NCBI RefSeq assembly: GCF_022045235.1
Contig: NW_027266330.1
Coordinates: 24,614,001-24,678,000 of the forward strand
DNA from: Haliotis cracherodii
Lineage: Eukaryota
Reading direction: 5' to 3'
Length of the DNA: 64,000 nucleotides
The position numbers were made by a program, and so were the translations under genes. This document shows, piece by piece, positions 1 through 64,000 of this stretch. Positions within the stretch are counted from its first letter, which is position 1; the number at the start of each line of letters is the position of its first letter. The notes under the pieces are model-generated. The model did no database searches, had not been told where the DNA came from, and was given only the letters and a program-made list of their open reading frames with translations.

Positions 1-853
1 ATTTTGACAGGAAACCACCGTCAAGCACGTCTACAGTGGTACAGACAGAGTCTACGCTGGACGGCCATGCAGTTGGGACAAGTTCTATTCACTGACGAGT
101 CTCGTTTTCACCTCAGTCACAGCGATAGACGGATTCGAGAGTACCGACGTCGAGGTGAACGTTACGTCAATCATTGTGTCATATAAGAAGATCGGTTTGG
201 GGGCGGCAGCGTTATGGTATGGGGTGGGATTACAGCAAGACAGAAGACCCGTTTGATAGTGGTAGAGGGAAATCTCAATGGACAACGCTACCGCGACGAG
301 ATCATCGGCCCTGTTGTTCTACCGTTTTTGCGTCGTCATGGCCCAGGCATTACCTTTCAACATGACAACGCCCGGCCTCATATTGCTCGACTTGTTCAAG
401 TATCTCTTCAACAAAACAACGTAAATCTCACCCCCTGGCCGGCTCCCTCCCCTGATCTCTCACCAATCAAGCACATGTAGGATGAGATGGATCGGCGCCT
501 TCGACGTCAACTACGTGTTCCACAGACACTCCAGGAACTTCGAAACATGCTCCAGCAGATATGGACAGATATCCCTCAGGAATTTGTGCGATGCCTGGTC
601 CATTCCATGAGACGAACATGTGTTGCTTGCATCGCAACCAGAGGTGGACACACACACTAATGATTTGTAAATCGACATTTTGGCATGTTCATGATTTTTT
701 ATGAAATCACGCATTTTCTGAAGTCACTATGGCAAATTAAACCATTTGAACACTTACAGGAGTCTTTGATCTGTTGCAAACCGAAATTGTTTCAGATCTG
801 TTAAAAAACATAACTTTCCATTAAATCTTATTCAATGTCACAGGAACTTTTGA
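1..853 (+). mobile_element. Tc1/mariner transposon relic (3' part of DD34E transposase, disrupted)
   Basis: Motifs VLFTDESRF, MVWGGI, FQHDNARPH and WPAPSPDLSPI across ORFs 4-186 and 214-480, with in-frame stops; C-terminal RGGHTH* at about 660. Confidence 0.9.
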
Positions 854-990
854 AGATTTCGATTTTGGTGCGAGATTTTGATTGGACTATGCATAGACTC
901 GTTAGTCCAGCCAAAATGTAACTCCATAATTCCAGCCTAGTTTGGCAAGGGTGGAAACTGGACTTTTATAGTCAGTTAACTCACTTGCCT
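854..990. mobile_element. Terminal fragment of the GAGGCAAGGG MITE family
   Basis: Ends in ggcaagggtggaaactggactttt...ttaactcacttgcctc, the same terminus as the element at 30348-30880. Confidence 0.75.
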
Positions 991-994
991 CGGA

Positions 995-1940
995 AAGATG
1001 GCAGACCGGTGGTAGGAGGATGCATATATTGTCCAAGGACACCTAACCCCAACATTCCTTTGTTTGTAGTGGAGCAAGAGAATGGAGAGGGTCCAATTAG
1101 AACTTTGCATCGGAATCATCTCCTCCCTATTGGAAGTGTTTTCTACAGAGACCGGAAGACCTAAACCAAAACCAAGAAAGAGAACTAAGATTCAAACTGT
1201 GACAAACAAACCAGATGACATACTGGAACAGGATGATGACCATGACAAGGTTATTTTGTCAGTTTCATCTACTCCTCGTATTGATTCTGTCTCTTCAGCC
1301 AGTGAGACATCCACAGGTAACACGATTGGTGCTGAAGTTCAACTGACGGAAATGAAGCAACAGGATGAAGGTAATTTAATCCTTGCTGAAGATGTTGTAC
1401 AAGATCGAACTGAGGAAGAAACAGAATCAGTGGAAGTTGACCGTACTGGTGATTCTCCATCAGAGTCCACATCGGTCACTAAAGATCAAGACGTCATGGA
1501 TGTTAAGGTCGTTTCGGATCCTGCCGATATCACCCATGTCTCCGATGCTGCTGATGGCATTGACACGGATGGTGCTCATGTCACAGATCTTGGCACTGTC
1601 CCGGATGTTGCTGACGTAGACCACGTCACTGATGTTGCAAGTGTCACGGACGTCATGCCAGAAAATCTTGAAACAGAGACTAAAAGTAGTCCCGAGACAT
1701 CTGGAGTGAACGACGAAAGGACTCGAGCTCCTGTGCAACATATTCTGCCAAGTCGGCCCTGCCGATCAAACAGAGTTACACGGCAACTAGTCGTGAGCTT
1801 GTAATGTCACAAACAGGTCGACCACTGGCTGTAGAAAGCAAGATTTCTGGAACATGAACTTTCGGCACATTGCCTTCTAAGGTATAAGATGTTTTTTTCA
1901 TCCGTCATCAGAGATAACTGATAGATGACGGGACCATTTG
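995..1940 (+). mobile_element. Gypsy-type LTR retrotransposon remnant (integrase C-terminal tail, frameshifted)
   Basis: About 1000-1135 translates ADRW*EDAYIV..PNPNIPLFVVEQENGEGPIRTLHRNHLLPIGS, typical of the region after the Gypsy integrase core. ORF 1082-1804 is the acidic low-complexity tail after a frameshift. Confidence 0.7.
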
Positions 1941-2274
1941 GATGGTATTTAAATGTCTACATTTGGTTTCTTTGTACATATCTATTTTACAATTATTGGA
2001 TGTAACATGGTGTTTTATATTTTATGGTTTAAAGGTAAAACAAGAATAAAAATAACGTACAAGTAATAAAAAGTGTGTTAAAAATATTGATGGTTGGTGG
2101 CAGTATTCTAACGTTTGTGGTTTTAAGCGAATGTCAATTAGATTGACATTTGGTTTTGTTTATCTATTAGTTTGTATGAATTTCATTTATCTGAATGGTT
2201 ATGACGTCAAAGCTATGTAAAGTATAATGCTGGATCAAGAGTATTGTCTCATTCTGGATTCAGGATGAAAGTTG

Positions 2275-2468
2275 TTTATCACCTAACCCTAATTCTTAGC
2301 TTCTCATTGGCTAATTTAAGCAACCCTAGAAAGCCACACCAAGGTTGCCTCACCTTTTCGGACATACCCTTTTCGACCAAACACCAAATGGCCTGGCGGC
2401 CCGTGCGCGAAATACGCATGTGTTGGAAAACGCACGTTAAATTCCTAATTTAAGTAAGTAAGTAAGCA
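2275..2468 (+). mobile_element. 3' UTR of an I/Nimb-like LINE with (AAGT)n tail
   Basis: aaatggcctggcggcccgtgcgcgaaatacgca...cacgttaaa followed by (aagt)n; homologous to the 3' ends at 4325-4800 on the minus strand. Confidence 0.7.
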
Positions 2469-2514
2469 CTGACATCCTATTCCAAATATCACGATCTGAC
2501 AATGACTGTAGTAT

Positions 2515-3460
2515 GTACGTGATGGCGACTCCTTTGAAAAAATATCTTGGACGGCACACGGAAAGAAAAGGCATTGTGACGAGATCTCTGTCAGGAGCCA
2601 AGGTGGCTGACGTTCCCGAGCTCCTCTGGGACATTGAGAGGTTTAAGGTAGGAGACGTCTTCATATCGTATCTTTGAACAGTTAAAGGAAGTAACATTTT
2701 GCACATTAAAAGGACTGTTCCACGCACGTAGTAATGAAGAATCAGTCATAATAAACTCAGCACTATGATAATTGAAACCGGTTTTGATGGCAGATACAGA
2801 CAGTGTGTGTATTTCCAAAAACGTACCATACGTTTGGATTTCAGTAAACGATACATCTGATGTGACCGTTATTTTAACATTGTTTTCAGTTCGTCATTGT
2901 CCATGTTGGGATCAATGACCTGGCTTACATACCCAGTACGCCGAGACAAGTCTTGGACAACTTCACCCAACTGCTTGGCTTTTAAGGGAACGGAACCAAC
3001 GGTATATCACATCATCTCCTGTCAAACACAATCCAATATTTGCTTGTAAATTACCGGCTCTTAAGGTGACCTTGCAATACACAGTCGCACATAGTCCATA
3101 ACGTTGTCAGATGACAACATATTATAATAGGTTCGTCCGATTTGTTTCACTTGACCAGAAAAAGTACTGTTTTGGTTGTTAATAACGTCGAAGATATTTA
3201 TGTTCCTACAGAGCTGTGGTATTCCTTTCCGGAGTCAACCCGAGAGATCAGAACCGATGGCGCCATGACCAGGGCATTTTACACCACGATGCCCTGAACC
3301 AGAAGGTCTACGCCCTAAACGAAGGTCTAAAACACCTTTCTGAAGCGGATCGACTAACGTAGTAGGACACCCTGAATTCATGTCAACCGGTACAGTGAGA
3401 AAGGACTTTATCGCGCATGTTGGGCTACATCTACGACCAGCAGGTCAAAAACAACTGCCA
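2515..3460 (+). pseudogene. Degraded SGNH/GDSL esterase-like coding remnant, probably TE-borne
   Basis: Scattered blocks GDS..KYL, SLSGAKVADV, VIVHVGINDL and (D)GLHL in SGNH order, with stops and frameshifts. Confidence 0.45.
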
Positions 3461-4325
3461 TCAGAACTGATCCGTGCTCTTTCTGAAAGCCCGGGCTAAG
3501 TCGGAACAAACACTTCTGCATGTTGGGCTACAACTACGACCAGCAGGTCAAAAACAGCTTCCAGAACTGATCCGTGCTTTTTCTGAAAGCTCGGGCTAAG
3601 TCGGAACAAACGGACAGAGATTTTCTTAAGAAAATATAGTGAAAGTGATCAGTTTACTTTAATTGAGATGTACTGATTAAAGTTGATTTTGACAGGACCT
3701 TGATTTCATTAACTACCGCGATCTGAGGCACTATAAAGTGGTATATAGGTAGATATAATACTAATCTATAGATGTAAACACATTTTTCGATGCATCTGTG
3801 TGTTAAAAATTGATTTTGACAGCCCGTGCCAAGTCGGACCCGACGCAAGCCAAACACTGCTGATAGAGACTATGTTGAGAATGTAGAGGGATAAGGGCTT
3901 CACTTTGAGCACCTTGTTTTCTTTAAATACCGCGATCTCTGACATTATAAAGTGGTATATAGGTAGATAAAATACTAATCTATAGATGTAAACACATTTG
4001 TTGATGCATCTGTGTGTTAAAAGTTGATTTTGACAGCCCGGGCCAAGTCGGACCGAACACTTCTGACAGACATTTTCTTAAGAAAATACAGTAAAAGTGT
4101 TTGACTTTAACGGATCAGTTTCCTTTCAATGCGATTTACTGTGACATTATAAAGTGGTATGAAGGCAGATATTATACTAATCTATAGTTGTAAACACATT
4201 TGATGATACACCTGTGTGTATAAAGTTGATTTTGACAGCCCGGGCCAAGTCAGACCCAACACAAGCCAAACACTTTTGATAGAAACTATGTTGAGAATGT
4301 AGAGGGAAAACGGCTTCACTTTGAG
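3414..4325. repeat. Complex tandem duplications (about 107 bp x2, then about 210 bp x3)
   Basis: gcatgttgggctaca...gctaagtcggaacaaac occurs twice; tataaagtggtat...ctaatctatag...gattttgacagcccg.gccaagtc occurs three times. Confidence 0.8.
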
Positions 4326-6180
4326 TATGACTGACTGACTGACTGATATAGAAGATTTAACGTGCGCTTTCCGACTTTAGCGTATTTCGCACACGGGCCT
4401 GGCCAGACCATTAAGTGTATCCCGAAAAGGGCGAAAGTGGTGTGTGCAACCCAAGAGGGGGCTTTTAGGGGTTGCTTAATTATATTGAATTTTTGGAATT
4501 TTTAAATTTGGAATAAATGCCGAGGAGGGTGGAGGAGGGAACTAAGGGAGCCGGGTGAGGTGGGTGTTTGTATGTTTATTGGATTTTGGATTGGTAGATT
4601 AATTAGTTTTTAGATGCGCTAAATTAGGTCTGTTTTGATTAGGAATATGCCTAGGGCCTTGAAGTTTTCTAGTTTATTTTGAGGGTTTTTCACTTTACTT
4701 ATTTACTTACTTTGGCGATTTAACGTGCGCTTTCCGACTGATGCGTATTTCGCACACGGGCCCGGCCAGGCCATTTAATGTGTTTCCGAAAGGGGCGAAA
4801 GTGGTCTGTGCAACCCAAGAGGGGGCTTTAGGGGTTGCTTATATAGAATTTGGGAATTTTGAGATTTGGAATAGATGCCGATGGGGTAGGGGAGGAGAAC
4901 TAAGGGAGCTGGGTATGGTGGATGTTTGTGTGTTTATGTAATTTTGATTTGGTGGATTATAGTGTTTTTAGATGCGTTTTATTAGTTCCGTTTTGATTAA
5001 GAATACGCCTAAGGCCTTGAAGTTTTCTAGTTTATTTTGTGGGTTTAGTATTGCTTCTAGAGTGAGAGCCTTGTTTAGATTGAGGGTGGTTTGTAATGCG
5101 GTTCGATGTGTTAGGTAGTGTGTGCAGTAGATGAGTGCGTGTTCTGGGGTTTCTAGTTGTTTGCAGTGTGGGCAGTTACCTGTAGTATTTTTTTAAATTT
5201 ATTTTAGGTGGTTATTTAGGCTGGTGTGTCCTGTTTGGAGTTTAGTGATTACTCTGTCGATTTTTTTTGATGGATGGAGAATTTTTGGTTTGGTTAGTGG
5301 TTTGATGAGTACTTTTTTTATTTGGCTATTTGAGTTTAGATATAGGTTATGCCATTTTTTGGTGATTTTTTGCTTATTTACGCTTTTAATTTCTGATTTT
5401 GAGATGGGTAAGTTTAAAGGGGAAGTGTACACGCAAAAATCACTTTCTTTCTTTTTCTAAACAAAACGCAATTTTAGAATTAGTTAGTATCTGTGTTTGA
5501 AAATATACACTCATTTTTTTTCACAGTGAAAGTAGGAAGCTCACAATAGTGTGAAAGTGATATGCCGTTATGAGGCCTTCGTTTTACGAGCGAAATAGGC
5601 CTGAGTTATCCCCCTTAGATTATGACGTAATTGGTGCCAATTCAACTGGGTCCCTGTCTATTCTCAACGCAAAAGATATCAAGGACCAGTTTGCGGTAAA
5701 ACAACATGGTCTACGACACACTCCGGCGCAGTGGTGACTCAGCATAACACAATTCTGGCTGGCATCTGAGATGCTAGAATCACAAAACTGTACCTACATC
5801 ACGTGAAGCGGCTCTAACAAAGCATGATGACGTCATAATGTTTATCAATTGGCACCAATGACGTCATATTGCAAGGGACATAAGCCATGGTGTTTTTGTT
5901 ATGGAAATAGAACACTTGGTAAATGTGAAAAATATAAATCGTTTTAGTGCAAAAAATATGTTAATTAAATATGATGTTTTTATATTTTTGTCTATGACAC
6001 TTCTATGTTAACACTTTTAATGTGGAAAAAGTACAAGAAAAAAAGGTTCATTTCCGTGTGAACTTGCCCTTTAAGCTTATTTCTGGGATTTTGAGGGATA
6101 GTTTAGCTGCCTTATCGGCGTTTTCATTACCGTATATTCCTACGTGGGCGGGTATCCACAAGAAGGTAATTTGTTTGCCT
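4325..6180 (-). mobile_element. RNase H-containing LINE (I/Nimb-like) 3' fragment plus a tandem second 3' end
   Basis: Minus strand 6075-6175 reads QITFLWIPAHVGIYGNENADKAAKLSL (RNase H). It continues after the TTAA insertion into LNLPISK...LQTGHT...CPHC...EH...C (zinc knuckle). 3' UTRs end in (AAGT)n at about 4695 and (CAGT)n at about 4330. Confidence 0.85.
5418..6070. mobile_element. Non-autonomous TTAA-inserting DNA transposon (Kolobok-like)
   Basis: TTAA at 5414-5417 and 6071-6074; imperfect TIRs aggggaagtgtacacg / cgtgtgaacttgccct. Removing it restores the LINE frame (ISLNLPIS). A related internal sequence is at about 54930-55255. Confidence 0.75.
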
Positions 6181-6826
6181 GCCGGCCCGACTTTTAGCCC
6201 CCCCCCCCCCCCCCCGCGTTATTCGCCTCTTACGACGAGCGTTGTGAGACAAAGTAGATTTAAAGTTTTTGTTGCAACAGCCCATGACACAACCGCAGGG
6301 GATGCCAGGCACGAGAATTAGACCATGTAGACATTTGAACCCGAGTTTTGAGCTTTGAGCGAAAACTATAATCCCTATCAAAGCTTCGAATACAAAATAA
6401 TTATGATAGCTGGCGTTTTTCAATTGCATGAAGGGTCATTAAGTGTTCACTGTAAATTTGATTGTTCAAATAACAATGTTTCATTTACATTTACACGGTC
6501 TTTGCAATTAATTACTGGATTAACATCCACACAATATGATAATCTCGAATTCGAAAGGCACACGTGTGAGGCACTCGTGTACGTTGCGTAGCGATAAAAC
6601 AACGTTTCTGATCCCATCGTTCATGGACGTATTGTGGGTTTGTAACCTCAAAACGCAACAGCTTGAATGTGATCGCGAACGCCTTCGCCTTGTAATAAAC
6701 ATGTGTTACCTTGTCAGATCCCTCAAAACGAACTCTATGTGTGTAGTAGAGGACGATAGTGTTCATGTGCTGATGTACCGACCGTCTTCTGCGTTTTGGT
6801 AATATGCACGTATGCATTGTTGGTAT

Positions 6827-6900
6827 CACGGACCTATATAACCTGGATAGGAAACGCAACAGATAGCCTCAGGTCATCTACGCCGCGCTACCGGCGATTG
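6827..6900 (+). repeat. Left terminal inverted repeat of the P element
   Basis: Inverted match to 14072-14145. Confidence 0.9.
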
Positions 6901-7883
6901 TTTTTCCACCTCTGCGGGGGGTCATCGCCAAGGCTCATGGGTAGATTCACTGACCAGCTCTTCAATTTTTGTCCGCTTATCGCTTCAAAAAATCCGAATT
7001 TCCCGTGTATTTCGCTTATATACAGACTTGAAAGGTAAGTGGATATTTTGTTTATATATTGTGTAATGGTATTCGGGACGAAATAAGACTTCTGAAAGTA
7101 ATTATTTTTGTTTCAACTGTCTTTAGATATGTGCACACCGGTCCATTGTTTTCGTCTTGCATCCAAGATGGCAGACAAGTGAAATCGTGATATTTGGCTG
7201 TTTTATTTCGCTATCTCCTTCGTTATCATCCAATAAAGTCCTTAGTTACAAGGGTGTGCTGAACATATGCTATCTGTACAGCAGTTATGTGTAAGAACAT
7301 CTTTGATAATGTTATTTCACAACGAATTACGAGTCCATGAAAATCGATGTTTATGCAAGAAAACTCGGAAATTTTTACACACACGCACAATTTGGGCGTG
7401 CTAAAACTTTTATTCTGATAGATATTTTTTCCCCCAAAAAAACCCAACTAATACCTTATATACCAATAAGCAACTATGCGGTTTTGTAATTACGAAACAT
7501 TTGTTAAATACTCTGTAATTAATGTTACAAAAATAGCTATAATTTAGCTTAAAATATAAGGAAATCTACTATAAATTCCCACTTGAAACATACATTTCAT
7601 GTCAAATAATGTTTCACATGGGTAGGTGTTGGAGAAAAATAATGATTCATAGCATATTCTATTTTCAGCCCATATTTCATGTTCCTAATTTCTGAAGTGT
7701 AATTCACTAACTTGTAAAATAATTATATCCAAGACTTTTTCTGCAGTAATATGATCTGTATGTTTTTATATTATAATTATAGGTTTCAACTGTCAATAAA
7801 TAATGCTACATGTCCACATGAGTACATTCTTGTTGATTTAACATGAAGAATGATAAAACAGGTGCATTATGTTCCATTTACAG

Positions 7884-10800
7884 ATGCCACGCCGAAAGAA
7901 AATGCCAGGTATTGGCCAGAAAAAGAAGCACTATAAAAGAAAATCTTCAAAGGTGACAACTTCATTGGACAGAGACCACAGCCATGCTCAAGTGAACCAT
8001 CATAGAACAGATGATCAAGTAATTGTGGAAAGGTTTGTTATTTTCTAGGTATATTACATGCCTTTTGCAAAGTATAGAAAATATATCAAGTTGATTTAAG
8101 GACATTTTATTGATTGTTGTTAAATTTAATCATTTACATTAGTTGTAAAGTATGTGAGGTGAAATGGAGTTACATGCCACATTCCAGGGTATTGCACTTG
8201 TATGGCAATGTTTTTATGTGGCTGCTTGTAATAGCCTAGAGTAAAGCCAATTGATATAATTTTTTGTCACATTTAAATAATTTGTATTAATTTTATGTGC
8301 CAATCCAATTGAGATGATATATTATTCTAAATATCTTGTTCCAGTTCACAAGATGAGTTTGGTGCTAAATGGAGTGAAGCCTGGGATGCCTTCTACCTTG
8401 GACATGGATCAGGCACTCGCAACAACACTTCCACTGAAGAACCAGAAGAAGTTGATTCAGACTGCAGTTCTGCTAATAGGTTCTATGTCATTTTACATAA
8501 AGTTTTCTGCTATAAATCACATGTGGACTTAGACAAGTTTGTCGAGAAACTATGGAGGGATAGAAGGTTTGAGTTATTTCAATTTTTGAAGAATGACATC
8601 AAGAGCCATACTGATGCATTGTCCGACTTCACAATTTCAAGGATAACTGATGATAACATCCAGCTTGTCCAACATTATCATGGAGAGTCTCCAACAGTCA
8701 AATTGTGTATGAACATAAGATCATCATTAGTTCCCTCTCTGCTTGTACACAAGATTGTGATTGACAGAGAACATGATATATGGACGGGTCTTCCCAAAAT
8801 TGTGATGTCATTTGGAGACCTTCAGAAGTTCTTTGATAGACTCAAACTTTGGGATGTTTGTGTTGGAAATCATGAGGAAGAGTTCACCAGTACAATGCCA
8901 AAATGGAGTACTTCCTACACAAAGACGAACCAAGTTCTTGCATACCATGAAGCCGATTTCTGTGCGAAGCGAGATGATATTGAGTACCACTCTACCATTC
9001 GATCAACCAAGTGTTCCATGTTGACTGTTAGAAAAAGGTGTAGCCATTGCAGTTTGTATAGAAACACACTTCGAAAGAAAGTTTCACGTTCAAAACAGCA
9101 AGAATCATCATTTTCTGAGAAGAAAACCACACCCCATAAACACATGTCCAAGGACATGATGATATCTAAGATTAAGGTGATGAAAGATAAAACACAGCAC
9201 CTGCAAACTGAACTTGACAAGATTCGACGCAGCATATGGAAGAGCATATCTGTGGAAGGACAGAAACTTAATGAAACTGACAATGTTGAACTTTTGGGAT
9301 TGCTGAAGAAACATACAGTTGATGTTGAAAAGGCCTTCCCCGATGAGAACTCGCTACAGAGGCTTTTCTGGGATCAGCAGTTGAAATGTGTAAGTTTGAC
9401 AGACAGAAGGCAAATGAAATGGCACCCAATGATCATTAAGTGGTGCCTTTATATTCGAAGCAAAAGCCAAAAAGCATACGATGCCACCAGAGATGCTGGA
9501 TTTATCTCCCTACCAAGCAGTCGAACACTGTTTGACTATTCACACTGGTTACCTGCTGAATGTGGCTTTAACTATGCCTCTGTGTCACATCTCAGGAATG
9601 AAGCAGCCCAGCTGGGAATGTTTCAGGAAGAATGGATGAGTTATGTTGGAATTCTTCAAGATGAGGTGAAAGTGTCTGAGGGGTTAGTTTACGACAGAGT
9701 AACTGGTGAGCTTGTTGGGTATGTTGAACTTGAGAAAACTGGCAATGACTTGTTGCATATGGAGAATTTAATTGCGAACACTAAGAAGAAACTAGCATCT
9801 TCCATTCTTGTCATAATGGTTAGAGGGATTACTTCTTCCCTGAAGTACCCAGTTGCCTGTTTTGCCACAAGTGGGATAACTGCTGATCTTTTGTATCCTG
9901 CTATATGGAAGGCTGTCCGATTTTTGGAAATTGAATGTAGATTAAAAATTCTGTTTGTAACATGTGACGGTGCATCTCCTAATAGAAAATTCTTCAATCT
10001 GCATCACTGTGAGGAACTTCAAAACACATACTGGACCTGGAACCCCTACTCATATCCTAGACGGAAGCTTTACTTCATTTCAGATGTCCCTCACCTCCTC
10101 AAAACCACCCGAAATTGTTTTGCCAATTCTGGAAGCCACAGCAAGTCACGTGACATGTGGAAAGATGGACAGGACATCAGGTGGTCACACATTGTTAGGT
10201 TGTATGAAGAATATGTGGAACCATCAATTTATGCTCATGCTCACAAATTAACGCGGGAGCATATTGATCTCACGCCTTTTGCTAAAATGAAGGTGAATCT
10301 GGCAGCTCAGGTATTGAGCAAAACTGTTGCGGATGCACTTGAACATTTGTATGATGATTCTGTGAGTGAGACTGTGAATTTTATCAGACAGATGAACAAA
10401 TTTTTTGATTGTTTAAATACAAGGAACTTGAATGAGGCAGACAGGAAAAGAAATACTAATTTACGAGAATATGTCGATCGAAATGATGAGAGACTGACAT
10501 ATCTGACAACTGAATTTCTTGGTTATTTCGATGCATGGGAAAGAGCTGTTTTGAACAGACAAGGGCCTCTCACGAAGAGTCAGAGATCTAGAATGATGTT
10601 GAGCAAGCAGACACTACATGGATTACGCATCACGGTTCAATCTATTGTGGAATGTGTTAGGTTCCTACTAGATGAGGGTGCAAACTTTGTACTAACTCAC
10701 AGATTCAACCAGGATCCACTTGAAGAACATTTCTCTCATTATAGACAAAAGGGAGGGGCCAACAGCAATCCTACTGTGTATGATGTGAAACATACCATGT

Positions 10801-10925
10801 CACAACTTCGTGTCATTGGTTCAACTGCCTTAGCACCAATTACAGGCAACATTACAAACAAGAGAGGACATAATGACATTCGAGTGGTTCACACCCCACT
10901 AACTAAGAGACAGAGGAGAAACTGA
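7884..10925 (+). CDS. P-element/THAP9-family DDE transposase, about 909 aa, lacking the THAP domain and C-terminal domain
   Basis: Exons 7884-8032 (MPRRKK..., phase-2 GT donor) and 8345-10925 (ccag acceptor, in frame with the 800-aa ORF); probable non-coding exon ending at 7034 (AAG|GTAAGT). Motifs: LPSSRTL, ILQDEVKV (D1), VTCDGA (D2), SDVPHLLK (DxxH), KMKVNLAAQ and FFDCLN (insertion domain), NQDPLEEHFS (E), GGANSNPT. Confidence 0.92.
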
Positions 10926-10958
10926 ACATTGACATTTGTGGTGTTTATTTAGTGATGA

Positions 10959-11127
10959 GGGGCGGTCGGGTAGCCTTGTGGTTCAAGCGTTCGCTCGTCA
11001 CACCAAAGACCGGGTTTGATTCCCGACATAGGTACATTGAGTGTACCCCATTTCTGGTGTCCCCCACTGTGATATTGCTGGATTATTGCTAAAAGCGGCG
11101 AAAAACCATAGTCACTCACTCACTCAC
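10959..11127 (+). mobile_element. tRNA-derived SINE (family A) inside the P element
   Basis: ggggcggtcgggtagcc...gtcac...(cact)n with A/B-box-like motifs; tatttagtga duplicated at 10946-10955 and 11128-11137. Confidence 0.85.
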
Positions 11128-11139
11128 TATTTAGTGAAG

Positions 11140-11370
11140 CCTGTGAAGATCCAGACTAGAAACTAGAATTGATCTTAAGCAAACCATGCTTCTTGTTAGT
11201 GGCGACTGCAGACCAGCTGTTCAGACTTGGGAACTTTATTAATGCATGTCATAAAATTTATGCTCATGATGTCTATCACTGGATTGTCTAATGCTGACTT
11301 GATTGTTTTTTTACTACCGTCATTTAGCCAAAATATTGCTGAGCACGGCTTTAAACAACAAACGAACAAA
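11140..11370 (+). mobile_element. Diverged family B retroposon inside the P element
   Basis: cctgtgaagatcc...ccatgctt...ggcgact...cactggattgtct...aaacaacaaac, matching the family B pattern. Confidence 0.65.
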
Positions 11371-11603
11371 TCTTGTGTTTTGAGACTAACAAAATAAAAA
11401 GTCAAAATAAGATCATTTGTATGTATTTTCTTCAAGATTATTTCTTGCAGTTTGAAAAAAGCACCCACAAAATAATGAGATAAAATGTACAGCTAATTAA
11501 GCACTAAAATATGTACAGTTATGTTATTCACTGATATTAGAACAATTTTTATATTACATGTACGAACAAATCAACTGGCACAAAATCCAAACATATTAAG
11601 CAG

Positions 11604-13748
11604 TTAATGTTCCCTCAGGCGTTTTCTAAGGGAATTTGACTTTTTCCCTTTTTTTGCACGTTTGGGTGTGCTGGCATTTCTTTTTTGTGTTTGCCTGCGA
11701 ATGTGCTGGACAACAGCTCTTCCTCGCAGTTTCAGGAACAAGTCCGCAATACTTTCCAAAATGGAGAGCTTTTCTTCTTCACTACTTGTGACGAGCTTGT
11801 CCCAGTAAAACAGGACTGTTGTATCTTTAAGAATGCTGTCCTTAAGGCGGTCAACACACAGGGAATTTGCATTTAAGTTTGATGTGTCGACTTGATGCCG
11901 ACAAATTATCTCCATTTTTCTCACAAGAAAGAAAAAATTGTCCCCACTAACTTTAAGTCCTCCTCTGTTGACAGTCTCAGTCCAAACGCGAAATTTTGTC
12001 ATAAATGCAGATGAAGTATCCTGTGATGTTATGCATAAATGCCTCAGGGTTTTGGCTACTTTTGACTCTATTCCTGAGTGCTTTGTAATGGCCCTAATTA
12101 AAAATCCACAGATATAAAATAGAGTCTCATTTTCCGCCGAGGTCAGATCTTTAGCTTCGTGTTCTGCATCACTCTGTATACTTGATATAAACTTCGTACA
12201 CACAGCATCTACCAGTTCATCCAACAAGCACTGACTTAACATGTGGACATTCCAGTCACTCTCTTGTGTGTGTAATTTTATTACATCATGCAATTGATCA
12301 CAGAACTTGGTGTCAGTTCTTACTCTGTGGAACTGTGCCCACATCTGCTCTCTGCTCGCCACAAAGGAGCTGCTTTTTCCCAATCCAGAAAACAATGTTA
12401 CAAATGTAGGTGTCAGGTGGTCAGTTATTTGAGCTAGGCATGACTCTGAACCAGAAAGTAAACTAGCAATGTCACACATTTTCCCCTCACATGCCAGATC
12501 CGACTTGTGAATTTCATTATGAGCTATTGCGTTTAAAGAATTGCGGACAGACTCCAGCATACATCCTTGCAATTGCTCAGTGCTGAAGAAAACTTGATTT
12601 GAGGAACTTGTCAGCGTAGGAGGTGTGGTCGGTATGGTCTGCTGTGTCTCACTGGTAAGCTTGTAGTCAGGAGCTGGAATTAGTAATAATATCCCTTATG
12701 ATATGCAATCAAAAGAACCTTTCACCAAGTATATTAGTTTAAGGTTGAATGTATGGTGTTAACATGTAAATGTAAACATGTATCAAGGCATTTATCCAGT
12801 ATGTTTACGAAGTGCCTGTGGCAGTCAAATTGTGGAAGATAACCGTTATTCTGTTCAAAATAAGGATTTCCATATTTTTTTAATTCATAGTTATTTTACA
12901 ATTGTATTTTGAGATTGAATTGAATCCAATGATATAAAACTAAGCATTAACACATCACGATGAATAAATAAAAAGTAATTGAAAAAGCATACTAACTCAG
13001 GCTTCTTAAATGATTAGATTTTTATCTGATACAAGTATTCTGTTCATATGTAATGATTGCAACATTGAAAGTGTATACACATGATACAAGAGTCCCAAAA
13101 TGTTAGTTCAATTATTATTCTACGGCAGTCAAATTAATGTATCCATGGTCAATGTGTTAAGATTAGATTAAATGTATACAAATTAAGATAGATACACACA
13201 TGATAAAATACAAATAGGGTTACTTATTTCTGAAATTATATTAGTCTGGAGGACAAAATTGCAATATGTAAATTGAAGAATCTATGTATTCCACACATTA
13301 TAACATCTTGGAGTATCTGCTTTCCTCTTATAATTATATGCCTATATTTTACCATTATTCATATATATACCCATGGTGGTAATTAGCCAAATTGTGCCCT
13401 GGGGCTTTTATGTAAGAATATATATGTAAATAAAATATGAATATATGTTTGAACAGAAAACTTTACTGTTTTGTGATTTTCATTACCTCGTAAATCGGAT
13501 CTTCCGTGTGCTTTGATCACATGGCCACGGAATCCAGAAATTGAACCGTAGTCTTTGCTGCACAAAGGACATCTGTACAAAGCTGCAAAAGTCTTGCCAG
13601 GTCTCCTGTTTTCGCCAGTCTTTTGCACCTTTGAATGGCAGTCATCGGACGTTGAATCCGAGTTTCTATCCACTTCATACTCTGTGTACTCGCCTAGAAG
13701 TACGGACAAATCCATATCGGAGTCATCCCAGTTGACGAAATCGGACAT
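11604..13748 (-). CDS. P-element second gene, about 443 aa: C2H2 zinc finger plus P-transposase C-terminal-domain-like region
   Basis: Exon 1 13748-13487 (acaacATG; YRCPLCSKDYGSISGFRGHVIKAH; phase-1 donor G|GTAATG). Exon 2 12673-11604 (ttccag acceptor, in frame with the 322-aa ORF). Contains ETLFYICGFLIR, WTETVNRGGLKVSGDNF, ILESIADLFLKLRGR and a basic NLS-like tail. Confidence 0.85.
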
Positions 13749-14071
13749 GTTGTAGTTGTTACGAGAGAATCTGAACGCTTGAATATGTATCCGTATTAGG
13801 TTAGGAATGACGATAATGTTGCAAGGCATTGTATATATATGGTCTGATATCTCGATCATCTTAATTACCGTTTCCGTGTTTAATTGATAAAAATCTGATG
13901 CACATGGGACATATGTGTTTTGACAGCTATCGATCGCCACACATGCTTGTAAGCCGGATGTTTTGGTAACCAGGGGAAGTCAAGTTAAGCCCTACTACGC
14001 ATGCGCCATAAGCTGTCCACATGTGGTTGGCATCGCGTCTGCGGGATACCGATAACATGGGGCTCGGATTT

Positions 14072-14145
14072 CAATTCGCGGATGCGCGGCAGAGATAGTT
14101 TCAGGAATTCTGTATCGTTTCCTATCCAGGTTATACAAGTCCGTG
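14072..14145 (-). repeat. Right terminal inverted repeat of the P element
   Basis: Inverted match to 6827-6900; ends in ccgtg. Confidence 0.9.
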
Positions 14146-14469
14146 TTGGTATTAAAAAAAAACCGCGCTGCATTAAATATTGCACAACATCGCGACATAC
14201 ACTCTGTTAACTTTCTGTTGTGTATATTCTCAGTTATAGCCCTTCGCATGCAGCAGTATATTATCCGCCCCGCCACGAGCAAATATACTACCTGGCCCAG
14301 ATTGTTTCGCTGAAAATCTAGGTCGGTTCATCAGTGTTATTGTTATTGTTGATCTACTTACCCCCCGCGTGTGCTTGTCGTTGCGTTCGAGCGAATTGCT
14401 CAGCGATCGCGAACACTAAAGGACCGCTATTGATTCCGAAGTCGCGGTTGCTCTCTAGATGACCCCGTG

Positions 14470-15520
14470 TGACCGCCTGTTGTCAGACAGTGGAAAAGTG
14501 TAGCAAGACAATGGTGTCGCCTGAAGAATATGTCTAGTAGGTTAAACAAACACGTGTTGAAGGGGGCTGATAGATACGCTGTCAATGGTTGTAAAAAATG
14601 GAATGATAGGATAAGAAAGAAGTTTAGTAATATGGATTTAGGACATCTGTTTAACGCAACAGGTTTTACGGATAAATTTTCTGTTTTTACACAGGTGGCA
14701 CAATGGTGTATGAATGAATATGTTACCCGTTGGAATGATATGTTAAGAAAGGAAGAGGGGCGAAATGGGCTTAATAAATTGAGAATGTACCGATGTTGCA
14801 AGCAAGTATATGGGACAGAATACTATGTTTCAAATCAGATGACCAGAAACTATAGATCGGCTCTAGCCAAGTTTTGATGTGGCGTGGCTCCTATTCGAGT
14901 GGAAGCCGGTCGGTACGAAGGTGTACCTGTCCACAATAGAAAATGTTTTCACTGTGATAACAGCGTAGAAGACGAGGTCCATGTTTTGTTTCACTGCGTA
15001 TTATATGACGATATCAGGTCAAGTGACTCTTTTTAATGAATGTATTGCTAAATCTTATAATGTTTAAGATATACCTGATATCGACAAATTTTGTTTAATT
15101 TTCAATGACTCCAGTGTGTGTTTTATACTTGCCAAAGTCTAAGTAAGACGAGTTCTATAACAACTTCTTTATTACAATTAGTGCGACGTTTCGGTTTAGA
15201 TCCTAACACCTTTTATCAAGCAAGTTCATCCATAGAACTCGTCTTACTTCATCACACCAACTTCTAAATGCCACTGAAAGAAGTTGCCAAAGTCTGCTTT
15301 TTAATTCTTTATCGTAGAAAACATCTTTTATATGGAAAACATTTTACTATATCATCTTAATATCAGTTATGTGTAAATTTTATGATAATTTGTCTCTCAT
15401 AATTCTATTGAATGGTTCAGTACATTCTATCTATGTCAAGTTGTACAAAGCTGTTTTATGTATGTACAGAAGTGAGACGTTAATAAACTATTGTCTATCT
15501 GTCTGTCTATCTGTCTGTCA
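14470..15520 (+). mobile_element. LINE 3' fragment (ORF2 C-terminus, 3' UTR, (CTGT/CTAT)n tail)
   Basis: NKLRMY...RSALAKF*CGVAPIRVEAGRY...CFHC..VEDEVHVLFHC..YDDIR, then aataaa and a microsatellite tail. Confidence 0.8.
15141..15283. mobile_element. Penelope-like terminal fragment with inverted segment
   Basis: 12-bp duplication ttgccaaagtct (15129-15140 and 15284-15295); internal inverted repeat aagtaagacgagttctat; minus-strand ccgaaacgtcgc...aataaagaagtt; similar to 48625-48690. Confidence 0.6.
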
Positions 15521-15577
15521 AACGCATACATGGTCATCAGTGTATACTTTAGTGACTGGGAGGTATCCTTCCGGTGT

Positions 15578-15584
15578 ATATATG

Positions 15585-15645
<61 letters not shown>

Positions 15646-15671
15646 GCGTGTGGGTGCAATTGTGTGTGTGT
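15578..15671. repeat. (TA)n(TG)n microsatellite
   Basis: Seen directly in the sequence. Confidence 0.95.
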
Positions 15672-16096
15672 ATTAGTACATTTTATTATTTCACTCTCAT
15701 GTGCATCACATCATAGCAGCCTAGCGGTTAGCACGTGATCAGTGACAGTTATATATACCTCAACGGTATCCAGTGTTGTATACTATTTCGATTTGATTAC
15801 AAGTGACGAATAGTGAGGACATACAAATGAACTCTGTGTCGAACTTCCTTAACATGCCATTTCGGTTTTTCGGGCGTGTTGAACAAATAACTCGCACTTT
15901 TCTCGAGTTCCTTGAGTTCAACACATATGTTTTCAACTGTTTCTGAATTATTTTCATTTCTCGGCACTCGGCTCCAAATTGAAATAAAATGTATCTAATT
16001 TACACTTTGACTACACGTAAGTTCAGAACACAGTAGGTTTATCTATTTATTAACGTGGGGGCTTTGGGTGTTCTAGGTTTGTTGAGAAATTATGAA

Positions 16097-16265
16097 TGAG
16101 TGAGTGAGTTTGATTTTACGCCGCTTTTATATTCCAATATTCCAGCAATATCACGGCTGGGGACACCAGAAAAGGGCTTCACACATTGAACCCATGTCGG
16201 GAATCGAACCCGGGTCTTCGGCGTGACGAGCGAACGCTTTAACCGCTAGGCTACTCGACCGCCCC
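16097..16265 (-). mobile_element. tRNA-derived SINE family A
   Basis: Reverse complement of ggggcggtcg...gggttcgattccc...(cact)n. Other copies: 29037-29206(-), 31923-32084(+), 33612-33776(-), 36438-36600(+), 52990-53156(-); degenerate at about 61060-61160 and 62430-62555. Confidence 0.9.
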
Positions 16266-17034
16266 AATTTAAGACGAAGACGCAGCCATTAAAAGTATCC
16301 AGACGCATGTAAAACGTCATGTCTTAAGCACAAATACTTTCTTGTACCGCCTCCGCGTTGCTGCACTGCTTGGCTCTTGGCATAAGGGGATATATACATG
16401 GACTGATCGGCTCGGAGTAAATACAATGTCAAATACTGGATTGTGTTTGATTCTGTTTCACCATATCAGGACCGAATATTTGAGTATGATCTTTTACAAA
16501 AAAATAAATCATACTGTTATTGTATCAAAGACGCTAATTTTGTTTTACAAGAATGGGTGTAACATTTTTTCATACCCCGAGTGATATTACTGATACTGAC
16601 GTAAACATTTTAATATCAGCTCCAAATATATCAGCTTTTATTTATCATTTTGTTTCACTTTCTAATTGGCGGTTTTGTAAATTTTCATTATATAAACAAA
16701 ACACATATTAAAATGATGAAATTGATCCAACATTTGATCTCAATCTTTTGAACACGTTTTGTGTTGTTGTTTGTTTGTTGTTTAACGCCACACGCAGCAA
16801 TATTCCTATATGACGGCGGTCTGTAAATAATCGAGTCTGAACCAGACAATCCATATGTTTAAAAAAATGTCTTTGTTTCAATAATTATGGTTTTAATAGA
16901 AAAAACAGAATTGTGTCATAACTCCATGGCCGCCTATATTCTAACTAAAGACGAGCGTGTATCGCGCCACTGATCCGGGGATAGATGCCGTTTGCTATGC
17001 CATGTGGGACATTGAGACATTTGTTAATTAATTA

Positions 17035-17312
17035 GAGTGAGTGAGTTGGGTTTAACGCCGCTTTTAACAGTATTCCAGTTATATCGCGGCGTGTCAGCTT
17101 AATGTGGGAGGAAAGCCCGAAGTGATGCAGGTCTCAGACGTTTACCACTTTGGTGAAACCCACGAGCACGGGTATGGTGATGACAAACCTAGAAACATAA
17201 TCGGGTCGAACCGAGATTCGAACCCACAATCATAGGTTTCTGGCGTTCCCAAGGGACGCAACTCTGCACAGCGAATCGCGGCGCCTTTGACGACTGGGCC
17301 ACCCTTGCCCCC
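17035..17312 (-). mobile_element. tRNA-derived SINE family C (V-domain-like centre)
   Basis: A box tggcccagtcg, B box ggttcgaatc, gggctttcctcccac, tail gcggcgttaaac(cact)n; flanked by taattaattaga on both sides. Other copies: 31475-31648(+), 38325-38555(-), 55500-55605(-), 58846-59108(-). Confidence 0.85.
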
Positions 17313-18144
17313 TAATTAATTAGAATATGTAGAATATGAGCAATCTATTGTGGATTGTTGGATAATTATTAATTATTAAACGCACCTATCACATTGGTGG
17401 AAGTTTGGTGGCAATTTTACACATGAAACAGAATAATGCAGTAAAAAATTGATAATGTCTATTGAATAAGCTCTAATTTAAATTTGAATCTGCATTATCA
17501 AAATTGAGACTGACACATAGAAACAGACCAACATGGAAGTAATAGATTAGAAAAATATGATAGATCCTGTTTATTTGTTTGTTTGTTTGTTTAACGCTGC
17601 ACTCATAGTCCAGCAATATGACGGCGGTCTCTAAATAATCAAATCTGGACCAGACATTCCAAAACTTAATATCATGGGCATCGATCCACGTGTTTTGCTT
17701 GTGCAAGGTTCCATGTTTTTACCACACTTTATAAACCTATTCATTGGGATCTCTATTAAGTAACAGACTTCTTTCTATAGGCATTAAGACCTATTGTGGG
17801 GTTTTACTTTCCAGTCGGGTTAAATCTCATAAACGTTGTAATGTCCCTGAGATTTTATTAATATAACTTCCGTTCAGATTGTAACATGTAATGAAATGTA
17901 AAATTAAATGAAAAAATGTTTTCTTTAAAGGATCGGACTCGCAACCTTCATATCTGTAGCCCAGTGAGTGTACCACGAGGCTACAGAGGCGTTGATAAGC
18001 CTCACTGGTTTTAGAATGCTCTTTTCAAGCTCCGTACGCCAGCAACAGATATTTTACGAGCGTTTCCTAAGGTTCATGGAAAGTATGTTTGAAACATAAA
18101 AATGTTGATAAATGTTGTTTTAAGTTTCTTTTTTCGGTTTATAA

Positions 18145-18300
18145 GCATGGAAAAACACTTTCTCTCGGTTTTTGTAGACAGAGCATGCCCTTGGGGTCGG
18201 GAAAAACCGCGGGGGCTTCGCTTCGCCCCCTTGGTATTTCCCTCTCCCCAGGGCATGCTCTGTCTACCAAAACCTCGTGAGCGTGTTTTCTCCAATACAT
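18145..18300. repeat. Long palindrome (foldback/MITE-like)
   Basis: Arms gtagacagagcatgccct / agggcatgctctgtctac around a gcttcgcttcgc centre. Confidence 0.8.
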
Positions 18301-18480
18301 AACCATGTCCGCACACTCTAACGACCTTTTGGCACTTTGGACTTGACAGGCAGAAGGTAAAATGCTACTCAAACTTGCGTTAAAGCTAATGCAGTCGTTT
18401 GATCAACTATACACAAGTACACAAATATTTCATCAGACACAGCTGATCTTTTTTGTAGATATTGTATTGTCTTACTTATA

Positions 18481-20044
18481 CTCAACCGCAAGTTATTCAC
18501 TCTGAGGAAGTCCACAAAGACCCGTGCTGTATGGGGACGAGCGTTGTCCTGCTGAAAGACCTGGAGTTGAGGTTGATCCGGGAAAAGATGTCTGACCAAT
18601 CTCATTAAAATCAGATCTTAGTTCTCGCTACCGCTAAACAAAGATATGAAGACATCCCATTTAGGGTCACGTCAGAACGACCATTCATCCGACCAATCAG
18701 AGCGTTGCTTACCACATCATGAAAGCGACAGTCGGAATGTGATTTCAAATCATGCAACCTCGAAAACTTTAACATGGGGTGTTCCGAACGATAGTTACGG
18801 GGTTAACGACGGAATCCTTACAATCTAGACGATCTATTAGCCATTCCAGAATGTGTTTTTTGTTCAGGTTTCAAATTTGTAATCGAGAATTTGTCAAAAT
18901 ATGTTTCGAAGCGTAGTCGCCAATTTGAAATTAGTGCCGTAAAGCACGAGAAAGCTGCCTTCTGATTGGTCATTCCATTGGTCGGTCAAAGTTCGCGCAA
19001 GGTCGGTCTGACGTGACCCGTAATGGGATGTCCTCAGATCTTTTTTTAGCGGTAGCGAGAACTAAGATCTGATTTTAATGAGATTGAGGTCTGACGTGAT
19101 TACCAACAACATCATCCTTGTACACGACAAAAGTCACATGCTGACGGAGCACGTGGAGCGGGTCCTGTGATGATAACTGAAGCCTACCACTCCATGATGC
19201 TTCCTCCTCCTCCCCACCGGTCGTCCTGTAATACTCATTACGTTGTCTTCACATTCTGATGCGGCCATCGGTGTGAAAAAGGTTGGACCTTGATTCACCT
19301 GAGGAGACAACTTGTTGCCACTGTTGACGTCGCCAACGCAGGTGCTGTTGGGCACACTGCCGACGTCGTTGGTGGTGACGTTGAGTCCGTCTGGGTCCGA
19401 CGTAAGGGCGACAACATTTGATTCCCGCCGTTCTTAGACGAACTGTGTCGGCTGACACGGGATGACGTGGACCTTGAATGGTTGCAGCTGTCTGTGTTGC
19501 TCGTCGCTGTCAGTCACGCAGATGTGTCACCCGGATGTAACGGTCCTGCGCTGGAGTAGTGACCCTCCCGTCCAGAACGAGGCCGGTCTTGGACATTGCC
19601 TGTCTGTTAATGCCTACGACCAATCTGGTGAAGGTAGACACATGACATCCAAAGTGCCTAGCCATTGCAGTTGACGTTGATCCGGCTTGTAGCATCCAAT
19701 GGCAACGTCTCTCTGGAGTTCAGTTAGTCTAACCATGTTTCCTGTACTCTTTCAAAGTCGAATATGAAATGCTTGGTGTTTTTTATATGGTTGTTTATGA
19801 AGGATGAACAAGGGGGAAAATGCACGCATTTTTGTATGTGATTTGCTCTGCTCGTTCAACAAGCGTCAAACGAGACGAAACGACGGCGTTCCTGCAGCGT
19901 GCTCAAAATGAATGATATAATTCGTGAACAGTGTTTCTTCAATGCGTCTTTTCTCGTTTGTTTACATTTCTTTCCACAAAATACTATTTTGTGCTCTTCA
20001 CAAAAAACCCCAACAATTTGGCTTGCGTTTCTTTTGCGGTTGAG
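18481..20044 (-). mobile_element. Tc1/mariner relic interrupted by a MITE
   Basis: TA|ctcaaccgcaa ends at both sides; minus-strand MVRLT...MLQAG...ARHFGCH, QDRYIRVTHLRDR, FQQDNARPHTAR. Confidence 0.85.
18597..19086. mobile_element. MITE with long TIRs and 9-bp TSD (Mutator-like)
   Basis: TIR caatctcattaaaatcagatcttagttctcgctaccgctaaa; TSD atgtctgac/aggtctgac. Confidence 0.88.
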
Positions 20045-21221
20045 TAACAAAATACTAAACACCAATATTGGTTCAGGCAATGTCTTATACCATGTATATA
20101 TAATTATATATATATATAATATTATATATAACACAGCACAGTAAAGTTCTAACTCTCAGGCACTATATAGTCATAATTAAATAAGTGGAGTAAAATTGAA
20201 CACAGTTTTAATTGGCTAGCTAGCGCTTTCAACTCGTACCACGTCCGAGTCTCATCAGGCCATAGCTGAATAACGGACATGTTACGATAAAAGACTTGGC
20301 TTGCTGGATGTATCCTTGAAGCTGGTATCATGGTACTAGAGTCCAGAAACTTGGGACATCGGGGTTTTGTACCACATATATGAACAAAACTATAAAACAC
20401 AGGGACAGCGAGGTACAGCCATGATGTCTGGTAACACTACCATGCCTATTTCCGAGAGATTATCATACGAGCGTGTGTCATACTGATTATTACAAAACGA
20501 ATGGCAGAAACTTTGTATTTCCTGAGCGAGAGCGAGGGTAAAACATGAATTCTTACACGAGTTTCGTAAAATCAGTATGACACACATGTCAGTGTAATAA
20601 TGTCTTTATCACCAATTATTTCTTAACCATTTCCATCTCCCATTAAGAAAAAATGCACTGATCACCACCACTTCCCTACAAAACCACAATTTGTCGAATT
20701 ACGTCAACAATCTTCAGCTAGCCGTCGTTTCTAGTGTGACGTCATTCCGACCTTACATCACGATTAGATTCGAATGGCGACAACCATGCCGATCGGATGA
20801 CTGTGAAAATACACTGGTTCGCGAGAAGTGATATTTGTACCAGTGCACATATGATTTTTATGAACCCTTTTGGTAATAAACATTGATACATTGTTTATCA
20901 TCACAAGCTGTTTCTCTCACACAAAACACCAATATCACACATATCTGTTATTCTAATGAGATAATTCCTCTCTGCCGAAGAATATATATATATGCTTATC
21001 TCGAATTCGACATAAATAGACAAAGCGCTATCTCCAATCTTGGACTCGGTCCTAACTTTGACTTTACTAGTGTATTGTGTACCTTTATCTCGAAGTTGGC
21101 ATTTGTCACATTAATAGCTTTGAGAAACCAAATAAGCATTTCACTTAGCTGTGAGCAATTCTCCTAGACACGAAGTGTGGAATCAGGAATGAAGATCACT
21201 TGCAACATCGTCTAAGTTAGT

Positions 21222-22845
21222 TTCATCCATAGAAGCCATGGGCATAAAGTTCAACGAATAATCTGTCCCTGACTTTTTTCGAAAAAGTAGAATTCAACTT
21301 TGTGTAATAACCAAGACCACGTGCAATTCACTCATCTGTTGCCAATTATTACACAATTATTGCATTGATTTTATCCATGGAAGTACATACAAAAAGTCAA
21401 TTATAATTAGTCATTGCATACACCTGTTGCATCCAAAATGTATGGTGTATCCCATCGTATTTCTATGGGCCTACAATACTCAGTCTGTTACTCAGGTGAA
21501 AAATACCTTCTATTTTCCATTTATACAAAATCATAGGAAAATATAAAATACATGAAAGGGACGTTGTGAACACACAAACCATTGTCTATATGAACACCTC
21601 TTCCGTTTAAATAACACACATGTTAACACGCACGCACACACAAATGTTTAACAAACTATAGTCAATGATATATGCAGGCTATCATTCAATGTACAAATTA
21701 AGTCAAGGTTAATCTATCTATTTTAGTCTTATTTAATCACAAATTTCTTACTGTTGTTTATAAATGTACCAAACAAGCCACCAATTTAAATGGATTTCCA
21801 CGTGGACAGGACGGATCGGTGGAAATGTTCAAAGCGTGAATATTTAATGAAATAAAGACATAGATACATGTAGCTGTAGTTTGGAATGTTCCTACAGAAA
21901 AAGACAGGTGGCAACTTGACTACTGGAAATAGTTTATCCAAGTACACAGAAAGAGGATACTCCCACTGTTGTTTGTTCAGTCATGAGAACTGTTGGATGA
22001 GAATAATTTGCTAAGAATTGTTATTTACTACTAACAGACACAAATGGATATAATACTTCTGTTATGTATGTTATATGTGTTTTCGATTGCGTTCAAGTTA
22101 ATGCAGTCAGTATGTATGACCAATAGACCAATTATAAGTGTGGTGCTCCAACAGAACAGAACCTTGTCTTGTATTATCATATAAGTGATGTTTGTCAGTG
22201 GTGACTTTTAAACCATATATGTGCATAATTTGTCTGGCACATTGTCATCAACCTACTTCAATTGACAATTCATCCACTGAATCCATGGACATGAAGTGAA
22301 ACCAACATCTGTCCCCGTTTTTTTAAAGAAAAAATATAATTCAACTTTGTGTAATTTCCAAGATTACGTGCAACTCACTGAGCTGTTGCTAATTATTTCA
22401 CAATTATTTTATTCATTTAATTTCTTACGTCAACCTTTTTGATTATACTAGTAATTAGTCATCGCATTTACCTGTCGCATTCAACATTTATAGTGCATCC
22501 CATCATATTTCTATGGGCCTACAATACTCAGTCTGTTACTCAGGTGACAAATACCTTCAATTTTCCATGTATACAAAATCATAGGAAGACATAATTACAT
22601 GACAGGGATTTGTGAACACACAATTCATTGTCTATAAAAACACATCTTCCATGATTTAAATAACACACTTGTTAACACTCATACAAAATGTTTTCAAATT
22701 TAACCCAGGTAAATGTACCTATTATAGTCTTATTTAATCACAAATCTATCACTTAATGTAACATTTTAATGGATCTCCTCGTGTACAAGTCGGATCGGTG
22801 ATGTTCAATGCGTGAATGTGTAATGAAATGAAAACGTAAATACAC
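21222..22845. repeat. Diverged direct duplication of about 600 bp (about 21222-21850 versus 22269-22845)
   Basis: Collinear shared blocks, e.g. atttctatgggcctacaatactcagtctgttactcaggtga and ggatcggtg...gttcaa.gcgtgaat. Confidence 0.85.
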
Positions 22846-23690
22846 TCTTCAAAAAAGGAAACGCACAGGTAGTATGCTGTAGTTCATTGAACCTGACTAC
22901 ACAGAAAATCCGATAAATTAGATCATTGTCGATTTGCAATGTCTTAAACGGCATTGTTTTCACAATTGTTCAAAAATGTCATGGAGGTAAAAAGTAAAGC
23001 AAAATGCACGTTATGGCGTTCGTAACTCGTGGTAGTGACTTTAAAAAGGCAAGCATAAGCTAATAATTTGAAAGTCTTTGAAAGGCATTCAGAAGTGATA
23101 CACTTAAGGAAGAGAATATATGGATGTTAACTTCTTTATTATGAGGAACACAACGTTTCGGAGTATATGCATTTACTTCCTCATAATAAAGAAGACGACG
23201 TCCATATATTCTCTTCCTAACATTTTTCAAGTGCGAATATGCGCTGGCGATGTTCCACGCTGCCGATCGGAACATCGCCATAGGACGTATCCAAAGAGGG
23301 GAATCGCGGTCTTCGGTTGCACGCCACTTCCACTTTCCACCACAGCACCATTTGCCTCCTTTGTGACCGATACACACAGTTCAATTCCACTGCAGACCGT
23401 CCGTGAACCGGCCGACCAAGTGTTACCACCCCTACAGCAGATCGCTACATTCGACTGTTCCACCTACGTCATCGCAATGCCACAGCTACGGAGGCTTCAG
23501 GACGCATCCCTGGTTTGAGGAGGATATCGGACCAAACTGTCAGGAACCATCTTCGCGAGGCTGGAATCCGACCCAGAAGACCAGTAATCGTCCCTGTTTT
23601 GCAACAGATCCATCGACAGCGACGAATGCGTTGGCGTCAACCCTACAGCCTTGGAATTTGAGAAACTGCAGACGAGTGTGATTTAGCGAT
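22843..23690 (+). mobile_element. Tc1/mariner 5' fragment
   Basis: TA|cactcttcaaaaaaggaaacgca end; QDRYIRLFHLRHR...ISDQTVRNHLREAGIRPRRP...RRV*FSD. Confidence 0.8.
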
Positions 23691-23734
23691 TTCTTCTACA
23701 CTGAAGACAACGTGTTTATCGTCGTCGAAATGAG

Positions 23735-23915
23735 CGTTTTGCCCTACTTGAGTGTCCCACTTGTTTTGCATCGGAACTCGGATATATGAAGTAATCACTG
23801 GTTTGGAATCAGTGTGGTTGAGCAAAAGCGGTGTTACAGATTTGTTCAGTGCTGCTTCAGCTTCAGCATCAGCCATTGCATTACCAACGATTCCAACTTG
23901 GCTGGGTAAAGAAGT
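23735..23915 (-). mobile_element. LINE RNase H fragment
   Basis: LPSQVGIVGNAMADAEAEAALNK matches the W.PSHVG..GN..AD..AK motif. Confidence 0.65.
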
Positions 23916-24342
23916 TGGAAGGACATGAACACATGACACTTTCATATGGATAGTAACTTCTTTTATTCTTCGTCACGACGTTTCTGAGCTAATGAAGCAG
24001 GGAGTGGCTCTGAAACGTCGTGACAAAGAAGGAAAGAAGCTGCTATCCATAAAAAGATGTCATATATTCATTTTTTTCAAATTTCAGCAATATTCCAGTG
24101 CAAACGTGGCGGTGCGTGTCACATCAGGTCAGGCTTCACGCATGTCTGCATGGCAAACGAATGCTGTAAACATAACACCACCCAGAGGTTACCCTATCGC
24201 CCCTGTCCAGAAGACAGAGGGTTGTAATCTGAAGCACCGGTATATCAATGTGGGAAAGGTGTTGTGCAATAGTTTATGCCAAATAGTCAACCAATATTTA
24301 TAGTATTTGGTTATGTGTTTTATGACTTATAAAACGTTTATT

Positions 24343-24406
24343 AGGTGAGGTGAAATTGGGTTTAACGTCGCGTCCAAGATTATTGCACTTATATAGCGAC
24401 GTGCAT

Positions 24407-24471
<65 letters not shown>

Positions 24472-24745
24472 TGTGTGTGGCTGCTTGTAGTAGAGCGGAC
24501 TGGTGCCGATTTATAGTGCTAGCCCACTGAGATACCATGCGGCAGTTTAACATGATCAATACCCCACTCAGACACAGTATACTGACTCCGAGCCGACCAG
24601 TCCTTGTTTTAGCCCCTTAATGCTGAGTCGCCAGACAGGGTAACAACAAGTACCATCTTTTAACGTCTTTTGGTATGACGCGGCCGGGGATCGAACCCCT
24701 GACCTTCCGTTTTCCGTGCGGACGCTCTACCACTAGACCACGGTC
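24343..24745 (-). mobile_element. tRNA-derived Meta-type SINE (family D) with internal (GT)n
   Basis: Reverse complement of gaccgtggtctagtggtagagcg...gggttcgatcccc...gtcataccaaaagac; TSD aaacgtttatta. Confidence 0.88.
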
Positions 24746-25539
24746 AAACGTTTATTAAATCTTTCGTGTGTACTTAGACCTTTAAGGTATTCACGAAAGT
24801 AGGATAGGTTCACTTTGAAGTATCCTCGGCCTCTACAGATTAAGTCTTACAACCCATGTGCTATCCTTTCCCAGTGATGTGGAAAGACGTATCGTGCAGA
24901 ATATGCATTGTACGATGTTTTGAGATGACATTTATTTTGGTTATTCAGTTTACTTTAGAAGAATGAACAAGGATGTAGCTCGCATTACATCTTGCTTGCA
25001 AATGCGGTGCGCAGTGACCTGAAAACTCAAGACAGAAGGCAAAGAGATAATGCCAACTTGCCTCACAGCTCCTGTAGGTGTTGTTGAGTGCCCGTTTGGG
25101 GCCTACATATTCATATATAGGACTGCACAAACACGTTGTGTACCTTGGCTGTCTTGTCTCGTACAACTGATATTTATGGCACGTTCATGGTGTATTGTCT
25201 CAGCATTACTTCATTGCCTCGGGACTCGAACATCAACAAGGTATGTGCATCGATATGACACATGACATGGTGTTTCAATGCTTCGACTATTTAATGCCCA
25301 GCACAGGCGTACCTAAACAGAAGATTTAATCTAATTGTGTCTGATAAACTTCAAAATGAGTGTGCATCTGTTAACGTCATAAGCTCGTGTGTGATTAGGT
25401 GTGCTCTATGGGAATGATTGATATCATCAGCATCGATCAACGCAATTGGGATACGATTACATGCATCAACCAAGTCAGCGGGTCTGACCACCCGATCCCG
25501 TTAGTCGCCTTTTACGACAAGCATGGGTTGCTGAAGACG

Positions 25540-28322
25540 TATGTGGGTATGTAGGAATGTTGGTAAGCGAATATGGGTATTTGCTGGTACGCGGATATGT
25601 TACTGTTGTAGTATGTTGGTATGTAGGGATGTGGGTATAAGAGTATGGGTATTTGCTGGTACGCCGGTATGTAACTGTTTTAGTATTTGGGTGTGCGGGT
25701 ATATAGGAATGTGGGCATGTGAGTATGGGTGTTTGTTGTTGCGCGGGGAAATGTTACTGTTTTAGTAGTTGGGTGTGTTGGTATGTAGGGTTGTGGGCAT
25801 GTGAGTATGGGTGTTTGTTGTTGCGCGGGGAAATGTTACTGTTCTAGTAGTTGGGTGTGTGGGTATGTAGGTATGTAGGGTTGTGGGCATGTGAGTATGG
25901 GTGTTTGTTGTTGCGCGGGGAAATGTTACTGTTCTAGTAGTTGGGTGTGTGGGTATGTAGTGATGTGGGCATGTGAGAATGGGTGTTTGTTGTACGCGGG
26001 TATGTTTGTTCTTGGTCTGTTACTGTTTTAGTAGTTGGGTGTGTGGGTATGTAGTGATGTGGGCATGTGAGAATGGGTGTTTGTTGTACGCGGGTATGTT
26101 TGTTCTTGGTCTGTTCTAGTAGTTGGGTGTGTGGGTATGTAGTGATGTGGGCATGTGAGAATGGGTGTTTGTTGTAGGCGTGTATCTTGGTCTGTTACTG
26201 TTCTAGTAGTTGGGTGTGTGGGTATGTAGTGATGTGGGCATGTGAGAATGGGTGTTTGTTGTACGCGGGTATGTTGGTCTGTTACTGTTCTAGTAGTTGG
26301 GTGTGTGGGTATGTAGTGATGTGGGCATGTGAGAATGGGTGTTTGTTGTAGGCGTGTATGTTGGTCTGTTACTGTTCTAGTAGTTGGGTGTGTGGGTATG
26401 TAGTGATGTGGGCATGTGAGAATGGGTGTTTGTTGTACGCGGGTATGTTTGTTCTTGGTCTGTTACTGTTCTAGTAGTTGGGTGTGTGGGTATGTAGTGA
26501 TGTGGGCATGTGAGAATGGGTGTTTGTTGTACGCGGGTATGTTTGTTCTTGGTCTGTTACTGTTTTAGTAGTTGGGTGTGTGGGTATGTAGTGATGTGGG
26601 CATGTGAGAATGGGTGTTTGTTGTACGCGGGTATGTTTGTTCTTGGTCTGTTACTGTTTTAGTAGTTGGGTGTGTGGGTATGTAGTGATGTGGGCATGTG
26701 AGAATGGGTGTTTGTTGTACGCGGGTATGTTTGTTCTTGGTCTGTTACTGTTTTAGTAGTTGGGTGTGTGGGTATGTAGTGATGTGGGCATGTGAGAATG
26801 GGTGTTTGTTGTACGCGGGTATGTTTGTTCTTGGTCTGTTCTAGTAGTTGGGTGTGTGGGTATGTAGTGATGTGGGCATGTGAGAATGGGTGTTTGTTGT
26901 AGGCGTGTATCTTGGTCTGTTACTGTTCTAGTAGTTGGGTGTGTGGGTATGTAGTGATGTGGGCATGTGAGAATGGGTGTTTGTTGTACGCGGGTATGTT
27001 TGTTCTTGGTCTGTTACTGTTTTAGTAGTTGGGTGTGTGGGTATGTAGTGATGTGGGCATGTGAGAATGGGTGTTTGTTATACGCGGGTATGTTGGTCTG
27101 TTACTGTTCTAGTAGTTGGGTGTGTGGGTATGTAGTGATGTGGGCATGTGAGAATGGGTGTTTGTTGTAGGCGTGTATGTTGGTCTGTTACTGTTCTAGT
27201 AGTTGGGTGTGTGGGTATGTAGTGATGTGGGCATGTGAGAATGGGTGTTTGTTGTACGCGGGTATGTTTGTTCTTGGTCTGTTACTGTTCTAGTAGTTGG
27301 GTGTGTGGGTATGTAGTGATGTGGGCATGTGAGAATGGGTGTTTGTTGTACGCGGGTATGTTGGTCTGTTACTGTTCTAGTAGTTGGGTGTGTGGGTATG
27401 TAGTGATGTGGGCATGTGAGAATGGGTGTTTGTTGTAGGCGTGTATGTTGGTCTGTTACTGTTTTAGTATTTGGGTGTGTGGGTATGTAGTGATGTGGGC
27501 ATGTGAGAATGGGTGTTTGTTATACGCGGGTATGTTGGTCTGTTACTGTTTTAGTATTTGGGTGTGTGGGTATGTAGTGATGTGGGCATGTGAGAATGGG
27601 TGTGTTATACGCGGGTATGTTGGTCTGTTACTGTTTTAGTATTTGGGTGTGTGGGTATGTATGGTTGTGGGCATGTGAGAATGGGTGTTTGTTATACGCG
27701 GGTATGTTGGTCTGTTACTGTTTTAGTATTTGGGTGTGTGGGTATGTAGTGATGTGGGCATGTGAGAATGGGTGTGTTATACGCGGTTATGTTGGTCTGT
27801 TACTGTTTTAGTAGTTGGGTGTGTGGGTATGTAGTGATGTGGGCATGTGAGAATGGGTGTGTTATACGCGTGTATGTTGGTCTGTTACTGTTCTAGTAGT
27901 TGGGTGTGTGGGTATGTAGTGATGTGGGCATGTGAGAATGGGTGTTTGTTGTAGGCGTGTATGTTGGTCTGTTACTGTTTTAGTATTTGGGTGTGTGGGT
28001 ATGTAGTGATGTGGGCATGTGAGAATGGGTGTTTGTTATACGCGGGTATGTTGGTCTGTTACTGTTTTAGTATTTGGGTGTGTGGGTATGTAGTGATGTG
28101 GGCATGTGAGAATGGGTGTGTTATACGCGGTTATGTTGGTCTGTTACTGTTTTAGTATTTGGGGGTGTGGGTATGTAGGAGTGTGGGTATGTGAGTATGG
28201 GTGTTTGTTGTACGCGTGTATGTTGGTCTGTTACTGTTTTAGTAGTTGGGTGTGTGGGTATGTAGGAATATGGATATGTGAGTATGAGCGTTTATTGGTA
28301 CGCGGGTATGTTGGTATGTAGG
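25540..28322. repeat. G/T-rich minisatellite, about 84-94 bp unit, about 30 copies
   Basis: Unit ttgggtgtgtgggtatgtagtgatgtgggcatgtgagaatgggtgtttgttgtacgcgggtatgttggtctgttactgttctagtag, with indel variants and diverged edges. Confidence 0.97.
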
Positions 28323-28434
28323 TAGGCAGATATGCGGGAAACATATAATTTGCATATATAAGCATTTCTCCACGTTCTACATCTTCAGAATTACAGTCTT
28401 CTACAGATAAGTAGAGTATAATATAATTTCAGCG

Positions 28435-31400
28435 ATGGACGCAGCTCATGTTGTCATCCTTCAGAGGAACCATAAGTTCCTGAAGGAGAACCTTCAGGTG
28501 GACCCTGTGCTGGACGCCTTGTTGGAGGACGGTGTCTTCACACAGGTGGACTATGACAGGTGTAGACAGGCTGGCGGAGAAAAGTGTGAGATGTTGTTGG
28601 AGATCCTAAAGAAAAAAGGACTGGAAGGCTACAGAACACTGTGTACAGTCCTGGACACAACGCAACCATTTATTAAAAAACGCCTTGATGGGACCTCGAC
28701 TGAAGCAGGTACAACGTTGTAATTTGTGGCCAAACTTGTATGTATTCTGCATTCTAATAGATAGATGTGTTTCATTTTTACTACTGGGTCCTTACGTTAA
28801 TCTGGGGCTTCTACACATGATTCTACATGATCATGCCAAATAAGCTATCAGTCTTTTGAGATATTTCATTACCATACGACCCTGTTTCAGGAAACGTATT
28901 ATCCACTCTAAAAAGTGATGAAGAAAAGATGTAATTATTGTTTCAAATTTACATAAACCGAGAAAGACATTACTCTCAACAATTACTGACAGACTGATTT
29001 GGCACTATTTTAGGTTTGTTCAAATAGTGCAAAACCTGAGTGAGTGAGTGAGTATGGTTTTACGCCGCTTTTAGCAATATTCCAGCAATATCACGGCAGG
29101 GGAACACCAGAAATGGGCTTCACACATTGGATCCAAATCGGGAATCGAACCCGGGTCTTCGGCGTGACGAGCGAACGCTTTAACCACCAGGCTACCCGAC
29201 CGCCCCTGCAAAACCCGAACAAAACCTGAACATGATAGAAGAATATCAAGCGTTCTAAATGAAATAGTACATTACTAATCACAGTGCCACAGGAAGCAAT
29301 CCGATGATATAGTTTGTTTTGTTTGTTTGTTGTTTAACGCCGCACTCAGCAATATTCCAGCCATATGACGGCTGGCTGTAAAATAATAGAGTCTGGACCA
29401 GACAATCCAGTGATTAACATCATGAGCATGGATCCACGCAATTGAGATCGATGACATGCATCAACCAAGTCAGCAAGCTTGACCAGCCGATCCCGTTAGT
29501 CGCCTTTTACGACAAGCATAGTCGCCATTTACGGCAAGCATGGGTTGCTGAAGACCTTTATGCCCCGGATCTTCACGGGTCATCAGATTATATAATACTG
29601 GTACTTCGGTGAAGAACATAAACGTATATCTATTCTCTTTCAGGTCTGACAAGTGTTATCTTTGTCAATAAGGGAAAGTTAGAAGCTCAGCATAGGAAGG
29701 AAATAGAGGAATATGAGAAGCAGATAGCTCTGTTACAATCAGTAAGTCAAACTCGCTTATTTCTCTGTACCACATAAACTATTTATTAAATAGTATTACT
29801 CTTTAGAAAACGTAGCAAAATTGTGACTGTCCAATATCCAAGGCATGCAGAACTGTGAGGACTAATTTGCCGTAATGTCACGTGACAAATTCGTCAGGGT
29901 TTATAATTGACCTTCACATTGCGAACTTGGTAATCAGCTGTGGAAGTATGGAAATTTGAAATGGAATTTTCAAATTATTTTCTGGGTGTTGTATGTTTAT
30001 CCGTTTTACAATTTCTTCTTTCTTCAAGTTGATATATATTAAAACAATATCTTTATATATGAAACCTTTTTTCACATTATTGAGAAAAGTAACAAAACTA
30101 AAATCAAAATACCAGTCCCAACTTAAACCTCTTTGTGTAGTTGCCAGATAACATCACAACATAGCGATCCACCTAACATTATGCAGAAGAGATACAAGTG
30201 GAAAGGATTAACACACATAAGGCTACACACATTCCTCTAATGCGTTACACACACTGAGTAAAACAAACAAACAAACTACTGACTTTGAAGCGAAGTTTTC
30301 AGTTATTTCTATTTGAACGCTCGTAAAAGTATGGGGGCGTAGAAAACGAGGCAAGGGAGATAACTTACCGTAAAAGTCCAGTTTCCAACCTTGCCGAACT
30401 AAGCAGCAATAATGGAGTTACATTTTGGCTGGACTAACGAGTCTATGTCCAATCAAACTCGCGTACAGAACTAGATATCCGGTTCGTAATTATATATATA
30501 AACAACATGGATTTCAACGTGCAGATTTCGGTCGACTGCAGGATTTGCAAAGCATCTGTACCGCCAGCTGGGCGTCGACATATATTTTGCAAATTCTTTC
30601 ATGTTTTTAAGCTAGGTGCTCACGTGATTTGATACACATCACGGGGTAAGACCCGTTTTATTACAATACAGATCTTGACTATCGAGCAGATCGTCTTGAC
30701 TGGGCGCCGGGGTTTTGTTTGAAGCAAATGCAAGTGATATAAGAGATGGAATCTAATTTATCAATAGTTTGAACATAGAAGGGACATAACTCGTAATAGC
30801 CACTGGTGACACTGGAAATTTCAGCCAAGTTCGGCAAGGGTGGAAACTGGACTTTTAAAGTCGGTTAACGCCCTTGCCTCGTAGAAAATTCCTTCAATCG
30901 AAAATTTCCGATAAGGTTCTTAACTTCGACCCACTTAATCGCAAAACTGATATCCTAAGAGATTAGGAATTTCATGATGAACACGTGAGTATCACCACTT
31001 CACTGCGTAATAAAATTCCTGTCAAAATGAACCCCAAAATGCCGTGTAACTAATAAGAAAAATTTGGTTGGTTGGTTTGTTGTTTAACGCCGCACTCAGC
31101 AATATTCCAGCTTTATGACTGCGGTCTGTAAATAATCGAGTCTGGACTAGACAATCCAGTGATTAATATCATGAGCATCAATCCACGCATTTTGTATCGA
31201 TGACATGCATCAACAAAGTCAGCGAGCCTGACCGCCAGATCCCGTTAGTCGCCTTTTACGACAAGCATAGTCACCATTTACGGCAAGCATGGATTGCTGA
31301 AGACCTTTTCTACCCCGGATCTTCACGGGTTAATAATAAAAGGGAATTCGATAAGTACAAGTTTCTACTTATAACATGTCAACTAACATATCCACCAGAT

Positions 31401-34400
31401 TATCGAGCACAGGCTTAACCCTCATTTTGCATTTTCATGTTATATGAAAAGATTAATACCACAACGCTGTACCCCGATTATGTTTCTAGGTTTGTCAGCA
31501 CCATACCCGTGCTCGTGGGTTTCACCGAAGTGGTAAACGTCTGAGACCTGCATCACTTCGGGCTTTCCTCCCACATTAAGCTGACACGCCGTGATATAAC
31601 TGGAATAATGTTAAAAGCGGCGTTAAACCCAACTCACTCACTCACTCACAGCGCTGTAAGGAGATATCACACTATATGAACAACGTTATTAACATACATT
31701 TTCAGTCGAGAGCCGCATAAGAAAAATAAAGTTTTCATCGGCTTACCAGCAAGTGATTAGTAATGTATTGAGACGGGACACTCTGATAAACATATAGAGA
31801 TGACATAACGAATGTCTGTGTGTATTGATGTTCTTGAAAAATAGTGTAACAATATACTGGCAGTTGATTTGGTTAAAACAAAAGGAAGGTGGTGAACTTT
31901 CTCTCTTGGTCTAGGAATAGCAGGGGCGGTCGGGTAGCCTAGTGGTTAAAGCGTTCGCTCGTCACGCCGAAGACCCGTGTTCGATTCCCGACATGGGTAC
32001 AATATGTGAAGCCCATTTCTGGTGTCCCCCGCCGTGATATTGCTGGAATATTGCTCAAAGCGGCGTAAAACCATACTCACTCACTAGGAATAACGATAAT
32101 GTAGTCTTGATTCAAAAGTAACACCGGTTTAACTGTTAGGATAACTGTAAAGATATAGAATGTGCTCATGTTTTCGCATGTAAGCGATTATTTGGTTAAC
32201 AATTTCCACTCCTGATCATGTTGTTCGCAGAGAATGTGGGCGCTATCCCTTGTATGTCACAGTTAATAAGCGATGTGTACAATATTGGTGCAAACTTGTA
32301 TCAATGCCTGAAACTAGATTTCCACGAGGAGCTACGTACAATGTGATGCTGCAACTGGTTTCACATGGTAGAATCAACTGCACGGCAAAAATAAATTAAC
32401 TGTGTATTTTTGGATTTGGTTAGACAGTATGTAGACAAAGTTGATTCGTTTCTCTCTGAATTAACTAAGCGTTTATAATGTGCTTAATTTCAAAAGATGG
32501 GCATTGGTCGTTTTCCAAAAGTCCCAAAACGAGCTATGATATAAATTTTAGACATACCTTTGAAACAGAATTTTATTTGTTTAATTTAGATATTAATAAA
32601 TTTCGCATTGCATTGGCACAGTTTCGCCGTTGTACTCATTCTCGTTTCATGGAAAATAGCAGGTATTCAAATATTTTTTCGGAACTGAGATTCTGCAAGT
32701 ATGTAATAGAATTTTGGTTGAAAATGAGTATCATTTCTTACTTAACTTAATATACTTACATATACATAAGAAGTATTGTATTAACCCTAATAAAACTAGA
32801 TTTAATTTTTAAAGCCTTCCAAACATATATTTATTTTAGTGAAATGTTGCCATGTTTATCCTCGAGGGTAGGGAACTGAGAAAAGCAGCCTTAAAATAAC
32901 GAACTCATTTAAAATAACGAACTCAAGTGTTCTGTGATTACCTCCCTTCATCTGCCAAGCGGTGTCTGATCGGGTAAACATGTTTGATGGAAAACATAAG
33001 TACCGAATAAGAATCGGCTTGATACAATAATATATTCATTTAAATATGTATATATATATATCATTTGATTTCTTTAAATTAGTTAAACAAACAGCATTCA
33101 GCTGCGCATATTTGTAAAAATGACATTAATCCTACTGTTGATTGAAATGATGTCAGTGATGTATTATTTAGTTTCAGGCCTATATTTTTATTTTATTTCC
33201 AGGACATTAATGACCTCAAACAGCAGTTGGAACAGCCGAGAGGGATCCAGGACACACTAGAGAAGACTAAACACAAGGAGGCAAAAGATCATATTTCACA
33301 GATCAAGGAGCAAGGCGTACATATAGAGTGTGCGTTATAATTTTGATTTTGAAAGTGATTTATTATTGAGTAAGAATTTATTAAACGAGGGTTAATCCTT
33401 TTCAGTCATTGTGGTGATATATATTACCTGGATATGATTGTCCAAATTTTCTGGATCCGTTTGGCCTGATAAGAATAATTTTGCCTTATGTTTTCAGTGC
33501 AATTCCATTTAGCAAAGTCCCAAGGGGACCTACTGAAGGCCAACGAAAAATGTGACAGACTCAAGAAGGTATGCTGCAGAATATATCCTTATATCCATCT
33601 GAATATGCAAAGTGAGTGAGTGAGTATGGTTTTACGCCGTTTTTAGCAATATTCCAGCAATATCATGGCGGGGGACACCAGAAATGGGCTTCACACATTG
33701 TACTCATGTGGGGAATCGAACCCGAGTCTTCGGCGTGACGAGCGAACGCTTTAACCACTAGGCTACCCTCACCGCCTCTCATGTGCATAGGATGACAGAT
33801 TGTAGAGATCATGATCTAATTAATGCCACCCATAATAAACATGAAGGACTGTCCACAGAGGTGAGGCGAAATGTGGTTTCACGTCGAAATCAAGATTTCA
33901 TATATTTATCGACGTGCATGCACGTGTATTTGTGCGGCTGCTCATACTAGTCTGGACTTATGTCGGCTTTACAGGGCTAGGCTTCACAAGTAACATGTCG
34001 GCGTTTAACAATAATACCTCATTCAGACACATTATGCTGACTTGCACGAAGCTGGTTGTCGCATAATTGGAATTGGCTTTAATCACATTTACTCGCATTA
34101 CAATTATGCCTGTATACAACCTAAATTTCATAATTTTATACACTGGAGAGATCCGTGAAGATTCGGGGTAGAATAGGTCTTCAGCAACCCATGCTTGCCG
34201 TAAAAGGCGACTATGCTTGTCGTAAAAGGCGACTAACGGGATCTGGTGGTCAGGCTCGCTGACTTGGTTGATGCACGTCATCGATGCCAATTGCGTGGAT
34301 GTTCATGATGTAAATCACTGGATAGTCTGGTCCCGACTCGATTATTTACAGACCGCCGTCATATAGCTGGAATATTGCTGAGTGCGGCGTAAAACAACAA

Positions 34401-37400
34401 ATCAAACCAAAACCAAATCTAATAAGTATTTGATTCTCCTGGGTTGAAATGCAATTGTGTTATTTGTTTGGAGTCTTGAACGTATTTTCCTACTATAAAA
34501 CATAAATTTAAACACGAAGGACACCTCAGTCATAGTGTCTTATCCTCTTTTGAATGATTTGGTGTTACTTTTAGATGCTGGAGGAAGAAAAAGAAGCCTA
34601 TAAAGCGTTAGTGGGACTTCCTTTAAAACATTTATATTTCTATTTGTCAGGTGGTGTCTATACATCAACAGAGATGGGTGGATTTGGAGAAGATCGTATG
34701 CAAACTTCTTGGTATGAGTTTGTTTTAGAGGGTATTGAATGGAGCAGAATTGGTCATAATTGCAGAAAATACATATACATTTCGAGAGAACAATAGAAAC
34801 AGGGTGTATGAATATACAAATTTGGTTGAAACACTGCAGTGTCTGCAGCGAATTCTTTCAGTGTTTTATTACCTTTGCGACTGAACTAATGCGTCGATTC
34901 TTTGAAGGTGTTAACCTGCAAGAACACACACAAACCCAAATGGTGGCAAGCAACAGAGACGTTCAACCAGGGAGCCCGCTAAGGACACCTGATGTGTATG
35001 AAATGATAAAAACCGTAAGTTACTTGCATTTGTGAAAATAGTAACTGCCTATTCTCTCATCCCAGTGACAGGTACCTGATACATAACCGAATATACGTAT
35101 GGAACTTTTCATGGAAAAAAATATTTTCTGTTAATTTGTGTTTGATAGTGAACTTGGAGTGAGACAAGGCTGCATACTAAGTCCTTTTTTGTGTTTTTAT
35201 TTTTTATCAATTAATTAGCAACACAAATTCAAGATAGTGTACAAATGGAATTCAACTACATCCTGACATGACGCAATTAGTTTTACTATGATTTGCGGAC
35301 TATATTATATTATTCTCAAGTAGCATTGGCGGCTTACAGACACAAATTAACGAATTAGAAAAATACTGTGTTGAATGGAAATTAACTGTAAATAAAGATA
35401 CAACGAAGACAAAGGGGAACGCCTAGAAACTACCTCTTTCTACGTGTATTTATATTAGGTGTATATTTAACAAGTCAACTTCCTGGTATATACATGTAGA
35501 GCAAGCATCGATGCAGGGTATTGATTGGTGTGTTAAAACAATCTATATTCTTGTAAAAATTATTACAAGTCGTTCTACAAGATATTTGTCCGATATTACT
35601 ATATGGAGCAGAGATATGAGGAGTCAGTAAGCTTGAAAAACTAGAAAAAGGTCATGTCTATGCCTGCAAGAAATTCCTTGGTGTTAAGGTTAACAAACCA
35701 AGTGTCATGGTATATGGTGATTGTGGCAGATTTCAAATGTATATATATTCATATACATGTATAAAGGTTATCAAATATTAGTTGAGATTATTGAATATGC
35801 CATCTTATAGGTTCTCGAAAAAAAGTTGTAATATGATGGTCCTCCTTGATAAAAATGGAAAACGTAATTGGGTAACAGGCGTAAAAGACTTGCTGTTTTC
35901 CGTGGTTATGGTAATGTACCGTGTCAACAAAATATACAATGTCATTCTTATTTCATTAGATCATTGACACAAAGACTTAAAGATATATTTTTACAAAACT
36001 GGTCTCTATCTGTATCTGAATCAAACAAAAGTATCTATTACAAAATGGTAAAAGAATGATCTATATCCCGAACAGTATTTATCTCGTTTAACTTTAATAA
36101 AATCCGGGTTTCCTTAGCAAGATTTCGCTGTTGTTCACATTATCTATTTATTGAAACTGGGCGTTACACGGGTATTAAAAGAGAAGAACGTATTTGTCAA
36201 TTGTGCGCTCTGAATGACATTGAAGATGAATATCACTTCATTTTTATATGCTTATTTTATGCAACATTAAGGGCTAAGTATATACCTTAATATTACTATG
36301 TCAATCCCAATTTCTTTAAATTCACATCTCTGTTAAACAACTCGAAGTACTTTCTTTTACAAAATTTATCTCTGTACATTTATCATGCAATGAGACACAG
36401 GAAAAATATATGGACTCTACTGCATTATAAGTGTACTGGGGGCGGTCGGGTAGCCTAGTGGTTAAAGCGTCCGCTCGTCACGCCGAAGACCCGGGTTCGA
36501 TTCCATGGGTACAATGTGTTAAGCCCTTTTCTGGTGTCCCCCGCCGTGATATTGCTGTAATATTGCTAAAAGCGGCGTAAAACCATACACACTCACTCAC
36601 TATAAGTGTACTGGGTCTGGGACCTCCTCAGTACGGAAATATAGAAATCGCTTCAATCGCATTAAAGTAGATTTACAAAAGCCTGTAAGTATGAGTTAAT
36701 CGTTCATTAAACTTTTGACTTGTTATATTCCCCTGTCTGCATAGATGATGTCTGAGGGTGTCAGGTCTCATGATGTACATCAATCATGTATCAAACTGAA
36801 AGGTTAGTAGTATCATCCCTGTGTTGTTGTATAGCACATGCCATTATTACACACCCTATGTTGTTGTACAGCACATGTCATTATAACAATCCCTATGTTG
36901 TACTGTTATGCCATTATAACAATCCCTATGTTGTTGTACAGCACATGCCATTATAACAACCCCTATGTTGTTGTACAGCACATGTCATTATAACAATCCC
37001 TATGTTATTGTACTGTTATGCCATTATAACAACCCCTATGTTGTTGTACAGCACATGTCATTATAACAATCCATATGTTGTACTGTTATGCCATTATAAC
37101 AATCCCTATGTTGTTGTACAGCACATGCCATTATAACAACCCCTATGTTGTTGTACAGCACATGTCATTATAACAATCCCTATGTTGTACTGTTATGCCA
37201 TTATAACAATCCCTATGTTGTTGTACAGCACATGTCATTATAACAACCCCTATGTTGAACTGTTGCTGCCATTATAACAACCCCTATGTTGTTGTACAGC
37301 AAATGCCATTATAACAATCCCTATGCTGTACTGGCATTACATTATAACAATCCCTATGTTGTTGTACTGTTATGCCATTATAACAATCCCTATGTTGTTG

Positions 37401-39394
37401 TACAGCGCATGCCATTATAACAATCCCTATGTTGTTGTACAGCACATGCCATTATAACAATCCCTATGTTGTTGTACTTTTATGCCATTATAACAATCCC
37501 TATGTTGTTGTACAGCACATGCCATTATAACAATCCCTATGTTGTTGTACTGTTATGCCATTATAACAATCCCTATGTTGTTGTACAGCACATGCCATTA
37601 TAACAATCCCTATGTTGTTGTACTTTTATGCCATTATAACAATCCCTATGTTGTTGTACAGCGCATGCCATTATACCAATCCCTATGTTGTTGTACAGCA
37701 AATGCCATTATAACAATCCCTATGTTGTTGTACTGCAAATGCCATTATAACAATCCCTATGTTGTTGTACTGTTATGCCATTAGAACAATCCCTATGTTG
37801 TTGTACTGCAAATGCCATTATAACAATCCCTATGTTGTTGTACTGTTATGCCATTAAAACAATCCCTATGTTGTTGTACAGCACATTTCTTTATAACAAT
37901 CCCTATGTTGTTGTACTGTTGCTGCCATTATCCTATTTATATTTGTTTCAAATGAAAATGTGTTGGTAAAAATAGTTCAATTTTGGAATAAGTCTTTTCC
38001 TAATGTTTAAAACTGATTTATGTTCCAGTCTGCCCCTGTAATATGGACATTGTAGGACAGGGTGCCAGTGCAAGACTGCTTGTATGTAAGTATCGTGGAG
38101 ATTCCATTGCCAACTGATAGTACACAGAATACTTCTGTTTCCCCTTCACAGCGGAAGGTTTGGTATATCCTAATATAAGTACATAACCATATACAAGAGT
38201 GAATAAATATACAGTGTGAAATGGCTGCCTATGTTGCCACTTAATGCTAGAGTCAGCACCATGTTACAGAGTAAAGTATACTACTAAATATAAGTTAAGA
38301 AGTGGTTAGTATTATGTAACAGTGATTGAGTGAGTTTTCATCAACACCGCTTTTAACATTATTCCAGTTATATCACGACGTGTCTGCTTAATGTGGGAAG
38401 AAAGCCCAAAGTGATGCAGGTCTCAGACGTTTACCACTTTGGTAAACCCACGAGCACGGGTATGGTGCTGACAAACCTAGAAACATAATCGGGGCGAACC
38501 GGGATTCGAACTCAACATCATAGGTTTCTGGCTTGCCAAAGGGACGCAACTCTGCAACTTTACCACCTCGGATTATGTAATAGAGTAAGGTATGCCTCTG
38601 ATGACAGAGTGTACTAGGCATGTTTGGCTGATAGAAGAAAGTATTGTACATGATATAACCATGTCTGCAATTTCAATAATGTTGAATATCTTTACATTTT
38701 AGGCCCTGTACTTCACATGGATGCTGCTCGAGCCAATAAGAAGTGTTGCCAGGTAAACTCCCATGGAGAGCTTATCAATTCACCACCCGAAACACATGAA
38801 CAGGACAGTGACAGTTTTAAGATGTATCTTGGCACCTGCAGCTCTACGCCAATGTTCGTTCCTCAACAGCCATCCACAAAACCCAACTCTGACCCTCCAA
38901 GTCCGCAATACTGGGAGACACAATCAGTGGTTGGTGTTGCGAGTGAAGAGTTGCAACTGTCAATCCTGGAGACAGGCGTGTCTGAGGATGGAAAGATGGA
39001 CAAATGGTACAGGGCTTGTAATCAGTTCCGGTCCTGGTGTGTCCGTGTATGGAGTTGCGACAGACATCAAGGGAGAATCTGTACCATTGTGTATCGGGAG
39101 GGTGAGCGAGGAAGATGCCTAACGGATACTATGCCTCATTCACCTGGAGCACAGGCAACCCTCCACTATGGCGTAGTGTTGGATGTTGAAAGGGGGAGAC
39201 TCGGTTTCATCGACCTTGACCGGGAGGTTGTGTTAGCCAAAATTGATGTAGAGATAAGAGAACCACTTTACCCGATGTTTGGCGTAGTCCCAAAGTCAAG
39301 TGAGTGCACCGTGAATATGAAACTTATCTGCGGGGAAGACATCACCATGACCGCCATGAAGAAATCTCTCATATACAAAGTGCTGACACAATGA
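28435..39394 (+). CDS. CARD (death-fold) - coiled coil - B30.2/SPRY domain protein, about 514 aa
   Basis: Phase-consistent GT-AG exons 28435-28708 (CARD-like ILQRNHKFLKENLQVDPVLDALLEDGVFT...LLEILKKKG), 29644-29741, 33203-33329, 33498-33568, 34651-34711, 34908-35014, 36745-36802, 38029-38085 and 38703-39394 (SPRY-like QYWET...SWCV...YGVVLDVERGRLGFID...PLYPMFGV); 1545 nt in total. A possible extra exon starts at 34575. Confidence 0.8.
29310..29580 (-). mobile_element. Family B SINE-like retroposon (no tRNA head)
   Basis: Reverse complement of cccgtgaagatccgggg...gtcgtaaaaggcgactaacggg...gagtgcggcgttaaacaacaaac. Other copies: 31065-31330(-), 34152-34415(+), 40450-40708(+), 43785-44035(-), 47758-48020(+), 48055-48298(+), 50600-50874(-), 51362-51630(-), 54055-54324(-), 54648-54916(-); partial at 25410-25540, 55395-55500 and 56210-56340. 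Confidence 0.88.
30348..30880. mobile_element. MITE (GAGGCAAGGG...CCCTTGCCTC) with 9-bp TSD
   Basis: About 50-bp imperfect TIRs; TSD gtagaaaac/gtagaaaat; a partial copy is at 49326-49785. Confidence 0.85.
32150..32770 (+). mobile_element. Degraded LINE ORF2 3' fragment (intronic)
   Basis: INKFRIALAQFRRCTH..FMENSRY...RFCK resembles the ALAKFR...ETGRY LINE C-terminus. Confidence 0.6.
35100..36420 (+). mobile_element. Degraded LINE ORF2 (RT to C-terminus, intronic)
   Basis: GVRQGCILSP, FAD, LLYGAEI, ARFRCCSH.LFIETGRY...CQLC..NDIEDEYHF, with many stops. Confidence 0.85.
36820..37930. repeat. Minisatellite, about 33-37 bp unit, about 30 copies (intronic)
   Basis: Unit tgccattataacaatccctatgttgttgta followed by cagcaca or ctgtta. 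Confidence 0.97.
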
Positions 39395-41654
39395 ACTGGG
39401 TATATGGATGCATCTACATTACACTCTGAATTGGATATCAGAGACAAAGAAATGAAACTGAAATGAATCAAAATGACATCAATGCTGTCGAGTTGGGACA
39501 TACATAAATCTTGCATCTCGTGACCCATTTAACGATGCAAATGTTCATCTGCAATGTTTACCTGCAATTAACAAAACTTTTAAACCTCCGTTCTTTTTTT
39601 ATTTTACCAGTTTACAATGTAGTTATACATATATCAAATATAGAACATAATGAGTATATTACATTACATTTACTGCTAACATATTGACGATGTGAAGAGA
39701 AATCCTACATCCATGGAACGTATCTCTCCTCACATCGAGTGTGTTGAAATTATTTTATATTTTATGTATGTATAAATGGACCGTTTGTATGTTCACAGTA
39801 CGATAGTTGTTAGCATAGTTATCATGTGTCAGGTGTGATCCCCGGAGGTGACTACTTTAATATCGATGAAATAGTTACAAATGCTCACCAAACAGACATG
39901 GCGTCAATGTGGATATTGTTCTTGAAACATGTTCAAATGAAGATGCGCCTAAACTATTTTGAGAATATTTTAGTTTGAATGTTTGAATGAAATACATGTA
40001 CAGACAATATTTACCACATAGGATGATATCGATCGCCTATTCAAAATGCACTGCTGTCTCAGCCCTTCAGGGCATATAATACAGGTCTGGTTATGACACC
40101 CCCTGTCATACGACCGTCTATATCTTGGCTTCATCTCAATGCAAAATGCCTCATATCATTGCTAGGTATATGATAATGCACTATATATATGGGGGCGATC
40201 GTTCAGCCATTGCGTCGTCTAGCTTCATCTATGTGGAACAGCTCAAAAAACACTTCCGTCTAAAAATAACGTCGTCCTATTTACGACGTCATCATGTTGA
40301 GACCGCAAGTTCGAATCTCCAGAAATGACCTCATGATAGAACAATGTTTTATCGTGAAATAAACCACGCTTCGTTCTTCATATTTCCTTGCGATTAATCG
40401 GGAAGCAATCTCATATTACACAATAATGTATAATCTTCGTCATAACGAGCCGCGAAGATCCGGGGTAGAATAGGTCTTCATCAACCCATGCTTGCTGTGA
40501 AAGGCAGTTATGCTTGTCGTAAAAGGCGACTGACGGGATCGGGTGGTCAGGCTCGCTGACTTGGTTGATGCATGCCCTTGAATCCCTTTTGCGTAGCTCG
40601 ATGCTCATGATATCAATCACTGTATTGTCTGGTCCAGGCTCGTTTTTTTACAGGCCGCCGCCGTATAGTTGTAATATTGCTAAGTTCGGCATTAAACAAC
40701 AAACAAACATTTGCATCACATTTTTAACAAACCAGGATCGCCCATTCAAAATACGCTGACAAGCCGTATCAGCCCTGGAGGGGATATAATACATTATCAT
40801 ATAATGGGTAGATTTCTCGGCAGGATAAAGCCAACGGATAAAAACGATATCCGTTGGGGTCATATGCGGATAGAGATGCAAATATCAAAGGTCAAGTAGG
40901 GACTACTTTTACTGTTTATAAACAAACATGGCGTCGCCCTCGTCATTCGGCGCTCGAGACAGAATTAACCATCGTGAATCTGGATAAACTACAGGGATAA
41001 TTTCTGTCATTATCAAACGAACAGTCCAATATACAGGAAAATCAGTGTCTAACTGTGACGTAGCTAAGGCATTTTATAAGTTTTGGCAACTTTCGAGATA
41101 TAAATTTCGAAACAATTTTGCGAGGGCACGAGGCCTAGCCAAGTTGGATCAGTAGCCATATCTGTGCTTAGACCTCTGTGGCTTGAAACCTTCTCCACAA
41201 ATCAAAATGGTTGGATTTGGCCGAAATATGTTTGAACTGTTACCTTGTTTCGTTTTGTCGCTGTGTGTACATCTGACTACACTTCTTAACGTTATGAAAG
41301 GACAGACCGACTGTCAACAACGTCTGACCGTGGCCGTGACGTCTCATAGACTAGAGTTAGAGTAGCTTCCCTTCGACAAAGGGCAGTTACTCTAGCGGAC
41401 AGACCGATGGATTGCCGCGAAAGGCAATTAAAAACAACTGTTGTTTCGCGTATAAGTTGCTTCGCCACTGCATAAGAAACAGATTTCAGTTGGAACTATA
41501 TTGGCTACTGCCAGTGTCCGACTGACACATCACTTACCCTATGACGTAATAATTGTTAATGCGCGCATTCCAGGAAAACTCGCAATGTTTCGGTAATTTT
41601 ATGAGAGAGGGAAAGCAGTTTAAAAGCACAGAATTAAAGAATGACATTATATGA

Positions 41655-41810
41655 TACAGAGGTTATCACGCTTGTGTGTTTGGGGATGGTAAATATCCTG
41701 TATTAGGAATAAACACTATGTATTTAGCTCGCCAAGGCTCGCTAAATACAATGTTTATTCCTAATGCAGGATATCTACCATCCCCAAACACACTCGCGTG
41801 ATAACCTCTA
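41655..41810. repeat. Near-perfect palindrome of about 155 bp (foldback MITE-like)
   Basis: Arms agaggttatcacgc.tgtgtgtttggggatggta...gtatttagc and its reverse complement around tcgccaaggctc. Confidence 0.9.
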
Positions 41811-41876
41811 TTTATCATGTATAGAAGTACCAATTAGTAAAATACATTTACATAAATATAACAGCAACAGAACAAT

Positions 41877-42365
41877 CAATCTCATTAAAATCATATCTTA
41901 GTTCTCGCTACTACTAAACAAAGACCTGAGGTCATCCCATTACGGGTCACGTCAGACCGACCTTGCGCGAACTTTGACCGACCAATGGAATGACCAATCA
42001 GAAGGCAGCTTTCTCGTGCTTTACGGCACTAATTTCAAATTGGCGACTACGCTTCGAAACATATTTTGACAAATTCTCGATTACAAATTTGAAACCTGTA
42101 CAAAAGAACATTCTGGAATGGTCAATAGCTGGTCTAGATTGTAAGGATTCAGTCGTTAAACCCGTAACTATCTTTCGGAATACCCCATGTTAAAGTTTTC
42201 GAGGTTGCATTATTAGAAATCACATTCCGACCGTCACTTTCATAATGTGGTAAGCGACGGTCTGATTGGTCGGATGAAAGGTCGTTCTGACGTGACCCCT
42301 ATTGGGATGTCTTCAGATCTTTGTGTAGCGGTAGCGAAACCTAAGGTCTGATTTTAATGAGATTG
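41877..42365. mobile_element. MITE, second copy of the 18597-19086 family in opposite orientation
   Basis: Same TIRs; perfect 9-bp TSD cagaacaat (41868-41876 and 42366-42374). Confidence 0.9.
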
Positions 42366-42782
42366 CAGAACAATATATTGATGTTCGTGACCCCAGAAAT
42401 TCACCACGGCAGACAGTCTACCTCTATGGCACGACAGGCATACGTGTTGCCCTGTGAAGGAGTGTGAAACGTCGATGAGTTTGGTCCCCAAGCATCTAAC
42501 ACCGAATGAATCTTGTTCTCTTATAGAATGTTGAGGTTATTGTTAATACACAAAGTACAAAATACTCATTCACAGACATTAAGTGTGCCTACTCAAAGTT
42601 CAAGGCAATGCTGATGAGAATAGTGTCCTGTGTCTTTAATATAGAGAATATAGAAGCATATTTATACATGACATTGTACTTTTTACTTCAAACAATAATC
42701 TAAGATTTTATCAACTGACCTTAGCAAGAACTTATATGTTTCAAATAAAATGTGATTTCATTATGTGTATTTCATGTCATCT

Positions 42783-43140
42783 GACCGCCTCCGTGGTCTA
42801 GTGGTAGAGCGTCCGCCCGGAGAGCGGAATGTCCGGGGTTCGATCCCCGGCCGCGTCATACCAAAAGACGTTAAAAGATGGTACTTGTTGTTACCCTGTC
42901 TGACGCTCGGCATTAAGGGGCTAAAACAAGGACTGATCGGCTCGGAGTCAGTATACTGTGTCTGAGTGGGGTATTCATGTTAAACTGCGGCATGGTATCT
43001 CAGTGAGCTAGCACTATAAATCGGCATCAGTCCGGACTAGCACAAGCAGCCACCCAAACATACACACGTACATGCACCTCGCTGTATAAGTGCAATAATC
43101 TTGGACTCGACGTTAAACCCCATTTCACCTCACCTCACCT
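42783..43140 (+). mobile_element. tRNA-derived Meta-type SINE (family D)
   Basis: A/B boxes, gtcataccaaaagacgttaaaagatggtac core, (cacct)n tail, TSD ttcatgtcatct; a 5'-truncated copy is at 48690-48945. Confidence 0.9.
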
Positions 43141-44372
43141 TCATGTCATCTTCCTATATGTTTCGTTGCATTTTGTACTGGAAACCACCTAGTGAGCAAT
43201 CCGCTGGTTATAGCTGATTTATCTCCCTTGCTACAGTAAACGCGACAGGACGGGCTTTTGTAATCATATATATCCTCAACGTGTGTAACAAAACGCCAAT
43301 GGAACATTAGATCGACTAAAATATATCAGAGGGTACATTCAAACTGATCATATTGTAATTGAGTATACTAAAATGATTCACGTTTTCTTAGGGTATGTTT
43401 AACAATGTAATGAGTGAATAACCTATTGAATTCCTCTGAATGATGTTTGCTACTGACTCACCGTGTTGGCAGTTCGACATTACACAGGAAAAGCACTCAT
43501 TGAACAAGGAAGTAAACATATTTATCCAACGATTGTCGAATACTGCACAGACGGTCAGGGCTCGTCAGTTGAAGGTAGGTAGTTTGTGATTATGACAAGC
43601 GACTTATGTCTGATATAAGCAGAATCATTATATTGTTTGTTTGTTGTTTAACGCCGCACTCAGCAATATTCCCCTACTTTTATACAAACTTTCCAACGAA
43701 GAGAAGAGGTAAACATAAGCTCAACTTGAACTTTCAGAACAAGTGAGCAAACCCTTTCCTATACACAGTAGCTTACACACATACGTTGTTTAACGCCGCA
43801 CAAATATTACAGCTATATGACGGCGGTCTGTAAATAATCGAGTCTGGACCAGACAATACAGTGATTGATATCATGAGCATCGAGCTACGCAAAAGGGATA
43901 CAAGTGCATGCATCAACCAAGTCAGCGAACCTGACCACCCGATCCCGTTAGTCGAATCTAACGACAAGCATAGTCGCCTACAGCAAGGATGGCCTGGGTT
44001 GTTGAAGACCTACTCTAACCCGGATATACACGGGTCGCATTGATATAAAGGAAATGAGACAAACATCCTTGTCAAATCCGACGGATTGAAAGCTTTCGTA
44101 ATTTTCATTACTTTGAGTCCTGAGTTGAGTTTCAGTCCTGATTGAACGATTTCCACTGAGGATCTATGATAAGAATGAGTGAGTGAGTGAGTTTGGTGTA
44201 ACGTCTCTACGAAAGGTATCTCAGCTATAGCACTGCTTGATAAGGGAGGGAGGAAATGTAATGCAGGTCTTGGGCGTTTAAAACTTTGATACGGATGGGA
44301 TGGTGAGAAATCTAAAAGCATGGTCATGGCAAATATGGAATTCGAGCCCACGTCCATGGGTTTAAGACACGC

Positions 44373-44413
44373 ATGAGGCACAATTCGGAGAGAGAGAGAG
44401 AGTGAGAGAGAGT

Positions 44414-44476
<63 letters not shown>

Positions 44477-45452
44477 GTTGGTATGCTCCAACAGGGAGCT
44501 ACACACCGCGACGTCGCCAGAAGGTTAGGATGCGCGCGCATAACCGTCACCAGGTGAATGCAGCTGTTGCGTCAAACAGGTCGGACAGCAGACAGGCCGA
44601 GAAGCGGGAGACCGCGGGGGACCACGCCTCTTGAAGACCGCCACATCCGGGTACTTCACCTTCGGAACCGCTTCGTTACGGCGACGTTAACGGCACGGAC
44701 GGCATTGGGACACGTGATAAGTCGACAAACCGTGTACAGGAGACTGCGGGCACATGGTATCCGAACACGTCGCCCCTACCGCGGAGCGTTCCTGACACCT
44801 CAACACCGACTCAACAGACGGATATGGGCCAGGCGACTTCGACGGTGGCAACGGTGGAACTGGGCACGTGTCATGTTTTCTGACGAAAGCAGATTTTGCA
44901 TCTTCAGGAACGACGGCCGGCAGCGTGTGTACCGAAGAGGAGGTGAACGTTTGGCACCGAACTGTATCCATCAAGTCAGGCCATATGGAGGCGGAGGTTT
45001 AATGGTTTGGAGTGGAATCTGCGGTGACGTCAATACGAGACTCGTCGTTATTCGAGGAAAACTGAATGCGCAGCGTTATCGCGATGACATCTTACAACCA
45101 GTTGTTGTGCCATTCATCCAACAACAGCCTAATGGTATCATTTTCCAGCACGATAATGCGAGGCCTCACACGGCAAGGCTGACCCAGAACTTCCTAGCAA
45201 AGGCCAACATTCACATTTTACCATAGCCGGCATGTTCACCGGACACGAACCCAATCGAATACATGTGGGACATTCTCGGCCACAAAGTCAGGAATTGCCC
45301 TATGCCTCCAGTTAACCTCCAGGAATTGGAACAATGCCTCCACCATGAATGGCAACGCATCCCCCCCCAACGTCATCAGACGTCTGACGTCATCAGCCCG
45401 TAGACGTGTACTAGCGTGTATTGATGCTCACGATGGACATACCCGGTACTAA
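44373..45452 (+). pseudogene. Tc1 DD34E transposase pseudogene with (GA)n expansion
   Basis: RAVGMLQQG...DRPRSGRPR...VMFSDESRF...FQHDNARPH...*PACSPDTNPIEYMW...GHTRY*; stops at about 44555 and 45224. Confidence 0.9.
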
Positions 45453-45838
45453 CGTGACTTTGAGACGTGTGTTGTGACATTTTTCACACTTGACTCATCT
45501 ACTGTGTTCAAAGGAAATTCTCATTTTGGACCCCCCGCGTCTTTACATGTCTGTCCTCATGATTGTAATGGATTGATTACAATGAATTTTTGTACACGTA
45601 CTGTGAAAACATTACTCACAAGTCATATACCAATTTGAAATGTCTGCATCGTTTAGTTTTTTTGTAATGTCCTTTCAAACACGTGGTATCGTTTCTTTTG
45701 GACATTAGTTTAGTTTGCGGTCAAGACATGTTTATGAGGCTTTTCAATCGACTGCATCCATGATTCCGTAATCGGAAGTATTGAGAGTGAGCCGAGAGAT
45801 GATATATACCATTATGCATCAATGGTACACGATATATA

Positions 45839-46755
45839 CTGAACCGCAAAAGAAACGTCACCCCAAGTAACATTTAGAAGTAGAAAAGTTATCATTTAAA
45901 TATCTGGGTAATTTTTGTCAAAGTTTCTAAAATTTGACATTACCTTGTCCGGAAAAAATGAAATTTGATGATAAAAAAAACAAAGCAGATGACAATAAAA
46001 CTGATCGCCCAAACGCATCACGGCAAAGGCCATGGTAACCTGATACACGTGAGTTCCGCGCAAATTGAAATGCACATGCGTTCCCCCATTTCTTGCCCTA
46101 CAAGAATGCACCCAGATCGGATAACATTCGTTCGTCATTGAATTGCAACCACATGCCATGATTGACAAGAAATCAGCGACACCAAGCCCTCGGACGATTG
46201 CAAGCTGGACAAACCGCCCGGCAAGTAGCCAATGCATTTCAAGTCCACGTAAGGACCATATACAGGCTCCAGCAATGGTACTAGACCACCAACTACAGAT
46301 GACCGACCACGTAGTGTAAGACCAATGGTCACCCCCCGACTTCAGGATCGTCAGATTGTGCGACAGCATCTTCAAGATCGCTTTGTTACTGCTGCGGAAA
46401 CTGCTCGACAGAACATGGGTACACACCAGCGACACATTAGTGCGGACACCGCGCGTCAACTGTCAGGCCACACTGAGGACCCATTCTGACACCACGTCAT
46501 CGACAGGACCGTCTTCAGTGGGCAACACAGCACCAGCATTGGCGCTACCAGCAGTGGAGAAGGGTCCTCTTCTCAGACGAGAGCCGTTACTGTATCTCAA
46601 CAGTGTTGTGTTTCACTTTAAGAACACATTTCAAACTTGATGATCAGTTTTGCCGTGTTTCATTTTTTTTATTATGTCTCAAAGTATGTTTACAGTGTTT
46701 GGACAAATGAGACTCTCATATATCTATCCATGGTGACGTTTCTTTTGCGGTTCAG
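45839..46755 (+). mobile_element. Internally deleted Tc1/mariner element
   Basis: TA TSD; TIRs ctgaaccgcaaaagaaacgtcacc / ggtgacgtttcttttgcggttcag; internal MP*LTRNQRHQALGRLQAG remnant. Confidence 0.88.
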
Positions 46756-47263
46756 TATATATGAAAATAGGTTAAGCAGGGTATACAGCAGCATGGCTAC
46801 TATCTAATATGTCTAGCTCGAAACTTACTTCTGTGATATCACTCGCGACTGAGTGTTGCATAATAAATAATAGCCAAAACATACTTTCGTGGACCAAAAG
46901 AAGTGTATACCTTTTTACAATGGTAGAATAAATATAGAAATTACGACTGTAAGCTGTGCTGATGTTTTCTATCTATATTAGCAATATTAATATTTAGATA
47001 CACATATACTCTTTAGAGAAGTATAGGACCTTGAGATATAGATATAGAACAAAGATAGGTGTTGACGACATCAGTAGTGCTTGATACCTCCAAGATTTGT
47101 CAATCATGCGTATGAGTTTCCCAATGGCGATTGAAGGGAGTTTGAATATAGCTGAGTGCGGCATTAAACAACACGCAAACAAACAAACAATTCACTGGTC
47201 TGTAGGTTGTTCTTTAGTCAAGTTACGGACACGCATCTATATTTTTTCCAGGTCTTGAGAAAC

Positions 47264-50200
47264 ATGATGTCAGGGCACAGGCGCTTGGTGCCAGAGAGCT
47301 TGATAATAGAAATACTCCTACAAGTTCCAGCCAAAGATATTGTACAGAACTGCGTGCTTGTATCTCGTCAGCTGAATGATATCATCGCCAGCCCCACACT
47401 GTGGAAGAGAAAATGTAAACTGGAAGGGAAGTATATTCCTCGTTTTGTGAAGCCAGAAGATTTCAAAAAGATGTATTTCTTTAATCCCTACACAAGAAAT
47501 CTGATCAAGAATCCATGTGCACAGGGTAGGATCATTTATATGCACAGTGAATAATGCTATGCTTCTGAGCAGATTGTGAAATGTTTCATTGGCATAGGCT
47601 ATTATCATTGACATGATAAGCTGATCTTACGTGTGATGTATATTGAATTTGTCTCTGAGCAATTTGTTGAAAATGAAATGTCAAAATGTTTAATTGAAAT
47701 GCGTTTTCTTGTCCAGACATAACTGTTAACAACGCGCTCTAATTTACTCACTATGAACCCGTGAAGATCGGGGGTAGAATAGGTCTTCAGCAACCCATGC
47801 TTGCCGTAAAAGGTGACTATCCTTGTCGTAAGAGGCGACTAACGGGATCGGGTAGTCAGGCTCGCTTATTTGGTTGATGCATGTCATCGATCCCAATTGC
47901 GTGGATCGATGCTCATGGTATTAATCAGTGGATTGTCTGGTCCATATTCGATTATTTACTGACCGCCGTAATATAGCTGGAATATTGTTGAGTGCGGCGT
48001 TAAACAACAAACCAACAACAACACTCACCTATGTCACATCTGTTTCCCAAACCATGACGATCCGGGGTAGAATAGGTCTTCAGCAACCCATGCTTGTCGT
48101 AAAATACTACTCTGCTCGTTATAAAAGGCGACTAACGGGATTGGGTGGTCAGGCTCGCTGACTTGGTTGATGCATGTCATTGTATCCTAATTGCACGGAT
48201 CGATGCTCATGATATCAATCACTGTATTGTCTGGTCCAGACACGATTATTTATAGACCGCCGTCATATAGCTGTAACATCTGTGCGGCGTTAAACAACTT
48301 ATGTGTAAAAGCTACTGTGTATAGGAAATGGTTTGCTCACTTGTTCTGAAAGTTCAAGTTGAGCTTGTATTTACCTCTTCTCTTCGTTGGAAAGTTTGTA
48401 AAAATGTAGGGGAAATGGGTGGCTGTGTACACAACAAACCTGTGGTCAAGACTGACCGAGGTAATGCTGTTTTATTGCACATCAGAGAACAGAACCAGTC
48501 AACCTCCAATTCTCCCCCTTTCAAACTGCCTGGACATTTGGCCATAATGTGTTCAAGACACAAAAATCGTTCAGAAAATTAATTATTTTCTAAAGTAGAC
48601 AATTTATGGATAACAACTTAAGACAGTCTTGCTTGACAACGGTATGAGGATCTACACCGAAACGTCGCTTTTTACAGTATTAAAGAAGTTACTTGTTCGT
48701 TACCCTGTCTGGCGCTCGGCATTAAAGGGCTAAAACAAGGACTGGTCGGCTCGGAGTCAGTATACTGTGTCTGAGTGGGGTATTCATGTTAAACTGCGGC
48801 ATGGTATCTCAGTGAGCTAGCACTATAAATCGGCATCAGTCCGGACTAGTACAAACAGCCACACAAACACACACACGTACATGCACCTCGCTATATAAGT
48901 GCAATATTCTTGGACGCGACGTTAAACCCCATTTCACCTTACCTCTATGTAATGCCTATCAATGAATTTAATCAATTTTCTAACTTGAATTTTAAAAAGA
49001 AGTCGAATAACACGATCACATTTTGTTTCGTTTAAAACAGCTGAATGATTTCAAAGTCACAAGGTTATGAGTGAGTGAGTTTTCCATCGCATGTGTACAG
49101 TTTCCGTGTTTCTTTGATTGCTATAGAGGGATTACAACACTGGCAAGTGATGCGAAATGGAGGCAATAACTTCAAAGTGGAGACAGATCATCATGGATCT
49201 CAGGATGTAACTCAAACAGATATGGTTCAAGGTAAACTCTATTCTGTGAGTGAGCGATGTGGGTTTAATAAACTGTTTTTCACAGGGTGTTAAATTCATG
49301 TGTGATGAAAGTAGTGCATCTTCCAGAGGCAAGGGAGTTAACTGACTACATAACTCGAGTTTTCACCCTTGGGGAACTAGACTGGAATTAGGGGGTTATG
49401 TTTTGGCTGGACTAACGAGTCCGGTTTGCAAACTGCCGTGCAGATGTCGGTCGATTGTAGGCTTTTGCAAAACATGTCTATGGTCAACATGCCGTCAACA
49501 GGCATTTTCCAAATTTGTTCGTGTTTTTTTAATCAAGGTGCCCACGTGATGGTATGCATTTCGCAAAATAAGGCCCGTTTTATTTCTTGAATATCGATCA
49601 GATCGTCTTCTCTAGGCGCCGCCATTTTCTTTAAGGCAAATGCAAGTGATATGAGAGGTGGAATCTGATTGGTCAGTAGGAGGGACATAGACGGGACAGA
49701 GCTCGTAATAGCCACTGGTGGCGCTACGATTGAGCCCAGAAATTTCAGCCCAGATCGGCAAGGGCTTAAACTGGACATTTACAATCGGGAAGATGAAATT
49801 AGTGTTGAAACATTACTTCCAGTACCGTACATGATGTACGCTTACGAAAATCACACACAAGTTAAATCCAGATATCGAGAAAAGGAGGACAAACGTGGAT
49901 AAAATTATAACTTCTGTGGTAATAATTACAAAGCAATTATGTACCACTTTGACAATGCTATTTTTTCTGTAAAGAAAATGTAAAATACACAAAAATACAG
50001 ACTGTCACATAAATGTTGTTCTTAGTAAGTGGATCGGGGATGCTAAATACAGCTCGTATGCTAATCTGTTCTGGTCCATCACTTTTGTTTAATTCTTCAG
50101 AGTGGCCAGAGCGGAATATAAATAATTGGGCCACGTCGTATGGGGATTGTGAGAAAATGCAGAGAATTAATCTCGGTGAGGAGGGTGTGGTCGCTGAAGT

Positions 50201-52396
50201 GTTGGACACGATCAAACCAACCATCTACATCTCCGAGTGGTAGGTTGAGAGCATTTTGTTTTTGTTTATGGATTAACGTTAACACATCCGAGCCAAAACA
50301 TTTGCAAAGACTAAGTAAAAGATAAACATTGTCCAAAGTTTTCTTTTTGTCAAATCGTAAAGTTTATAAAACATTAAGGTATTGATTGTTATGTGTTTTT
50401 TAGTTTACCTGTATTTTCATATCAAAACACTCTTTACGAAATACATTAACATTTGTTACCATAACAACGAAATACTATTACAATGATTAAAATGATAACG
50501 TAGAGTGCTCTCATATCAAATAGATCCCCTTAGAATTGTTTAGAATTGATTTTCGGCCACCCATGCTTGTCGTAAGAAATATGTTCGTTTTGCAACACAG
50601 GTTGGTTTGGTTGGTTGGTTTGTTGTTTGACGCCGCACTCAACAATATTCCAGCTATATGACGGCGGTCTGTAAATAATCGAATATGGACCAGACAATCC
50701 AGTGATTAATATCATGAGCATCGATCCACGCAATTGGGATCGATGACATGCATCAACCAAGTCAACGAGCCTGACCACCCGACCCCGTTAGTCGCCTTTT
50801 ATGACAAATATAGTCGCCTTTTACGGCAAGCATGGGTTGCTGAAGACCTATTCTTCCCCGGATCTTCACGGGTCTGCAACACAGGTATGAGTTGGTATTG
50901 GTACATAAACTACAGCAAAATGACACCAAAGTTATGTATTTAGTATAGTATTGACACAACCCTGATTAATATTACTTTACGAAGGTAGGCCCAGGTTATC
51001 TTTATATTAAAGGTACGCTGCACGAAATGACTGCGCATGTCACTATGAGCTGGAGGTGAGGCTGTTGTCTGGTGACGAGCAACAGCTGGACCGATTCACC
51101 TTTGAGGATAATGTCCCACAGTGGACTTCCGGAGAGTGGACAAAGGTAGTTCCCCTGGCAACTTAGCTGTGTAGAGTTGAATCCCTTGGGCTAGCCAGGA
51201 TCTTATGACTTTGGGTTGAAATTTCAGATTCACGGTATTCTTCGTTTGTCAGCATGTTCGTTTCCTCAACAAAATTGGAAACGTCTAACATTTGTCACTT
51301 TTGTGAAGCACACGTATGGTGATAATGGGCCACGGAATATAATCAGCTCCATCTTAGATGTGTGTTTGTTTGTTTGTTGTTTAACGCCGCACTCGGCAAT
51401 ATTCCAGCTATATGACGGCGGTCTGTAAAATAATCGAGTCTGGACCAGGCATTCCAGTGATTGACGTCATGAGCATCGATCCACGCAATTGGGATTGATG
51501 ACATGCATCAACCAAGTCAGTGAGCCTGACCACCCGATCCCGTTAGTCGCCTTTTACGACAAGCATAGTCGTCTTTTAAGGCAAGTATGGGTTGCTGAAG
51601 ATCTATTCTACCCCGGAATCTTCATGGGTCCTGTCTTGGATGTGAATTCACATTCGGCACGGCTACAGGGCGTCATTCTGCCTTCCAAATATCAGTGCCT
51701 AACACCACTAAGCCCCCATGTTCCCTAGATATGCACTAAAGCTGCAAATGTAATTTGATATTTATATCCGATACAGTGATCTAGATCTTTGGTATTTTTT
51801 TATTTATAATGCGCACTTTTCCCTCTGATAACGAGTACTGTCTGTAGGGGTTAGCATATTATACACACAGAGTAAAAACAAAATAAATCTTATTGTCAGA
51901 ACTGATTATTTATGTTATTTACAGGAGCCATGATCAGATTACTTTTGGCACCTTGAAATCTGAGGTGTCAGAAAATGTAGACATATATAACGAAATGCCA
52001 TCATGTGACATCATTATAAGTCAAAGTTCTTGCTATTTGACTATATATTTGACAATACTTTATTCTGTCTCTTCGTGATTTGCGAACATTGGCTCTTACT
52101 TGTTTCATACATAAAATATAACTGGTAATTTACCACAATTCTACACAATAACAAGTTATCCTATTCAGTTCGTGTTACAATGCCTGTTTAAGAATTGAAA
52201 AAATAATTCTGTTTTAATAGGATATATTCAAATAAATGATCGCTGTTTTGTTTTTCAGGTGGAGCATCTGTTTACAGACTATAAGGCTGGCGTTAGGTTC
52301 ATTGAATTCCGACATCTTGGGGTTGATAGGCAGTTTTGGGCCGGACATTACGGACCAAAGTTTACGCTCTCATCTGTGAAATTTATGTTTGACTAA
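47264..52396 (+). CDS. F-box protein with FBA glycoprotein-binding domain (FBXO2/FBXO6/FBXO44 family), 258 aa
   Basis: Phase-consistent exons 47264-47525 (F-box VPESLIIEILLQVPAKDIV..C.LVSR; RNLIKNPCA), 49127-49231, 50101-50239 (WATSYG.CEK.Q), 51013-51145 (WYAARNDC...QW..GEW) and 52259-52396 (GVRFIEFRH.G.DRQFWAGHYG); 777 nt. Confidence 0.93.
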
Positions 52397-55300
52397 TGCA
52401 GAATAGTTAATCTCAGACTCAGTATTTTCAGAACTAACCTGAGAGAGCAATATCGACTGGTCGCCATAGCAACCGTTAGTTATCATGGTAACCACAAACA
52501 TGTAATATTTGGAGATGGAGGTGAATACATGTATCCAACTGATATTCCTGAATAATTTATCGACAAAATATTATCTGTAGGATAAGACACTTCAGGAAGT
52601 GAAATTTGATTAATTGAAACTCGCCTATTGTGTGTTATTTGTGAAGCTTGACATAAGCTGAAGGTGGTAGTGGTTTGATTTGTTGACAGTTTGTGTTATT
52701 ACTGTATTGCTTAAAGTGCAGGTATCATGGAAAATAGTAATAGATTTTCTTACACCCTTATGTAGCCAGTGTGCAGTACTATAGGATGGCCGAGAAAAAA
52801 AGTGTGAATACCAAACCTTAGTTGTTGCGCTTAGTTAAAAGTACATATTTTGATATCTGTGTTTGTCAGAACCAAAACGAATCTTAATTAGCACGGATGG
52901 CTTGCCTGCAAGCTGATTAGGTATTAGAATTGTAGGGAGACCTGTATATATATATAATACAGGTATGGATTCCATGTTTGTCAAGAGTAGTGAGTGAGTG
53001 AGTATGGTTTTACGCCGCTTTTACCAATATTCCAGCAATACCACGGCGGGGGACACCAGAAATGGGCTTCACACATTGTACGCATGTCGGGAATCGAACC
53101 CGGGTCTTCGGCGTGACGAGCGAACGCGTTAACCACTAGGCTACCCGACCGCCCCCTTATGGGGAAATAAGTCAGGTAGAGCAAGACTAGTATCCTGCCC
53201 TTCACCTCCTATAGCGGCAGCAGGCAAAGAGAGCAAACGCTCTTGGGCAGGAAAACCAGTCTAGAACATGTGATTTTCTCAAACCATAACAAATTAGACA
53301 TTTCTTCTCAAATAATCTATTTTGCTCTCTGGGAGCGTTGTATAAGCCACGGCGCAGTTGCGGGACATCCTGTACTGTATGTCTTTTTCCTTGTTCTAAG
53401 TTCAGGATTTCCTTCCCACATCTGGCAAAAGGATGTTTGTTCAATGTTTAATGCAATCTATCTGCTTTTGGGGTATAATGCACATATTTCCTGTACACCG
53501 GGACAGTATACATGAGATATCGTAAAGGATATCATAAATCAATCCTGAACTTTGTTCTAGTTTTTTGTTCAGAAGACATGCTCAAGTAATCTACGTTAAA
53601 TGCAAACAGTATCTGTATCTATTGAATCAACTGACATAGAGTCCAAAGGCGTATCACTTGTCCTTGTTATTGTTCACTATCCGCGGGATAGCATTGTTAT
53701 CGCACGCTGAAGTCTAAAATAATATGGTTCCAGCAATATCAGTTGAATGATTTCACTGTGTAGCATTTAGACTAGTTATTGTTTTAGTTGAGCATTGTTA
53801 TTTCTAAGGTTAAGCAGTCCACTGGTATCATTCTAGCTTTGTTTACAACTTATATATTTCGGCTGTAGTTGTATTATTAAACCCAATGAATAGAATGTCG
53901 TTAAATGTGAGTTAGTTAGTATTACGACATACTTGCGACATATTTACCACGTCCCGCAACGTCATTGCTACTTATTTACGCTTATTTTTTTAAACACATT
54001 TTAGTTTTCCTTTGGACTCATCCTTTCGAATTCTTTATATTAATCTTCAATAAAGTTGGTTGGTTTGTTGTTTAACGCCGCACTGAGCAATATTCCATTC
54101 CAGCTATATGACGGCGGTCTGTAAATAATCGAGTCTGGACCAGACAATCCAGTGATTGATATCATGAGCATCGATCCACGCAATTGGGATCGATGACATG
54201 CATCAACCAAGTCAGCGAGCCTGACCAACCGATCCCGTTAGTCGCCTTTTACGACAAGCATAGTCACCTTTTACGGCAAGCATTGGTTGCTGAAGACCGA
54301 TTCTACCCCGGATCTTCACGGGTCCTATCTATGAAGGACAACGGCTTCATTGATCAGTTGTACATAACAATAAAGAGAGGGAGCAGCATTAATCACAACA
54401 TCAACATTTATTGCAATATGGGTTTAACTGTTTATCTTTAAAAGAGAATAATATAATTTCAATCTCGGGCATTTCCTGTTTATTTTACCCAGCTCATTTT
54501 ACCTCGTGGGCCGAGTTGTTAATCAGAATATTTTCAAACATGTTTTTTTCGCAATAACTTGTCAGCGCCTGCAAGGTTCAATGCAATCCAAATACCACAA
54601 CATTAATACAGAACGTTTATCCTGTAGTATACAAGGTACTGACCTACTTTGTTTGTTTGTTTGTTTGTTTAACGCTGCACTCTGCAATATTCCAGCTATA
54701 TGACGGCGGTATTTAAATAATCGAGCCTGGAGCAGACAATCCAGTGATTGATGTCATGAACATCGATCCACACAATTGGGATCGATGACATGCATCAACC
54801 AAGTCAGAGACCCTTACCTTAACGACCCCGTTAGACGCCTCTTACGACAAGCATAGTCGCCAATTACGGCAAGCATGGGTTGCCGAAGACCTATTCTACC
54901 CCAGATCTTCACGGGTCACTGGCCTTCTAGATATACTGAAATTATTTCATGTTTTTTAAATATTAAAATGTTTACTCATTTGGGGAAAAACCAAATAGAA
55001 TGATGAATAGATGAGTAAAACAATATTGGTTAAATCAAATAGAAACCTTCGAGTAAAAAACAGCATTTTTAGCATTAAATCGGTTCATATTTTTCATATT
55101 TACCGAGAGTTCAATTTCCATAATAAACGCAACATGGGTTATATCATTTGCAATATGACGTCACTGGTGCCAACTGATAGAGGAATGACGTCATAAGACC
55201 CGTTTCACGTGGTGTAGATAGAAGTGTGTGATTCTAGCTGCTCATATGCGCAGGCTACTGTTTTGTTCGGTTGTTTGAGTGTACTGAAAACTTTATTTAA

Positions 55301-56679
55301 AAGAAAGATTTTATGGAAGCTTTACTATTTTATTTTACTGGTAGCTATGGAAGAGTTGCTTCCCCTTAGTTGTATGTTTTAGAAATGGCGGAGACCCGTG
55401 AATATTCCGGGGTAGAATAGGTCTTCAGCAACCCATACTTGCGGTTAAAGGCGACTATACTTGTCGTAAAAGGCGACTAACGGGGTCGGGTGGTCAGGAC
55501 GAACCGGGATTCGAACCCACAATCAAGGGTTACTGGCGTGCCCAAGGGACGCAGCTCTGCACAGCGAATCGCGGCGCCTTAGACGACTGGGCCACCCGTG
55601 CCCCCTTTGACAACAGGATGAACCGAGTATGACGTTGTGTACATATCATGACTACATTTAATATATGTGTATATACATCTGATGTAACAGTCAAATCTGA
55701 GATGAACGTTTATAAAATAAGTACATCTGACTTAACACGTCTTTTTGTTTTGTTATATCTTGATGTTTAGCTATGGGTCATTCCATTATCAATCAAGGTA
55801 ACAGCATTGCACTTTGTTGTGCACTCAACCAGAAAGGTTGTTAGTTCAAGGTGTCTAACAACTGGCTGTCTAACTAATGGGAGGACACCACTACCCCCTG
55901 TGGTCGACTCCTTTGCTCCAAGCGATCTGGAGACGTAACACATTGGTGCATGGCACATGCTCTGCTGGGGAATAAATGTCTGGCTGATATGGGGGTCGAG
56001 GTTGAAATGGGGTATGATATGGAAGCTGCCATATAATAACCTTTTTATCATATACCCTAACATAAAATTGTAAAATGTATCTATTTGCAAGTGATTGCAA
56101 AACACGTTCACCTTGTTTGGAAGTCATTGTCAAGAGAAAGCTAGCGGAGCAGACGACGCACTAACGTAACTCTAATTCCTTACCTCCCGGGCTGATATTG
56201 CAAATGGTATACGATGGCATGAATCAACCAAGTCAGCGAGCCTGACCATCCGATCCCGTTGGACGCCCTTTACGACAAGCGTCGCCTGTTACGGCAAGCA
56301 TGGGTTGCTGAAGATCTATTCTACCCCTGATCTTCACGGGCGATGGGCTGATATCGATTGCCCTTTCAAAGTGCATAAACAAGGCATACCAGTCCTGGCA
56401 GGGTGTGTAACACGGGTCTCGTTATGTACTCCCTGTGATATGACCGTCCTCATGCTGGGGTAGGGTGATAAATTTTCTGAAGCCCGCCATGAGCATACAT
56501 CCTTCATACACCGGGTTAGGGCAAACAGCCGCACGCTCCGAAGTAGGAGGATCACTCGGGTGTTATGCGTTCCACTATATACCACCATATATATGACTGG
56601 CATCCAGAAGTTGGCAAAATAAGTAAGAAAAACGTACAACTTTATGGATAACAACGTCTGGTTTATCTACCGCCTAGTA

Positions 56680-56930
56680 TATACCCACATCAAAGAACAC
56701 AAGACTTCACCAGCAAACCAGCAAGACAGCACATCAGCCCTCTCAGACCACCAGCAATAATTCCCTAGCCTCCAAATTCAGTTTGACAAAGTCCAAATCC
56801 TCTCAACAAAACATCAGGACTTCACAAAAGAAAACACTCAGAAGCGGTAGAAATCGGCCGTCACAAACCTTTGATCAACAGAGATCATGGGTATTATATC
56901 TAGTCTGCCTACGAAGATCTAATTAAGCAA
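56680..56930 (+). mobile_element. Penelope-like GIY-YIG endonuclease 3' remnant
   Basis: IKEHK...SALSDH...IQFDKVQIL...EAVEI...PLINRDHG motif order, with stops. Confidence 0.7.
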
Positions 56931-58129
56931 TATTCTATTTTAATTAGGAGCCAATCAGCTTGTCACAACTGTATATCCCTTTAATCCCTTTAAATCACCT
57001 TATTGGGGTTATTTATGCAAATGAGTCATTGATGTTGAATTTACACAAGTTACTGTAAATCCAACTGTATTTGTTTCATTGCAACGCAGTTTCTCTGATC
57101 ATACCAATCCCTTCACAGCTGAGCTTCCGTATCATAGTAATATACGTCACTTGTTTTGAGAACTTGCACAACAAGGACGACCATCTGGGGAGGATTTATA
57201 GCCGAGTCAGCATAACTCATAACTCGTGTGTCTGTCGTCAGCCCGAAAACATCCGATATCTTTGTGTGCATGTGGTGCAATGGCCAAACACTTTTGCCTG
57301 GATGTACGTCGATATTCGACGAGAAAAGAAAGGAAATGAATCCTGTGTTTCAGATTTAATTTTAAAGAGATTCAGTTTATGGGCCATTCACGAACAATGT
57401 CAATTTAGTTTTATTTTGAAAGCACAAATATTGCCATAGTAAATACATAACCATTTGAGCTTTCGAAAATCTGAAAATCACACCATAATTCAAATCGATG
57501 TTTTAATTACAGTCATGCCCCGCTTATACGGACTTCAGATATCCGGAAACCTCGGTTCCCGGACGATTTTCATTCAAAACGAAATAATTACTATACACTG
57601 TGTATACTTTCCAAAAATATAATACCTTCTCTGTACCCCATATACGTCATGTCTCACCACGACGAGGCGTTTTGTGGACCGGGTGGTCAAGTTGGGTGAC
57701 TTCCGTGTCGTACCCCGACGGCGTGGTTCGATACTCATAATATCAATCACTAAATATATTTACAGACCGACGCCATATTACTGGAGTATGGCTTTAAACA
57801 ACACCGATCAATATTCTATCAAGAGTTTGACACGGCCACTGAGCTCGTTGTCTGAGTGGTACGTCTGATTTTTCTCCGAATTGAGCTCTGTTGACTAGAA
57901 CTTGTTATATAACCACGGATCATGGACTGGATAACAGAATATATAATAACTAAATGGATTTCAAATTGTATTGGCGCAGACCGAGCATAATCAATGTCAC
58001 GAAGGAAAATGTATAATAAATAATTCCAAAGAGGTAATCCAATAACACATCATCTCAGACACACACATCTCACAATGACACGTGTACACTGGTGTAAACA
58101 GCATTGTTTTCAGAGTGGCAGTCAGTGAT

Positions 58130-59620
58130 CATATTTAATCAATCTTTATTCAAGCACTTAGGCGGCCACAGGCCTATATTAGATATCACAAATGTGTTGC
58201 ACACAATTTTTACTATTATTTTCAAGTATGGTTCCAGCTGTTGTACATAAGCGTACAAGTTTTGAGTAGATTATTTAACAGTAGTCGGAAGTTCACAATA
58301 TTCATGAAAGAAGTATGCAGGAAAAAACATTTTCCCCCCAGTGGAGTACAACTGACATACCAGTAAACATCTATATTCATCCTAATTAGCTAGGATATTA
58401 CATATTTTTTCACATAATCGATCTGACCAAGGAGTCCTTGTATGTCGCCCACCCTCAATGCATAGTTCATGGGATGTACATCGAAACCATGCCAATGAAT
58501 AACAATATTTCTTAATATTTACATCTCACAGATATTGTTCAGTATACATATGTTTGAGTTTTCATTCAACATTCTAGCCTTTCTAGGATATACATGCATG
58601 TTGGATAATGTCCAAGAAAATGATCACGACTGCAGATAAATATTTTTTAGCCTCTGTAGAGAAGACTTGATAAATACACTTTCACATTGTGCATACCACT
58701 ATTGTACAACAATATTTTCACACCCAGTTATTCTTTCCACTCGTATCACATAACATCATGATATTATTGTTACATTTCGTTGTATCTCGATGAATGTATT
58801 TTCCGGAGTTTCACTCAGTACATTACACCTCTTAGTTGTGAATAATGAGTGAGTTGGGTTTAACGCCACTTTTAACATTACTCCAGTTATATCGCGGCGT
58901 GCCAGCTTAATGTGGGAGGAAAGCCCGAAGTGATGCAGGTCTCAGACGTTTACCACTTCGGTGAAACCCACGAGCACGCGTATGGTGCTGACATACCTAG
59001 AAACATAATGGGGATTCGAACCCACAATCATAGGTTTCTGGGGTGCCTAAGGGACGCAACTCTGCATAGCGAATCACTACGCCTTAGACGACTGGGCCAC
59101 CTGTGCCACCTGTGAATAATGAATAGAGGGTATCTACGACAATCAGAACAAACCATTGCGTTAGATGTGTTGATTGTTACACCAAGAAATCTTTTATATG
59201 CACTGAAGTGAACCTTTTCGACATCATTGAAGTGTTGTAATCCCCATATTTCAGCACCGTACATTAAGATTGGGTTAATTTTAAAATGGAAATTCTAAAA
59301 GAATGACTTGTAACTGATATCTCCAAGAATGTTTATATTCTTCATTATACCAAATAAAACTTTCTTGGCCTGGGTTGATGTTTCTCTTGCATGACTGTGA
59401 AGACCAATTCAGATTGTTACTGACATAAACACCTAAAGATTAATAGTGTGTAGTTACATCCAAAGTTTCAGTTTTAAAGGACCATTTTCTTCATTTTTGG
59501 TACGTTTACAGCTATTTTTTAACACAATCATTTTAGTTTTGACTCCAGTAGCAGTGAGTTTCCATTTTCCACAGTCATTTTCCAATACATATTTTTGCTT
59601 TTGGAAGTCAACAACTGTGC
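58130..59620 (-). mobile_element. Degraded LINE ORF2, interrupted by a family C SINE (58846-59108)
   Basis: YGAEIWG...VEKVH..AYKRFLGV...RYPLFI; SINE flanked by gtgaataatga on both sides. Confidence 0.8.
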
Positions 59621-60487
59621 TTGAGAAAACAGGTACCACAGATCCCTACTTTTCGTAATGACACGACTACGCCGGTGTCAAAAACGTTGTTAACACAAAG
59701 CAGTGAGTATCGTATGTAAGTGTTAGTATTGATTCATGAATACGGAATATGGTGATACAACTGTATCCATTTATAACTAATAATTACCCACGCTTAACTT
59801 TACCAGGGAACTATAGGTAGCGTGTCTCCTTACTTACCGCGTATGGTAAAGAACGCAGTTGACTTGAGTTCTGTATTTCAACTTCCTATTCCTATGGCAA
59901 TCTGACTCCCAATTCGAGGTCCAGTGGCTAAGGCGCTGCAATTGGCTGTGATTTGTGTTCCTTAGAAACCTATGATGATGGGTTTAAATCCCTTATCTTG
60001 TTTCTTGGTTAGTAAGCACCATATCCGTGCTCGTGCTTTTCACCAAAGTGGTAAACATGTATCACCTCAGACGTTCCTCTCATATCAAACCTTGATATAA
60101 GGGAAATACTTTTCAAAACACATTCTCTCACACACGCCCTATTCCTTGAGAAAACAGCCATGCCCTGAGGCAACGCTGAAGCGCTGCTTGAGGGCGAAAG
60201 CAAAAATATACTGAACAGCATTGAAAACGCACCACCATGAAAATGGATGTATGTTTATCGGGGGTAAGTCATATGAAAATATATAAGTGAATGAGTAATA
60301 AACGACGTTCTGGACGAAGCATGAAGAAGAACAGATCGTCAAAACACATTCCTAATTTTTCACAGGAAGCATGCGGAATAGGGCTGTAAAAGACAGACTT
60401 TTAAAAGCCACATCACTTTTGCTGCAGACGTACAGGGTACTGACACAAGAAATGCCAAGCACAGCAAAAAAAGTGTAGGTTTCCGTC

Positions 60488-60718
60488 TTCCGGAAACCTT
60501 CCGGAAACCTTCCGGATACCTTCCCATTTTGGATCCGGCCCGGATACCTTCCGGAAACCTTCCGGAAACCTTCCAAAAAAAATGTCAAAATTTGGGGGGT
60601 GCATTTTGTTCACTTAAGTGTGAAACACATAAAAAAAGTAACTTGAAAATACCAAGCAATTTGAAGGTTGTTGAAGGCATCTGGAAGGTTTCCGGAAGGT
60701 TTCCGGAAGGTATCCGGA
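60488..60718. repeat. Inverted clusters of an 11-bp repeat (ccttccggaaa), likely DNA-transposon subterminal repeats
   Basis: ccttccggaaa/ccttccggata arrays at 60488-60575, mirrored by ggaaggtttccggaagg at 60682-60718. Confidence 0.75.
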
Positions 60719-63700
60719 TGCAAATTTTCTTCATGACTTGCTTCTGGTAAATAATGTTAGCCTGTGCATTACAGGTACCTGTTGTAATATTCTGTGTTAT
60801 TTTAATGGTAAATATCCTCCTAAAACATTTTTGGAGAAGAAAATTGTTCAATTTCATATTTTGTCCTTTTCGGATGTTAATGGTATTTAATGAACAAACA
60901 TCAGTTCTTGTATAATGATATCGTTAAATTTCATGTCCAGACTTCCAGTTTGTACTGAGAAAAAGAAAAAGTTACAGGTACCTGTTGTAATATTCTGTGT
61001 TATTTTAATGGTAAATATCCTCCTCAAACTGAGATATGTGGGCATGCATTGTTCACAAGTTGTTTTGCGACATGGGTCCAATGCGTGAAGCTTATTGCTG
61101 GTGTCCGCCACCATGATATTGTTGCAATATTGCTAAAAGTGGCAAAACAGCATTTTCACTCAGAAAAAAATGGAAAGTCATTGGCTATGTGCTTTGGCAT
61201 TTGGCCCTGGTGAGATTAACAGATTAGTTTGGAACGTTATCAGTACTTGTTATATCGGGACAGTGTAGTTTCATGGGAATATAAAACAGAATACAATTGT
61301 CCCAAATTGGTGCATAAGACTAATGGCATCCATAGAAAACACCTAAATAAAGTACAGAAAAAATATCAATGTCATTTGTCTACTAAGGTGGAACTACAAC
61401 TTTTGTTAAGTATTTATAGTAGGAAAACATTCAGGGCATTAGTACATTTCATATTTGTTCAGCACCTATGTTATGGCTGATCAGTATTATATATCTTTAT
61501 GCTAATGAAGCAAAACAAATCATGTTTTTGGAAAAAAATCTTATTTATTGATTATATGGCATTTCATTGGTACATATCACAAATTGAAATTTGATCAAGC
61601 AAGAAGAGGAACTAGCATAAAGTAACCAGTGGTGTTTGCAAGTTGCAAGGCCTTACAGAACAGACGCTTCAATGCCATTTTCTAAATAAACAAATTAGTC
61701 AAATCTCAGAAGAATTTTATTGAAGAAGAATATCTAAAGTCAATTATGTTTCTGCAGTAAACCACAAAAGTCATTCAGATGCGTATGGTCAGCATCGGTG
61801 TACACAACCTGGACATAGTCACAGTGCTTTGGCATAAATTCATTCAGACTTCATTAGTGTCATAATAAAACCACCTACAGTAACACTGATGTGGCATTAT
61901 TCATTCAGAATCATCACTTTCTGAGGTGAATCTGTTGGTTGTTATCAGGAGTACTGTTCATCTTCCGGCGAGTCCCTTGTCTGAATTGTGTGAGCAAGAT
62001 CTTCTTAAATGTAGCTGGTGTCAGATTGTGAAATCCAGGTACCTGAAACATTTCATAACATCTTTAGAAACTTGTTAGTCAAAAGTTATGAAACACACAC
62101 ATATTTACAAATGTTTAAAGTTGTTTTCTCAAACAGTGAGGTATTGACAATTTATCTTGCAACTGATATTTAACCAATCTTTGAACATGTAAATAAGCCA
62201 TTGCAAACAGAAAAGTGTTCAGAAAATACAAAAATGTATCCGGTCTTCTAAAACAATACCACACCTGAATTTTGCTTGAATGTTTGCATTACATCAAAAT
62301 GTAAGGAAGGGTAAACAAGACTATGCAAAACTAAGTTACATAGGTTCTTATACATAAATACATAAATGCAACTATTCATAATTATCAAAACACATGTCAT
62401 GTAAGTGATCTCAAAATACAACATAATGAGCGAGTGAGTTGGTATAGTTTCATGCAGCTTGTTAGCAATATTCCAGCTATGGGCTTCACACATTGTACCC
62501 ATGTGGTGAATTGAACCCGGGTTTCAGAGACTGTTTCACCCACTAGGCTACCCTTGCACACCAAATACAAAAGAAAGTATATTAGGCATTCAGACAATAG
62601 ATATTCTCACCAAATTCATTAATTCATTAATGGAAGCTATATTGAAATTCAAATTTTGACAAATTAGGATGAGACTGTAGAAGCATTTATCTAAGTTATT
62701 ATGGATATTAAATATCTACCGTTAATTGGTAGTCCATCATAGACAGTGATAAGAAATTCAACTGAAAAGTACAACCTGAACCATCAACTAAAAACTATGT
62801 ATATTACATTAAAGGGGCCGGTCATGTATTACCGGTATGTTCTCATTCATTTTTGACACAACCCTCCCTGAAAGAAAATGCAAAGCACTTTATATTTTAT
62901 TGTCCATTTTGTCAAGTCTCCCCTAGAGACTCTCACATTTTGGGGTGACCCTCCCTGTTTGTTCTGATCTGAATTCAAATATTCATGACTCATTATCATA
63001 TTTTATCATTCATCCTATCTTTTTTGAAAATTAACTAAATGAAGATTAACAATAACATGCAAATCTGCCAAATATTGGCCTGGCAAAGTTTAAATTAATC
63101 ATAATTACTGTTATAAAGTTTTGGATCCATCGTCTGTTTCTAAATACAGTGAAACCCAACTTTGACTTGTGTGGCATTGTTGAATCATCTACCCAATATT
63201 CTTTATGCATTGATATGCATCTGCACAGAGTGGTCAAAGTCTGTGTCTGACACATAGTGTGCTACAAGGGAGACATCAGTTTGTGTCTGGCCAAACTGTC
63301 TGATAATCTCAAGGGCTGCCTTGGTAGCATCAAAGGATGTAGCTAATCCTAAATAAACATAAAACAAGTGACATCATCTCTTCTACAGAACACATGATCA
63401 AAGCCCGCCCCACCTTTGATGTTTATTACCTTGCTACTCTAAAAACAGCTATTTAGCAAAATGAACTCAATGTCAACTCATTGTGGACTAGGGATTAACA
63501 GGGCAATTAGTGTCGGGTGGGTATTAGTACTTGCAATTGTCTGTTAATTACTTAATTGAGTAGTGACGGCTTGTGCCTTTACAACTGCTATTCAACTTAT
63601 CGAGTCAGTTTACTATGTCACATGCTTCTTGGGACCAAGGAAATGTATCTTGCTGGATAACAGGTTTTTTTTCTTATTTATCAGAGATCAGAAATAATAA

Positions 63701-64000
63701 TAATGACGTTTTTGATGTGCATTTCTTTGTTGTGTTCACTAGGATGATGGTGATGGTGTTTGAATTATTAGACACTATTTTTTTCCAAAAGAGGAATAGG
63801 GTTGGTGAAGAGGCAAAGCTTATTTGACCAACATATATATTGATATACAGAAACTGTACAACAAACAGATTAACTGTATCTACAGTTGAAACTATCATGA
63901 TGCAAATTTTCACTGAATCAAAGAACAGAACAGGTTGTAGTGATTGAAGGTCACATTAAACTTGCTAATTTCAAATCATTCATCCCACACTTATGATTTG

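What the first reader, a model, noticed from the sequence alone, without database searches (positions are those of the whole stretch)
6827..14145. Two-gene P element with an apparently split transposase: catalytic core and C-terminal domain on separate convergent genes
Seen: one TIR/TSD-bounded element holds two intact, spliced, tail-to-tail genes. Gene 1 (7884-10925) has all P/THAP9 catalytic motifs but ends about 65 aa after the catalytic E (NQDPLE) and has no THAP finger. Gene 2 (13748-11604, minus) has ETLFYICGFLIR...WTETVNRGGLKVSGDNFFFLVRKME...ILESIADLFLKLR. Known (recalled, not searched): canonical P/THAP9 transposases end in a C-terminal domain with the signature EYIAGYV..K...GGL..PS..F...E...F..IR on the same chain. 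Inference: that domain has been split off into a second gene and fused to a C2H2 finger, so transposition may need a heteromeric complex. This would parallel Harbinger (transposase + Myb) and the convergent RAG1L/RAG2L genes of ProtoRAG. I cannot check whether this architecture has already been catalogued.
Basis: partly seen in the sequence, partly recalled or inferred. Interest (0 to 1): 0.93.

Follow-up and report, generated by a model that had tools for sequence, protein, structure and literature searches.

The report
Two-gene P transposon, split transposase
This abalone jumping gene of the P-element family keeps its DNA-cutting core and the transposase's usual C-terminal domain in two separate, facing genes, an arrangement shared by a large group of marine-invertebrate P-like elements that I could not find described.

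Summary

**The element.** Window 6827-14145 (Haliotis cracherodii) is a young, multi-copy P-superfamily DNA transposon. It has 74-nt imperfect TIRs and 7-bp target duplications.

**Gene 1 (+).** It has the P RNase H core with the GTP-binding insertion. It ends 66 aa after the catalytic E, as does every homologue examined in which the E motif was found.

**Gene 2 (-).** It encodes a C2H2 finger, a helical domain, then a domain that matches the Drosophila P transposase C-terminal domain (CTD).
- The family profile's best PDB hit is 6p5a_B (E 7e-4).
- PF12596 is the Pfam family most often matched by family members.
- The AlphaFold model (pLDDT 93) superposes on all 118 CTD residues: Z 12.5, rmsd 2.3 Å, next hit Z 7.2.

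**Expression and linkage.**
- Both introns are spliced in transcriptome-like contigs.
- Gene 1 mRNA runs through its stop codon with no downstream exon.
- The tail-to-tail pair recurs in at least six further Haliotis lineages and on one metagenome contig. A seventh, distant lineage has the pair head to head.
- Identities of the two genes co-vary across lineages.

**Not shown.** That the two proteins form an obligate heteromer is inference. Whether the split or the fusion came first is open.

The parts
6820..6826 (.). Left target-site duplication, TTGGTAT
   Evidence: The same 7 bases lie at 14146-14152.
6827..6900 (+). Left terminal inverted repeat, starting CACGGAC
   Evidence: The repeat pair I1. 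The boundary is confirmed by copies L025 and L019.
7884..8032 (+). Gene 1 exon 1: a basic N-terminus of 49 codons plus 2 nt
   Evidence: tblastn of NCBI model P0003. The spliced joint 8030>8343 (cut +2) is seen in four runs.
8033..8344 (+). Gene 1 intron, 312 nt, GT..AG
8345..10925 (+). Gene 1 exon 2: P-type transposase core without THAP and without the CTD. It ends 66 aa after the catalytic E.
   Evidence: The open frame is intact in 4 copies. PDB 6p5a_A matches at E 4e-14. A 2783-nt spliced contig runs through the stop codon to 10982.
9558..10001 (+). TNP-like RNase H N-terminal domain. It holds the predicted catalytic D380 (9660-9662) and D482 (9966-9968), in ORF numbering from 8523.
   Evidence: PF21787, E 1.3e-21. 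D482 is placed by the alignment to DmTNP; D380 lies outside that aligned stretch and is placed from the recalled P-type first-D (DE) motif, so it is inferred.
10092..10445 (+). GTP-binding insertion domain
   Evidence: PF21788, E 7e-24.
10698..10778 (+). RNase H C-terminal segment, with catalytic E734 (10722-10724) in the NQDPLE motif
   Evidence: PF21789, E 5e-7. It aligns to DmTNP E531.
10956..11128 (+). Nested tRNA-derived SINE-like repeat between the two genes, ending in (TCAC)n. A second small repeat lies at 11256-11370.
   Evidence: Many copies at 82-88% identity in unrelated loci. Contig depth is extreme here. Sequence.
11604..12673 (-). Gene 2 exon 2, including the stop codon
   Evidence: tblastn of P0001. 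Spliced joint 12673>13487. Intact in 5 copies.
11607..11678 (-). Basic C-terminal tail with the conserved KKSxSLRKxL motif
   Evidence: Alignments A1 and A2: R316 invariant and L319 near-invariant in the 102-sequence alignment A2, K310 to L319 conserved in the 4-sequence A1. It parallels the basic C-terminal end of the DmTNP CTD.
11679..12152 (-). Domain homologous to the P transposase C-terminal domain (ORF residues 141-298). Near-invariant residues are Y153, G156, W197, R203, G204, G205, L206, E221, R283 and G284.
   Evidence: Profile hit to 6p5a_B, E 7.2e-4. VIA-align Z 12.5, rmsd 2.3 Å, 118/118 residues, DmTNP 617-734. Foldseek probability 0.99, TM 0.70.
12153..12572 (-). Family-specific helical domain (ORF residues 1-140; conserved MW..FH..R and QCLLD motifs). 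No counterpart was identified in DmTNP.
   Evidence: Alignments. Model. Best structural hits are only Z 6-7.
12674..13486 (-). Gene 2 intron, 813 nt, GT..AG on the minus strand
13487..13859 (-). Gene 2 exon 1 (NCBI start at 13859). The C2H2 finger lies at 13506-13571.
   Evidence: Pfam zf-C2H2_4 matches at E 1.4e-3, below the cut-off. The finger signature is conserved in 18 of 21 relatives whose models include the N-terminal extension.
14072..14145 (-). Right terminal inverted repeat
   Evidence: The boundary is confirmed by L027, L006 and L019; the flank of L026 also diverges after 14145 although its blastn match runs to 14155.
14146..14152 (.). Right target-site duplication, TTGGTAT

Best explanation
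The stretch is an autonomous P-superfamily cut-and-paste transposon whose transposase is divided between two convergently transcribed genes.

Gene 1 supplies the catalytic RNase H domain with its GTP-binding insertion and an N-terminal Cys-rich region. It lacks both the THAP finger and the C-terminal domain.

Gene 2 supplies a C2H2 zinc finger, a family-specific helical domain, a true homologue of the P transposase C-terminal domain (CTD), and a basic tail.

Shown here:
- the anatomy of the element and its recent mobility;
- splicing of both genes;
- homology of gene 2 to the CTD;
- long-term linkage and co-divergence of the two genes over a large clade.

Inferred:
- The gene 2 protein docks its CTD in trans where the tethered CTD sits in the Drosophila transpososome. 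That site lies between the RNase H domain of one subunit and the GTP-binding domain of the other, in contact with transposon and target DNA.
- Its C2H2 finger may take over the end-recognition role of THAP.
- Productive transposition would then need both proteins, with supply of the CTD acting as an on-switch.

My odds: P transposon with two real genes 0.97; gene 2 domain homologous to the P CTD 0.9; both proteins required for transposition about 0.6.
For: Mobility:
- TIRs plus 7-bp duplications in two independent copies.
- At least 5 copies at 98-100% identity, and a deletion derivative with intact ends.

Gene 1:
- Pfam PF21787, PF21788 and PF21789 all match. PDB 6p5a_A matches at E 4e-14.
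- Gene 1 is widespread in molluscs, a hemichordate, a crinoid and Hydra.
- In 69 of the 120 homologues checked the E motif was found, and in all of them the tail after it is 43-85 aa. None of the 120 carries PF12596.
- PF12596 has no match anywhere in this genome.

Expression:
- Both introns are spliced.
- A 2783-nt contig carries spliced gene 1 through its stop codon.
- Indels in other organisms' copies keep the frame.
- In a partial sample, 17 of 37 coding substitutions are synonymous.

Gene 2 homology to the CTD:
- The profile's best PDB hit is 6p5a_B, E 7.2e-4, with two collinear motifs.
- PF12596 is the most frequent Pfam match among members.
- Five members carry a precomputed THAP9_C label.
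- The AF2 model has pLDDT 93.2 and pTM 0.86.
- 6p5a_B scores Z 12.5, rmsd 2.3 Å, 118/118 residues. It is the only Z>=8 hit of 48,161 chains. Foldseek probability 0.99, TM 0.70.

Linkage:
- Tail-to-tail pairs occur at 12 or more loci in lineages only 52%/36% identical.
- Partner genes of P-like transposases only 24-28% identical are homologous to gene 2 (hhalign probability 96%, E 2.5e-9).
- The same order is seen on metagenome contig L037.
- Gene 1 and gene 2 pairwise identities correlate (Spearman 0.82).

Plausibility of action in trans (review PMC7776569):
- In DmTNP the CTD hangs on a flexible, disordered linker and docks on the other subunit's GTP-binding domain.
- The natural 66-kDa P protein, made when the third intron is retained so that the last reading frame (ORF3) is left out, lacks the C-terminal third. 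It is inactive and acts as a repressor.
Against: - No interaction or activity data exist for these proteins, and no co-fold could be run.
- The window protein itself has no Pfam hit to PF12596 or PF22824 even at E<=10.
- Family members reach at most 20.8 bits against a cut-off of 22.6.
- The precomputed THAP9_C labels were not reproduced by live hmmscan.
- The tool's own note warns that Z up to about 13 can arise between unrelated helical bundles.
- The sequence E-values are modest, around 1e-3.
- Gene 1 keeps its own conserved Cys-rich N-terminal module, so gene 2 may not be needed for end recognition.
Confidence: 0.7

Rival explanations
1. Gene 2 is a true CTD homologue but acts as a dispensable regulator or targeting factor, for example a repressor, chromatin tether or nuclear-import aid. 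In this clade the gene 1 protein would be catalytically self-sufficient without any CTD.
For: - Gene 1 retains all catalytic and GTP-binding domains and its own Cys-rich N-terminal module.
- Partner genes carry different reader-type fingers in different clades: C2H2 here, PHD in L028 and L029. That fits a targeting role.
- Truncated P proteins are known to act as repressors.
Against: - In Drosophila, only the full-length protein that includes the C-terminal part catalyses transposition.
- The CTD contacts both transposon and target DNA in the transpososome.
- The CTD-like domain, not the finger, is the invariant part of the partner across clades.
- The linkage has persisted through deep divergence.
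Confidence: 0.2
2. The direction of evolution is the reverse of 'split off'. The two-gene state would be ancestral for the P superfamily, and Drosophila P and THAP9 arose by fusing the partner's CTD onto the transposase. This rivals only the evolutionary wording, not the mechanism.
For: - The two-gene state spans very deep P-like divergence, with 24-28% identical transposases.
- The stand-alone family is very large: 3143 representatives at E<=1e-3.
- In DmTNP the CTD is joined by a disordered linker, as expected after a fusion.
Against:
- The partner has extra domains (finger, helical domain) that are absent from DmTNP. A fusion scenario would need them to have been lost.
Confidence: 0.4
3. 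Gene 2 is an unrelated captured host gene, and its likeness to the P CTD is chance convergence between helical bundles.
For: - Sequence E-values are only about 1e-3.
- The window protein alone hits nothing.
- Helical folds give middling Z scores easily (note).
Against: - The single top hit in two independent kinds of search is the one domain that the adjacent transposase lacks.
- All 118 target residues align at 2.3 Å, and the next hit scores Z 7.2.
- The motifs are collinear.
- The partner is conserved beside P-like transposases in every lineage examined.
Confidence: 0.04

Closest known systems
Drosophila P element transposase (DmTNP; PDB 6P5A and 6PE2) and vertebrate THAP9
   Same: - RNase H catalytic core with a GTP-binding insertion domain.
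- TIRs and a 7-8 bp target duplication.
- An all-helical CTD of the same fold, with the same motifs and a basic end.
   Different: - Here the CTD is on a separate polypeptide, encoded on the opposite strand.
- There is no THAP domain.
- The CTD is preceded by a C2H2 finger and a helical domain that DmTNP does not have.
- Gene 1 ends 66 aa after the catalytic E, against about 220 aa in DmTNP.
Drosophila P 66-kDa repressor versus 87-kDa transposase (regulated splicing of the third intron)
   Same: In both cases, whether the part carrying the CTD is present is what separates two protein states. In Drosophila that part is encoded by ORF3, the last reading frame, which is joined on by splicing of the third intron. 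In both, the CTD module is a separately controlled unit.
   Different: Drosophila controls it by alternative splicing of one transcript. Here it would be controlled by a second promoter and gene. The regulatory role is inferred here, not shown.
PIF/Harbinger (transposase plus Myb-like protein) and ProtoRAG (convergent RAG1L and RAG2L)
   Same: These are eukaryotic DNA transposons with two genes inside the TIRs. ProtoRAG also has the convergent orientation. A second protein works with the catalytic subunit.
   Different: - The protein families are unrelated.
- In those systems the partner is not a piece that is part of the transposase chain in sister lineages.
- They are functional analogies only, recalled from general knowledge and not tested here.

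Membership tests
P superfamily of DNA transposons | RNase H-like DDE transposase of the P/THAP9 type with a GTP-binding insertion domain | tested here: met
   PF21787 E 1.3e-21, PF21788 E 7e-24, PF21789 E 5e-7. DmTNP 6p5a_A E 4e-14, with D and E aligned.
P superfamily of DNA transposons | Terminal inverted repeats and a 7-8 bp target-site duplication | tested here: met
   74-nt TIRs. 7-bp duplications in the window copy and in L019.
P superfamily of DNA transposons | [quoted passage not shown] | tested here: not met
   There is no PF05485 hit in the 800-aa ORF of gene 1 that was scanned, which covers nearly all of exon 2. Exon 1 (49 codons) was read by eye only and is merely basic. A few distant homologues do carry THAP.
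P superfamily of DNA transposons | C-terminal domain on the same chain as the catalytic core | tested here: not met
   Gene 1 ends 66 aa after the catalytic E. Its mRNA contig runs through the stop codon. The CTD homologue is in gene 2.
P superfamily of DNA transposons | GTP-dependent transposition | not testable with these tools
   Only the presence of the domain is shown.
Tnp_P_element_C (PF12596) and THAP9_C (PF22824) domain, for gene 2 | Score above the Pfam gathering threshold | tested here: not met
   - The window protein has no hit at E<=10.
- The best relative scores 20.8 bits against a cut-off of 22.6.
- 13 of 102 relatives match at E<=1.
- The PF22824 labels are precomputed only and were not reproduced.
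Tnp_P_element_C (PF12596) and THAP9_C (PF22824) domain, for gene 2 | Profile-level sequence similarity to a bona fide P CTD, with conserved motifs in the same order | tested here: met
   The A2 profile matches 6p5a_B at E 7.2e-4. It is the top hit of 177,635 sequences, through two collinear motif blocks.
Tnp_P_element_C (PF12596) and THAP9_C (PF22824) domain, for gene 2 | Same three-dimensional fold as the solved CTD | tested here: met
   Z 12.5, rmsd 2.3 Å, 118/118 residues (DmTNP 617-734). It is the only Z>=8 hit of 48,161 chains. TM 0.70, probability 0.99.
C2H2 zinc finger (gene 2 exon 1) | CxxC-12-HxxxH pattern and a Pfam match | tested here: inconclusive
   The pattern is present and conserved in 18 of 21 relatives with the N-terminal extension. 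Pfam zf-C2H2_4 gives E 1.4e-3, 19.6 bits, below the 27-bit cut-off.
PIF/Harbinger or ProtoRAG two-gene transposons | Harbinger-type DDE transposase with a Myb-like partner, or RAG1-like with RAG2-like proteins | tested here: not met
   The Pfam scans of both genes show only P-type domains and a C2H2 finger. The resemblance is in architecture only.

The most novel reading that the evidence does not exclude
A large, ancient clade of P-superfamily transposons in marine invertebrates uses an obligate two-subunit transposase.
- A catalytic, GTP-binding subunit.
- A separately transcribed subunit that brings the CTD together with a zinc-finger DNA or chromatin reader.

Delivery of the CTD in trans would be the activity switch. 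That would be the gene-level counterpart of the splicing switch of the Drosophila P element. The single-chain Drosophila P and THAP9 proteins may be the fused derivative of this state.
Probability: 0.5. Interest if true: 0.82.

Novelty: new variant of a known kind. Interest (0 to 1): 0.74.

Why it matters
P element transposase is a textbook enzyme, and THAP9 is its human relative of unknown role. Both are described as single multi-domain chains.

A widespread natural version with the CTD on a separate protein would matter in several ways.
- It would be a natural dissection experiment for what the CTD does, such as DNA looping, target contacts and assembly.
- It would show that the module Drosophila regulates by splicing can be regulated as a gene.
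- It would add the P superfamily to the short list of eukaryotic DNA transposons with multi-subunit transposases.
- It gives thousands of currently 'uncharacterized' invertebrate proteins an annotation as P-transposon CTD partners.
- The near-identical intact copies make this element a candidate for an activity assay and for a two-component genetic tool.

Tried and rejected
Searches that led nowhere:
- Direct Pfam and PDB sequence searches with the window's gene 2 protein gave nothing relevant. The signal appears only with a family profile.
- The first structure prediction used a 4-sequence alignment and was too poor to use (pLDDT 63.7). I replaced it with the 102-sequence model.
- The word-index homologue search found only 2 relatives of gene 2. 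The exhaustive HMMER search found thousands.
- An HMM of the 4-sequence alignment A1 against 120 gene 1 homologues found no fused CTD.
- PF12596 and PF22824 searches of the whole genome found no canonical CTD.
- The ESM Atlas search was uninformative: scores <=0.86 and unrelated families.
Both genome-contig scans were empty.
- Five literature searches found no description of a two-gene P element. Repbase and Dfam could not be consulted.

Right-hand ends of some copies and cross-species neighbourhoods could therefore not be fetched.

Readings considered and rejected:
- A captured host gene.
- A gene 1 exon downstream of its stop codon. No such joint exists. The only odd joint, 9634>11050, has 21-nt sides, no GT..AG ends, and lands in the SINE.
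- L030 and L031 as solo gene 2 genes. They are truncated copies of another lineage.

Exons were searched by reference, and the NCBI models P0001 and P0003 were used as the search returned them.
Full report
**1. Origin and boundaries**

The window is from Haliotis cracherodii. NCBI's 480-aa 'uncharacterized protein' P0001 is 100% identical to the gene 2 ORF. The window maps to G000:C67:24614001-24678000.

Inverted repeats lie at 6827-6900 and 14072-14145 (74 nt, 74%). The first 30 nt match 28/30, and the termini read CACGGAC...GTCCGTG.

The flanks carry TTGGTAT on both sides. BLASTN against other genomic copies shows similarity stopping at or within a few bases of 6827 and 14145 in L025, L027, L006 and L019; the match to L026 runs to 14155, although its flank also diverges after 14145.

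L019 is an internally deleted derivative, made of 6827-6886 joined to 10926-11841 and 13873-14145. It has its own 7-bp duplication, CTTTCTC.

So this is a bona fide, recently mobile element with a 7-bp target duplication. At least five copies are 98-100% identical, four of them with both reading frames intact.

**2. The two genes are real, intact and expressed**

The exon maps come from tblastn of the NCBI models, and the splice sites were read from the sequence.
- Gene 1: 7884-8032 and 8345-10925.
- Gene 2 (minus strand): 13859-13487 and 12673-11604.
- Both introns are GT..AG.

I laid contigs of four transcriptome-sized public runs on 7800-13799.
- The gene 1 intron is skipped (8030>8343, GT..AG) in all four runs, which carry four different organism codes.
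- The gene 2 intron is skipped (12673>13487, CT..AC, i.e. GT..AG on the minus strand) in two runs.
- One 2783-nt contig holds spliced gene 1 from 7882 and runs straight through the stop codon (10923-10925) to 10982. Three further contigs also cross the stop codon unspliced.

There is therefore no downstream exon that could add a CTD to gene 1. Gene 2 lies on the other strand, so cis-splicing is impossible anyway.

The copies in the other organisms differ by about 1.4%, and their indels preserve the frame:
- 9 nt lost at 7940;
- 21 nt gained after 12614;
- a +1/-1 pair three bases apart at 12294 and 12297.

In the subset of substitutions the tool listed, 9 of 20 in gene 1 and 8 of 17 in gene 2 are synonymous. 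About a quarter would be expected without selection. This is a partial sample and only suggestive.

The runs are contigs and are labelled RNA only by guess. The spliced joints are the evidence that they are RNA.

**3. Gene 1 is a P transposase without THAP and without a CTD**

- Pfam gives TNP-like RNaseH_N (E 1.3e-21), the GTP-binding insertion domain (7e-24) and RNaseH_C (5e-7). There is no THAP hit.
- The Drosophila enzyme 6p5a_A matches at 4e-14, with the second D and the E aligned.
- The predicted catalytic residues are D380, D482 and E734 of the ORF that starts at 8523. D380 lies outside the stretch aligned to the Drosophila enzyme and is placed from the recalled P-type motif, so it is inferred.
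- The protein stops 66 aa after the E.

This short tail is not decay. Of 120 homologues checked, 69 had the E motif by my pattern. All 69 have tails of 43-85 aa, nearly all 57-77, ending in a basic stretch. None of the 120 carries PF12596. The homologues come from Mytilus, Pecten, Crassostrea, Patella, Littorina, Dreissena, the hemichordate Ptychodera, the crinoid Antedon, Hydra and many unnamed assemblies.

PF12596 and PF22824 (THAP9_C) have no significant match anywhere in the abalone genome.

**4. Gene 2 carries the missing domain**

On its own, the 322-aa exon 2 ORF hits nothing in Pfam or the PDB.

An exhaustive HMMER search with a four-sequence family profile found a very large family:
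- 3143 representatives at E<=1e-3, and 1317 at <=1e-10;
- the best 150 are all stand-alone proteins of 166-493 aa.

The members that carry names are 'uncharacterized' proteins of Haliotis rufescens, H. rubra, Patella, Pecten and Ptychodera. These taxa also hold gene 1 relatives.

A 102-sequence alignment (A2) has near-invariant Y153, G156, W197, R203-G204-G205-L206, E221, L272, R283-G284, R316 and L319.

Sequence evidence from that alignment:
- Its best match in the PDB is 6p5a_B (E 7.2e-4). This 135-residue chain is the Drosophila P transposase CTD.
- The match runs through two collinear blocks, the YIAGYVI block and the GGL.KPS..F block.
- Scanned one by one, 13 of the 102 members match PF12596 at E<=1 (best 8.7e-4). 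That is more than for any other family. Further members reach 6e-4, or 20.8 bits against a cut-off of 22.6.
- Five members carry a precomputed THAP9_C label. I could not reproduce that label with the live scan, so I count it as soft evidence.

Structural evidence:
- With A2 as input, AlphaFold2 gave a confident all-helical model: pLDDT 93.2, pTM 0.86.
- Foldseek's only sensible PDB match is 6p5a_B (probability 0.99, TM 0.70 over the target). All other rows have rmsd of about 20-35 Å.
- VIA-align places model residues 141-298 on DmTNP 617-734: Z 12.5, rmsd 2.3 Å, 118 of 118 residues.
- A Foldseek-independent sweep of 48,161 representative chains gives the same single hit above Z 8. The next hit is Z 7.2, on the other domain of the model.

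The tool warns that helical bundles can reach Z of about 13 by chance. Here the match covers the whole target domain, stands 5 units clear of the next hit, agrees with the sequence motifs, and is the one domain the neighbouring transposase lacks. I take the homology as established at about 0.9.

The basic tail after the domain, with its conserved KKSxSLRKxL motif, parallels the basic end of the Drosophila CTD, which points at target DNA.

Upstream parts of gene 2:
- Residues 1-140 of the exon 2 ORF form a family-specific helical domain. It has only weak structural neighbours (Z 6-7).
- Exon 1 carries a C2H2 finger. Its signature (CPxCxK...SxxGFRGHxxKxH) recurs in 18 of the 21 relatives whose models include the N-terminal extension, from Haliotis to Pecten and Ptychodera. 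Pfam support is below the cut-off.

**5. The pairing is old and conserved**

- In the abalone genome, gene 1 and gene 2 relatives lie tail to tail at 12 or more loci.
- These include four further lineages in which the transposase is 52-63% and the partner 31-44% identical to the window's.
- Two much more distant P-like transposases, L028 and L029, are 24-28% identical and also have short tails. Each has an adjacent opposite-strand gene of 578 and 625 aa ending in a PHD finger. In L028 the two genes are tail to tail; in L029 they are head to head.
- Those two partners are homologous to each other (E 6e-22) and to the gene 2 family (hhalign probability 96.2%, E 2.5e-9, 234 columns).
- Across the seven lineages, the pairwise identities of the two genes co-vary: Spearman 0.82 over 21 pairs, which are not independent. 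The closest pairs are the same for both genes, as expected if the genes diverged together.
- Outside Haliotis, metagenome contig L037 (4.3 kb) has a gene 2 relative on the plus strand, with fragments of a gene 1 relative converging on it from the minus strand.

**6. How it most likely works**

From the review PMC7776569, the Drosophila enzyme behaves as follows.
- The CTD is joined to the RNase H domain by a flexible, disordered linker.
- The CTD contacts transposon and target DNA.
- The 66-kDa protein arises when the third intron is retained. It lacks the C-terminal part, cannot catalyse transposition, and acts as a repressor.

A domain that already docks in trans on a floppy tether can plausibly be supplied as a separate polypeptide. 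I therefore propose that the gene 1 protein forms the catalytic, GTP-binding core. The gene 2 protein would complete the transpososome with the CTD and contribute a zinc finger, possibly in place of THAP. Supply of gene 2 would gate activity. The docking, the requirement for both proteins and the regulatory role are all inferred.

**7. Rivals**

- Gene 2 is a dispensable regulator or targeting factor (0.2).
- The resemblance to the CTD is chance (0.04).
- On evolutionary direction only: the two-gene state is ancestral and Drosophila P and THAP9 are fusions (0.4). This is unresolved because no rooted tree could be built.

**8. Comparison and novelty**

The element meets the defining catalytic and terminal features of the P superfamily. 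It fails two features typical of the described members: THAP, and a CTD on the same chain. It resembles Harbinger and ProtoRAG only in having two genes.

Five full-text searches found no description of such a P element. Repbase and Dfam could not be consulted, so prior cataloguing of a 'second ORF' cannot be excluded.

I rate it a new variant of a known kind, interest 0.74.

Exons were searched by reference, and the NCBI models P0001 and P0003 were used as the search returned them.

Noticed in passing
window 10956-11128 and 11256-11370: Two very abundant small repeats sit in the 680-bp spacer between the two stop codons. The first is a tRNA-derived SINE-like unit with box A/B-like sequence, ending in (TCAC)n. 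It reaches enormous summed contig depth and has copies at 82-88% identity in many unrelated loci. Transcript contigs of both genes end at these repeats.
   Followed up: partly
L028 5853-8159(+) with 9982-8246(-); L029 6493-8658(+) with 5773-3896(-): Two distant P-like transposases (24-28% identical, also short-tailed) each have an adjacent opposite-strand partner of 578 and 625 aa. The partner is homologous to gene 2 but ends in a PHD finger instead of starting with a C2H2 finger. In L029 the pair is head to head rather than tail to tail.
   Followed up: partly
L019 (G000:C1:41496774-41500010), about 1239-2480: A non-autonomous, internally deleted derivative of the element. It keeps 60 nt of the left end, the spacer with the 3' end of gene 2, and 273 nt of the right end. 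It has its own 7-bp duplication, CTTTCTC.
   Followed up: yes
window 7940, 12294-12297, 12614: Copies expressed in other organism codes (probably other abalone species or populations) differ by frame-preserving indels: -9 nt, a +1/-1 pair, and +21 nt. They also differ by about 1.4% in substitutions.
   Followed up: partly
window 9039-9053 (gene 1 ORF residues 173-177 and surroundings): A conserved Cys-rich motif lies in the THAP-less N-terminal region of gene 1. It is a single Cys, about 9 residues, then CxxC followed by YR..LR, and it is present in all the mollusc and hemichordate homologues I read. It may be an alternative zinc module. The same point was noted by another first-stage finding.
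   Followed up: partly
window 9634 > 11050: An odd joint appears in two runs. It skips 1415 nt, has no GT..AG ends, has only 21 nt on one side, and lands in the SINE. It is probably a chimeric or repeat-driven contig rather than an intron.
   Followed up: no
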